NCBI RefSeq assembly: GCF_001194135.2
Contig: NC_068984.1
Coordinates: forward strand, 28,561,821 to 28,625,820
Direction: 5' to 3'
Source: Octopus bimaculoides
Taxonomy: Eukaryota
DNA: 64,000 nt
The translations under genes were made by a program, and so were the position numbers. How positions within the stretch are numbered: the stretch's first letter is position 1; the number at the start of each line of letters is the position of its first letter. The notes beneath the pieces are model-generated. The model had not been told where the DNA came from. It worked only from the letters and a program-made list of their open reading frames with translations, and searched no databases. Of this stretch, positions 1-64,000 are shown piece after piece.

Positions 1-50
<50 letters not shown>
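1..50. repeat. (TA)n microsatellite
   Basis: Directly visible TA run with a few interruptions. Confidence 0.95.
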
Positions 51-1654
51 CAAATATATAGCTTCAGAAGTTTTCTTATACATAGCCTACATGCTCAGTG
101 TACACACATATATGAAAAACTGTTAAAAGAGTAATGAATGCAGTCAATAAATTCTTGAAAGTGATAGACCAAAATTTATGTTTAATATCTTTACTTTGAA
201 TTTATGAGAGTAAAGAAATATGTATATGTATATATATTTTTAATTTTTTGACGAAAAATATGAACCAAAATTCTAAGTTTTATTACGTTGTGAGAACAAA
301 AAGAAATAAGGAAGATAGTGAAAAGAAAAATTTAAACTATATTTTTATGGTTGAAAGACCTTGACTAAAATTATGATTTCAAATTAGGGTTACTGATTTT
401 TTGGTCAATTATAGTCCAATAAATTAGTGTTCTTTTCCCATTTTTCAGTGGAGTCAATTACAATTTCTCTGTTGAGTTTGTGAAGACTTGCAGTTCATGA
501 CATAAGCATGAGAAACAGATATTTTAGCTGTTTAATATTCTTCCTTAGAATTGCTTTTGTCTAACAATATTGCTGTGATTATGCAGGACAGTGTATCTTC
601 ATTACATCACAAAATAGGTTTTCTAATTGGCACAAATAAAAACTATTTTACTGCATTCTATACATCAAAGTGCAGTGACTCCTAAATTCTAACTTGCATT
701 TATTTGTAAATACTTGATAAGCTTCTCAACAAAACAGCATTTACAAAAATAATTCAAATAGCCAAGGTTATATAATAGCATTTTAAATCATTAGTGTAAT
801 ATATTAAATAATCAGTCAGAGCCCATAATATAATGAAATATATATATTGAAATATGGTTATTTCATTAGTAATAATTATATTTGCAGGTTATCAAATGAC
901 CTTGTACATTTTTATTTTTTTATTGGTTTGGTCTGAAGGAAGGAATTGTGACAATGGTGATTGAAGGCTCTCTGAGACCAGTGAAACTGATGAAGTTTAC
1001 GTTCCTTTTGAATAGTTACAAGGTGATGGCTGCAGGAAATACATGGGTAGGATGGGAATTTCTAAGGAGAAATGAGTTGCTGTAGCAGTTACTTTCTGCT
1101 TGGGAGTAGACATAATATGGGTTGTAAAAGAGAGATGAATGGGTCATGAGCAGCTAAACAGATGTGGCAAGAGACAATCTGACTCTGAGTAGCAGAAGCT
1201 ACAGTAGTAGTGGTAGAGAAAGCAGAGGGAAGAAACAGCACATCTATAGGCCAGAGATTAGAATGTGTTGGTGAGTGGCTTCATACCAATCAGATGATTG
1301 GAGGTGGGGATGAGGAAATGTACCCACAGTCCCTAAAAAACCCCACTTGGTTCCTGTTGTATCTGTATATGTAGCAGCATGTCATCCCATGTATAGAGCT
1401 GTATACTATTGTGAATTTAACCTAAACTTTGTAGAGTGTTAGTATTCATTAAAAGTTGATGCATTTTCTAACATTAAAAGGAAAGAAATTTCTATGTGAA
1501 TTCATGCATAATTAATTATTCCTGCTAACTTCGAGTGTATTTATAGAATCATAGTAGGTATCAATAACTTACAGACAATTTGTAAAAATGTATTTTTAAA
1601 AACTTCTCCACTATACTCTGATGCATATTGAGTTAATTAATTTCAAAACTAAGT

Positions 1655-2085
1655 TGTTCTTGTTTAGTCCCAAATCAACTCTGATTGGGTAAATCTAATG
1701 TTGGAGATATTGCAGCTGTAATCATCTGGTCATTTTTACACATCTACAGCCACATTGTCTAAGATATCCTTCTCTTTTGAACATAGTAGTTTGTCATTTG
1801 AGATAGTAGTTTGTTATTTGGCTGCTAATTCTAGCAGATCAAGTAGCTGAATACAAGCTTCGTGACTGGAGCATTCAAAATCAACTTGTCTCTGTCTAGC
1901 TGTAGATTAGTTCTGATTCTACAAGCCTATCATTAAATGCCATCCAGTCATGCCCATCTTATTTCTTTTTCTGTATCTAGGATAAATTGTCTGATGAGTC
2001 CTTTCCTTTTTAAATCAATAGTCTATGTCAAAATGGAATTTGTTGTTATTTCTAGCAGGTTGAGTGACCATGTAGAGGCCTCCAG
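1655..2085 (+). repeat. Two tandem decayed copies of an unclassified short interspersed repeat
   Basis: Motifs gtttagtcccaaatcaactctgat...tttggctgctaattctagcagatcaagt and ttgttatttctagcaggttgagtgaccatgtagaggc. Reverse-complement copies recur near 3440-3500, 12940-13075, 30830-31015 and 52710-52890. Confidence 0.55.
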
Positions 2086-2552
2086 GTAAATTATTTGAAT
2101 GCTACTTGTACCATTCTTGATTGAATTAACAATAATTAATCAGTTTTTGTTCTATATTGAATATATTAGAGTATTTTACAGAAATAAAACATATTACAAG
2201 GAACTAAGAACAATTTACATAATTCATATGATTAGAAACATTAAAAGAAGTGATTCGCGTAAAAATGTTTTTAGATCCGCTTTCAAAAGGTTAAAAATGT
2301 AATATAATTGGCTGTTTAGAGAGATTTGATGAGAGAAATCCAGAGATAAGGGAAAATGAAAACTATACAGCATCAGTTTGATATTTAATGCCATCCACGT
2401 CAAAGTTAAAAAACAAAACATAATGGAAATGACACACCCCAAATCAGGATAACTGAATTTTACAAAGAAGCCAGTGGGAGGCCAATAATTGCTTAAATCA
2501 TATTAGTATGCAAAATGCTAAAAATCAATAGCTCAGTAATGATTATAGCAGC

Positions 2553-2655
2553 GATGATGATGATGATAGTGATGATGATGGTGGTGATGATTATGATGGG
2601 GGTGTTGGTGGTGACGATAATGATGGTGGAATTAGTGGTGGTAATGACGATCATA
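2553..2655. repeat. Degenerate (GAT/GGT)n triplet repeat
   Basis: Directly visible. Confidence 0.85.
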
Positions 2656-3504
2656 ATGCTGAATATATTTAAAATCAGTGAAAGATAGTATTCTGTAAAA
2701 CACTTGATCTTGTTCCTTGTACAAACATAGCAAAATTCATAGATGTCCCATCAACGAATGCATTAAGTAGCTGGTTGGGTGGGCATCCTTTTTCGGATGT
2801 GTGGACTGATTACAGCTCATAGAAGCAGATGCATAAAAGTTTAATGGCAAAGATAAAAAACACTCCTGACACAAAAATAACAAGTCCAAAATTCGCCAAA
2901 AGTAGATGATTGGATTTTAAGGCAAAAACACAACTAATGGGAAAATAATACCTATTTCTTTTCAAAAACTGTTACTGTTACAGAAGGAATCTAAACTCTG
3001 AAAATTCCTAATTCTAATGAATTTTACAAGACTTTGGAAAGTTGTAAATACATACAGCAAATAGAGATATTCCCATACATACACACGGAATATATGTGCA
3101 TGCATACACATACACACTACATGCATGCATATATATTGATTGCAATTTAGCAAGAGAACTGTCACAGCTACTTCATTTTGCTTCTAGCTATTTCACTTAC
3201 AGCATTAATGTCTTTGTAAAAGGCATAAATACTGCAACCCCTCCTTCCTTGTTTGTCAAAGTCAATAGTACTTGTAATACATTGTTGGCTAACTTAGGTC
3301 ATAAAAGTCAAATAATTGATTTTATTTATAATACTCATGTGTGGGCTAAATAAATGTTTCTATAATTATAAAACATGACAAATGTTCATTGCATTTAATA
3401 AAAACCTTGAAGGTGAACCAATGAGTTAGATTTTACACAATTGCTTGATCTTCTAGAAATAGCAGCCAAATATCCCTCAAATCACACCTTTTCACCTTAA
3501 AATA

Positions 3505-4092
3505 AAAGCAATAGATATTTAGGCATAAGCAGAATTGGTTGCTGTGTGCAAGAGAGAAGACTGTGCCGGTTTCGTAATGTGATGTGGATGGATGCTGACA
3601 GCTCCTTAAAAGAGTGCCGATCTCTCAAAGTAGATGAGACATGTGGAAGCGAGAGACCCATGAAGACATGGGATGAGGTATCAAAGAGTGACCTCAGGAT
3701 GCTGAACCTTTCAGGCAAGATGACAAAGGACCGAGATGCCTGGTGCCAAGCCATACTCAAGAAGATCTGTACTCCACAGCAGAAGTTTTAAGACCGATCC
3801 TTCTGGTGGTGTAAAGTAAAAACATCCATATGGTGCCATATAAAAGTGCTCATACAGTTCCACATAAAAGTGCATGTGCAGTGCCACGTAAAAGTGCCTC
3901 TGTGGTGCCATGTAAAAGCACTCGAGTGGCACCATGTAAAAGCACCCAGCACAGTGGTTGATGTTAAGAAGGGCATCCATAGAAACCATACCAAATAAGA
4001 CTGGAGTCTGGTATACCTCCTCAGCTTGCCAGCCCTGGTCAAACAGTCCAACCCAAGCCAGTATGAACAACAGACATTAAAAGATGATGATG
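3505..4092 (+). mobile_element. 5'-truncated, decayed RTE-clade LINE 3' end (ORF C-terminus, 3'UTR, (GAT)n tail)
   Basis: ORF 3546-3791 VQERRLCRFRNVMWMDADSSLKECRSLKVDETCGSERPMKTWDEV..DLRMLNL..KMTKDRDAW aligns with the younger copy at 11146-11394; followed by a similar 3'UTR and gatgatgatg tail. Confidence 0.85.
3808..3951 (+). repeat. 6 x 24-bp minisatellite inside the RTE 3'UTR
   Basis: Units at exact 24-bp spacing: ggtgtaaagtaaaaacatccatat / ggtgccatataaaagtgctcatac / agttccacataaaagtgcatgtgc / agtgccacgtaaaagtgcctctgt / ggtgccatgtaaaagcactcgagt / ggcaccatgtaaaagcacccagca. Confidence 0.85.
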
Positions 4093-5549
4093 GGGATATA
4101 CTTTGCAGGAAAAAAATAAGGGTTAGTAATGGCTGTCTGATTGAGGTCAACTTGGGGCTGAATGATAAGAAATCTAAAGATAGCTAAAAGTCTAATTGAA
4201 CGTATATGTCACAAATTCATTCACTCATTTTACCATCATTTTTCTGTGCTGGTATTGGTCGGATGAGTACTTATTCTGAGGCATTATTTTTACAGCCAGA
4301 CCAGATATTCTTCTTGTCACCAATCCATTTTTCATTCACAAAGTAGTTTTTATTATTCTACTTCTGGACTAGAGAGCTATGAGATGCAGTGTTCACCATT
4401 TTTTTCACTAAGATGATTGCATATGAAAAGCAAAATGGACAACATTCATGCAGACATACATACACACAAGATGAACTTCTATGTAATTTTCGTCTGCCAA
4501 CTTCACCTACAAGGTATTGGTCAGCTCTAGGCAACAGATGTTTGCTTATGTTGCCATGCAATGATACAAGACTCAAGACCAAGAGGTCACAGAGCAAACT
4601 TCTTAGCTACACAAGAATTAAATCTAATAAACATTAGGAATGAACTATATCCAATACAATTTTGGAAGTTTAATTCAATAAACACCACAGTATAAAAAAA
4701 TGTATAATTTATGAATGGATAGATGGAGGCATGGAAATATGTGTGTTTGTGCATGTATTTACAGTTTAAAGAAGTCAACTACAAACTATTTGTACATTTA
4801 ACTAATTTTCAAATTTAGTTTTTCAAAGCTTCATCAATTATTTCTGTGTAACATAATACTGTGTAATTCTGTAGATGTGGTAAAAACCAGTGGTTAATGC
4901 CAAGCAACCAGGATATATTATTCAATTGTTTACTATAGTGTGAGAACCTTAAATTATATGAACAGAAGTTGTATACATTCAACAAATGTGAGCATTTTAT
5001 TAGTTCATTCTAAAAAAAACAATATAGATTCCCTATTGTTTGACAGTCACACATTTCTTTTTGAAATGACTTCAGATTTAAATTCATCTTTTTTTTCTGC
5101 CCTTTTACAAAGTCTAGTAGCCTGAAGAAAATATATGGGAATGTCACAAGAGCATTGTCAATGGGTTTACCATTTTTGTTTTTGCCAACAACAGTTAATA
5201 AAATAGAAACTTGGCTTTTAAAACAACTTTTGGAGTCATATTAAGAAGGAAAAAAAATTACTTATGTTAAATATTTCAGGTAAGATATTTACTTATAAAT
5301 ATATTGTGTTGGAGGAAAAACCCAAAAGGGGTAAATACCATTACTGCAATGGCTTTAAAAAAAAAAAGAAAAGAAAGAAAGTATTTTTCACACAACAGTA
5401 ACAGAATTCTCATTAAATATGTATGGATATAAAAGGACATGTAATTCAGTTTGACTTTCTTCCAAGTTATAAAGATGAATCTAGACTTGTAGGATACATT
5501 TAGTACACATTACATGCCTGTATGTATGTGTGCATGTGTGCGTGTGTGT

Positions 5550-5850
5550 GCATAACTTAGTGGTTGGGGTGTTGCACTCATGATTGCAAGATCGTGGGTT
5601 CGATTCCCAGACCGGGTGTTGCATTGTGTTCATGAGCAAAGCACTTCATTTCATGTTGCTCTGGGATCATTTCGACATCTGACATGTGACACCCAGTTGC
5701 ACTTGTACAGGTAATGTCAATTTGATGGAGGGAGTGAGCTTATGTCTACACAAACATTTGATCACTATAAACAAATCATCTATGTGGTTGTTCAGTAAGA
5801 AATTGTCGAACTCTCATACATCATCTAATGACAGGAGAATCCATTATTAT
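5550..5850 (+). mobile_element. tRNA-derived SINE
   Basis: A-box-like ttagtggttggggtg and B-box gggttcgattccc (5596-5608), then tgagcaaagcacttcatttcatgttgctc body. Related minus-strand copies near 36283-36440 and 43965-44200. Confidence 0.8.
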
Positions 5851-6729
5851 ATATTATATATATATAGCAGCATCAGTAACAGGCAGGGATGAGGAATAAA
5901 CAAACTTTAGGTTAGTTAAAATATGTTTGTGATATATTTTAACTTCTAAAGGCAAATACACTGTAGTTACCATGGAGAAAGATTCTGTCTTAAAAGTGTA
6001 AAAATACCATATCTGCCCAGTGTCTCCCTCTCATACGCTCTCTGATATGCACTTTTCTACAGCTGAATGCTCTTCCTGTTGCTGACCCTTATCTATTTCC
6101 CAAAAAAGAAATATTTCTTCCAGTCTTTTGTACAATAAGCAGCTCAAAGGTTGGTCATCTTTCTATGGAAGATTGCACAAAAAATTGCTGCAATTATAAA
6201 AAGATGACTTCATTGATAATCAATGTGTAAATGTCAAGATGTAGGAAGAATAAACATATGGCCTGATCCATGCAAGCATGAAAAGGTGAATGTTGAAATA
6301 ATGATGATGATGATATTGATATATACATAAATGCACACGCATATAAAAAGGTTAAAATCCTTTTGCCTAGAGTAATATTCAACATTCGCCCTCTAATAGC
6401 CACCACCACTTCTACTTAACTAATTGAACACTCTCACTAATATTGCACTGCTAATGAAAGCTGATTAATATTTTCATCCTTAATGTAAGATGGTTAATAT
6501 TGACAGGAATTTACAGTAAATGATTACAAGTGGAGGAAAGATTGTCATTAGATGAGTAGGATAGAATTTTTAGGTATTTTTCTTCACATAAATTACTGAT
6601 GTTCTAGAGAAAAGAATGAATGACCCTTAATTTAATTTTCTGTCTTCCGTGAGTCAGGAAATAAAATCTTCAATCCAAAAATTACAAATAAGTATCTATA
6701 TTTGCAAATATATTCACCTGTTGTATATA

Positions 6730-7960
6730 TTGGGTCTTCTCATAAATAATGCGGCTCTTTCAATTGTATGAGCTAAAAGTCAGAGGGGCATGGAACATTA
6801 ACTTGCTATATAAGCAGCAGGTATTAATTTTACCTTGTACTTAATTTTAGTGCAACTTTTGAAGAGTGCAGTTCAATTTTAACATTTATTTTTTCAATGC
6901 TATAACAGAAGTGAGAAAGGAGCATATTCAGCATATTTTGCTTCATGAGTTCAATAAAGGCAACAATGCAACAGAAAGTGCAAAGAATATTAATGAAATA
7001 TATTGGGACTGGACAATAAGTATAAGCCAGTGTCTACTGTGGTTCTAGAAATTTTGAGCCTCGTCCTGGAAGATCTGTAGAGCTCAACAAGTATGTCCTG
7101 CAAACCCAGGTGGAACAAAATCCAATTGTAACTGTTGAAGAAATAGCAGAAAAGCTTGGATTTAGTCATTCAACATCGGAAAATCAGCAAGTTGGGTCAA
7201 TTGGTTCCTCACAAACTTTCCAAGTCTAATCATATGCAGAGAGTGAATGTGTGCTCTTCTTTGCTGTTATATCTCATGAATGAACCTTTTTTGGACCGCA
7301 TAAAGACTAGTGATGAGAAATGGGTTCTCTATACAAATGTCAAGTGCTGAAGACAGTGGGTAGGGAAAGGAGAAACACTGGCACACCAGGCTAAAGAAGG
7401 TCTTCACCCACATAAGGTGTTGTTATCTATTTGGTAGGACATGAAAGTTTAGTCCACTGGAAACTTTTAAACCCAAACCAAACAATAACAAAGGAGATCT
7501 ACTGCAAATAGATTGAATGGCTTAAGTCAGCACTAGAAGGAAAATGACCGTCTTTGGTTTGAAGATGAAAGGTGTTCTTCTATCAGGATAATGCTCAGCC
7601 ACATACAGTGAGGATGACATCCCAAAGGCTGGATCAGTTTGAATGGGAAATGAAGCCCCACCCACTATATTCGTTGGACATTGCTCCATCTGATTATCAT
7701 TTATTCTGCAGTCTTCAACATCATTTGGACAGAAAAAATATGAATTCTGTAGACAAGGTCAGAACAGTACTGGAGGAATATTTTTCGTCATGGACAAGTG
7801 AATTTTGGAAGAGGGGCATTGCAAGTCGACCAGATAGATGGAAGAGCATTGTAGAAAATAAAGGAGAGTATATTTTAGATGAAAAAAGAACTTTGTTTAT
7901 CTTAATTTTGAAAAATAAAAGAAGTATAAAAAAGACCGCATTATTTATGTTATGACCTAA
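6730..7960 (+). mobile_element. Full-length decayed mariner (DD34D-type) DNA transposon
   Basis: ~30-bp TIRs ttgggtcttctcataaataatgcggctcttt / aaagaccgcattatttatgttatgacctaa, TA on the left. Broken transposase retains EFNKGNNA (HTH), (W)VPHKL, TSDEKWVLY, YQDNAQPH and HPLYSLDIAPSDYHLF, with several stops and frameshifts. Confidence 0.93.
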
Positions 7961-9403
7961 TGCATAATATTGAAAAAGGACAAATTAACCAAAATACAGT
8001 TTCAGTCATCATTTAAAGATCAAGGTTTTTTTTCATCCCCTATTTATTAATGTTAAATGCTCAATCTCTGAATATTACTGTAATTCTTGTGAATCTTATT
8101 TGCTTCAAAATCCTGGAAGTTATAAGGTTATTGATGCTACACATGATTCACATATTTCTATTGATGTAAAACAGAAATATTTATGTTCCTCCATCTGAAT
8201 TGCAGCCCTTCAGCTATCAATGCACTGTATAATCAATGGATTGTTTCATCACAGCTACAAGGGGTCTTTTTTTCTGTCAAACATCAGTCAGTGTGCCAAA
8301 TCAATACATCTACTTCTTGTCCTTTTTATTTTCTTATCTTTATCAGACATTTTGTAAATCTCTTCACCTTCAAAAGTGCAACTTTCTGAAACTTCTTTTT
8401 TTTAATCAAAATATTTTTTTGTTTGTTATCTATTCAAGTTAATTTCTAAAGATATTTTCAATTATTCTTATTGCAATAATGCTGGGCAACTAATCATTCT
8501 GTTGTATATTAAGAATAAAATACAAATTTAAAATTTCACAAAGCAACATTGAACCTTTGGTTAAGGTATTTTTTATTTTATATCCCCCAGCTGACTTTGT
8601 TCTGAAATAGTTTTCAAAAATGATTTCATAAGATCAGTTGTTATAAGGAAACAATAAATATATAATATACTTCTATTGATTCCATGCAGTTTTATAATTA
8701 CACGGAGTCAATTGCTTGACTTTTTGTAGTCAAAGTTATTCAAAGAGAGAGATTAGCAGTGACTTCAAAAGCAGCATGGAAGATGGGATTTGTAACATTT
8801 AGTCTTATCCTTATTCAAGAGCTGAAATGAGTAACTGAATTGAAATAGCAACAAATCAGAAAAACATGTCTCAGCTCACTGCGAAGTTATCTCTTTCTCA
8901 AAATCATTTGTCATCAGGAAAATATTATAAGTTACATAAGGAGAAACATAACTGTCTATAACAGCATGAAAATGTTCAAAATATTGAATCTACTACTAAA
9001 GCTAGCATGGGAAAATATATTTAAAATAAGAGATATTCTACCAAACAATCTGCAGTATAAATTTGAAAGAAGATTTTTCTAAGAAATCTATTTCTCTCAC
9101 ATTATGTATTCAAGGCTTATTTCTCAATGTAATTTGTATGCCAGGTCTGCAAGTATATAAAGAAATTCATTATAAAAATGCATTTAATTTTTATTCCTCC
9201 TAAATTTGTAATTCCTCTTTACAAACCACAATTTCCATTTAATATTTCAATAAACAGAATCCTAAAATAAATAATTGAATAACTAAAACACACATACACT
9301 CGCATCAGTATCTTAAATTGAATATTTACAAAGAACTGTATCTTTTTAGTATATATAAGTTATTTCTTACAAACAAAATAACATGTGATTATGTAATATA
9401 TGC

Positions 9404-9459
<56 letters not shown>

Positions 9460-9463
9460 TAAT
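9404..9463. repeat. (AAT)n microsatellite
   Basis: Directly visible, about 20 units. Confidence 0.95.
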
Positions 9464-11126
9464 AAAAAAAATTTTACATTGTCAAAATGCCACACATTTC
9501 AGAGAAGGACATCGTTGACTGAATCAAATGCAGTTCATACAGGCATTTATTTTATCAATCACAAATGGTAGAATGACAAAATTAGTTCCCATGTGAGTGG
9601 ACTCAGAATGCTTAAAGAAGTGTAACCAAATGATGCAAGGTATTTTTTCCAGAGTTCTATAATGTTTACAACTCCCTGCTCTTATAATAACAATAAGAAT
9701 GGCTTATGATATTTGGACAGGGCAACTGCTGAATAGATGGTTTATTTAACATTTGTACTTGAAAAGTACTGATTTTGTCAACTCCAAAGGGTGAAAGGTG
9801 GTGATGAGCTTGACAAAATTAGAACATGGAACATTAAGGGGCATAAAATACTGTAAGGAATTTTCCCTCAGTGTTCAATAATGTTGGCCACTCTACTTCT
9901 TATATAATATCCTGTACAATGATGTCAGTAATCCAGTCTTCTGAAATTACCCAGTTTATAGAATACCTGGCAATAATCCAGATGCCAAGCACCCATTCAT
10001 GGCCTCAAACTGACTGTATTTAAATTTTTTACAATTTTTAATAAAAAAAAAAAAAAAAAATCAGAACCTTCTATGTGCTATGTGCTCATTGCCAACTAAT
10101 CTTTGCAGATATCTTAACCTCAGACTCTGCACATTCAGACCATCTTTGATGAGCTATTTGTAGCATTGAGGCCAAGGCCTTCATTCTAAAGAGGGCTTGT
10201 TTTTCTATAAAAATTAGAATAGCAACCTTTCTATGTTACCCAGATATTTTACAAGATATATGCAACAACCAGGCATATAGCAGATAGCAGATCTTGGAGG
10301 TCATAACATGTTTATAATCTTTTAGTTGGACTTTCATAAAGAGTGTTTGCAACTTACTGATGGACTAATTCTATTTAGCATTGTCAGTTTGGAGGTCAAG
10401 TTAAACAAAGAGCATATGAGATATATTTTGCTTATGTGTCAAACAGAAATGCTTAAATGTACAAAATAACTATAGACATTTCAGAACCACTTTGAAAGCT
10501 TTCCTTGATTGATTTTCAACCCAACAACATTTTCATTTTCTCTAATTTGATAATTATCAGGACTGAATTTTTTTGAGTTTGTTACTATGATACACCAACA
10601 ATGCAAGTCACCCTAAGTCATCCTTGACTGAACCAAGCTATGTGATATCCTGTCCAATTGCCTTATTCTTCATAATACTAATTCTAACCAATATAATTGA
10701 CAATATATTTGAACCAGTGACTTTCACCAGAACCATTGATCACAATGCTTAGTTGGATTGTTAACCTAAAATATTTAATTATTTCCCCACCTTTTCTCAA
10801 AAACAAGACTTCAGTTGCTTTTCTATAAATTACAGTATATAAGATTGAACCCAATATATTGGGTAATTCTTTAAAAGCTATGTAAAGTAAACCTATGAGG
10901 AATGAAAGATTTTAGATTTTTTGCATTCTCTTTGATCTCTGAATGTACCTTATTGATTTGAATAAATCTATAACACTACTCCAAATCTCTAGCTGACATG
11001 ACAAATGTAGTTATTTCCCTGACTTAGAACACCTATGACCAGATGTGCTCTAGTCAGTTGTAACTATGTCATCGTTTTCTTAGACATAATACAGCTGCAT
11101 CTACATTATCCAGTTTAGATACTTAC

Positions 11127-11603
11127 CCGTCAGAGTGTAAGTATCTTGAGAGAAAAGCTGAACATTAGAAGCATCAGTTGTGGCGTGCAAGAGAGACGAT
11201 TGCGCTGGTATGGACATGTGGTGAGAATGGAGGAGGATAGCTGCGTGAAAAAGTGCCACACCCTAACAGTTGAGGGAACCCGTGGAAGAGGTAGGCCCAG
11301 GAAGACCTGGGCTGAGGTGGTGAGGCAAGACCTTCGTACATTGGGCCTCACCGAGGCGATGACTACGGACCGAGACCTTTGGAAATGGGCTGTGNNNNNN
11401 NNNNCGGGTGACACGTAAAAGCACCCACTACACTCTCTGAGTGGTTGGCGTTAGGAAGGGCATCCAGCTGTAGAAACTCTGCCAAATCAGACTGGAGCCT
11501 GGTGTTGCCATCCGGTTTCACCAGTCCTCAGTCAAATCGTCCAACCCATGCTAGCATGGAAAGCGGACGTTAAACGATGATGATGATGATGATGATGATG
11601 ATG
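11127..11603 (+). mobile_element. Young 5'-truncated RTE LINE (ORF C-terminus, 10-N gap, 3'UTR, (GAT)n tail)
   Basis: Open frame REKLNIRSISCGVQERRLRWYGHVVRMEEDSCVKKCHTLTVEGTRGRGRPRKTWAEVVRQDLRTLGLTEAMTTDRDLW (typical RTE RLRWYGHV and GRPRKTW motifs). CpG-rich 3'UTR and perfect (GAT)n tail. Confidence 0.93.
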
Positions 11604-12178
11604 GTATAATATAAGAGAGAGAGAGAGAGAAGAGGAATGAGAAGGAGAGAATTTACTAATATTTCTAGCGAACATGGTAGCCCTTTAGGTTTGCCAATGG
11701 CAGACACTAGTCCCCAAACACATTTACAAAATGGTCTCTGAAATATTCAGGAATGTAAATCCTGGAAATATTGGATTGTAAATGTGTCTTGAGTCATTAG
11801 AGACCTTTTGGGAGTATTGCTGTCTCTGTGAATTTTTATTGCTCCAAGTGAACAGTAGCACAACTAATTATACCAACTTTAAACTCTAAATATACTACTT
11901 TGATGACTGACATCACATCAAAAACTTATTTTGCTGTTTTGCATTTAGGTTATTTTCTTTTCCTTTATTTTAAGCTCACTACTACTAATTAATATAAATA
12001 CTACCGATGAAATAACTTTAATTTCACTAGTTACTACATCTTCAAACATTTTCTATGTCAAGATTAAAACACTAAGCTTTCATTATACAATCTAAATTCT
12101 CTAATCAGGAATGTTAGTCAGAGTACACCATCATGTCAAGCTGTGGCTAGCTAGCTAATTCGGTGTTTCTTGACCTTA

Positions 12179-12730
12179 ATAATAATAATGATAATCCTTT
12201 TGACTATAGATACAAGGCCTGAAATTAGGGGGAGGGGGATAGTCAATTACATCAACTCCAGTGCTCAACAGGTTCTTATTTCATCAACCTCAAAAGGATA
12301 AAAGGCAAAAATCAACCTCAGTAAATGACTTCAAATTTTGGCACAAGGCCAGCAATTTCAGAGGAGGGATTTACTCGATTACATCGACCCTAGCAATCAA
12401 CTGGTACATATTTTATTGACCCTGAAAGAATGAAAGGCAAAGTCAGCGTCACCACAATTTCAATTCAGAAACTAAAGATGGACAAAATGCTGCTAAGCAT
12501 TTTCACAGTATGCTAACGGTTCTGCCAGATCATTGCCTTGAAAATAATAATAATAATAATATTAATAAACCTGTCTACTATAAGTACGAGGCATGACATT
12601 TTGAGGGGTAGGTCTAGTCAATTACATGCACCCTAGTGTGCAACTGTTTCTTATAGACCCAGAAATGATGAAGGCAAAGTTGACCCTCATGGAATTTGAA
12701 CTCTGAACATAAAACTGGAAGAAATGCCAC
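12179..12730 (-). mobile_element. Cluster of three decayed tRNA-SINE copies, same orientation
   Basis: Three repeats of ...caaggcc(tga)aatt..ggggagggg..tagtcaattacatc.acccc...aaaggatgaaaggcaaagt.. at about 12179-12325, 12335-12540 and 12560-12730. Same family at 20085-20295, 49720-49945, 50452-50662, 56208-56365. Confidence 0.75.
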
Positions 12731-15700
12731 ATATGGGAGAAATGGGCATTCAATAAACTAAGGCTTTTGAAATGAAAAATTTATGCTGAGTTAGGCACAA
12801 GAAGATGGGAACCAATTGTGGGATGGTAAACAGCAATTGTAAAATTAAGATTAAGTAAAAACCAAATTCAGGATACAGTAGATGCAACAAAGCAATGATA
12901 AGAAACATAGTATATTCCCATAGCTAGTAAGGATCCATCTAAACAATCATTTGACCTGCTAGAATTAACAGCTGAATAATTTCAAATCACAGCCCTAATC
13001 TCCTGGAAGAATACACTAAATAACCTTTGAAAACAGGTTGGCTCAGTCTGGGCCAGTTTAGGTTTAACAACAATCTCAATAAAGAGGTTGATTGGGCAGA
13101 CTCCCTTGTTTTTGATAGAATCTAAAATACCAGTAATAGAAGTCAGCATGTTATGATAAATTTTACGAATATATTGATCTTGTACAAAATCCTCTGATCA
13201 AGGCTGAAATATTTCTTGGTTTTGAAGTGATAAAAGATATTTTGTGACAGCCATGGATATAACCTATCCCTCTAGCCCAAACACCTCAAAAGTAAAATAA
13301 AATATGAATTATCAAGATAATCAAAGTTTTCCAGGCTATTAACCTAATCTTTTATGCTTTCATCTAGACAAAATTGTGATCTATTAGATCTCTGAGTCAT
13401 TTTTGTTCAGACTTATATAATCAAATACCTAAATAATTTAATCAACAATTTTATGTCAAGGATCATGCACATTTCCAACACGTAAAGTATATCTTGTACA
13501 ATTCTGGTTCAGGAACATATTCACATGCTGCAACAAATGTGTTAAATTGTCAGGACAGATTATGATATGCATAGCATGTTGAACTATGTTAAACATGAAA
13601 CTCAGTCAAGTGTTATTCACAGCTGAGTTTTGTTCACATATCGGGTATTGTACTGTTGCTACACAGCAGACACAAACATATTAGTGCTAAAAAACAATGT
13701 CAATATGTTGATTGGCAAAGACTCTCTTACAACAAACTGTAATGACAGCACTAAACTAAGCTACAACTTCAGATATTTTTACCCTGAACAAAAAAAAAAC
13801 AAAAAAAAAAAGAAGAAAGTTGCATACCATATCTAATCTAGTCCATTCATGATTTCTTCTCCCAAGAATTGCTGCTGTCTGAAGTTCCTTCTCCAGCCTG
13901 TTTTCCAACTAGTACTGGTCTTTGGAATATAGACTGCACTGATCTCAATCTCAGAGGAACTACTAACTTATGGTAATGTTCTTTATCCAACTTATGATGA
14001 AGTAACGGGAAATATACTCATAGAATTTAGTAGTTCTTGTGGCAGAAGTAAAAGCTGATCCAAGTCAATGATCAAAAGCTACAATTACTTAGAACCCATT
14101 ACAAAGAAGTTCTAATTGACTCACCATATTGCAAAGCAAAGAAACACATAGTTGTGACAAAGAGACTTAAAACCAGAGGTAAATATATGGCAATGTGTTA
14201 TTAGTATATATTATACCATTAGCAATTTCAATTTCATTGAACAGCTATCAAGACTCAAGTTCACCACCGACTAGCATTATACTTAGCAATGTAAGAAGAT
14301 TAACATAAAGTATGTAGAATAAGGTACTGATAACATAATGTAGATTTAAATAAAGATTTACATAAATTACATAGATTTAAATAAAGATTTAGATAAAGTG
14401 CTTACATCATCATTGTAAAGAAAATAGTTTGAGTATCAAGTTAGTAGAACCAAACCAGAACTGAATAAAGAACACTTCTGAAAATTCCCATTTATTTAGT
14501 GTCTATTGACATGTTCACTATGGCCATTGTTAATGAGTAACATTGAATCTATCACTACTGATAGCCAACTAACATTATGCAGTGCTATCAATGACATTAT
14601 ATATTGTCACTGGCAAACTATTGCTACTGAAACTGAACATATTGTCATTAACAATCTATTGCAAATGGCAGTTCATTGCTAGAGTCTTTGAGTCTATTAT
14701 CCTTAAATATCGATCTCAGTGGGAAGTCTATTGCTATTGGCACTGAGCCTAGTGATAGAGATAGTTCTTTGTCATCAAACAAGGAATCTTTAAGGTGGGA
14801 ATATCAATATCTGGCATCTCCTAATGTTCTAAATATTGATTTTTAGCAGCGTCCTTTAGATACCTGGTAATAACAACTTTAAGAAGAAAATTCTGAAGAT
14901 CTTATTAAAATTTTAACATCAGAGCAAGGTTATAACAAATGCAAGACATGGAAATGAACGTAGAAAAGATTAACACATAATGAATGCTTGTTTAAAATAA
15001 AATCAAAATTAGTTTAAAAGCAAAAATGATTAAAACATATTTATAAAAATAATTATCTGAATTAATAGTAATTTATTATTGGGAAAACTATATCACAGAA
15101 ATAATGATTATAATTTTTAATAAATGTTAGATCTTTCAGAATATGATGTAATAGACTATATGCACATCTGACAAAAAGTTTGCACTTTAAGCCACCATAA
15201 TTATATAACCTAGTGAGGCAGCTGACTCAATCTCAATATGTGTCTATCTCTGGGAAAGCCATGAATGCAATACTTACTATTTACACTTCATCACAGACCA
15301 GATGGCAGAATCAGTAGAGCAGTAGATAAAACACTTTGCAGTATTTAGTTATATTCCTTTACAAGGTGAACTCAAATCTTACTGAAGTTACTTTGCTTTC
15401 ATCCGTTTAGATGGAATAAATACAAATACCAAAGTCAATATAATTACCTACTCTCATTTAAGATTTTAGAAACCAATTATAAACTTGTATCTCTATATGT
15501 ATGATTTCAGCAGTACATGTAGATTTTGAATACATTTATAAAAGGTATTTAGTATCAAGTGTTACTGTAATAGAAAACCAAGTATTGTGGTCGATATTAA
15601 AAATATATTAGACATGCACAAATGTTGTGGATCAAATGAGATATTACAAATAATCCCTTTTCGTTTTAAGTTATCTTAGAAAATGATTATGTTTTACTTT

Positions 15701-16935
15701 TGATCAAGTCCAGGACAATAGGGTTGCAAATTGTTTGCTTAGCTTATTAGTTATCTCTGATATATTCATAGTTGTCTACTTTTATTTAGACAAATTGATA
15801 TTAAAATATTATCAATAAATTGTTTCATAATACTGAAGAGATTTCTATGCTCTGGATCATTATCTGTATTGTATTATTATTAGAAACTATTACTGCTAAC
15901 ATAGCCATCATTCTTATTATTTCAGTGAGCTATGAAGTATGCTGATAAACCAATTTCCATTTGTAACCACTTCACATATCATTAATACTCATGGGAAATA
16001 TATGAAAGTCTGAAATTTCCTTTTCCTTTTACCCATTTTAACTATCTCATTTTCTTTCCACTTATAAAGTGAATATTTCATGACCACATGAATAATAATT
16101 GTTATTTTTAGTAACTTCACTATAATAATTATTATAATTAAGTGTAGATTAGGGGTACAAGGCAAAAGTCTTTACAATCTCTTATTATGACCATATTTAA
16201 TGTATTTAACATTTAAAAAAAAGATAAAATCAAGAAATATTTTCTCATTTTCCAGGCAGATTTAACTAGTAACACATTTCTCATTCCTTACTTCCTTAGT
16301 AAAGAAAAGGTTTTTCCATCCTAACCCACGTAAACGACTGAATCTTTAAGTAAGAATGCAACACATTAATAAAGTCATTAATAAATATTGTTCATTTCTC
16401 ACAATGTGAGTATTCCTAGTTAATATAGTGCCTCATACTTTCATCTATTAACACTAAGTTAGTGTTTTTCTAGTTGAAGACATCTCATAATTATTAATCT
16501 TTTCTAGTTTGGCACCACATTATTAAGATACCATTGGTTAAGATGAATACTACCACATTATCACTACCATCATCATCACCAATAACAAACTAGAAGTCAT
16601 TAATTTGAAATGTTAAAAGCAACAACCAAATCATATTTAAATCACATCCTACCTTCTAAAACGAGAGGAAGGAGACATTGAAATACCTGATATGTAAATA
16701 ATAAGAGAGCCAACAAATCAACAACTGCATGGTCTGAAATTCACAAAATAATCCAGACCTCTTTCTTTTATATTGCTCTATTACTGTTTACTTTTCTGAC
16801 TTCTGCTTTGTCCTATTGTGCTATGCTAGTACTTCTGGCTATCTTCGTGGTTTTTCTTCACTTGACTTACTGAAACATTCTGTCCCATTTTTTCACCCAT
16901 TATTGGCAGGCTGTTGTGCACCTAAATACTGTCCA

Positions 16936-17310
16936 TTATTATTACCTCTGCCTCAGTGAAGATGGTGGTTTTGTTTTCAGTTGTGTGTGTTTGTTTGTCC
17001 AAGGACAAGATATCTCAAGACCCGCTAGATGGATTTGGATAAAACTGTTAGGGATGTATGGCTTCGTGACTGGCACAAACCAATTAGATTTAGAGATTGA
17101 TCCAGTATCGGGCAAGGATTCTAGATTATTTTTCTAGGTTTTTTTAACTTAATTTTTTAGAGCGGTCAAGTTCATTTTTAGTATTCTCGTTTGTGAGAGC
17201 AGTTGAGTTTATTTCAGATATTCTCATTTTAAAAATCATCTCCAGCTAATTGCCAAAAGAACATTGGTGTTGCCTTGGTGGAGTCTTATGCTCTCTGAGT
17301 GCTCTTGTTA
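16936..17310 (+). mobile_element. Helentron-associated (HINE/DINE-1-like) non-autonomous element
   Basis: Starts attattacctctgcctcag followed by a (gttt/gtgt)-like tract; ends ccttggtggagtcttatgctctctgagtgctcttgtt, giving imperfect subterminal inverted repeats. Classification is from recalled architecture. Confidence 0.55.
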
Positions 17311-17796
17311 TATTATTATTATTGAAACTTTTAAAGCACTTTTTTAATATTTATTTTCATCCTGTAGAGTAAGACAAGGCTGTAAACAGCAATAATTTAT
17401 AACAATAATATTATTTAAAGCATTAGAATGCAAATTTTCTTTATACTGAACAAAGAATATAAACAAAAAATTAATTTCAATTAATATTACAATATAATTA
17501 AACATACAATAATTCTGTTGCAGTTTTTATTCTGTTTTACTGTTAATTCAATTTACAGTTAGCAACATTATTTCCTCTTAAATTATTTATAACTGAGAAA
17601 TAACAAGATCATTATGTTAGCTATTTGTTACTTTTTCTACTCTTAGATGCAACATTCATAATACAGCCTAATACTAATGCAATTCAACAGAAATTAAATT
17701 CCTAATTTATACATTATGCCTATTGATACTGTATCACATTCTTTCCACCAAAGTGTATTTATTTAATGAGTGACATAAAATAAAGCATGAAATACC

Positions 17797-17838
17797 TATT
17801 TAAGTTCCATAGGCGGGAGGCCTATGGAACTATAAATA
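17797..17838. other. Short hairpin: 12-bp perfect stem, 5-nt loop
   Basis: agttccataggc-gggag-gcctatggaact (17803-17814 / 17820-17831), extendable by 6 A-T pairs with one bulge. Confidence 0.7.
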
Positions 17839-20800
17839 TATGACATTGCACATCATATTATTCTAACAGATTACTAAGGGACAATACCATAGGCAATATT
17901 CTCAAAGAAGATATAGACTAATTTTACCTTTAAGAGAAACATTGTAACTTCGTAGCATACTTTGTCGTAATAAGTTTGTCAGTTCAAATTTAAGTGTTTG
18001 TTTTTGTTTTTAAATCTATAGAACACACTCATTCCATGAAATTCTGAGTTAAAAAAAGTATTCTGAAATATTCAGTTTGGTCATTTTGAACCTTTCAAAT
18101 AACTTATTTATCAAACTATAGTTCAGTTATCTAACACACCTTATATAGTTCAATGTACTACTATTTCTGCTTTTCTATTGTCCAGCCAAACCAGAATAGG
18201 AATAATAAAGATTTGTAAATCAAGCATAAAATTTGACAATAGAGTAGCAGGAATTGGATCATTGTAATGTTCATAATTTTCACAAAGTATATTAAAGCAA
18301 TAAGTAATGCTGTTTTAGTAGAAACTTAAACCTAAAAAATAGATTTCCTTTAACATGAACATATTTCTGTATCCTATTTCTACCACAATGGATCAAGTCT
18401 CATTTGGATTTATTGATGATAACAAAATTAATATACGTTATATAATTGTATATGTAGTTTATCATTTGTATTTGCACTTAGTATATTACCTGTGTGGAGA
18501 TTATATGTATGTTACTTATAGATACAATGAGAGCGATAGGCAACTATTCATTTAACTTCCCTTCTGTCCTTCTCTAATTCCATCTTAAACATTCATAAAA
18601 CATTTCACTATTTTTCTTTATAGACATACTATTTTGCTACTTATTTACAATTATCAAATATGCATTTTATTATGAATGCCAGATAATTGCACAAATGTTT
18701 TTGTTTTTGCTGTTATTGTCATTGTTGATTTCTTTTTCATTGTTTTCTTCAAAGTAATTAATAATATATAATTTTTTTTTATTATGTTCTAAAATATTGT
18801 ATAATTATTTCTATTCATTTATTTTTACCAAATCATTCTAAGACAAACACTCTCTCTTTCAACAAGAAAATTTTTAATAAAAGGCATTCAATTCCAAATT
18901 AGGTATTTCTGAGCACTTGAATCAAATGCATGTTAAGAAAAGAAAGAAAAATAAATTGAAAGTTAGCAATAATACTGTATGTAAAAGAAAAGAATTATGG
19001 CATGATAAAGATAATTACTTTTATTATCTATTGATTATTCTTAGATAATTAATCCACATAATTTTCATGATAGCTTTTACATTGGAGCTCTACTACAATG
19101 CTCTATTATTTTCTTATTTCTACTAAATGAAAGAAATATAACCATTAAACTGGAAGATCTTCTAAAACGGTCTAACCTCTGCAAGAAAAGAATGAAAACA
19201 TATCAATAGAAATCCAACTCAGGCTTTAAAATCTCTTGTCTCAAAACTAAAAACTAAAACTAAAGCTGAATGAAATATGACCACTGGCATCAACAAAATC
19301 CAGATGTTCCATACTGCTCTGTGTTTAATAGTTCTATAGAAATGTCTTGTTCCAACTATCATGTATTACATTTGTATATTATCCATCTCTGATGAATTTA
19401 TTTTTCACACCATAGAAAAGAAGAAATAAAATATCCCAAGAGGAAATAACACAACACCCAGTGAATGGGAGTTCTCTAGGATAAGGCAGGTAAATGAGTC
19501 AATGAGACTGCTAATGCTTTATTGAAAAACTGGTAATAGTGTATGAGTTACATTAGAGGATAATGATAGTGCTTTCTGGAATTACGTATTGAATGTTACA
19601 TGCTGATTTCAGAGTGTAAAATACATGAAGGGTACAAATTTGAGATGGCAATGCAGCTAATTTCAAATAAGCACTGACAGAGGATGGAAAATAAAGAAAT
19701 AGATTTTCAAGAGTTCATCAATGAGGGAAATGTTTTCTTTTGTACACAGTGACTGTTTTAGACATCAGAGTTAATGTATTGTGAAATGTATAGATTAAAC
19801 TCTAATCAAGAACACTTCTAATCAGTTTACCAAAGAGAACCAAATTTCTTAGATGAACTTTTAACTTCTATCAAGAATGTTGTATCACACATTTGACGTA
19901 CAATATAACGGGATAATAATAATGTCCTTGCAAATCGTTCTACTCAAGATACTGGTAATAACCCTCAACAATACGCAACTCTTGGCTTCACTCTGATCCG
20001 AAGGTTCTCTGCGTATGCCCATTTATATTGTGGCACAGTCCATTAGGAGCCAACCAATAGGGGTGTTCTAATTCCACACAACAAAGAATAAGGTCACAAA
20101 ATTGGAAGGAGGTAAGGAGGGTATAGTTGAATAAATCAGCACTGGTACTGACTGCTATTTTATTTTAGCAGCCAAGAAAAATTGAGAAAAAAGTCACATT
20201 TAACATGATTTCAACTCAGAATGTGAAGGGATGTAAATGAATAAGTACAAGGTGTTTAGTCAGGCATTTTAACCATCCTGTCAATCAGCAGCCTATTTCC
20301 CAGTTAAAATTTTGATGACGTTAAAATAGGTTCCTAAAAAAGTCATAAATGATTCTTTACATGGGAAACTTTAAACTGAAATTATTCTATTTTACAATGT
20401 TAAGTTAACTTGGATAATTTCAGTTTGTAGTTGCCTAGAGTGCAGCAAGTGGATCCAATATTGGTTCCTTGAAAGTCTTTGTTCTACTTCAACTTTGTTT
20501 AAAATTCATTAGGGGCTCACGACTGTAACCAGAAATTCAAACTGAGTAAACTAGGAAACAACGTCATACTGAGTATAGTAACTCTGTGCTTTCATGCTTA
20601 AAAGATTTGTCCAAAATACTGTGTTATGTTAAAGTATCAGCTACATAGACTAAAATTAGGGAAACCAACATATTAGTTGGAGATTACAGAAATTAATGCA
20701 AATATTTGGAGATTATGGGAACTAATAGAATATCAAATGCTTCTTTTTATTTGGCACTGTTTCTTTTCTTTTATTTCTGAATCAAATTAAAAGTTTTAGT

Positions 20801-21479
20801 AGTTTGCATTACCCTTAATGTTATTAAAGGGTTGAAGAGAATGAAAAACTATGATTATATGTATTATGAATATTTCATGGAAAACGAAACAATATGTTGG
20901 TGCACTATGAGATGAAGCAGAGGGCAAGAAATTGGTTCCAATCTTTTATCAGAGTTATACAAGTATAAAAGTAATGGAAGACATTATTCATGGTAGTAGG
21001 TGTTAGCATATATTTATAGGAGGGCGAATAAAGCTACACTGACTGAATAGATAAACAAGAAGGAAAACATGGTCATATGGTACAGAAATATTGAAAAATT
21101 TACCAATAATTTGGTCAATAAATGTTATTGTTAAGAGTTTGTGTACCTATAAGAAACAGAATGAAGATGTTCTGATGGGATGACAAACAAAAACTAAAAT
21201 AAATATGCAAATATAAAGATAAATTATTTTAAAGTACTGAGCAACTTTTGGCTGAACCCAAAATAGAAATATATTTTTAAAATGTAGATTTGGTTTGTTT
21301 GTAATTATTTAACAAATTTGTTGGGTCAGTTACAGCTATATATAAAATGATAGCAGTATAATAATTATAAAATGAAAATACTTATATAAATACATATATG
21401 AATACACACACACACACACACACATATATTTCTCTAACGCCACCAAGTCACGAGTCATTGATCATCCACCCTTCAAACC

Positions 21480-21940
21480 ATACTGAATTTTTACAGATGC
21501 AGTTTGTGTTTCCATCCTCTTATCTCCCGCTTCACATACACTCTTGCAAATCAAACAAACTTCTACACACCTGGTGCCATGAGGCACTACATTCCCACTA
21601 TCTCTTTGCAGCTCATATTCATCATTCTCTCCCTCTCCCACTAACTATAGTACCCATGCAGCTACTCTACAAGAACCTGCTCTCCCCCCACTCTTCTCTC
21701 ATGGTTTAACCTCTCATAAAGCTGCCTCCCTAGTCAGGGCTTATTATCTTGCAAGCTGCCTGGTAATCTGAATAGAGCTGGTGGAACAGAAAAAGCACCA
21801 AGTACATGCTGTAAAGTGGTTTGCATTAGGAGGGCATCAAGCCATAGAAACCATACTAAAGTAGACACAGGACCCATCAAATCCTGTCGAATTAACCAAC
21901 CCATTCCAGTATGGAACATAGACACAAAATGAAACTGAAA
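21480..21940. mobile_element. Decayed RTE fragments (ORF end on minus ~21480-21730; 3'UTR tail on plus ~21735-21940)
   Basis: By-eye similarity to the RTE ORF end and to the ttaggaagggcatcc..ccaacccatgc..gcatggaa tail. Confidence 0.5.
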
Positions 21941-22129
21941 CTGTGTGTGTATAAGGTTAGTAGAGTTAGAGGCTGGAATAACCTTCTGAGGGATAAGAGC
22001 ATCCGTTACACTACCGGTATAATTACCTATGTTAACCCTGGGCATACATATGCAAGCATATTATGCTCAGAGATTACAGGTAATGGCAAAGATAAACAGG
22101 AGTCTATCAGGAATCAAATTTAAAGTAAA

Positions 22130-23069
22130 CAGAAAATGGAGAAATATCGATCTGGCACTTGTGCCCGTGGCATGTGTAATGGACTTTCGAGTGAGATCGT
22201 TGCCAGGGCCCCTGGACTGGCTCTTGTGCGGGTAGCACATAAAATACACCATTTGAGCATGGCTGTTGCCAGTACTGCCTGACTGGCCTTCGTGCAGGTG
22301 GCACGTAAAAGCACCCACTACACTCTCTGAGTGGTTGGCGTTAGGAAGGGCATCCAGCTGTAGAAACTCTGCCAAATCAGATTGGAGCCTGGTGTAGCCA
22401 TCCGGTTTCACCAGTCCTCAGTCAAATCGTCCAACCCATGCTAGCATGGAAAGCAGACGTTAAACGATGATGATGATGATGATGATTGATCAACAACAAT
22501 TGACTTACATCAATTATTATTTTTCAATTCAGTACAAATAGACTGTATCCTAATTAACAGTTGTTTCAACTTCCAATGTTATATAGTATTGCCATTGATA
22601 TTCTAATAATAATATTCATCATATTTGGTAATAAATCTGATCTGGGACATGGAGCTTCATCAGAGTGAAGAAAAATGCATACATAAAAGATAAGAAAGAA
22701 GAAAAGAGCCTCGAGGGGAAAAGGAACGGCTTAATATGTTTAAATCATACCATTTACTCAACATCCCAAAGTGACACAGAAGCAAAATGATATGATTTAA
22801 ACATATTAAGCCTTTCCTTTTCCTCTTGAGACTTCTTCTCTTCTTTCCTTTCTTTTATGTATGTATTTTTCTTCACTGTGATGAAGCTCTGTGTTCCAGA
22901 TCGGCTTTATTACTAAATATGAAATTATTTTTAGAATATCAATGGCAAAACCATACAACATTGGAAGCAGAAACAGCTGTTAGATGGGATACAGTCTATT
23001 TGTATTGAATTAAAAAATAATGATTAATGTAAGTCAATTGTTGTTGATCAACATTTCTCCATTTTCTGT
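22130..23069. repeat. Long foldback (inverted repeat) with ~280-bp arms, left arm interrupted by an RTE 3'UTR
   Basis: 22486-22749 matches the reverse complement of 22791-23051 (roughly 85-90% by eye) around a 41-nt spacer. The outer tip acagaaaatggagaaat (22130-22146) matches atttctccattttctgt (23053-23069) across the RTE insertion. Confidence 0.9.
22153..22486 (+). mobile_element. 5'-truncated RTE 3'UTR with (GAT)n tail inserted in the foldback arm
   Basis: Only a few substitutions versus the 11405-11580 copy. Flanks tcgatc / ttgatc resemble a short target-site duplication of the arm sequence. Confidence 0.9.
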
Positions 23070-23086
23070 GTGTATATATATATATA

Positions 23087-23144
<58 letters not shown>

Positions 23145-23165
23145 TTTTATGTATATATATATATA

Positions 23166-23398
23166 ATCTTTTATCTTATATCTTTTACTTGTTTCAGTCA
23201 TTAGACTGCTGCCATACTGAGGTACCACCTTGAAGAACTTTTAGCTGTATGAATCAATTCCAGCCCTTTTTCTCTTTTGTTAAGCCTGGTACTTATTCTA
23301 TCAGTTTCCATTGTCAAAAGCTAAGTTATGGGGATGCAAACACACCAACACAGGTTCTCAAGCAGTGATGGAGGACAAACAGACAGACAGACACACAC

Positions 23399-23431
<33 letters not shown>

Positions 23432-23580
23432 GGGCTTCTTTCAGTTTCCATCTACCAAATCTACTCACAAGGCTTATGTTGGCCCGAAGCTATAGTAGAA
23501 GACACTTGCCCAAGGTGCCACGCAGTGGGACTGAACATGGAACATGTGGTTGGGAAGCAAGCTTCTTACCATACAGTTAT
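23166..23580 (-). mobile_element. tRNA-derived SINE with CORE-like segment and internal (CA)n
   Basis: Minus strand reads ...ccatgttcagtcccactgcgtggcaccttgggcaagtgtcttctactatagc... Same family at 24579-24722 (-), 37006-37378 (+), 48395-48740 (+). Confidence 0.85.
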
Positions 23581-24115
23581 GTGTGTTTGTGTGCGTGCTC
23601 ATGTGTGTATGCATGTACACATCATACACACGGTACTGTGCATACTGTTAGATGTATGACTGGTACTGTTGTATATAGAATTCCATGTAAAGCATCATTA
23701 TCCAATCTGGTTCCAGTGTAGTGGTGTGGTTACTACTGTACTTAGTAATTTCATTGGTTATGATATACAGAGCAAATGTAGAAGAAACAACGAGAAACAG
23801 AGATCAAATGCTTAAAAGTATTTGATCTCTCTAACATAATGCAATAAAGTCTTCCTCTGTTGATCTGTTTTGGTTCAGCATCCAATTACACATGGAACAA
23901 CCAATGCAAAGGTTGAAAACAATCACAATAGGGAAACATACAAAAGGAACAAAGGATATAAACTTGTGCTTAACAGAATTTCTCATATATATATATGTAT
24001 GTATGTAATTGGGTAAAAAGTTGAGGAGTGCGTGCATTACATAAATAATATTTACATGTTCGTTTGTATATGTTAGTATTTAGTATATGTTCATTTACCA
24101 CACGTTTTTTTGAAT

Positions 24116-24169
<54 letters not shown>

Positions 24170-24578
24170 NNNNNNNNNNNNNNNNNNNNNNNNNNNNNNN
24201 NNNNNNNNNNNNNNNNNNNNNNNNNNNNNNNNNNNNNNNNNNNNNNNNNNNNNNNNNNNNNNNNNNNNNNNNNNNNNNNNNNNNNNNNNNNNNNNNNNNN
24301 NNNNNNNNNNNNNNNNNNNNNNNNNNNNNNNNNNNNNNNNNNNNNNNNNNNNNNNNNNNNNNNNNNNNNNNNNNNNNNNNNNNNNNNNNNNNNNNNNNNN
24401 NNNNNNNNNNNNNNNNNNNNNNNNNNNNNNNNNNNNNNNNNNNNNNNNNNNNNNNNNNNNNNNNNNNNNNNNNNNNNNNNNNNNNNNNNNNNNNNNNNNN
24501 NNNNNNNNNNNNNNNNNNNNNNNNNNNNNNNNNNNNNNNNNNNNNNNNNNNNNNNNNNNNNNNNNNNNNNNNNNNNNN
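24170..24578. other. Assembly gap (N run)
   Basis: N characters; flanked by (TA)n and a SINE. Confidence 1.
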
Positions 24579-24722
24579 CTTTCAGTTTCCATCTAGCAAC
24601 TCCACTCACAAGGCTTTGGTCAGCCTGAGGCTATAGTAGAAGACACTTACCCATCGTGCCACGCAGTGGGACTGAACCCGGAAGCATGTGGTTGATAAGC
24701 AAACTACTTACCACACAGCCAC
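24579..24722 (-). mobile_element. 5' part of tRNA-SINE (same family as 23166-23580), cut by the gap
   Basis: ctttcagtttccatctagcaac...gctatagtagaagacacttacccatcgtgccacgcagtgggactgaaccc. Confidence 0.85.
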
Positions 24723-24773
24723 TAATTTTCCATGTTTTGTCTTTTTATTTAATCATGAAAATATATTTGTATA

Positions 24774-24809
<36 letters not shown>

Positions 24810-24879
24810 AATATATCATATTCTACATAAACACACTACATGTATGACATGAAAATTATAGAAAGCATTAGAGCTAAAT

Positions 24880-25160
24880 TAATTCTTAAGATAATTAAGG
24901 TGTATAAGATGCAGTTTGGTTTTGGATCAAGAAGTACTACTGATGCTTTCTTGCTCATATGGCAACACAGAACGCAAGCGGAGAATTTAGCTGGAAGTAA
25001 GCTACGATACATACCATTTATCAACTTGGAGAAAAACTTTGAAACAGTCCTCGAATGCAATGATACATGATAGAGAGATGTGGACCCTGAAGGAGGAGGA
25101 CTTGTGAAGATTATAAAGAAATGAAATTACCATGCTCCGGTGGATGTATATTGTGTATAC
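24880..25160 (+). mobile_element. Decayed RTE RT fragment with an internal deletion
   Basis: MQFGFGSRSTTDAF...FINLEKNFET (RT QFGF..STTDAIF..D.EKAFD) jumps directly to AMIHDREMWTLKEEDL*RL*RNEITMLRWM (post-RT segment). Confidence 0.65.
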
Positions 25161-26394
25161 TTTTAATTGTATTCTAATTTTCCATGCTTATCCTATTTTA
25201 TATAAAACCCCATACTAAATATAACCTGTCTTTGTAATTTTCCCATCATGACACTTCTGTGGCAAATAAAAGAAACCATCACCACCACTACCGCTGCCGA
25301 ATAATGGTATAGTCTCGGTAACAAGGTTACATATGTATGGTGAAAATCTTTTAACACTTTAGAATATATAATACTAAGACAAAATAAAACAAAAGTGAAT
25401 ATAACAGTATGTGTGTATTTTAAATGGCTATCATGATTATAGTACAATGCCATTGTTTATTATTTTAGTTTTACAATAATTTTCCATTTAGCAGTCATAA
25501 GAATTATATGGCTCAGAATCATATTTAAAAAAGAAAAATCAAAAAATATAAATAAGAATCAAAGATATTTGTAAAAAGTTTCATATAGAAATCGAAATAT
25601 ATTGAATTCATGAAATATTATATATAGGTGCCAACTTATATTAGTCATCATATTTCGTTTTTAACTCCCCCCCATATTGTAAAAGTTATTTAATAAATCT
25701 TGTTTACATGGTATTGAGTTATTGGAATAAACTAGTCAGTTGTACTTACTTTTTTTCCCTCAATATTTAATAAATTTGAAATCATATAACCATGGTTATT
25801 AAAGTGAAAATTACTATAAAAGTTAAATAACAAAGTAAATGTGTGTGTGTGTGTGTGTGTGTGACTGTGTGTAGTAATAGAAAAACACAATTGTTGAATT
25901 GCAGTAAAACTTTCAGCTATTTGAAAGTGAAAGGATTTAAACCCTGGTCAGGCCAACAAAAGTAGTCACAAAATGCGTCTCATACAGAAATATATTTTAT
26001 TCTATGAAATCTGAAATTGTCCTTAGTTTAACTCTGAATAAGAACTGACTCAGACTGTGACACCAGCCTAGCTTATGCTAACATGGAAAATGAGTGTAAA
26101 ATGATGATGATAATGGTATATGTCGTTGTGTAGATGTGTGTGTGCATGTGCATGAATGTATATGTATGCAGTTGTGTATGAATATGAAACTGAAAATTTT
26201 GTCTGTGAACCAAAAGGAAAATAAAAATCTTTGCAAGTTAGTTATATATGAGAGGTGGAACCTCCAACAATGCAAACAATAAACCTGAAAGTCAATTAAA
26301 AAGAAACATCCCAACTAGTCAGGCATGAGAAAATGTAGAATAGTGTGTCTGTAAGCCATACCTTCATGGAAAATATACACAGAACTTTAGTGAT

Positions 26395-27600
26395 AAGATC
26401 AGGTATGGGGGAGGGGTCATGCACCACTGCAGTGCATTGCTGCAGCCACCATTTGTCAGTATTTACTTGGGTCATCTGGGGCAACCCTCTGAGCAGTATC
26501 CCAGTCAGTCCCAATCTCTGCAAGATATTTCCTCATCTGCTGTGATCATGCAGCATGTGGCTGACCAACAGCAGCTGTTGCTCCATCCAGATCCACAAAC
26601 AAAGAGAACATGACATACAGAATCCAACTTGGAAACTTGAACAAAATGACAAAACAATCTGAGCTGATGCTCCTGAATCATGCAAGTAAAAGGATACATC
26701 TCTGAGTCAGTTGCTGGCTGAATATGAAATCTGACTAATAGTAACCCATAATCTTGTGAAACATCCTGGCACCAAAGGAGTTCAAGCTCCTATGGGTCCA
26801 GGGAGTGTCCAAATCTTGCAACTATAAAGCAAAACAGGAAGGACCAGAGACCTAAAGATCCAAACCTTCGTTCTCCTGCTCAAATATTAGCAGTATCAAA
26901 CACTCTTGTCCAGTGAGTCCACAACTATACCAGCATGCCCAAGTCATTTTAAGACTTCGGACTTACAGCTAATGCTGCTAAATATAAGACTGCCAATATA
27001 AGTGAAATGGCCAACAACTTTTACATTCTCACCTACAACTGAGCCAGACTAGAAGGCCAATGAGGGAAACTCTAATGTGAAGTGATTCACCTCAGTGAAA
27101 ATAGAGCATTCCTGAAAGCATCCAGAGACTCAGCAAGAATAACTGCATCATCAACAAAATTCTGGTCAGTAACCCTAATTTTCCCAGTGAGTACTCCACA
27201 ACTCAACTGAGCCATCATCTGGCAAAGAATCAAGTCCAAGTAGGCATTGAACATTGTAGGAGCCAAAACAACCCTGACAGACCCCAGATCTAACTGGGAA
27301 AAAAGTTAGATGTTGAACCTCCACTCCAAATTGCACTTAATGTTCTGGTATACAAGGCCACCATTAACCCATCTAGAAAGGAAGCACCAGAACCCTCCAG
27401 AGCACATCCCTGTCTACTGAGTGAAATGCCTTGCACAAAAGCTGCAAGCAGCCCCTGCCAAAAACTCTGCCTGCATTCAATGAGTACTCAGAGAGCAAGG
27501 GTCCTGTCAGTAGTTGACTTCTTTTGCGTGAACCCTGACTAATCTGGCAGATGATTTCATACTCAGTTTAAAATAACCTGGTAAAGACCTTACTGGACAC
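26395..27600 (-). mobile_element. Decayed RTE-type LINE: RT domain to C-terminus
   Basis: Minus-strand frames give KSTTDRTLAL..LIECRQSF.QGLLAAF, ALYTRTLSAIWSGGSTSNFFPVRSGVCQGC and PFTCMIQEHQLRLFCHFVQ; many stops and frameshifts. Confidence 0.75.
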
Positions 27601-29750
27601 TGAGAGGAGTGTAACAACCCTGTAGTTGATGTAGTCATGGCAACTACCTTTACCTTTCAAGAGAGGAATAATTATGCCTTTCTCCAATTAGGTCGTATGA
27701 TGTCACTGCTCTGAATTGAGTAAATCATCTGCCATAACTGCAAGATAATGATGATAAATTTATGTGAACTATACATACACACATATTTATATACCTAAGC
27801 ATACATTCCTTTACTGGTTTTAACCGCTGTGCCATTGTTACATTGCGGGAGTGTTATAACACTGCTGAAGCTTTTATCTCTTTTTTGTATTTTGGTAAAT
27901 AATAGGAATTTGATGTCATTACTGATATTTGCATCTTATGCTGTGATGAATACTTATTCGACTCAATAGATTTTTCAGGTGTTCGTTGAATATGTAAACA
28001 CCTTATGTTTTTCAATATGACACTGAAGAGCTCATTTGAATGTAATACTATTACTATAGACAGTCCTAATTCAGAAAAAAGGGTAGAAATGTTTTGTATA
28101 CTGCCGTAGCACAGTTTAGTATTTTGTACAACTTTCACTGCCAAAGTTTGCTTCCAGGCTTTCCTGATATAAATTATTACTTCAAGAATAGAGACTTAAT
28201 GCTTTCAAACTCTCCCAGTGAACTGTCTGTTTCATAAAAGTAATCTCTCTTTCAATGGACCATTTGATTGTTTCCAGTTCAGTAGGAAGTGTCATACTAC
28301 GAAAGACCAATAGCTGGAGTAAAAGTCCAGATGTCTAACAGATGTCTTCCACAAAATTAATTTTATCCCATCAGGATTTATCCCATTGTTGCCATCTTAG
28401 TTATAAGTGGAGAAAGATGTATCATTATTCATTATAATCCCAGTCTGTACAGACATTCTAATTGTGGACTTGCAATTCAATTTCTCCTGGTCCTGTGTTT
28501 TATCAGATTGACAGTAAAATATTTGAAACTTTCCAGCAATGAATCGAATATTTTTTCACCAGCTTCCCTTGATAGGGTGAAGGCATATAACCAAGTAGTC
28601 AGGTAATTGGATTCATGACTCTTAGATTATAGGTTCAGTTCTTGGGTTTAATGGTGTATTGTATTATTGAGCAAGGTGCTTCATTTCATGTTGTTCAGCT
28701 AAAAATGTCTACCAATTGTAGCTGATGAGTATGATAGACTGACATTCCAGTCAGGAGAAATCTTTTATTCTTAACACTCTAAATGCCTCAGAAACCTGGA
28801 TAAATTCCAGCCTCAAAAGCCTGTTAGCCTAAAACAGACAAAACAATATTAAAACACCTCTGTAGGTTTTTCAGTATAATCGTGACATATGATTGCCTTT
28901 TATAGCTTTGTATTACACTGTAGTTAACTGATGATGTGTCTGAGATACACGTGTGATATTTTAGAGAGGTTGAAAGTCAAACAATACTTATTACTTGAAA
29001 TCTCAATGTCATCAATCTTTTTATTTCATTCAGCAATAATTTAAGAACTTGCTTCAGAAATTTGTTTTGAGCCCAAATACAACTAAAAGAGAAAATCTCT
29101 TGAAATCTTTAATTAACAAAGAACCTAAATAATCATTTAGTTGTAGCTTACTTTGACCAAAATTTAAATAAAAACAACACCGGAATCCGATGTCAATAAA
29201 GGTAATTTTTTTTAATAACAACTGGATTTATAAACTAACAGCTTTTATTTGTTTTCAATTCAATTTAGTTTAGTGAATTCAATGAAGAATTTTTCTTTCT
29301 TATTTGCTTCTTTTGAAATGGTTAAATTTTGTTTTTTTAAATTCATTTTGCTTGAAATGGAAATATTCATGAATTTAAGCCACTGCAGATGGTCCAAATA
29401 GAAAGCTCTTGTCATACAAAAAGGCAATCAGATAAAGTTAAATAGAAATAAAAAAACGTTTCCAATGAATAAACTATGAAAGTCTATCATAAAGCAATTG
29501 ACATTCTACTTCAGTATGTTTGTTAATTTCATTAAGAAATTTCTTAACAATGTAACACAACAGTAGCTGTTGCATCTTGCAATGAAGGAATTCCTTTCTC
29601 TTCGATCTAGGTAAAGGATTTTTGTTAGTGCTTGCGGCTTGTATAGTAATGTTATGTTTTATTCTATTTCCGTTATGGAAAGTGTGTTTCTGTTACAGAT
29701 CATTACTAAGAGAGTTGTTGTTACTGAGAACAACCATGACAACAACTTAC

Positions 29751-29786
29751 CACACCCTAGAGCAGAATTTTCAAAAATATTTATAT
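29751..29786 (-). CDS. Candidate 36-nt symmetric (phase 1/1) microexon of the Ig gene
   Basis: attgatctttccaaaattattctttgcag|ATATAAATATTTTTGAAAATTCTGCTCTAGGGTGTG|gtaagtt. Open in the gene's phase, (Y)INIFENSALGC(G). No homology support; could be chance. Confidence 0.25.
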
Positions 29787-31148
29787 CTGCAAAGAATAAT
29801 TTTGGAAAGATCAATATATTTTGGATAAATATATTGATTTCTCAGCAATTAGGAGAAGTGTTATACACTTCCTACATAGCTTTAGAAAGTCAATGTCATT
29901 AATTTATTTTATTTATCTATTTACTGTTGATTGTATGATGGTTAAGTTGGCTTTGATATTTCATGGAAGTTGCTTTTTACTTATCATCTAATACTGCAAT
30001 TATTCTTAGAAAAACTGTCTCTTTTTATTACAGGATAAAAGGTACTTGCTTTCTATTTCCTTTATTAATTTTTACCATCAAAGCAGTATTTTGTGTCTAT
30101 ACCTTTGTAAGAAGGATAATTGCAGCCATATGGTTATGTGGATAGATTGCACTCAGTCACCATATTATAGCGATTTGTACCAAAACCTTCACAAAGAAAG
30201 CATGTACAAAGAAATACCAATATTTAAGGGAAAAAAAAATCAATTCCTATAATTCCATTCATGTCTGTACTAGAACATCCCAAAATTTATGGAAAACAAA
30301 TCAGTTGTAAATAACTATATTCTAATTTGTCCTTATTACATTCATTGACAGCTTCATTTTTACATAGACACTGTAGTCATTTGATGACATATTGGCACTG
30401 CCAGCATCAGCAGTCATGAAATAGTTAAAGAATTATATTGCTTAAAATATGATACAATGATTAAATAATAATTTCATAATTCTCTACACCAATAAAGATT
30501 TATCAATTAACCATGAAATCTCAGATATAATGGAAATGTGAGAAGACAATTTCAGTGATCATCTCTTTCTCAAGGTATTTGTGTAGTAAGTAATCAAATT
30601 CAAACAACTGATTCCATTTGCTTGGAAATTACATCCTTAAGAAATATTAACATAAACAATGATATTTTGATTACCAGAACTCTAACATTTATATAACATT
30701 CTCCTAATTTGTATAACATGGTTATAAATACACATCCAGTGGTAAGCATGCAGAAGCAGTGCTTTTGTTATGACTAATTCCACTTGAAAACCTATGTACC
30801 TGAAGTCACAATGATGATGATGAGCTAATAAGTGAACCTTTGTGTTGTCACTTGACTAGCAAGAAATAGCAGCCAAATTTCACACACTATAAAGTATAGG
30901 ATCTTGAAAAAGAAGACATTTAACAATATAACCCAGGGTGCTAGGTGCTGGGAAAAAGAAAAAAATGTGGGGTCTGGCTGGAATAATTTTGGATTAAACA
31001 ACAACAACAACAAAAAAAAAACACTCAGTTGCTCATTATATTGTACTGTAATGAATAATACATATAAGGTTATTTTTACACACATATATATACACAAACA
31101 TGTTATTTTCTACACATTTATATGAAATATCAATGACAACCATCTTAA

Positions 31149-31381
31149 CACTTAGGAGATGACAGGGCCGATCTATCAGCCAAAAAGTCCAATGACGAAG
31201 GAGATTGTATTAGTTCATTCAATTTCCAACAAGAATATATATAGTTTTATGCATGTAAAGTAATTTCTTTATTTTTCATAATTTTTTTTTGAAAAATAAG
31301 TGCATGCCCATTATAGGGCTTGTGAAAAAGGCTCCATCTTCTAGGCAGTAAAACTCCAAATGAGACGCCATCTCCAAAGGG
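31149..31381. mobile_element. piggyBac-type MITE (233 bp) with TTAA target-site duplication
   Basis: ttaa|cacttaggagatgac ... gccatctccaaaggg|ttaa; imperfect TIRs (12/15 matches); TTAA at 31145-31148 and 31382-31385. Confidence 0.55.
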
Positions 31382-32688
31382 TTAAACACTACTAAAATCC
31401 ATTATATATTACTAGCACACAAAACATGTAGTCTCATATACACAATCATGTTATTTTAGATATATTTATACTAATATATAAGCAGTCTTATACAGAGGTT
31501 ATATTAGTATTATTTTCACTGTAACAATGAGAGTATACAATGACAATAAACCTGAAATTAATTACCTGAATCTACTCAGAGTATATCCCTCTTCATATAC
31601 GTTACTAACTGATCAACAGTTAAGAATGCTGGATCAACAAAACTGATACCAAGTATACAAATTTAGTTTTAGCATTTCTATGTATGGTTTCATATCTATG
31701 TCTGTGCATTAAAATGCAATACTGAAAGAAAAATAAAGTTACAAATGACAATAATATATGTCTATTGAATTCTAAATGGTTGAGCTTAAATCTGTATCTC
31801 TTTTTTTTTTAGCTAAAACAGAAATCTAGTACATAGAATTAGTAAAGAAAGAATTGGCTAGGATTTAAAATCCACTACAAAGTTTCCAAAAACCCTTCTT
31901 TCAAGAATATAAGAATAACTCAGCTGTAAAAGAAGTTTCTTAGTCGCATTCTCTAATCAAATAATGCCTCAGTAAAACTTCCACGTTTTATAAATTCTGA
32001 TGTAACTCTGGCCAATGAAATATAAACTAAAACAGAAAAAAAGTAATAAAGCCATACGATGAAGATACATTTACATGAATTCCACACAGATGTGTAGGTC
32101 ACAGAATTCATAAAATAGGGTTAGAGTATGGAGACTTCTAGCAGGAATCAAACCCATTATAAAACTTTAATTCAGCCCAAACTTTAATTCTACCACAATG
32201 CCTATTACTGTATTCTCATGTGAACTGCACTGTGAACTGTATCGGGAAAGGACTATTCTTAGCAAAAGAGACTGTGTCAGGACAGCTACGAACTATGACC
32301 ATAGACACAATTCATTATTAGTGACGTGAAACAGCAGCCAACTCTTCCCCTAGCTTTGCCCTATCATCTTATCAAAGAAACTACACACTACATAATATAG
32401 CTCTACACACTACATAATATACGATGGCTGAGAAAAAAATGGTTTTGTCTCAATTAACCAGTATTATAGTTAACTGTTTCTATTAGCCTCAGTGATTAGG
32501 GAGACTGTTTAAAAGTTATTTCAAAGCTAGGTCACACAATATCACTTGTTAGAATAACTGACATTAGTTTCAGTAGAGTAATTGTGGGATTCAGGTGTGT
32601 AGCTTGGGATTTAAATTTTTTTGTTATTTTCTGAGAAAATGCCTCCCCCAAAAAAGACCAGCACCATTCAAATTGCAACTATTTAATT

Positions 32689-32836
32689 CAGGGCTGGACA
32701 GTTGGAGTCAGAAACAATGGAGTCGATAAAATATACCACATTCATTTAATAATATAGAGGAGTGGGAGTCGGAGGTGCCAATAGTAGAGGAGTCGGGGTC
32801 AGAGTCAAAGTCTTTTGTTTCGATTCCACAGCCCTG
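32689..32836. mobile_element. hAT-type MITE (148 bp) with perfect 8-bp TSD
   Basis: atttaatt|cagggctg...cagccctg|atttaatt; TSD at 32681-32688 and 32837-32844; internal ggagtc repeats. Confidence 0.8.
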
Positions 32837-32899
32837 ATTTAATTTGAAAACATAGGTAACGGCAATTCTTAGCAGATTTATAAGTTATTTTGCAAATAT

Positions 32900-33295
32900 T
32901 AGATATTAATATCAATAAACAATTGGTGGATGCAAACAGAATGAGCAAGAGTAGATTTATGCTATTGCGGGAAAAAACACAAGGAAAAAGGAAGGCAATA
33001 TGTGGGTTCCATCACAATATTTGACCTGTGAATAAAGCATTAATATATAGCAGTAAATAAAAACTAATATTATAATCAAATCATTCAAGAAATGTGAAAT
33101 TATTAATGAATTTGATTGTGTAGAAGACAATTATCCATAGGATGCTGTTGGTGAAGAAGTAGCAGAAGATATACAGCAGCAGGTGATAATGAATAGCAAT
33201 CATGAAAGCAGATCTGTAAAATGATGCATTTCTCTCTGATGACTGTGAAAGTTTATTTGGTGCTGAAGATGAAGAACAGTATGGTTTTGCATGAT
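32900..33295 (+). mobile_element. Decayed pogo-like transposase C-terminal remnant
   Basis: IIIKSFKKCEIINEFDCVEDN (cf. pogo-family I.KSFKKCGISN..DG.EDD) and acidic tail DDCESLFGAEDEEQYGFA*. Confidence 0.45.
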
Positions 33296-34360
33296 TTTTT
33301 ATGAACTTTTGAATTTGAAATGTATAAAATTTACCATGTAATTGTAATTTAAAGCCATATTAAATTTCTACTTCAATTTGACATGCATAAATTAAAGTTA
33401 TGGAATTTAAATTCGCTCACTATCAATTTCATTTTAATATTTATAGTCTTAAACTGTGCTGAAGTGCCAAGCCAGAAATAAAATTTCTGTAATGATTTAG
33501 CCCTGCAATGAATGCATCCTTGACAAATGTAGTTATTCAAATATGGTAGAAACAAGCAAAACATCACATGCAAATATCTGTAAGAACTCTTGGGCCATAT
33601 TTACTTAGTAAGACAAATATTTTGATGTGCGTAATGGATAATTATTGATATTACTCTAATTCCTTATTTTTTTCTCTTTATTCATCTACAATATCATTTA
33701 TGGGTGTACAAGACTTGCATCCTGGATTTCAGTCCTTTAAAAGTAACATCTGTGTAATAGTAAAACCCAGAAATATAGCCTACAAGTCTAGTATAAAAAT
33801 GTGTGTATTGAGAGAGAGAGAGAGAGAAAAAGAGAGGGGGGGGCACACACATATAGATAGACAGACAGGGAGAAGAAACAGGCATTATTAAAAACACAAA
33901 TTTCCTGTACTACATTCCATCCAGTTGAAATCTAATTTGCATTGTTTTGTTATTAACCATTCAGTTACTAATTAATCAGCTGAAGATTGCAAACAATTTA
34001 GTTGTTGATAGTTCACTTATGTCTACTGCTTCCTTTCTCTATTTCCTCCCATAAGAAATAATACACACCAACTTCTAAAAATTAAAGTTAGTATTAAAGT
34101 TTCATAAACATCAACATACTTATTTTACTAAGTGTAAAATGTTTCTCCTGAAGCTTTGTAGTTTACTCTGATAGCAGAATATATGAATAAAAATAGAAAA
34201 TTTATACAGAAAAATTTAGAATGTTTGATAGAAGATCTGCTAATTATTTTTTCTTACTAACAAGTATATATTTATTGTTTTCATCACTTATGTGGCTTTA
34301 TTAAGTTCTTTTGAGTAAAACTGAAAATAGACAAAAAAATGAGAGAAGCAAAGAAAGCAA

Positions 34361-34450
34361 AAGAGAGAGAGTGTGTATGTGAGAGAGAGAGTGTGTATGT
34401 GTGAGAGAGAGAGTGTGCGTGTGTGTGAGAGAAAGAGAGAGAGAGAGAAA
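34361..34450. repeat. Compound (GA)n/(GT)n repeat with ~20-bp period just downstream of the Ig exon donor
   Basis: gagagagagtgtgtatgtg(t) repeated about three times. Confidence 0.85.
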
Positions 34451-34471
34451 AGTAGTGAAATAGTTACTTAC

Positions 34472-34600
34472 AGAAAACCGTAACTTTGATTACATGGCTG
34501 ACTGCGTTAGCTACCCCGTTGTCTGCAACACACTCATAGAGGCCATTACAGTAACGGGAAATGTTGTGGATCATCAAAACTTCTCCAGTCATGCCTATCC
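34472..34600 (-). CDS. Coding exon: C-terminal half of the same Ig domain (proximal acceptor)
   Basis: 129-nt exon with acceptor tatgttgtgttccag| and donor |gtaagt, phase 1/1. Translates (R)IGMTGEVLMIHNISRYCNGLYECVADNGVANAVSHVIKVTVF, with the G.YEC.A.NG F-strand motif. Joins in frame to 41055-40906 across a ~6.3-kb intron. The L.I.NISRYC..YEC.A.NGV pattern is recalled from mollusc lachesin-like proteins. Confidence 0.9.
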
Positions 34601-34654
34601 CTGGAACACAACATAGAAGACATGTATTCAGGCCCTCTCCAGTCATGCCTATTC
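34601..34654 (-). other. Possible alternative exon extension from a duplicated upstream 3' splice site (+54 nt, +18 aa)
   Basis: Second acceptor ctgactaagtgttgtatattgtattacag|GAATAGGCATGACTGGAGA lies exactly 54 nt upstream of ...ccag|GGATAGGCATGACTGGAGA, in the same phase with no stop. Adds IGMTGEGLNTCLLCCVPG. Confidence 0.5.
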
Positions 34655-35133
34655 CTGTAATACAATATACAACACTTAGTCAGAAACAGAATCACCACAA
34701 ACATCGATACACAAGACGATAACAAAAAAATAACGACAATGAAGAAATTTAAGATCAATAGAACAATATCCCCAGAACAATGTGAAGAAACTATTTGCTT
34801 GAAAAACCGAGGAAAATTTCCTAACAGTACATACACATCATAAAATATCTGATAGAACAATATTGTTAGGTTAATGATTCTATGTTTATTAAAGGAGACA
34901 ACGCTGTCAATTTTACAGTAAGTATTGGTAACTGAAGTCTTACTAAAATAGTGTGAAATTTATAATATAAGATGCTTATATTGTATGCAATCTAACAGTG
35001 ACAGTTGAAGTATTATAGTTAATATTAATGATTTAAGTGTTGCTATTTATGTGTACTGAGGGAAAACAGTGGTGGATGAAGCTCCATGTTTATTACATAG
35101 AAAATGATAAACACTGATATACACACATGCTTT

Positions 35134-35173
<40 letters not shown>

Positions 35174-36894
35174 TATATCTATATATATATATATATATAT
35201 ATATGTAAAGACATGGTTATTAAAAGAGCTTGTAAACACAGAAATGAACATTTATATAAGATCACTTATTGCTGCAATAATATGTGAACATTAAAAAAAA
35301 AAAAAACCACATTGATTGTGATTTCTTATAGAATTAATCCATTTCAGTATTCATTGATAAATTGCGAACAGAACCTCACCTCATTAATATACAAGTGCCA
35401 TGAATCTAAGTTCTATTAACTACAAACTTGCTAATCTTTATCATCTAAGATCAATTTATTTCCACAAGATTCATTCCTATGCTGGTGCATTTCTCAAGAT
35501 ATTCATCATGTGTCTGAAGGTCTGTGAAAATTAATTGAGTTTTATCTACTTATTGCTTCCAAAGGTATAAAAAATGTAAGAAACAAACTCTACTTCTTTT
35601 GATTATGACCTAAGCAATATTTGTATGATCATCTCTATACCAAGTACAATAGTTAACTTACTAGTTTACAATCCAATTTTATAACCCTGGGTGATTTTAC
35701 CCTTTAAGAATTCCATTACATCACTACAGATTACTTCAGATAACAGCAATTCTGCATTATCACTTCTAGAGAATTAATACTTCAACAATCCTATTTTATC
35801 ACCATAGCTGACTTAACAAACCACTAAACTTATTTTATCTCTATATAGTTGGATTTAAAATCTATCAAACCTATTTTAAGACTTATTAATATTCTTAATT
35901 CATGAAAATAGGAAACAACATTTTAAAATCCTAACCTATTATCATAGTTGCATTTACACATCTGACCATATACTCTCATCAAAGCCAACAGCTCAGTTAA
36001 ACGATTCCAGAATATGAAAGCAATGAAAACAAATTCAATTTGAAAGGCATATGATACTGGATATTATAATAATTATTCCTAAATTGCAAAGACAATAAGA
36101 CTGGATAGTTTAGATATCACACACACACGCACACACATATATGATGGACTTTGCTGTTGAAGATGATTTATGAGCATTCAACTTTTGCCAAACGAAATGC
36201 ACAAATGATTTGTTCATAATGATCAAGTGTCCGTGTCACGCATTAACTCACTCTCCCCATCAAGTTGGTGTTGTCTGAACAAGTGCATGGTGTACCACTC
36301 ATCAGGTGTTAAAGTGATTGCAGAGCAACGTAAGATAAAATGTTTTGTTCAAGAACATAAAGCACCACCTGGTCTAGAAATTGAAATCACAATCTAGTGA
36401 TAGTGAGTGCAACACCCTAACCACGAAGCCATGCACCCTCAACACTACAGGCCAATCCCTCACTTATCAATGTGTGGCATTTTCACACACACTGTGAATC
36501 CACCTCATCAAGGAAATGGAAGGAGCAAAGTTTCATGTTCAAACTTAGCATCATGTTACAGACAGGCTTAGATGAAGGTTTTCCATTCAACTCCTACACC
36601 TCCATTTAATTCTTTAAACCCTTTCTTGTATTTCAAATCCCCTCATCTTTTCCTCTTGTCTCACTCGTGAGTTTGCCTGTTTCTCCTCATTCCATTACTT
36701 CTTCCTTCTTCTTTCTTATATTGTTTCTCCTACCACTTCTTGTGGATATGATGCTCACACGATCCTGTTCTTTCTTATCAGTTGTAGCCAATTTTTTTTT
36801 TAACTTAAAAGATGTAAAACTTTGTGGTTTCTCATTAATTTCCCTCTCTTCAACTTTTCCATGTCCAAAATTGAGTTTTTGCTCTTAACTGCAT

Positions 36895-36929
<35 letters not shown>

Positions 36930-36959
36930 TATGTGAAATCCAGGTGCTTACTTCAACCA

Positions 36960-37003
<44 letters not shown>

Positions 37004-37005
37004 AC

Positions 37006-37378
37006 ACAAGGCACAGTGTGGCACCTATGTCTTTTGTTTTTTAACCATCTGGATCTAGGTTCAGTCCCACTGTGTGGCACCTTGGGCAAATCGCTTCTAC
37101 TACAGTCTCAGGCCGACCAAAACCTTGTGAGTGGATTTGTTAGATGGAAACTGAAAGAAGCATGTTGTGTCTATGTTTGTCCCACACCACTACCACCACC
37201 ACTGCTGCTTGACAGCTAGTGCTGGTGTGTTTATGTCCTCTGTTACTTAGCAGTTTGGCCAAAGAGATCAGGCTTAAAAAGAAAATAAGTACTGGAGTTG
37301 ATTAATTCGACTAAAATCTTTCAAAGCAGTACCCCAGCATGGCCCCACAGTCTAATGACCAGAACATGCAAAAGATAA
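37006..37378 (+). mobile_element. tRNA-SINE with CORE-like segment
   Basis: ctaggttcagtcccactgtgtggcaccttgggcaaatcgcttctactacag...gatggaaactgaaagaagc. Confidence 0.8.
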
Positions 37379-37385
37379 ATATATA

Positions 37386-37618
37386 GTGTGACAAGGCTGA
37401 CCATTTGAATTACAGGCACAACAGAAACAGGAAGTAAGAGTGAGAGAAAGTTGTGGTGAAAGAGTACAGCAGGGTTTGCCACCATCCCCTGCCGAAGCCT
37501 TGTGGAGCTTTAGGTGTTTTCGCTCAATAAACACTCACAACGCCTGGTCTGGGAATCGAAACTGTGATCCTATGACCACGAGTCCACTGCCCTAACCACT
37601 GGGCCATTGTGCCTCCAC
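37386..37618 (-). mobile_element. tRNA-derived SINE, resembles the octopus OR-type family
   Basis: Minus strand gtggaggcacaatggcccagtggttagggcagtggactcgtggtcataggatcacagtttcgattcccagacc with clear A and B boxes, followed by non-tRNA body. Family name is from recall. Confidence 0.8.
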
Positions 37619-39265
37619 ATATAATACATAAATATATATACACACACATTTACATAAACATATATATATGTATTGAGAAGAAGCAGGAGACTGCACACAT
37701 GATTGCTCTCTCTCATATGTACATAGAGAAAAAAAGGAGAGAGAAGCCTTGAATATGTGAAACAAATAGTAATAATTTAGTTAAGTGGAAGAGAAACATA
37801 TAAATGAAAAATAGATGAGAGAATGAGAGATGGCGGGGTTGAGATGGAGTGTCAGAAATTTATCAAACTTCAGTAAAATATTTAGTTTTCATAAATGTAT
37901 TTTTTCTCCCTTTATTACAGGATGAATTTGATTTTTATACCTTATCTTTTAATGCCAACATATATGTATTATCATTGATTTTCAATAAACTTTGTATAAA
38001 TGGGAAAATTTTTTGAATATATAGTTCAGTGTTATTTTTGGCTTGTCTGGTCTAATAAATTCTATTGAATAGTAGAAGAGACATATAAAAGAAACAGCAA
38101 TGTAATAACCTTTCACATAAGAATAAATATTACTAACCTAAGGAAAAGTAAAGAAAAATATACAGAAAATTTATTAACAAAAAACAAACAAACTATTAAC
38201 TACCTAACTTTAATAAAATTATGTTACGATAAAATATTTACAAAAACAAATGACATAAAGAATAAAAAAAACTAATGAGGAAATATTTTTTTAAAATATA
38301 CTTTAAAGATCTTTAAATGAGGATTGTAAAAATATATTTAAGAAATTAGTCAATAACAAAAGAAGTGTAAATGGAGAAAAATGCTGGAGATATCTTAAAT
38401 TGAATGTAATAAATGAGATATGCCAAAGGTTTAGCAGGAAATTTTCTCCTTTGCAAGTTAAATATGGAAGAATTATTTTGATAAGAAGGAGGGAAAAAAA
38501 AGAGGTAAAAATAAAAAAAGAGAAAGCCTAAATCCTTGATTTTTCTGATGCCATCCTTTTCCTCCAAATGTCTTTATTTCCTTTTCAATTCTTAAACATT
38601 TTTTTTAAGCAGTTGCATTCTTTTAGCTTTGTGGATATTTCAGAGTTACTGACTACCACTGAGGTTGATGAAATCCCCTTCCTTGAAATTATTATATATA
38701 TTTTATGGAAATAAAATGTAAAATATAATAGATTTCTTGTACAACATTTTAAATTGTAGTTTTAGATTGATTTATGATAATAGTTGTGAGCAAAGAAAGA
38801 AAACCATCACCTACAAATCTATTTTTCTGTAAAAGCTTCACTAGTCACTACTACTTGTGGAGCTTTTCTTTTATATACTTAGTAATAAACCATTTCTAAG
38901 ATAATAATTTCTCTAACATGTAGACTGTTTGAATTTTTGTTAGTATAGCTTTGTGTTATATCAGAAGAAGGTTAGTAAAGAAACAGCAGATTAAATAGGC
39001 TTTATTTATATCTTTTTATTATAGAAGGGTGTGGGGTGTAGTGAGTAGAAGATACTTCAATATACGATTGAAAATTTGGGGGGGGGGTCTGTGTAAAGGA
39101 TAAAGCAAACTTGATACCAGTAGGATTTGAACATAAAGAGATTAAATCAAATATTAATTTAAAACATTGGTAGAAGGTCTCACACTTTTGAGGAGAGATA
39201 GTCCATTGTATCAACTACAATACTTGCTTGGTACTTTATTTTAGTAATTTAGAGGATAGTTAGTA

Positions 39266-39373
39266 CTGATGAACTTGTAGGCCCTCTCAGAATGATGCAA
39301 TTGATATTCAGCTTACATCCAAACTAGCTGAATATCAATTGCATCATTCTGAGAGGGCCTACAAGTTCATCAG
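39266..39373. repeat. Perfect 48-bp inverted repeat with 12-nt spacer
   Basis: ctgatgaacttgtaggccctctcagaatgatgcaattgatattcagct (39266-39313), spacer tacatccaaact, exact reverse complement at 39326-39373; 0 mismatches. Confidence 0.97.
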
Positions 39374-40111
39374 GAAAAACATTGCTGAGAGAAAATTCTA
39401 AAGAGAATCGGTTTTGAGAGGAAGTGTTAGCGGCACGATCTAGTAGTAATGATAATAGAAATAGAAACAAATGCATCTAGTGGGCTTGGTGGAAATGCTG
39501 CACAGTTATTAAGTTGGAGTAAGAGAAAAGTATGAACTAAATGTTGAAAAGTTTAACATGTGATGATATCTATGAGATGCTGGCTTTCTTCTTTTTTCTG
39601 CCCTATCAATACTAATCTGCCTGAAACTATCTCTGTTTTTATGATACAAAACCACCTGTTTTAGAATGTTTACAGTTGAATTAAAACATTCCATAATTTT
39701 ATGTAAGAAACTTTGTGAAATTATATCTTAAGTATGGCATTAATGACAACAAAGTTATTTTCTAAATGATTATTTTCAAATTGAATCAAGAGTTATAGAC
39801 AGTGCCATGTATTTCATTAAGAATATGGTCCTAAGTGAGCTGCCTTAGGGAAATACATAGATAAAATATCATGTAGTGACAGACAGAAACATCTTTGCAT
39901 TTTGTTATTATATATGAACACTATGCTTTGTTATGCCATATTTCTGGAGTTTTACTAAATATACAATGAAATTGTTCAATGACAAATCATATTTCTAGTC
40001 TATTACGAAAAGCTAACATATTTTTATTTCTGCTTTTGAGAAAAATCTGAAATCCTTGCAAATAAATCATTGGTTTGTATATGTGTGTGCTCTCACATGC
40101 ATACACATAAG

Positions 40112-40174
<63 letters not shown>

Positions 40175-40905
40175 TAGAACAGTAATATAGAGTAGAGTAG
40201 TAATATAGTTACATGCAGTTAAATTATATGTCCAATCATAGAGTGGCCAATGGTTTTGCATCTATAAAGTTTAATGCTTTACGTATGCGAAACCATTAGT
40301 CAGTCTATGGCCAGACACATATCTAACTGCATGTAACTATGCACACACACACATACACCATGCCTAGCGTTCTTAACTTGATAGTGTCATTAAGGGTGCA
40401 GATGTGACAAATAGCATGTCATGCATATTTTTAAGCTTGGCAGAATCCATCCCTCTCCACATTTGACCTTAGTAGAGTTTTTTCCAGCCGAGTTAGGAAA
40501 GAGAACAGACCCAAATACTTAACACATTTGTTATTGACTGTGAGAGGATGAAAACCAAGGATTTACACACAGTACTTGTTTTAACATCTCTGCTAATTGG
40601 CTGCTGATACACCCCACCCCACACATAGATACATATATAAATACATATATATATATACATATACACACACACAATATCATATAGCTATATCTATTTGTGA
40701 ATTCAGAGAAATATATACATAACAAACATAAACAAATAAACACACATAATACATATAGACAAACATGTATTATACATATATAACAACTTAATATGTAACC
40801 AGGATTTAGCAAAAAATATAGTTGAAAGATAAATTATATAAAGATATAATATATTGTAGATTATATAAAGTTATTAATACTTAAGAGACATCAAGAAAAT
40901 CTTAC

Positions 40906-41055
40906 TTTCATTTTGCTTTTGGTCGCTTATAGACCTGCGATACCAGGTCACATTAGGATGCGGCGTTCCACTTACATTGCAGACAAGGCTTATTGTATCC
41001 CCCTCTTTTGCAGTTTTATCTTTACTTGACATATCTGCGTTAAGTGTTGGCTGGA
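40906..41055 (-). CDS. Coding exon: N-terminal half of an I-set Ig domain of a lachesin/DIP/IgLON-like cell-adhesion protein
   Basis: 150-nt exon with acceptor tttttttaatttcag| and donor |gtaaga, phase 1 at both ends. Translates (V)QPTLNADMSSKDKTAKEGDTISLVCNVSGTPHPNVTWYRRSISDQKQNE, with the Ig B-strand Cys (LVCNVSG.P.P) and C-strand Trp (VTWY). Confidence 0.9.
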
Positions 41056-41167
41056 CTGAAATTAAAAAAAACAAAAAACAAAGACGAACATTAAAATACT
41101 GGAAAAAAAAAAAAAAAAACTAGCTTAAATTTTAGACAGCTGACCTAAGAAGATAATTCCAAATCCA

Positions 41168-41340
41168 ACATCATTATCGTCACCTTCCATGATGGCATGA
41201 ATTGGATGGTTTGACAGGAGCTGGCCAGGTAGACAACTACACCAGGCTACTGTGTCTGTTTTAGCATGGATTTTTATGGCTGGATGCCCTTCCTAACATC
41301 AACAACCCAGCAGAGTGGACTGAGTGGTTTTAAATCCAAC
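41168..41340 (-). mobile_element. Old RTE-tail fragment
   Basis: catcattatc...ccttccatgatggcatg..ttggatggtttgac...ggctggatgcccttcctaacatcaac. Confidence 0.7.
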
Positions 41341-42043
41341 AAGGCATATAAATTTGAATGCATCAGTTTACCTTAATGAAAATAGACATAACTTGCCCTT
41401 TAATTTTGAGTTACTTTTATTATGCATTTTTATTATATCAAAAGAAGTTGCTGTATGACAGTTGTCACTTCTAGAATTTTCTATGTATTTATCAGCCTAT
41501 ATTTAATATACTTTGTTAATTTAAATAATAAAGGTGGAGTGAATAACAAATAAACTTCTATTAACAAAGAAATATTGGAGAAAACTTTTGTCAGCAGTGT
41601 GAAATAAAAATTAAAACACTAATCTGAAATATTATTGCTATTGCTAAGTCTAAACTGACACCACATTTTGAGAAGAATACACTTGATTTATTGCTGTAAA
41701 ACATGGGAATTCAAAGAGACATAAATCTCCACATTCAAAAATATGAAATGCTTTATTTTGTATGCCACCAAACAAATTATATATGTCGGTCCAGGTGTTA
41801 TCAACTGGGAATATTTGATAAGACTATACAAGATAGGATATAATAATCTAAGAAGAGAGTGAGAATGAACAATTGCTATGCAGCTTTCATCCAAATTTTT
41901 CATTTAAACTTCAAGTTTGGAAAAGTAATTTAAAGTATGAATGACAGTCACAAGATCTACTGGAGGAACACATTACATCATAAAACAAATAAAAGATGAG
42001 AAATAGTATAATCTTGCATTGTCATGAATATATAAAAAAATGC

Positions 42044-42096
<53 letters not shown>

Positions 42097-42156
42097 TACA
42101 AACATAAACATGTTTAGATCATCATCAACATCATTTAATGTATACATATACATAAC

Positions 42157-42214
<58 letters not shown>

Positions 42215-42599
42215 CATACACACACACACACACATATATATATATATGCACACACATGCACATACACATAAACAAACAATTCAAGAGATTTGTGACATGA
42301 TTAATTATATTTTAGCATCATAATAAAACATATATTTTTGACAGTTGATTGGGTTGCAATGATATATCAGTAGTAGCAGTGAAGGGTTTGGAGTCAGCTG
42401 AATAGGTCAAATTCAAATACGATAGAATTTCATTTTTGTACAGACTTTGTAGAAAATATATTGGAAAATATGCATTAAGAATATTGCCAAGGTTTAGGAA
42501 TGGGAAAAATGTCCCAATAAAAATGAACTGCTGCTGATGGTCTGAGATATTACATCATAATATACTGGACAGGATGGATGCCATTTATTCCCAGTCAGT

Positions 42600-43960
42600 T
42601 AAGAAAAAATGTTTCTTCTTATTGTTTATTTTTGTCATTAGATGGTCAGGAGAAGGGGCTTAGACTTTGCACATTCACTGAGCTTGGTGAAATTGTTATA
42701 GTTAATCTTCAAGTCCATACCACAAAAAAAAAAAAAAAATGGATGGAATTTCAGAGGGCTGATGTTTTGTAGAAGAATAGGAGACAATGATTTGTGGAAT
42801 GTAGGGTGTAGTGAATACAATATGACAAGGAAACCTAGAAGCTTGTTTTAGCAGCACTGAGGGTTCAAGCTGTGTGCTGTCAATGTTTTGAAGGTAGTAG
42901 AATGTGATAATGTTTTGTTGGCATAGTGTAGTGAATGTGTTTTTTGATGTTGAAGGAGACAAGATTGGTATGACCATACTGGTTTATGCCTTTGAAGTCC
43001 CTGTTCTAGGAACCGGTGCAGATTTTTTGTGAATGTCTCGGTTGTATGTTTGTGACGCTTGCATATTGTTAGAGGTGACAACAAGTAGTTCATTGATGTA
43101 TTTGTTACACCATTATTGTTGGAGTGTGGGGCAGAGAAAGTTACATTAAAACATGTTGCAGTAGTCCTGTCTGCTGAGAAGGTATAAATTCAAGAGGTGG
43201 AACCTATAGAGAGGTAATTATTTTCTTCTAAGACATGGTTGAAAACTTTGCTGGTGCAGAGGGAACAACACTTTGACACTGTTAGGGATGTAGCCTAGTT
43301 AGATGGAAGTAAGAGGTGGTGGTGAACTTTGTTGAGTGAAAAGAAAAAGTTCAGGGAGAAGCTTATTTAGTATGGGAAATATAGAGAAGCCAAATGGGAA
43401 GCAAAATCTGTAAGTTACCTATGCACGTATATAGTTTACAGGCCTATTATATTTGAGATGTGGTGGGGAAAGGAAGATTCCTCAAAGTTGGTAGAGAACG
43501 TTTTGACAAGAGATACAAAAGATAAGTTACAGTTTGGCAAATGAAAGAGCTTGCAGAGTGTGGGACACATAGAGACATCTTTTGCAGTTTGGATGATGGT
43601 CTTCTAGCGCTGGGTAAAGTTTATCCAGTTTTTAGGGGTGGAAAGTTTTCTCTAGACATTTTAGGCCATGTTCTTGCCAGAACTTCGATTGTGCAATCGT
43701 AAGTGAACCAGTGAGGCTGGAAATTTTGCATGTGAGTGGCAGTTACAGGAGCATGCATAAGAGGATAGGATAACTCACATGTCTCTTTGCTTCTCAAGTA
43801 ACAGGCTTCAAACACACATGCTGCCAAAGAAATGGTGGGTCTCTAGTACATCAGTTGACTTAAAGTGCTATAGATTTGAGTGATGAGGTGTAAAAAAAGG
43901 TAAAATGACCATGAGATTGTACCCAGAAAGTTTTCTTCTGAGGCACAAATCTGGGCAAGG
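42600..43960 (-). mobile_element. Strongly decayed non-LTR retrotransposon fragment
   Basis: C/A-rich minus strand. NYLLSPLTICK..and HSTTFKTL loosely resemble RT YRPISLL and HSTTT motifs; clade not assignable. Confidence 0.4.
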
Positions 43961-43964
43961 TTGT

Positions 43965-44200
43965 TTATGGAAGACCAGCAGTCACCCATGCATACCAACC
44001 TTCCCTCTGTATGCTATCAATAATATCCAAGAGAAAGGCAAAGGCTGATACAGTTTGGCACCAGTGATGTTGCAACTCATTTCTACAGCTGAGTGAACTG
44101 GAGTAGCATGGAATAAAGTGCCTTGCTCATGGTCTGGGAATCAAACATGCTACCTCATGATTGTGAGCCCGGCACTGTAATCACAGAGCCATGCACCTTC
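43965..44200 (-). mobile_element. tRNA-SINE (family related to 5550-5850)
   Basis: Minus strand ggtgcatggctctgtgatt...gtttgattcccagacc.atgagcaaggcactttattccatgctactccagttcactcagctgtagaaatgag. Confidence 0.7.
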
Positions 44201-45005
44201 ACTATGATGATGTGTTGGAGATTTATAACATGTAGATTTATGGTGGATAGTTGTGATAAAGCAGTGGTAGGATTACCTCCGTTATGAAGATGGTTATAGT
44301 TTGATACAGGTTGGATTTGCAGTGATGTAGAAGTTAAGTATGTTTGGAGTGTCTGTGCACTGGTTTTGTATATATGAGTAGGAGATGAAACTAATAGATG
44401 TAGTGAATAGAAGATTGGGAAAAATTCAATTTCAGTACTAGTGACATCAGTAGATGAAGGTGAGAGTCAAGAAGAGTGGATAGCATTGAGGTCACCAAGG
44501 GTAATTTGAGAGAAGTGACATGGATGTCATCACTGTATGAAAAGACATGTAAAAAGCTTTTCCAGAAAGCAGTTGAGGAAGCAAATGTATTTAGTAAAGC
44601 GGAGGAAGGATATTTGAGAAAAAAGTATGGGAGTTTCCACAGCAAATATCCAGTTGAAAAAGTTAAGTGGCAGAGAGAGGGGGGATATAGATATGCAGAC
44701 ATCAACTTTCAGTGTGAGATTTGAATGTAACCTTGAGAGTACAGATGGACTATGGATAAATATTAAGAGTATTAGTATGATGTCTCAGAGAAGAACTAGG
44801 ATATGTGATTTCTGTTTGAGAAAGAGGCAATGTGCAGGTTGGATGAGAGTCCAAGGACATAAGAGAAGAGGGAGAACTGTCCAGTGGGTTTAGCTTTTAT
44901 CCATCTAGTGAAATGTGAAGAGTGTTGATGCACTGTGAAGACATATTAAAGACCTGCATGAGCCTGGCCCAAGTAAGTGCAACAGACTGAAATCTCTCCA
45001 AGTCG
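44200..45005 (-). mobile_element. Decayed LINE RT fragments (CR1/L2-like)
   Basis: Minus-strand HVFSYSDDIHVTS resembles the YADD motif; surrounding frames are broken. Confidence 0.4.
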
Positions 45006-45190
45006 TCTATGAGAAAGAAGCAGTGATAAACAGGAAGTGTGGGGGGGGGGGATGATGAGGCTACCTCTCATCAAAAATATGTAAAGGGCTGTTTAAGGTA
45101 TGTGCAATTAAGCAGCATTAAACAACAATCTCATAAACACCTGTCTTTAAAAAAAAGGGATCATTAGAAAAGAAAGGAGTGATCATAGAA

Positions 45191-45225
<35 letters not shown>

Positions 45226-45789
45226 AATATATATATATTAATGTATGTACATATGCACACACACACACACTTACTCACTCACTATACATTCAAACAACAT
45301 TTTTTGTCTCCGGTATTTCACATAGTGATGGTAGTTGTTCTGTTGTACTGAATTATTTTATAGTTGTACCATGTTATTTTATGCTCTTCTTCCAAATATT
45401 TGACATTAATTTATTTCCACATCAGAGTTTTAATTAACTCACTGAAAGATTTTGGTCAAGTGAGTTATTATACACTGATTAATGTGTTTGAAGAGCTGAG
45501 AAAAGCCCAACTAACCTGTCACTCCCACTGCCATCCAACTTCTCTGCAGAGTGAAAACAGGAAGTGTTTCTTTTCTATGTAGTTAAAATATTAGTTTTAA
45601 GGTCTAGAAGATCACAGAACTTACAACCCATTTTATTTTTTTCACAAATTTATTTTCTATATTTCAACTTTAATTTATTTTTTAAACTTCTTCTAGAGAT
45701 TGTACGGACAGTGAAATATCATGTCATAACTACTGCATATGTTTACTTGTGTTTCTATCTAATATCTTGTTCCAAATATTAATTTATTT

Positions 45790-46140
45790 CCTTGCTGGAG
45801 TTTTAATTCAGATTTTGGCCAAGAGAGTTGCTCTACTACACTAACCCACATGTTTGAAGAGTTGAATCCAAGTTTATTCCATAGACATGATACTTCTAAG
45901 GCTTCTTCTCACCCATTCACATCTAGTAACTTTGTGCTTCCCATTAAATAACATTATAATATCTGCTATGTCTTATCCCCCAAACCCCATGCTATATACA
46001 TACCTTGGTTCTTCCGATGAAGAACTGGTTTCCTTTGGAATTCTTCTCTATCAGCCTAGGAGGTCATATAAACATCATGAAAAGCTCTTGTCTCCTCCAA
46101 GTAAATAGTAGTAATTCTCATACATATACAGCAAGTATAA
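45790..46140 (-). mobile_element. Decayed RTE RT fragment
   Basis: Loose similarity to the RTE ELLYADD...TKV region; many stops. Confidence 0.35.
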
Positions 46141-47231
46141 ACTCCTTCAGCATCTCCTTTCATTAGAAGCTTGACTTGCAAGAATCAACAGCTAAATCTC
46201 ACTTAAATTGACCTCATCATAGGATGGGCACAACAGGAAGAACTTTGATCAGAGGTTTGTTCAATCAGAATAGATCTAGGCTAAACCACAATCGCCATCA
46301 CCACCCCACATATTTCACATTACATTTTATTAAAGACTAGAGAAAACGTGTTTGCTGTATGCAGAGAAATGAAATAAAACTTCCTATTTAGATATAAATG
46401 TAAATTTTAACAATGAAACTATTCATCTATTAATGCCTACAATTGGATAAGTAGTATTGAGAATGGCATAATTGAAAAATAATTTGCTGTTTTGATATGC
46501 TATGATTTCTAGTATTCTACCTATTAATGATATTTAACATGTATTACAATACATAATAAAATGACTAAGATATCGTTGCAGTTGTTGAATTCTAAAATAC
46601 CTCCTTTATATTCAAATACACAGTACTTAGGAACATATGTATGCTTCTTAACAAGTGCTAGATAAGATCAAAATAGATGATTCTGATGTGAACTTTAATG
46701 ACTATTTAAAAACAAATAATGTAATTGCTATATTTCATACTTCTAAATGCAAATTTCACAAAAGGAAATATATATTAGTTTCAAGATGAAAATCATAAAT
46801 ATATGCATGCGCGTGCGTGTGTGTGTCTGCATGCGTAAAAGTACAATATAAATGTTTAATGTTGTATTTGTATTAATTATTCTTACACAGTATTTCATAA
46901 ATACAACTTAAGGCAAAATAAGGCAGCAGAACTGTCATTAGAAGCCAAATCTTGCAACTGTTGTATACAAGACAACTATGTTACTGTTACATCAAAGTGT
47001 TCCTGAATAACTTAAAATATTAAATTAGCATTTAGCACTTATAAACAATTCGATGGCTTAACTAAAAGTATTTACCGACTTTTGTACTATAAGAGTACTG
47101 CAAATAATTTTATAAAGTCGTTCAACCACCAGCAGACAATCTGCTCAAACATTGAATTTAGCACAGTCTTTTTTACACACACACACACACACACCTATAA
47201 TTAGCTTTGCAGTCTGCAGCACTATGACTTA

Positions 47232-47560
47232 AGTATTACTGGATGTGATATATCTCAATTTTGCAAAGGCCTTTGATATGATTGATCATGGGATGATAAG
47301 CCACATGTTGTAAAGGCTCAACGTAATTGGAAAACAAAGAGAGTGGTTACATGGCTTCTGAGAAGCAAAAGCTGGGCTGTAGTAACCAATGGAGCCCTCT
47401 CCAAGGAAACATTAATTGTGAATATAGTACCTCAGGGAACTCTCTTGGGGGTTGTTGCTGTTTGTGATGACCCTCTCAGACATGTCATTAGTCATGCAGG
47501 TAGCTAGTCTTACTAGCTATGCTAATGGCACAAAAACAGCACAAAATCTTATAAATGTAT
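47232..47560 (+). mobile_element. Decayed CR1/L2-clade RT fragment
   Basis: DVIYLNFAKAFDMIDHG (D.SKAFD.V.H), vpqgtllglllf (GVPQGS.LGPLLF) and LTSYANGTK (YADD). Confidence 0.75.
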
Positions 47561-47927
47561 TTGGTAGATGGAAAGTGAAAGATAACTGTTGTGTTTTGGG
47601 GAAGGGCTATGTGCACAGATGCCTATATTCACTTGTTCCTTACAGAAGCAGAATAAACTCACACTTCACAAAGTGTAACTCAAAATTTCATGTAGACAAT
47701 CATGCAACAGAAGTGAAACTTTCTAACAATACAATGGTTTATAAATGTTTATAAATGGTGCAGCAATAATACTTTGGTGACTTATCAAATAAACCTATAA
47801 AGTTGGTGGGACAAAGTGGTGTAATATTTTAGATTTAATGGAATCTGTAGAATAATATGACTGACCACTGATGAAAAATTATATTAACATTAAAATGAGT
47901 AAAAGAAAAATATAACTGTGTAACATA

Positions 47928-47964
<37 letters not shown>

Positions 47965-48249
47965 AACACACACACACAAAGTAATAGACATAAAAATTGC
48001 AGCAGAGACTGAAAAAATTCCTTTTAGAAATAACTTTTTTTTTAGAAATTTTAGAAAGAATTTATGAAAACAAAGTCGTAAAAAATAAAAAAAATAGGAT
48101 GAATGAGTACCATAAAACAAATAGATAAGCTTGCTATAATGGCAAGTAAGAGCTGAGTAAGATAAAGAAGAGGAGAAAAGAGATAGCATAACGCTGGACA
48201 GATGAGAGTTAAACATTAGTATGCTGTTTGCTATATTAATACCTTGTAA

Positions 48250-48326
<77 letters not shown>

Positions 48327-48394
48327 TACACACACACACACAAATATATATACATAGATATCCATACATAAAAAACATAATGCACCGGTATAGC

Positions 48395-48490
48395 TTTGCA
48401 TGGTACGTTTGTAAGGTGTCTTCTACTATAGCCATGGGCCAACGAAAGCCTTGTGAGTGAATTTAGTAGATGGAAATTGAAAGAAGCAGA

Positions 48491-48534
<44 letters not shown>

Positions 48535-48740
48535 CTCCTTGTCATTGTAATACATGCTGTGTCATTCATTACTAATATTCAGCAAGAACATGTCTAGCCC
48601 TAGGGAAGTATTACCTTGGTTGGAAACAGGTAAGAGTAGGTGAACAGGTAGGGCATCCAGCTGTAGAAAATCTGCCTCAATAAACTCCAGCCAACCCTTG
48701 CAAGCATGGAAAATGGATTTGATGATGATGATAATGATGA
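48395..48740 (+). mobile_element. CORE-like SINE ending in an RTE-like 3' tail
   Basis: gtgtcttctactatagcc body, (TG)n, then gggcatccagctgtagaaaatctgcc..ccaacccttgcaagcatggaaa..(gat)n, matching the RTE 3' end. Confidence 0.7.
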
Positions 48741-48751
48741 AGATTATTTAT

Positions 48752-48983
48752 ATCATCATCATCATCATCATCATCGTTTAACGTCCGCTTTCCATGCTAG
48801 CATGGGTTGGACGATTTGACTGAGGACTGGTGAAACCGGATGGCAACACCAGGCTCCAGTCTGATTTGGCAGAGTTTCTACAGCTGGATGCCCTTCCTAA
48901 CGCCAACCACTCAGAGAGTGTAGTGGGTGCTTTTACGTGTCACCCGCACGAAAACGGCCATGCTCGAAATGGTGTCTTTTATG
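48752..48983 (-). mobile_element. Young RTE 3'UTR with tail, running into a gap
   Basis: Reverse complement is identical by eye to 11405-11580 over ~175 bp. Confidence 0.93.
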
Positions 48984-49507
48984 NNNNNNNNNNNNNNNNN
49001 NNNNNNNNNNNNNNNNNNNNNNNNNNNNNNNNNNNNNNNNNNNNNNNNNNNNNNNNNNNNNNNNNNNNNNNNNNNNNNNNNNNNNNNNNNNNNNNNNNNN
49101 NNNNNNNNNNNNNNNNNNNNNNNNNNNNNNNNNNNNNNNNNNNNNNNNNNNNNNNNNNNNNNNNNNNNNNNNNNNNNNNNNNNNNNNNNNNNNNNNNNNN
49201 NNNNNNNNNNNNNNNNNNNNNNNNNNNNNNNNNNNNNNNNNNNNNNNNNNNNNNNNNNNNNNNNNNNNNNNNNNNNNNNNNNNNNNNNNNNNNNNNNNNN
49301 NNNNNNNNNNNNNNNNNNNNNNNNNNNNNNNNNNNNNNNNNNNNNNNNNNNNNNNNNNNNNNNNNNNNNNNNNNNNNNNNNNNNNNNNNNNNNNNNNNNN
49401 NNNNNNNNNNNNNNNNNNNNNNNNNNNNNNNNNNNNNNNNNNNNNNNNNNNNNNNNNNNNNNNNNNNNNNNNNNNNNNNNNNNNNNNNNNNNNNNNNNNN
49501 NNNNNNN
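48984..49507. other. Assembly gap (N run)
   Basis: N characters. Confidence 1.
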
Positions 49508-49719
49508 ATATATATATATATATATATATACACGTACACTCATGTGTATACACATACATATATAGGATGGAGGGTAGGAATGATTAGAAAGAGAAACCTG
49601 CAGATGTTTTCTACTTTGTGTGGCATCATGAAAACAAAATCAAAGAAGAATATAATTTGAAAAGCATATTAGGACACAGAAGAAAAGGCAATTTAAATTT
49701 GGCTCAGTACCTTCAAGAA

Positions 49720-49945
49720 ATAATAATAATAATCTTTTCTACTAAAGGCAAAGGCCTGAAATTTTTGTGGAGGAGACTAGTTGATTACATTGACCCCAGA
49801 ATTTCCCTAGTACTTAATTTATTGACCCCAAAAGGATGAATAGCAACGTCGACCTGGGTGGAATTTGAACCCAGAACGTAAAGATGTATGAAATCTCGTT
49901 AAGCATTTTGCTCTACATGCTAATAAGTCTGCTAGCTAACCACTT
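49720..49945 (-). mobile_element. tRNA-SINE (family of 12179-12730)
   Basis: aaggcctgaaattt..gattacattgacccc..aaaaggatgaatagcaacgtcgacctgggtggaatttgaacccagaacg. Confidence 0.8.
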
Positions 49946-49987
49946 TGTTGTTGATGATGATGATGATGTTGTTGTTGTTGATGATGA

Positions 49988-50463
49988 TAATCCTGTGGGA
50001 TGCAATGATTCAGTGTGACCATCAGATTAGACATCGGAAACTTGACGTTGTGGGGAGCAAAAAAGAAAAAAAAACCTGCATGATAATCAACATAGCATGT
50101 CCCAATGACAATAGGATCAAAGAGAAGGAAGAAAAAAACGGAACAACTATGTCAATTTGAAGTGAGAAATATGCAGGTTGTGGGCAATGAAGAGAGTGGA
50201 TGTGATACCAGTAGTAATTGGATGCTTGGAAGTATCAGCACTCAACTACCAACATGACTCAAAAAGATTGGTACAAATGTAAAGATAGAACACCTACAAA
50301 AGTCATCACTGCTTGGAACTGCAAGAGTTCTACACAGGGTTCTTAAAGCATGATTAGTAAACAAGTGACACCTTAGTCTGCTGGCTGTGGGCAGCTGTCA
50401 CTTTCCATCATACCCAGCAAAATAAACTGACAGTTGAAATCAAATAATAACAATAATAATAAT
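49988..50463 (+). mobile_element. R4/Dong-like non-LTR retrotransposon 3' end (restriction-like endonuclease), decayed
   Basis: ILWDAMIQCDHQIRHRKLDVV..KKTCMIINIACPND.RIKEKE (cf. ILWD..IQTD..I...PDI.......IID.A.P), later kssllgtarvlhrvlka*; ends in an (AAT)n tail. Confidence 0.8.
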
Positions 50464-50662
50464 CCTTTTGTTATAGGCACAAAGCCTGAAATTTGGGGGA
50501 GGGGGACAGTCAATTACATCGACTCCAGTACTCAAATGGTACTTAATTTATTGATCCCGAAAGGATGAAAGGTAAAGTTGACCTCGGCGCAATTTGAACT
50601 CAGAACGTAAAGACAGACGAACTGCTGCTAAGCATTTTATCCAGCATGCTAACAATTCTGCC
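50452..50662 (-). mobile_element. tRNA-SINE (family of 12179-12730), tail-to-tail with the R4-like element
   Basis: gatcccgaaaggatgaaaggtaaagttgacctcggcgcaatttgaactcagaacg; bounded by (AAT)n on both sides. Confidence 0.85.
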
Positions 50663-53600
50663 AAATAATAATAATAATAATAATAATAATATTGGTTTCA
50701 AATTCTAGCAAAAGTCCAGCATATCAATATTCTTTGAAAGAGCCAGCCCTCTTTCGTAAAATATATTGTTGTAATGTGAATCTATGAACCTGACTTGATA
50801 AACAGCAGTGGATTTTCTACCTTTGTGTTCATTTCCCATGCAAAAGAGGTCACCAATGTTACACTTCCTATATTCTTAACCTTAACAAGCAACAGGTTGC
50901 AAGTTAACACAAAAGCGACATAATCCAATTGCACCACAAGTGCATCATGCAACCTTTTAGTTAGATTCAAAGGTTGACTAAGTGCACTCTTACTGCCATG
51001 GTAAACCTGCAGGAAATGGTAGCTGTATCAGTGTAATACCAGTTCAAAAATAAAGAAGCCAGTATGAGACCTGAATACAAAAGCAACAACCTTATTGACG
51101 ATGGCTTGTAGATCAGTATAAATGTTTTATATACTTATCGCAGTACTTTACTTCCTTCTAGCATTTGAATTTTAAAATTAGCTTGAATCAAACTATACAA
51201 CAATGAATCTAACATCAAGGAACAAACATTTGCTTTAAGAAATCATACAAATGTCCAAGTTTGTAAAACTTCAAGCTAATTCTAGCAGGGGAAAAGTATG
51301 CACTATGGGAGAAAAATCACAGCAGATATCTGGATATCATGACAAAGCTATCCTCTTCAGAGATGATGATGTTAAAATACTGCAACCTTATTCATTCCCA
51401 GTTGTCTTTCCTTTGATGTTCTCTAAAGAGAATCTGGGGTGTAGTTGAAAAAAGTGTGTTCCCAAAATATACTCCATTCTAATAGTTCAAGAGATCAATT
51501 TTGTCAGAAGTCTGTATTCTTGTGATCTATTTTAGTTCACAACAGTAATATTGATTACAGTCAGTGCTACCTATAATAGTCAATAACATTGTTAATGTAC
51601 TTTGGTCTCTTGAGGAATACTAGACTTAGGAGACTGGTGCAAGTAAGCACATGATTGCTTTTGCTTTTACTTGAAAGATTGCTACTGGTTCAATTGAAGA
51701 ATATTTTCACTCATTACAGAAGAGGGAGACAGAAGGAAAAATAAGATAAAATGAAATAAAAATGGAAAAGGGAATGTTAAAAATAAAGAAAGAACATTGT
51801 TAACTTGTAGACTTTCAGCTGTCACAAGCTAGAAACTGACATTCTTGTAAAGATAGCATGTCCTCATTTTGACTCAGATAAACAGCAGAATGTCAAAACA
51901 CATGTTTTCAAAATATGTTAAAAATGAGTGTTTTCTGGAGATGGATCAAACAAACAATTGAGCGGAGATTTTATACATCAAATATCAATACCATCAACAA
52001 AAACAAAATAATCAAATAATCCAATGTAAGAGCTCCTGATAAACCATTTGATTTGCTGAAATAGTAACTAATTTTCTGCAAAAATCACAGTTCATTTTTT
52101 TAAAACAGAGGGGCATATTGGAATATGTTGTCCTAAATGTAATATGCTGCACAATAAAACAAGTTATTAAGTCTAACATAATTGGTTAAAGCTTTTACTT
52201 GATTAAAGCTGAGTGAGCAATTTTTTTTCCTATTTTATGGTAGGGCAAACAACACCCAAAATTTATTTTATTTTCATAGGGTGAAGGGGCCTGTTAAACT
52301 GATGAGTGGAAGTTTGAGTTACCTCAAATCAGAGACCTAACTGGAGTGCACCCGATAGGGAACTCTCTAAAGTGAACTCTTTAATTTTAAGACTGAGTAT
52401 TGATTATTTGGTGAAGCTTTTTCTATCAGGTTGAGTGGTCTTATAAATGCTTCCTGATTGATCTGAGTGGTGGTTATAATATTTAGAGGTGTAATTGAAG
52501 ATAATGCATACAGCTTCAGCTGACCAAAGATTAGACTATGTACAGTGTTAGATGGCTAAACCTAACTTCAAGTCTTGCTATCAGCTGTGTTTTCCACATA
52601 CCTGTATCAAGAAATTTACTACAATGGTGCCATGTAGAGTATTTGGTCATATTACTGCAGAATAATCAATAACATTTGTAAAATACCCCAACTGAAAAAG
52701 CCTTTATGTAGTCATTTGACTGGCAAGAAATTGCAGCCAAATACCCCTCGGAATGGCTCCAACCATCTTAAATAAAAGGAATGAATAACACTGCTCTAAA
52801 TACCTTATTTCTGCAAAAAGAGAAGATGATCATGACTGGAAAGCCTTTGATCATAGGTATCTTTGATCAGAGTTGACCTGGGGCTAAACATCACATTGAT
52901 CCACACCTCTATGAAACAGATGTAAAGTTCTCTCTCCAATACATGATACACAAATTGATTAGAATAATCTAAGTAGGAGTAGTAGTAGCAGGTAATTGAA
53001 CTGAAATTGATTCAAGAAATTAATTAATATGATGGTAGAGTGAACAGAACAATGTTCTGATGAACAAATGAATTCATCAGAATTTGGTTTGGTTAAATAT
53101 AAATAATTTTGTAGATTTATCAATATCTAGCTGTCATGATACAACTAGAAATATAAATCCAGATCATGAGAATAAATATGATGATGATAATAATATTGCT
53201 TTTGATGATATATTTAGCATCTGAAAAAATTATAGTTGAGAAAGAAATTCAAAATTTTACATCTTTAATTAAAATGTCAGCTGTTTTGGTAGAGAGCAGA
53301 TATTGAAGAAGAAACTAAAGAGATTGATGAAGGGAATTCTTTCAAGAAATCTGTAAAAATTTGCATCGGCTCTAAGACCTGATTAAAATAGTGGGGTATT
53401 TCTTTCATATTAAGAACTAACATGTGATGTGATACAGGATAATTATTATCACCTTTACACATGCCACTGTGCTAATAACAGTATAAATGGAGGTCTTTGA
53501 TTGATTCCAATATTTTCAACATCAGAAATAACAATAACAGTTAAATATGGTGATTAGGGAAAATATTAGGAGTTAGTTAACATTGTTCTCCAGACTGAGA

Positions 53601-54347
53601 AAGAAAGGAAGATAACTCTGCAGTTTTTTGCTTCTTTACCTGTCATCAGCAGAAGTATAACCATCCTTGGTATACAGTTTAACTAGCAAAATGAGTCGCT
53701 CCAAAAATGTGCAAACTTTTGGAAGTTGGGGAAAATAAATAATTTTCTATTTAACTATTATGATGTTAATCAATTTTTTCTTTATTATGTTTATTTAAAG
53801 TTTATTGTTTTTACTCAGAGTCACATTACATGTGAAATGGGCATTGTTATCATAAACAAAAGATAAATGAACAAAGATAGAGAACTAAAATTTTGGACTT
53901 AAAGAATGCATCACTTTTACTTTTGGCTAAAACTTCAATTATTGATGGAATATTTTTTTTTTCTTTCATTTTAGTTATAAAACCTGAAGAAAGAAGCCAA
54001 GTAAAGGTGAAAATAAGAAACAGCTACAACGGAAACTGCTTGGAGCTTAGCCATAGCTTTTAGTCCTATGTACCTATTGTTTTTAACCTCTGACTAGAGC
54101 TAGAAGGCCAAGCACAAAAAAATTTTGTGTGTGGGTGTTTATAGATATACACTCATACATATATAAGACCTTATTGTATAAAATGCTCAGATACACATTT
54201 GTGTATATGAGTGCTCACACACATATATTAAATACACTTATATGTGTTAATACAGATTTATACACAGGAATGTAAATCGGTATGTGTGTGTGTGTGTGTG
54301 TGTGCATGCAAACAATACAGAAAGTGGACATAAAATGATGATGATGA

Positions 54348-54435
<88 letters not shown>

Positions 54436-55546
54436 TATATATATATATGCATACATGTATGTAAGTAAATGCGTATATGACAATGGCAAAAAAATCTCAT
54501 GTCCACTCAGATTACTAAGATATATATAAGTAAAGAAAGAAAAGGAAAATAAGTAAGGGTTATGAGTTGTTTGTCTTAAACTGGAGGAATGCCAAATCAT
54601 CAGTTCTTGGCTGAGGCCTTTGGATTTTGGTTGGGATACTTTGATGTATTTCGGAAGAAACTAATTACCTGAAGGCCTTCTTCCAATCAGCATTAACTTT
54701 ATTCTTTATCTTGTTAAGTTCTTTGCATTTTGCATCACATTTCTTTTTTAAAGTTTGTTCTGTTTGTTACATTTTTGCTTATTTCACCTAGTTTTAGTAG
54801 TAGTATGGCAACTATGCATTTAAAATCCTGGACTTGTGACCCATAAGTCATAAGTTGTTAATCAGCTGTAGGCACCGTACTTATCTTACTTCACTAAACA
54901 TAGATACACTTGTGTTCCATGGGCGACCTTAGAAGCAGTTACAATTCTATGAAGAGAAAGAAGTGTATGACATAATACATGATGTTTACATATTAATTAT
55001 TATCTCGTAATTTAATCTGGAGGAAAACGGTAGTTTCAAACCTTTCCATGTTTTCATAGAAAAGGTGATAGAAATAAGTGGTTTGAGTTAATATTCTTGG
55101 TGTTCAGCTCAGGTTCCTTATAAGAGAAAACCTTGATGGAGAATTGGGTAAAAGGGAATTGCCTAGCATTTAGTGAGTCATGGTTGCAGTAATGGGAAAT
55201 GAGGCCGCTGAAATTATAAGGTTTGGGATGAGAAATCAGTAATCTCTCAGAACAGAAAATATTGTAGAAGCAATCAAAGTAAAACATGACAGAAACAGCT
55301 TGGTAATGAGGTAGTTAGCCTCTATTGGATAACGATCAGTTACATTTGCATAAAGTCACAAATTTAAAATAGAGTTGGGTTATAATTGAGTAAATCAACT
55401 TCTAATACAATACTAGTCTGCATTCTATGACTGAAAATGAATGGAAAACAAAGATGATAGAAGAATTTGAACACAAAACTTAAAGGGATGTAACTAAACG
55501 TTGGAGAAGAATTGTAATTCATTATATATATATATATATATATATA

Positions 55547-55870
55547 CTAGCAGCTAAGCCTGGTTTCACCCGGTCAGTTTGGAAGATATGGCTATAAAAC
55601 CTGCTCTGTGTAAGCATTCAACTTGTTTGGGCATGCTTACGTTAAAAAACAATTTTAGAAGGACTTTTTTCGGTCAAAATGCTGAAAATAACTGACCAAC
55701 AAAAAAAAACAAAACAAAAGAACACCAACCAAGATTCAACCAAATCAAAAAATAAACCCAAATACTAAGTCATATCTTTCACAGATGACTGGAAACAACA
55801 TCATGCTTATTTACAGCTAACATGTGATGTTAAGACACGAGTACACAGAAACAGATACACAGACAGATAT
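55547..55870 (-). mobile_element. Possible Helitron remnant; 3' terminus at 55547
   Basis: Minus strand reads ccgggtgaaaccagg (imperfect hairpin), 8 nt, CTAG|t, the canonical Helitron 3' layout. The other end is uncertain. Confidence 0.45.
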
Positions 55871-56207
55871 ACATGAGGGTTCAATTCCTTAATCAACAAA
55901 ATTACTTGTACAATGAAGAAGCATGTAAGTGGCTGGGTGTTCAACAGACATGTCTCCTTAGTACAGTCATGAGACAGAATCAGATCGACAAAATATGTGA
56001 TAATGCAATATCTTGATATAATCCATCTAATAAGCTTCTGTAGAGTTCAGAGTTTCCATCTCCCTAATTTCACTTGCAAGGTATGGGCCAACTTAAGAGT
56101 ATAGAAAATTACACTGCTAGTCAGAGTGATGACACCCGGGACTTATTAATTATGAAGCTAATGCAGATATACATATTTACACATACACACACAAGCACAT
56201 AAATATA

Positions 56208-56365
56208 TTTTTCTAATGTAGGCACAAAGCCTGAAATTATTTTATCAACCCCACAAGGATGAAAGGCAAAGTCAACCTCAGTAGCATTTGAACTCAGAAC
56301 ATAAAGTTGAAATTCTGCTAAACATTTTGTTTGGCATAGTAACATTTCTGCCAGCTCACGGTCTT
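56208..56365 (-). mobile_element. Internally deleted tRNA-SINE (family of 12179-12730)
   Basis: ggcacaaagcctgaaatt..atcaaccccacaaggatgaaaggcaaagtcaacctcagtagcatttgaactcagaac. Confidence 0.75.
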
Positions 56366-57029
56366 ACACATGTGCATTAATACTATATGTATACAGTTTG
56401 AACTGCATAGTAAAGTGCTTTTTACTTTTACTATAATTTGTAGTCTAGGTCAATACCATATGTCACATCTTATTTAAAGTAATTTTTTTTATAATTTCTA
56501 TATATTTTTGGTGGTTTTCTGTATTATATTTTGATATAACTTTATTGAGATAGGTAGTCTTATTCCTGTATCACACAATACTACAGACATGTGAATAGAA
56601 CTTTGAAATATATGATAGCATATTTGATAAGAACTTCCATTAAAACAGTTTCAGTGTTTCTATCTGTATAAATAAATGTATGTACTGTACACACATGCAT
56701 ATGTGCATGCATACACATACACACACACACACACATGCACACACAGAACACTATAATGGTAATTATGGTCAACACAGGGACTGTAATACACAGAATAAAG
56801 AGGGTTCAAGACTACATAAGTACTATAATATAAATGACCAAATGTTTTGCAAAATAAGCTTCAGGAAAGTAGTCAGTCATCTGATCACCTAAATCAGAGG
56901 TCAAATCAACTTCATATTCACCAAACAGTGAAATAGACAAACAGCTGTGAATATTCAGTTTCTTCCTTCAGGAGAAAAATATTCTCTTCAACATAGGCTT
57001 AAGATTAATGACAAGATTAAGAACTACAG

Positions 57030-58790
57030 AAACCTGTAGACATAATTTGGAGAAGGAGCATATGGAAGCTGAAAATACTCCAGCCAGATGTAGGCCCATA
57101 GAAATATATGGTTACAGATATGTTGAGAAGAAAGATGCAAAAGTGACCTATTACATAGAAGGCAATTGAAAGTGTCTACAAGACAATTTGCTGCATGTTG
57201 CAAGCCAAACGTGTGGATGGAGCACGTTTCATCCTATCATGAAGTGACCTGAAAGCTAAGAGACAAGCTACAGAATAATATAAGAAAGTGAGTAGTAAGG
57301 AACAATATAAGGTAACTAGAAGGGCTCATAGAAAATTTACATCAGGTGAGTTTAGTAAAGAGAAAAATATAAAGTAAAAGATTTGCCAATGAACTGTGAA
57401 GGGAAGAAATATGTGAGGCATTCTGAATTACAAAACAATGTGTTGGTATGAATCAGGATATTGTAAGTGCAAAATATATATGAAATTACATAAGACAATT
57501 GCCTTCATAAATGTTGAGAAGAAATGCTACTAAGAGTGAGAAGTAAAGAACAAGACTACCTCAAGTAGACCCAACATATGACTTAATATTGAAATTAGCA
57601 GCTACATATTTGAAATGGGCATTAAGAATATAAAAGCTTGGAAAATAGTTGTTCAATCTGGGATAGTTGAGGAGATGTTTAAAATATTTGCTGAAGTAGG
57701 ACATGCACTAGTCATTTGCTTATTCAACCAAATAATACGGCAAGGAGGCATTCCCAATAACCAGTGTAATAGTATTATTAGAAGCTGCTATATCTATATA
57801 AGTGATGCTTTGCAAAGAGCAAGTACGGAAAGATCAAACTGAACCAAGCTGGTCCAGTTATAGCATAAAGAGTTATAACACAACGTTTTGGAAGAAAATT
57901 AGTTGAGATGTGATGCAATTAAAGTTTGTGTAAGGGTAGGGTACCACTGCTTCTTATTTTCCTAGTGAGACAGCCACAAATTTTCTCTGTAAAGATCAGA
58001 CAATTAGTCCTAGCTTGCCAGGCATACAGTGTACTCAGTGTAAACCAAGGGTGAACAACAAATACAGTGGGACCCAAGCAAACTTGCAGAAATGACTTTG
58101 TAATTAGTGGTTACACAAGAGTAGTTAACAGGAAGAGCACACATAAAATAAAGTCTTTCAAATGCTTAGATAGCTCTCAAGAAATAGTTGATAGAGTCTG
58201 TTATATAAAAAAACATAATTAGCAGGGAAACAATGTGTTTTAGAAGCACAGATGCCAGAGCAAGAACAGGGTAGGAAAATTTCAAAGAAACAGTACTTCT
58301 ATTAGCTACAAATGTGATTTTCTCTTTCAAGGAAGGGTAGACTGTATGATGTGTTTGTATGAAGAGAAACACTGGTATTGAATGAAAAAGTGCAAAGGAC
58401 TGAAATAAATGAAGCAGGTGTATTTCACTAGTGTATAATGTTTGTGTGTGAGAATGATAGGTCAAGTGAGCTGTGAGAAAAACTGGGTATAAGAGCAATC
58501 AGATGTAGTATGCAAGAAGGACAACTGATTTGGTACAGATACATGATGCATATGAAGGATGACATTTAGGTACAGGAGTGCCAAGCAACTTAAATCACAG
58601 GAACAAAGGAAAACAGGCAAAGAATAGTGAAAGCTCATTGCAGAAAGTAAAGACTTACAAAGGAGATAACAGAAGACCATAACAAGTGGCAAGAAGTTGT
58701 GCTATAGAACACCATACAACTGATAGCAGCCTGAAAGAACAGATAGGAAAGCTGGAGGAACAGAAGAAATACTCTAAAACAATAAAATTG
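57030..58790 (+). mobile_element. Long decayed RTE LINE ORF (linker, RT, C-terminus)
   Basis: IKNIKAWK..QSGIVEEMFKI...LFNQII.QGGIPN.QC.SII.SCY..DAL (RTE pre-RT), ST.AS.FLVRQ, later EIVDRVCYI..IISRE...TDARARTG*ENFKE; many stops. Confidence 0.75.
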
Positions 58791-60014
58791 AAAAGCACAA
58801 TTCATGATCTCTCTCTCTCCATATGTTTGTCAGCTTGTGTAAATACTGTCACTTAAGAAAGTGAATACATAAAGAGAAGTATTGTATCAAAATTTAGAGT
58901 TAAGATTAATGAGTTTAAGACTTCTTCAAGCAATATTAGTAGTTTTTATATGTATGTACATATACACACAAGTGTACATATTACTATTTGCAAGAATGCA
59001 TGCATTTATAAGTGAAAATGCATCAGTGTACATTCATTTGTAAGATCATGTATAGATGCCGGTTTATAGTAGTAAGAATATCTGCATGTATGTGAGTAAA
59101 TATGCACCCAGCGGTAAGGGATTATGTAGTTTATGTAGACTGCAAATTATTTTCTTGAAAAGCTAAGATGACTGATTGAAAATCCATTATGAGTGAGTAT
59201 TCACTTCAGTCTGATAAGTGAAGTAGTTAGAAATGACCAAAATACTTCCATGCATTTAATCTGGCTTGTAGGTTCTAATTACAGTGCTTAGTTTTTAATA
59301 GGTGAGTTAGCTTACTGTCTTTTTGGCATCACTATGATTATCATCCAGTAATATTGGTAATATAACTCCCATTTTCTTGTATGGACTGAATAGTTTCTAC
59401 TTATCAGCTATTCCATTAATTCTTGATAGTCTACTGCTATTTACATGCATATCATCATCATCATGTATCATTTGTTTAGTATTCATCTTTCAATAGTGAC
59501 ATGTCCATACATATGCAAATTACAAAATTTTTCTATGTGCCTCAATCTTTAATCATCCTATTCATGAAACTCAGCATTCTGAGGCTCTATTTATGGAACA
59601 TTCAGTTTTACTTGAATATACAAATTTATGAGAGAAAGAAATTAGAAATTTGAATTATATTCCTAAATGTGCATATATGAGTTGTTACAGAAAAGATTAT
59701 TATTTATTAAATATTAAAAAAATATTAATACAGATATAATAAACTTTTCTGGTTTAACCTTGTCTTGTTTCTAAAATGCTTATGAATGGGCTGTTCTTTG
59801 CTGCAATCAGATACTTCAGCTTAAATTGAACTTATTCAGACATCTGAATTTACAAAGACATTTTACTGCACCATAGAGTCAACCACTATAATAATGAAGA
59901 TGATGACAGCAATGTCTTATTCAATACTAGGGGAAAGGAAATGTGATGCCTTCATACCTTTCTTAAAATTATAAGTTAATGTAGATAACATTGATTATTT
60001 CAAAACATTATCTG

Positions 60015-60055
60015 CCTGCCTGTCTGCCTGCCTGCCTGCCTGCCTGCCTACCTTC

Positions 60056-60096
<41 letters not shown>

Positions 60097-60124
60097 NNNN
60101 NNNNNNTAGCTAGCTAGCTAGCTA
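60015..60124. repeat. Compound (CTGC)n(TATC)n(TAGC)n tetranucleotide repeat spanning a 10-N gap
   Basis: Directly visible. Confidence 0.9.
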
Positions 60125-60479
60125 CACACAGATGCAAATATAGAAAGGTAGACAGACAGACAGATACATATTTTGTACTAATGGTTCTGTTCAGAAGAAA
60201 TAGGAGGACAAAAGTGACTTTCTGTTTACCTAGACATGAAATTGCACAACTAGTCCATATCTCATTGCATACTAACTTCTGCATGTATAATTAACGAATG
60301 AATCAGAGTTACAAGTTAGGTAAGCTAAGTCTTAATTATAATATATAACAATTGTAATAGTAATAGTCTATGGCAATTGTCTTGAAAGACAATGGAGTTT
60401 TGCATCACTGATTAATTAAGATTCAGGTTGTAGCCCAACAGCTAATGAGCAAGTGCTTTCTCTATTCTTGTTGCCTTTT

Positions 60480-60880
60480 TCCCCAGTTGAACACAAGTGA
60501 TTTCTCTAAGGTGTGAACTTAGTCTCCCTGAAAGGCTTTCTTGAGTTACCCAGAAATCAAAAACATCTTTTGGGGCTCATTAATGAACTCCAGATTAGTA
60601 TGTTCGGTATCAATATGGTTGCAGGAATTAATAAAGTATCAAGGAATCTACTCTTAGTTTATGATAAGGTTTACTACCTCACCTTTGTCTCACAAGGTGT
60701 AAAGCTTTTAGCTTGGAATCTAACCTTGGACAGTGTCTCATACATGTACCCTCAGCAAAAGCCAGATAATCTCTGGATTTATTTCATGCAGGATTATCAT
60801 GCATCAAAGAAGTGGCAGAGGTACTACCTACTCTTTGATAAAATAATTAGTGTATTACAAGTACTTTTTTCATGAAAGTT
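60480..60880 (-). mobile_element. Possible decayed LINE fragment
   Basis: Loose by-eye similarity to the CR1-type EN-RT linker; heavily broken. Confidence 0.3.
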
Positions 60881-63534
60881 AAAATCAACTTAATGAGATT
60901 GGAATAATATTGTAGGGAGATAGCATGCTACTGTTTCTGCCATGTCTACTTAGCTGTCATTAATATCGGTAGCACTAATGATAAGAATAACAACATTCTC
61001 ATAATTAACTATAAGTCATTAGAAAGAGTGGGAGGGATATTTATATTTATGGCATTCACTTTATATCAATCACTACAACCCCTAACTGTCACTGGTACTA
61101 GTTCAAAAACAGCAAGACCATAAACAGCAATAAAAATATTCATATAGCCACACAGTCAGTGATTGTAATCATGAATGCAAACACATGTGCATGCACACGC
61201 ACAGACACACAACTGTATATATATGTGTGTGTATGTGTGCTTATATATGTCTTATATATGTATAAAACACACACAAGCACATATGTACTGATTTTCTTTA
61301 GTTAGACAGTTTTGAAGCTGTCGTTCCAAAAGTTTGGGTTATAAGGGGTGTCTTAAAAGTTAATTGATTCCATTAGCTGGTAAGTGATGACTGACACACA
61401 CTTTAGCACTTCAAAATATGGAAATAAATTTTCATTAGTCAATGATTTATTTACACCAAAGGAAAAATAAAATCCTTATTTAAATGTATTGAACCAAAAT
61501 ATCCTTTGAATAGTAGTAACATTTCAGAAAATTATGCCTGCTTTCAAGTAAAGATTGTGCATAAAAGTGATGACATGTAGTTTGCTGATGACTAGATAAC
61601 ATCAACACAAGCAAAGTAGATACATTTCTTGAAGAATGTGTCATGTCAAAGAACAACATCCATTATACATGTTGTTTTGTATTAGTATATTAAAAAAAAA
61701 CTCAAATACAGATACATTCAAAGTGATTTAAAAAATGTTACCATTTAAGTGCTTACATCTATTTATGGCTATTGTAAAGAAATATTTCTCTGGTAAAGAG
61801 ATTCTTCCTGTCAAAGGGTCTCCTTTAGACAATTGCAGTGTCTTTACATTTCTTTTCTGCTTTGCTTTCTTTTTTGATACAGGTAAGTAGAAAAGGACAC
61901 ACAAAACAAGGTACACAGTTTATAATATTAGTTTAAGGCTAGAAAGAAGTTTGGGGCAGTGGCTCTTCTTCAAAGAAAAGCAAAGAAAATCAGAAATACA
62001 CGTAACAAAAAACAGGAAGAGAAAATAATCCCATTGAACAATATTACAGAATTAGTCAAAGACGCATGGACACGTGTGTGTGTGTGTGTGTGTGTGTATT
62101 TATGTGGGTATGGGGGGGAGTTCAAATAGGTGTATGGGTGTGCATGCATTTCTATATAGAATCAATGGTGAATGGAAGAGAATGGAGAAAATATTAGATT
62201 TCAGTAAAGAGAAGTTTAAAGGGAGACAATGGGTTGGAGTCAGTAGTTATTTAGTAAAGGGAAATATATTTAATGTGGATATAGAACTACAGAAACAGGC
62301 TTAATGTGTATGGTGTACACATGCATGTGCACATAGGGCTGTGTGTAAGGTAGTGTACATATGTATGTATGTGTGTGTGTAAGGCAGTGTACATATGTAT
62401 GTGGGTAATGCAATGTATATTCATAAATGTTGTCTGTATATGCGTTTGTAGGTTTCCTTGAATGTATGTTCTGCAAGTGCACTGCAGTGAATGTGTGCAT
62501 CTTGTGTATGCTGTATTTGTTCAAATAGGTGTGTATGTGTGCATAGGTGTAAATACATGTAGTGTGTTGCTGTGTAATATAGTGGATAGAAATGAGGTGG
62601 TGTGTATATGTAGGAAACAGAAATGTAATAGTGTGTATTTATTGCTGCTATAAGTTGAACATCTTGGCATGTGTATCTGAGTTGTGTAGAAGTATGAATA
62701 TAGATGGATGTAGCAAGAGGAAATCAAAGTGGTTGTTAAGCCCATGTGAGTGAATTGTTTGAAAGTGAAAAATAAGCTGTTAATGTTGTAAGCATGATAT
62801 AGGAAAACCATGGTTGTAGAGGAATACGAATGACAGAGAAGTACCAAGAAGTATAGTTAATGTGTGGAAGTGACAATCTACAAATGTTCCACCTTGAAGG
62901 TGGACCAATCAATTTGTCTCCTTGAGCACCCACACCTACATGCAGCAGGCCTCAACTAGCTTTGTAACAAAAGGTTTAATACAAAATAAACAGTCAGCTT
63001 CAGAACAAGAGATGGTTGCACAGGAGAATTGATCTGTTATGTGGCAGAAGACATTATGTCTTCTTTGGATGGTAGTATTTAGCATGAATGAATAAATATG
63101 GATGTAGAAATAAGAATAGACAAAAAATTCAGGCTGAAAGTGTGGAAAACAGAAGGAATTGCAGACCAGTAAACTGAGATGAAGCATTCAGGTCAGAGAT
63201 AAAAAGTAATGGGAGTCTAAATAGATGAGTTGGAGGTGCAGCAAGATGTTGAACTTGAAAGGTAATACCAGCAGGAAAGAGAAATGAAATGATTGGTGGT
63301 GGGGCAGACACGCGGTAAAAAAGTCAGGTGTAACTGATAAAATATTGCAAACATAGACTTAGATATAATCTTCAAGAGTACTCATGTGATGTGAATCAAC
63401 AGACCATGCATCAAGACAAGGCATCAAAATCAGAATTGTGGCTAATGGCTAAAGACGTGGAGGAATTGGTAAGGAATGGTAAATTTGGTGTGGTGCATTA
63501 TTCCTGAAAAAATGGCTGGATGGTTATTATGACT

Positions 63535-63598
63535 NNNNNNNNNNNNNNNNNNNNNNNNNNNNNNNNNNNNNNNNNNNNNNNNNNNNNNNNNNNNNNNN
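63535..63598. other. Assembly gap with a 53-bp sequence duplicated on both sides
   Basis: 63482-63534 is identical to 63599-63651. Confidence 0.95.
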
Positions 63599-64000
63599 AA
63601 TTTGGTGTGGTGCATTATTCCTGAAAAAATGGCTGGATGGTTATTATGACTTGAATGCCTTTGATGAGACTAATCAATTAGGGCCAATTTAAGAAAACGT
63701 GTAAGCACTGCATGGAGAATTAAGTAAATTAATTATTAGCAAGTTATATGAAATAATATTGCAAATACAAATGATCACAAAATAGGAAGAAATATGTAAA
63801 TGATTTTCTTTCTGACTGATAGGTCAGAAAATGAAGTTTATCTTGTAAGTCTGTTTTAAATCATTTTTGAAATTGATTGATTCTATTCTGACGATTTAAT
63901 AAGTCTTTTATTGTTGGCATACAATAAATGTCGGAATACATTAGACAGTAAAATTCGGAACCCAAAGAAATTATTGAAATGATTATAACTATGAAAAACA

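What the first reader, a model, noticed from the sequence alone, without database searches (positions are those of the whole stretch)
34582..34683. In-frame tandem duplication of an entire 3' splice site in a neural Ig-domain exon
Seen: on the minus strand the branch-point-like motif, U/G-rich tract, AG and first ~19 exonic nt occur twice: ctgactaagtgttgtatattgtattacag|GAATAGGCATGACTGGAGA then ctgaatacatgtcttctatgttgtgttccag|GGATAGGCATGACTGGAGA. The two AGs are exactly 54 nt apart, in the same phase, with no stop. The exon-like parts are 18/19 identical while the intron-like parts have diverged more, including an indel. Inference: both acceptors may be used, giving an isoform with an extra IGMTGEGLNTCLLCCVPG (three extra Cys) in the C-D loop of the Ig domain. 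That could alter homo- or heterophilic binding or allow covalent dimers.
Basis: partly seen in the sequence, partly recalled or inferred. Interest (0 to 1): 0.7.

Follow-up and report, generated by a model that had tools for sequence, protein, structure and literature searches.

The report
Duplicated splice acceptor in octopus lachesin
A 54-base stretch spanning an intron end and exon start was duplicated in tandem in a cephalopod nerve-cell adhesion gene (lachesin), and octopus and cuttlefish relatives still use both copies as splice sites, making protein forms with or without 18 extra amino acids; public annotation already lists both forms.

Summary
On the minus strand, two acceptor-like units lie exactly 54 nt apart, with exon starts at 34654 and 34600. 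Each has a branch-point-like CTGA motif, a U/G-rich tract, CAG|G and ATAGGCATGACTGGAGA.

The window is the Octopus bimaculoides lachesin gene (IgLON family). The two exons here encode its second Ig domain.
- RefSeq lists isoform X1 (with IGMTGEGLNTCLLCCVPG) and X2 (without), differing only by these 18 residues.
- In a cuttlefish-like species, assembled mRNAs exist in both forms. They differ only by the same 54 nt, removed right after the internal ...TTCCAG.
- The spacing is 54 nt in octopus and in two decapodiform-clade species, with 50/54 bases identical.
- The whole exon shows very low synonymous change.
- An intronless Argonauta retrocopy preserves the long form.

The long form predominates among assembled contigs (32 versus 4).

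Effects on binding or dimerisation are untested. The family's known binding face is on Ig1, not Ig2.

The isoforms themselves are already annotated. Five literature searches found no description of their origin by duplication of a 3' splice site or of their conservation across coleoids. Interest is moderate.

The parts
40906..41055 (-). Exon encoding the N-terminal half of Ig domain 2 of lachesin (..QPTLNADMSSKDKTAKEGDTISLVCNVSGTPHPNVTWYRRSISDQKQNE + 1 nt). It ends in phase 1 and is followed by the donor gtaag at 40905-40901.
   Evidence: Sequence. 100% tblastn match. Identical to RefSeq XP_052822954.1/956.1. Pfam I-set/Ig_3 when joined to the next exon.
34655..40905 (-). Intron removed in the long isoform (6251 nt). 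The short isoform removes 34601-40905 instead.
   Evidence: Exon junctions inferred from RefSeq X1/X2 protein sequences and from the alignment of transcript L003 to window 34651..34472.
34636..34683 (-). Repeat copy A, the upstream 3' splice site. It comprises CTGAC (branch-point consensus, A at 34680, 25 nt from the AG), the U/G-rich tract GUGUUGUAUAUUGUAUUA (10/20 pyrimidines), CAG at 34657-34655, then GAATAGGCATGACTGGAGA. Use of this site gives the long isoform.
   Evidence: Use shown by RefSeq X1 and by long transcripts in other species.
34632..34635 (-). GGGC, the 4-nt junction between the two repeat copies. It has no counterpart at the matching position after copy B (AGTT), so it is either filler from the duplication event or diverged sequence.
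   Evidence: Direct reading and alignment.
34582..34631 (-). Repeat copy B, the downstream (internal) 3' splice site. It comprises CTGAA (degenerate branch-point-like motif), the tract AUGUCUUCUAUGUUGUGUUC (14/20 pyrimidines), CAG at 34603-34601, then GGATAGGCATGACTGGAGA. There is an AG-free zone of 33 nt upstream of the AG. Use of this site gives the short isoform. In the long isoform the same bases encode LNTCLLCCVPG.
   Evidence: Use shown by RefSeq X2 and by short transcript L005. 30/31 bases identical to decapodiform-clade transcripts.
34601..34654 (-). The 54-nt alternative segment. It is exonic in the long isoform (adds IGMTGEGLNTCLLCCVPG) and intronic in the short one. It is in frame and free of stops, and the junction codon is Arg with either acceptor (A|GA or A|GG).
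   Evidence: 50/54 bases identical to L003 and L006. No synonymous change between the two decapodiform-clade species.
34472..34600 (-). Constitutive core of the exon. It encodes the C-terminal half of Ig domain 2 (IGMTGEVLMIHNISRYCNGLYECVADNGVANAVSHVIKVTVF + 1 nt). The donor GTAAGT lies at 34471-34466.

Best explanation
The window holds two exons of the Octopus bimaculoides lachesin gene. This is a three-Ig-domain neural adhesion molecule of the IgLON family with a predicted GPI anchor. The two exons together encode Ig domain 2.

Origin (inferred). In an ancestor of octopuses and cuttlefish/squid, about 50 nt were duplicated in tandem, with 4 nt of junction sequence. The duplicated stretch spanned the end of the intron (branch point, pyrimidine-rich tract, CAG) and the first 19 nt of the exon. 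This left two complete 3' splice sites 54 nt apart in the same reading frame.

Use of both sites (shown).
- Splicing the donor at 40906 to the upstream site (34654) keeps the downstream copy inside the exon. Its former splice signals are then translated as GLNTCLLCCVPG, preceded by a second IGMTGE. This is the long isoform.
- Splicing to the downstream site (34600) gives the short isoform.
- The same segment therefore serves as coding sequence in one isoform and as splice signal in the other.

Which form is commoner (inferred). The long form is the commoner one among assembled mRNA contigs.

Possible reasons for conservation (inferred). The dual role, perhaps together with other RNA-level constraints on this exon, would explain why the bases, including silent codon positions, have hardly changed between octopus and decapodiform relatives.

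Not known:
- What decides which site is chosen in a given cell. Competition between a good branch point with a weak tract upstream and a weak branch point with a better tract downstream is likely, probably modulated by U/G-binding factors.
- What the 18 residues do to the protein.
For: Repeat anatomy and significance.

Gene identity: the window's exons are 100% identical to RefSeq lachesin X1/X2 of O. bimaculoides. The domain type is I-set/Ig_3. Full-length orthologues have a signal peptide, three Ig domains with pLDDT above 90, and a C-terminal hydrophobic helix.

Both sites used:
- RefSeq X1 vs X2, and the older X1/X2 pair, differ by exactly the 18 aa.
- Transcript contigs L006/L007 (long) and L005 (short) show 0-1 mismatch over about 2 kb. 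Their single 54-nt difference ends after TTCCAG.
- The copies share only 11 exact bases in that species. I infer that repeat collapse during assembly is therefore an unlikely explanation for the short contig.

Age and conservation:
- The long form occurs in O. vulgaris, O. sinensis, Acanthosepion pharaonis and a second decapodiform-clade species.
- Spacing is 54 nt in all of them.
- 50/54 bases are identical between octopus and decapodiform-clade transcripts, against only 95/150 in the preceding exon.
- Fraction of amino-acid-identical codons with a silent change between the two decapodiform-clade species: 0/19 in the insert, 3/41 in the exon core, 0.28-0.33 elsewhere (p = 1e-5).
- Octopus vs L003: 2/16 in the insert and 9/39 in the core, against 24/36 in the preceding exon (p = 6e-4 and 2e-4).

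Independent fossil: the intronless Argonauta copy (L008) carries the full-length insert.

Contig counts: 32 long vs 4 short.
Against: - No read-level junction counts for O. bimaculoides could be obtained. For this species, use of both sites rests on RefSeq's automatic isoform models.
- The short form is rare among assembled contigs (4 of 36) and was seen in only one of the two decapodiform-clade species. It could be low-level by-product splicing.
- Low silent-site change covers the whole 183-nt exon, not only the internal splice signal, so it cannot be attributed specifically to the second acceptor.
- Orthologous genomic DNA could not be fetched because the genes are too long. Whether the intronic half of copy A is conserved elsewhere is therefore unknown, and the date of the duplication rests on transcripts and proteins.
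- No Nautilus or other outgroup orthologue was available to show the single-copy ancestral state.
- The downstream site lacks a strict yUnAy branch-point match.
Confidence: 0.85

Rival explanations
1. Only the upstream acceptor matters. The internal CAG is a cryptic site used at noise level, and the short isoform has no function. On this view the 54 nt are conserved simply because they are coding sequence in a constrained exon.
For: Short contigs are 4 of 36 and come from one species cluster only. The internal site has no strict branch-point consensus. The silent-site trough extends over the whole exon, not just the signal.
Against: The short form is annotated in two independent RefSeq releases for O. 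bimaculoides and was assembled from RNA of a cuttlefish-like species. That places it in both coleoid lineages. Ordinary protein-level constraint does not freeze silent positions: 0/19 in the insert vs about 0.3 elsewhere. In the Argonauta retrocopy, which no longer needs to be spliced, exactly the pyrimidine-tract part has drifted.
Confidence: 0.15
2. The extreme base-level conservation of this exon is imposed by RNA editing, that is, by double-stranded structures needed by ADAR in coleoid neural transcripts, rather than by the second splice site. This rival concerns the cause of conservation and can coexist with dual acceptor use.
For: Transcript-derived proteins of the same species cluster differ by K/R, D/G, N/S and I/V, which are the changes A-to-G recoding produces. 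One of them lies in this exon: NISRYCN[D/G]MYEC. Conservation around editing sites in coleoids is established knowledge, recalled from Liscovitch-Brauer et al. 2017 and not read here.
Against: The local pre-mRNA (241 nt) folds no better than shuffles, z = -0.88. The three contigs compared at base level show no A/G differences. Editing was not measured.
Confidence: 0.3
3. The 18 residues descend from an older molluscan insert at this intron position, not from a duplication of the splice site. The resemblance to the intron end would then be secondary.
For: The same intron position carries alternative inserts in many molluscan IgLON genes. Examples are gastropod SEFCPGTN and bivalve cassettes with C.YT. 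Gastropod 'CPG' resembles 'CVPG'.
Against: The insert repeats IGMTGE and its DNA (17/17 bases). The sequence upstream of copy A's AG matches the inside of the insert far better than chance. This is the signature of a tandem duplication across the boundary. Inserts in other molluscs show no such internal repeat.
Confidence: 0.07
4. Assembly artefact or chance similarity.
For: The window has several N gaps and many simple repeats.
Against: The copies differ at 7 positions plus 2 indels. The arrangement is present in mRNA and in annotation of at least five other species. Shuffles never reach the observed score.
Confidence: 0.01

Closest known systems
Alternative 3' splice sites (competing acceptors on one exon), including 'tandem acceptors' such as NAGNAG
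   Same: One donor and two AGs used, with the downstream exon lengthened or shortened in frame. The choice probably depends on competition between branch point, pyrimidine tract and AG context. The scanning and competition rules are recalled from Smith et al. 1993 and Chua & Reed 2001, not read here.
   Different: The sites are 54 nt apart, not 3. Each site has its own copy of the whole signal, and the two are demonstrably copies of each other.
Human F7 intron 7 minisatellite, whose 37-bp repeat spans the exon 7 / intron boundary and multiplies the 5' splice site (PMC1557585)
   Same: A tandem repeat across an exon-intron boundary creates several identical splice sites in a row.
   Different: That case involves donor sites, in a polymorphic human minisatellite, where normally one copy is chosen. 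Here an acceptor is duplicated once, is fixed, and has been kept with both copies in use in both coleoid lineages.
Introns and novel intron positions created by tandem duplication of a sequence containing splice signals (Hellsten et al. 2011, PMC3265369; Lehmann et al. 2010, PMC2891723)
   Same: A short tandem genomic duplication supplies ready-made splice signals. Lehmann et al. note that duplications in multiples of three allow alternative patterns to persist.
   Different: Those cases create a new intron between duplicated AG|GT proto-splice sites inside coding sequence. Here an existing intron's 3' end was duplicated, creating an alternative exon extension rather than a new intron.
HEXB duplication across the intron 13 / exon 14 boundary (Dlott et al. 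1990; recalled from memory, not retrieved)
   Same: A small duplication straddling a 3' splice site leads to use of the upstream copy and an in-frame insertion in the protein.
   Different: That is a rare human disease allele, not an ancient, conserved, dual-use arrangement.
IgLON / lachesin / DIP-Dpr ('Wirin') family of neuronal Ig adhesion molecules (PMC10084454)
   Same: Three Ig domains, signal peptide and C-terminal hydrophobic tail. The closest named relatives are lachesin, LSAMP and OPCML.
   Different: To my knowledge, vertebrate IgLON isoform variation lies at the promoters and near the GPI site. Here, and in many molluscs, it lies inside Ig2 at a phase-1 intron.

Membership tests
IgLON / lachesin family (the gene) | Three extracellular Ig (I-set/V-like) domains | tested here: met
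   The window itself holds only Ig2 (Pfam I-set 2.4e-13, Ig_3 1.1e-14). The identical RefSeq protein and full-length orthologues have three Ig domains. The AF2 model has three beta-sandwich domains with pLDDT above 90.
IgLON / lachesin family (the gene) | Signal peptide and C-terminal hydrophobic GPI-attachment signal | tested here: inconclusive
   Orthologue P0104 has an N-terminal helix (residues 2-13) and a C-terminal helix (417-437) with a disordered linker. No GPI predictor was run.
IgLON / lachesin family (the gene) | Closest named relatives belong to the family | tested here: met
   Sources name the hits lachesin, LSAMP, OPCML homologue, HNT and amalgam-like. PDB hits include neurotrimin, OPCML and NEGR1.
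IgLON / lachesin family (the gene) | Homo/heterophilic dimerisation through Ig1 | not testable with these tools
   Needs binding assays or structures.
Alternative 3' splice site pair | The same donor is joined to two different AGs in real mRNA | tested here: met
   Cuttlefish-like species: L006/L007 vs L005. O. bimaculoides: RefSeq X1 vs X2 protein models only. No read counts were available.
Alternative 3' splice site pair | Each AG is preceded by a usable branch point and pyrimidine tract | tested here: inconclusive
   Upstream site: CTGAC at -25 but only 10/20 pyrimidines. Downstream site: 14/20 pyrimidines and a 33-nt AG-free zone, but only CTGAA and no yUnAy match. No trained splice-site model for cephalopods was available.
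Alternative 3' splice site pair | Regulated (tissue- or stage-specific) use | not testable with these tools
   Needs RNA-seq junction counts per tissue.
Splice site created by tandem genomic duplication | Direct repeat spanning the intron-exon boundary, with both the intronic and exonic halves similar beyond chance | tested here: met
   (intronic half alone: 0/5000 shuffles reach the observed score).
Splice site created by tandem genomic duplication | Single-copy state in an outgroup | tested here: inconclusive
   Other molluscan IgLON genes have a single [IV]G..GE and no internal repeat. However, they are paralogues or of uncertain orthology, and no Nautilus sequence was available.
NAGNAG / wobble tandem acceptors | Acceptor AGs 3 nt apart sharing one branch point and tract | tested here: not met
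   The distance is 54 nt and each AG has its own signal copy.
Processed retrogene (Argonauta copy, L008) | Uninterrupted ORF where the parent gene has introns | tested here: met
   402 aa in 1209 contiguous nt. The alignment to the window's two exons runs across the junction without a gap for the intron. Parent genes span 115-265 kb.
Processed retrogene (Argonauta copy, L008) | Poly(A) remnant and target-site duplications | tested here: inconclusive
   No clear poly(A) or flanking repeat was seen by eye in the 500-nt flanks. The copy is old (52-60% protein identity to lachesin orthologues).

The most novel reading that the evidence does not exclude
The Ig2 intron position is an ancient isoform switch in molluscan IgLON adhesion molecules, and the switch toggles a disulfide.

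- Every one of the 122 Ig2 domains examined carries an extra Cys in the E-F loop (RYC).
- Nearly all inserted segments bring an odd number of Cys: one in bivalve and gastropod cassettes, three in the cephalopod insert, and one retained in the Argonauta retrocopy.
- The total is therefore even only when an insert is present.

On this reading, cephalopods rebuilt the switch from a duplicated splice acceptor, turning a pyrimidine tract into a Cys-bearing loop. The long/short choice would then set whether Ig2 carries a free thiol or an extra disulfide-stapled loop, with consequences for cis-interactions or stability at synapses.
Probability: 0.2. Interest if true: 0.65.

Novelty: new member of a known kind. 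Interest (0 to 1): 0.45.

Why it matters
This is a clean, datable natural example of how alternative splicing can arise in one step. A short tandem duplication across an intron-exon boundary gives two ready-made acceptors in frame.

Both copies have been kept in both coleoid lineages. One copy's branch-point region, pyrimidine tract and AG serve as codons (GLNTCLLCCVPG) in the major isoform. That makes it a useful case for studying sequence under simultaneous coding and splicing constraint, and the intronless Argonauta retrocopy acts as a built-in control in which the splicing constraint has been lifted.

For cephalopod neurobiology, it flags a conserved isoform pair in a neural adhesion molecule of the IgLON family. 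More broadly, it flags an Ig2 insertion hot spot across molluscs.

It does not change any general principle. The isoforms themselves are already in RefSeq.

Tried and rejected
1. The first protein search, using the two-exon domain, returned only an old 108-aa gene model that uses the downstream site, plus two read-through ORFs from another species. This briefly suggested that the upstream copy was a dead pseudo-acceptor. The exhaustive representative search overturned that. The word-index search had missed all the orthologues.
2. The out-of-frame 104-aa ORF across the duplication was used as bait for genomic contigs of related octopuses. Nothing was found.
3. I looked for exon 2 in the 16.5-kb cuttlefish-like genomic contig L001. 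It is not within 10 kb of exon 1, and the introns do not align with the window.
4. Fetching orthologous genomic DNA failed for A. pharaonis, O. sinensis (two models) and Argonauta. The intronic half of copy A could therefore not be compared between species.
5. Other Ig exons of the gene were sought in the window by motif scan and tblastn. None were found, so Ig1 and Ig3 lie outside the 64 kb. A motif hit at 46125-46151 was inspected and lacks splice sites.
6. A local pre-mRNA structure that might hide one acceptor was sought. None was better than shuffles.
7. AlphaFold2 on the long isoform left the insert unresolved at pLDDT below 50, so it cannot be placed in the C'-D or the D-E loop.
8. Literature searches found no description of this case, and the sequencing run accessions are not mentioned in any held paper.
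9. Pfam on five repeat-element ORFs elsewhere in the window gave no hits.
10. The difference between 18/19 (exon-like) and 23/31 (intron-like) identity was considered as evidence of selection on copy A. It was rejected as too small a sample.
Full report
**1. The observation**

Read on the minus strand, the region is:
- ...ctgactaagtgttgtatattgtattacag|GAATAGGCATGACTGGAGA
- GGGC
- ctgaatacatgtcttctatgttgtgttccag|GGATAGGCATGACTGGAGA AGTTTTG...

The first AG ends at 34655 and the second at 34601, so the two exon-like starts (34654 and 34600) are 54 nt apart. The frame is open across the 54 nt.

The repeat is not a chance match:
- The 17-mer ATAGGCATGACTGGAGA occurs only at these two places in 64 kb. 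None is expected in shuffles, even with two mismatches allowed.
- The repeat finder gives a 40-nt ungapped pair at 85% identity with spacing 54.
- A gapped alignment of 48 vs 50 nt has 41 matches and scores 51, against 14.2 +/- 2.3 for shuffles.
- The intron-like half alone is also significant once the CAG and the exon-like part are stripped. It scores 10 against -3.2 +/- 3.0, with 0 of 5000 shuffles reaching it. The next best of 271 CAGG-preceding segments of the window scores 3.

What was duplicated is therefore the whole 3' splice site region, not merely a coding motif. Tandem Repeats Finder did not report it, since there are only two diverged copies.

**2. What gene this is**

The upstream exon (41055..40906, donor gtaag at 40905) and the exon starting at 34600 or 34654 and ending at 34472 (donor GTAAGT) together encode one Ig domain. 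Pfam gives I-set 2.4e-13 and Ig_3 1.1e-14. The best solved relatives are Ig domains of Dscam, neurofascin, Robo, contactins and the IgLONs neurotrimin, OPCML and NEGR1.

The spliced sequence is 100% identical to RefSeq 'lachesin' of Octopus bimaculoides (XP_052822954.1/955.1/956.1). O. vulgaris differs at two residues in the first exon. The window is therefore O. bimaculoides.

Full-length orthologues have a signal peptide, three Ig domains, a disordered stalk and a C-terminal hydrophobic helix. This is the IgLON/lachesin architecture.

No other exon of the gene lies in the window. Orthologous genes span 115-265 kb.

**3. Are both acceptors used?**

The first, word-indexed protein search found only an old 108-aa model that uses the downstream site. 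The exhaustive search then found a 438-aa protein from an mRNA contig of another species that contains the insert. A profile search followed by cluster listing gave the full picture:
- O. bimaculoides X1 (351 aa) reads NERIGMTGEGLNTCLLCCVPGIGMTGEVLMIHN, and X2 (333 aa) reads NERIGMTGEVLMIHN.
- The earlier annotation release has the same pair (XP_014789334.1 and XP_014789335.1).
- O. vulgaris (CAI9720776.1), O. sinensis (XP_029657685.2/686.1) and the cuttlefish Acanthosepion pharaonis (CAE1244120.1) are annotated in the long form.
- The Argonauta hians orthologue model is short.

At base level, three mRNA contigs come from one cuttlefish-like species. Their first-exon protein is identical to that of A. 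pharaonis, and they show 0-1 mismatch over about 2 kb. They differ only by 54 nt that are present in L006/L007 and absent in L005. The deletion starts at the end of the upstream exon and ends directly after ...GTTGTGTTCCAG. In that species the two repeat copies share only 11 exact bases, so I infer that the short contig is unlikely to be an assembly collapse.

Counting contigs per protein, long forms are carried by 32 contigs and short forms by 4. This is a rough proxy, but it shows that the long form is not a minor by-product.

**4. Age and constraint**

The insert is 18 residues in octopuses and in two decapodiform-clade species: IGMTGEGLNTCLLCCVPG vs VGMTGDGLNTCVLCCVPG.

Between the window and transcript L003, differences are 53/147 nt in the preceding exon, 6/57 across the junction codon plus insert, and 13/126 in the exon core. 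Within the 54 nt, 50 bases are identical. The former splice signal CTGAATACATGT[C/G]TTCTATGTTGTGTTCCAG is 30/31 identical.

Silent change was measured as the fraction of amino-acid-identical codons that carry a silent difference.

| Comparison | Preceding exon | Insert | Exon core | Rest of coding sequence | Significance |
|---|---|---|---|---|---|
| L003 vs L006 (two decapodiform-clade species) | 13/46 (0.28) | 0/19 | 3/41 | 0.28-0.33 | p = 1e-5 for the whole exon vs the rest |
| Octopus window vs L003 | 24/36 | 2/16 | 9/39 | not measured | p = 6e-4 (insert) and 2e-4 (core) vs the preceding exon |

The arrangement therefore predates the octopus-cuttlefish split, and the entire alternative exon is under base-level constraint beyond protein coding.

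The junction codon is Arg with either acceptor in both lineages: A|GA and A|GG in octopus, C|GG and C|GA in the others.

**5. An independent fossil**

A second Argonauta 'lachesin-like' protein (GAB1600296.1) is encoded by a single uninterrupted 1209-nt ORF (L008). It is closest to the lachesin orthologues (60% to Argonauta's own, against 40-43% to other IgLON paralogues).

It contains the insert at full length (...IGMTEEDQDTPNQYCVPERGIAGE...), so it is a processed copy of a long-isoform mRNA. This copy no longer has to be spliced, and it is precisely the pyrimidine-tract part that has drifted. Two of the three Cys are gone, while CVP and the flanks remain. This fits the view that the tract's conservation in the parent gene owes something to its splicing role.

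**6. Mechanism**

*Shown.* Two competing 3' splice sites exist and both are used.

*Sequence features.*

| Site | Branch-point motif | Pyrimidines at -23..-4 | Other |
|---|---|---|---|
| Upstream (34654) | Consensus CTGAC, 25 nt from its AG | 10/20 (poor tract) | |
| Downstream (34600) | Only CTGAA, no yUnAy match | 14/20 (better tract) | 33-nt AG-free zone |

*Inferred.* The balance between a good branch point with a weak tract and the reverse arrangement makes the choice tunable. U/G-rich elements in both tracts are plausible binding sites for regulators. No local RNA structure stands out (z = -0.88).

*Protein consequence.* The insert sits between the C strand and the E strand of Ig2 and duplicates the D-strand sequence. 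AlphaFold2 models the three domains confidently but leaves residues 184-194 and 200-202 of the insert below pLDDT 50. Whether it extends the C'-D or the D-E connection is therefore open. IgLON/DIP/Dpr proteins bind through Ig1 (PMC10084454), so a direct effect on the known interface is not expected.

**7. Wider context seen on the way**

The same phase-1 intron position in Ig2 carries alternative inserts in annotated isoforms of many molluscan IgLON genes. These include oyster, mussel and clam cassettes with a C.YT motif, gastropod SEFCPGTN, and a 27-residue insert in an O. sinensis LSAMP model.

All 122 Ig2 domains examined have an extra Cys in the E-F loop. Among inserts, 34 have one Cys, 18 have three and 6 have none, while short forms have none. 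The Cys count is thus even mostly when an insert is present. That suggests, but does not show, a disulfide between insert and E-F loop.

**8. Comparison with what is known, and novelty**

Alternative 3' splice sites are commonplace. Splice signals multiplied by tandem duplication are also known:
- the F7 intron 7 minisatellite for donor sites (PMC1557585);
- introns born from duplications (PMC3265369, PMC2891723);
- a HEXB disease allele (recalled from memory, not retrieved).

This is a new member of that kind. An acceptor was duplicated once, and both copies have been retained and used in both coleoid lineages, with one copy's signals translated.

The isoforms themselves are already in RefSeq. 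Five literature searches found no description of their origin or conservation.

**9. Limits**

- No read-level junction counts were available.
- No orthologous genomic DNA was available for the intron end.
- No outgroup was available.
- Species identity of the mRNA runs is inferred only from similarity (SRR27666068/77, SRR20545811, SRR25158137/48).

Noticed in passing
L008 501-1709 (Argonauta hians BAAFZT010000015.1:824216-825424): An intronless 402-aa copy of lachesin, annotated 'lachesin-like' GAB1600296.1. It lies within the range of another gene on the opposite strand and has an intact ORF. It is a processed retrocopy of the long isoform. Whether it is expressed or functional is unknown.
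   Followed up: partly
window 34472-34654 (-), compared with L003 and L006: The whole 183-nt exon is a trough of silent-site change. Between two decapodiform-clade species, 3/60 codons changed silently, against about 0.3 elsewhere. The constraint therefore extends well beyond the internal splice signal, and its cause (splicing enhancers, RNA editing structure, or something else) is not settled.
   Followed up: partly
proteins P0156, P0276, P0281, P0282, P0285, P0287 (transcript contigs of one species cluster); P0270/P0271 (O. sinensis): Transcript-derived proteins of one species cluster differ by K/R (SSKDK/SSKDR, TAKEG/TAREG), D/G (RYCN[D/G]MYEC), N/S (VIE[N/S]SNNG) and I/V (HVIKV/HVVKV). All of these are changes an A-to-G substitution produces, as expected from A-to-I RNA editing in cephalopod neural mRNA. 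O. sinensis has a genomically annotated H-to-R change (MIRNIS) in the same exon.
   Followed up: no
proteins P0104, P0153, P0154, P0155, P0280, P0289 (decapodiform-clade lachesin transcripts): The same gene shows at least two more alternative segments in assembled mRNAs. One is an N-terminal region in several combinations (KSMILQKN / VTGRSSSDDG / GEYRQSPNFQ present or absent). The other is a 5-residue insert in Ig1 (NPNLM or EKKLM after ...KSHK).
   Followed up: no
homologues (e.g. P0177 vs P0205, P0203/P0188/P0197/P0224, P0183 vs P0191, P0166 vs P0176): The Ig2 intron position used here is a hot spot for alternative inserts in annotated IgLON isoforms of oysters, mussels, clams, gastropods and another octopus paralogue. 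Every Ig2 examined has an extra E-F-loop Cys, and most inserts carry an odd number of Cys.
   Followed up: partly
window 41145-41190 (-): The old 108-aa gene model (P0001) starts with an ATG exon here (MEGDDNDVGFGIIFL, donor gt at 41144). Current RefSeq models instead join the Ig2 exon to an Ig1 exon outside the window (...KINKVNLFVL|VQPTL). This first exon is therefore probably a prediction artefact.
   Followed up: partly
window 34362-34448: A compound (AG)n/(TG)n microsatellite with a period of about 20-22 and 3.5 copies. It starts 24 nt downstream of the exon's donor site.
   Followed up: no
window 22067-22411 (-) and 48830-48990 (+); N runs near 24120-24590, 48990-49530, about 60100 and about 63450-63600: The same ORF-like sequence (MKPDGYTRLQSDLAEFLQLDALPNANHSESVVGAFTCH...) occurs twice in opposite orientation, so it is an interspersed repeat. 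It gave no Pfam hit. The window also contains several assembly gaps.
   Followed up: partly
L001 6112-6258 and L002 504-650: Genomic contigs labelled as a metagenome assembly (ENA ERZ21867824) and a Logan run (ERR14857108) carry the cuttlefish-type first Ig2 exon, so they are host cephalopod DNA. In L001 the following intron is longer than 10 kb, against 6.3 kb in the octopus window.
   Followed up: partly
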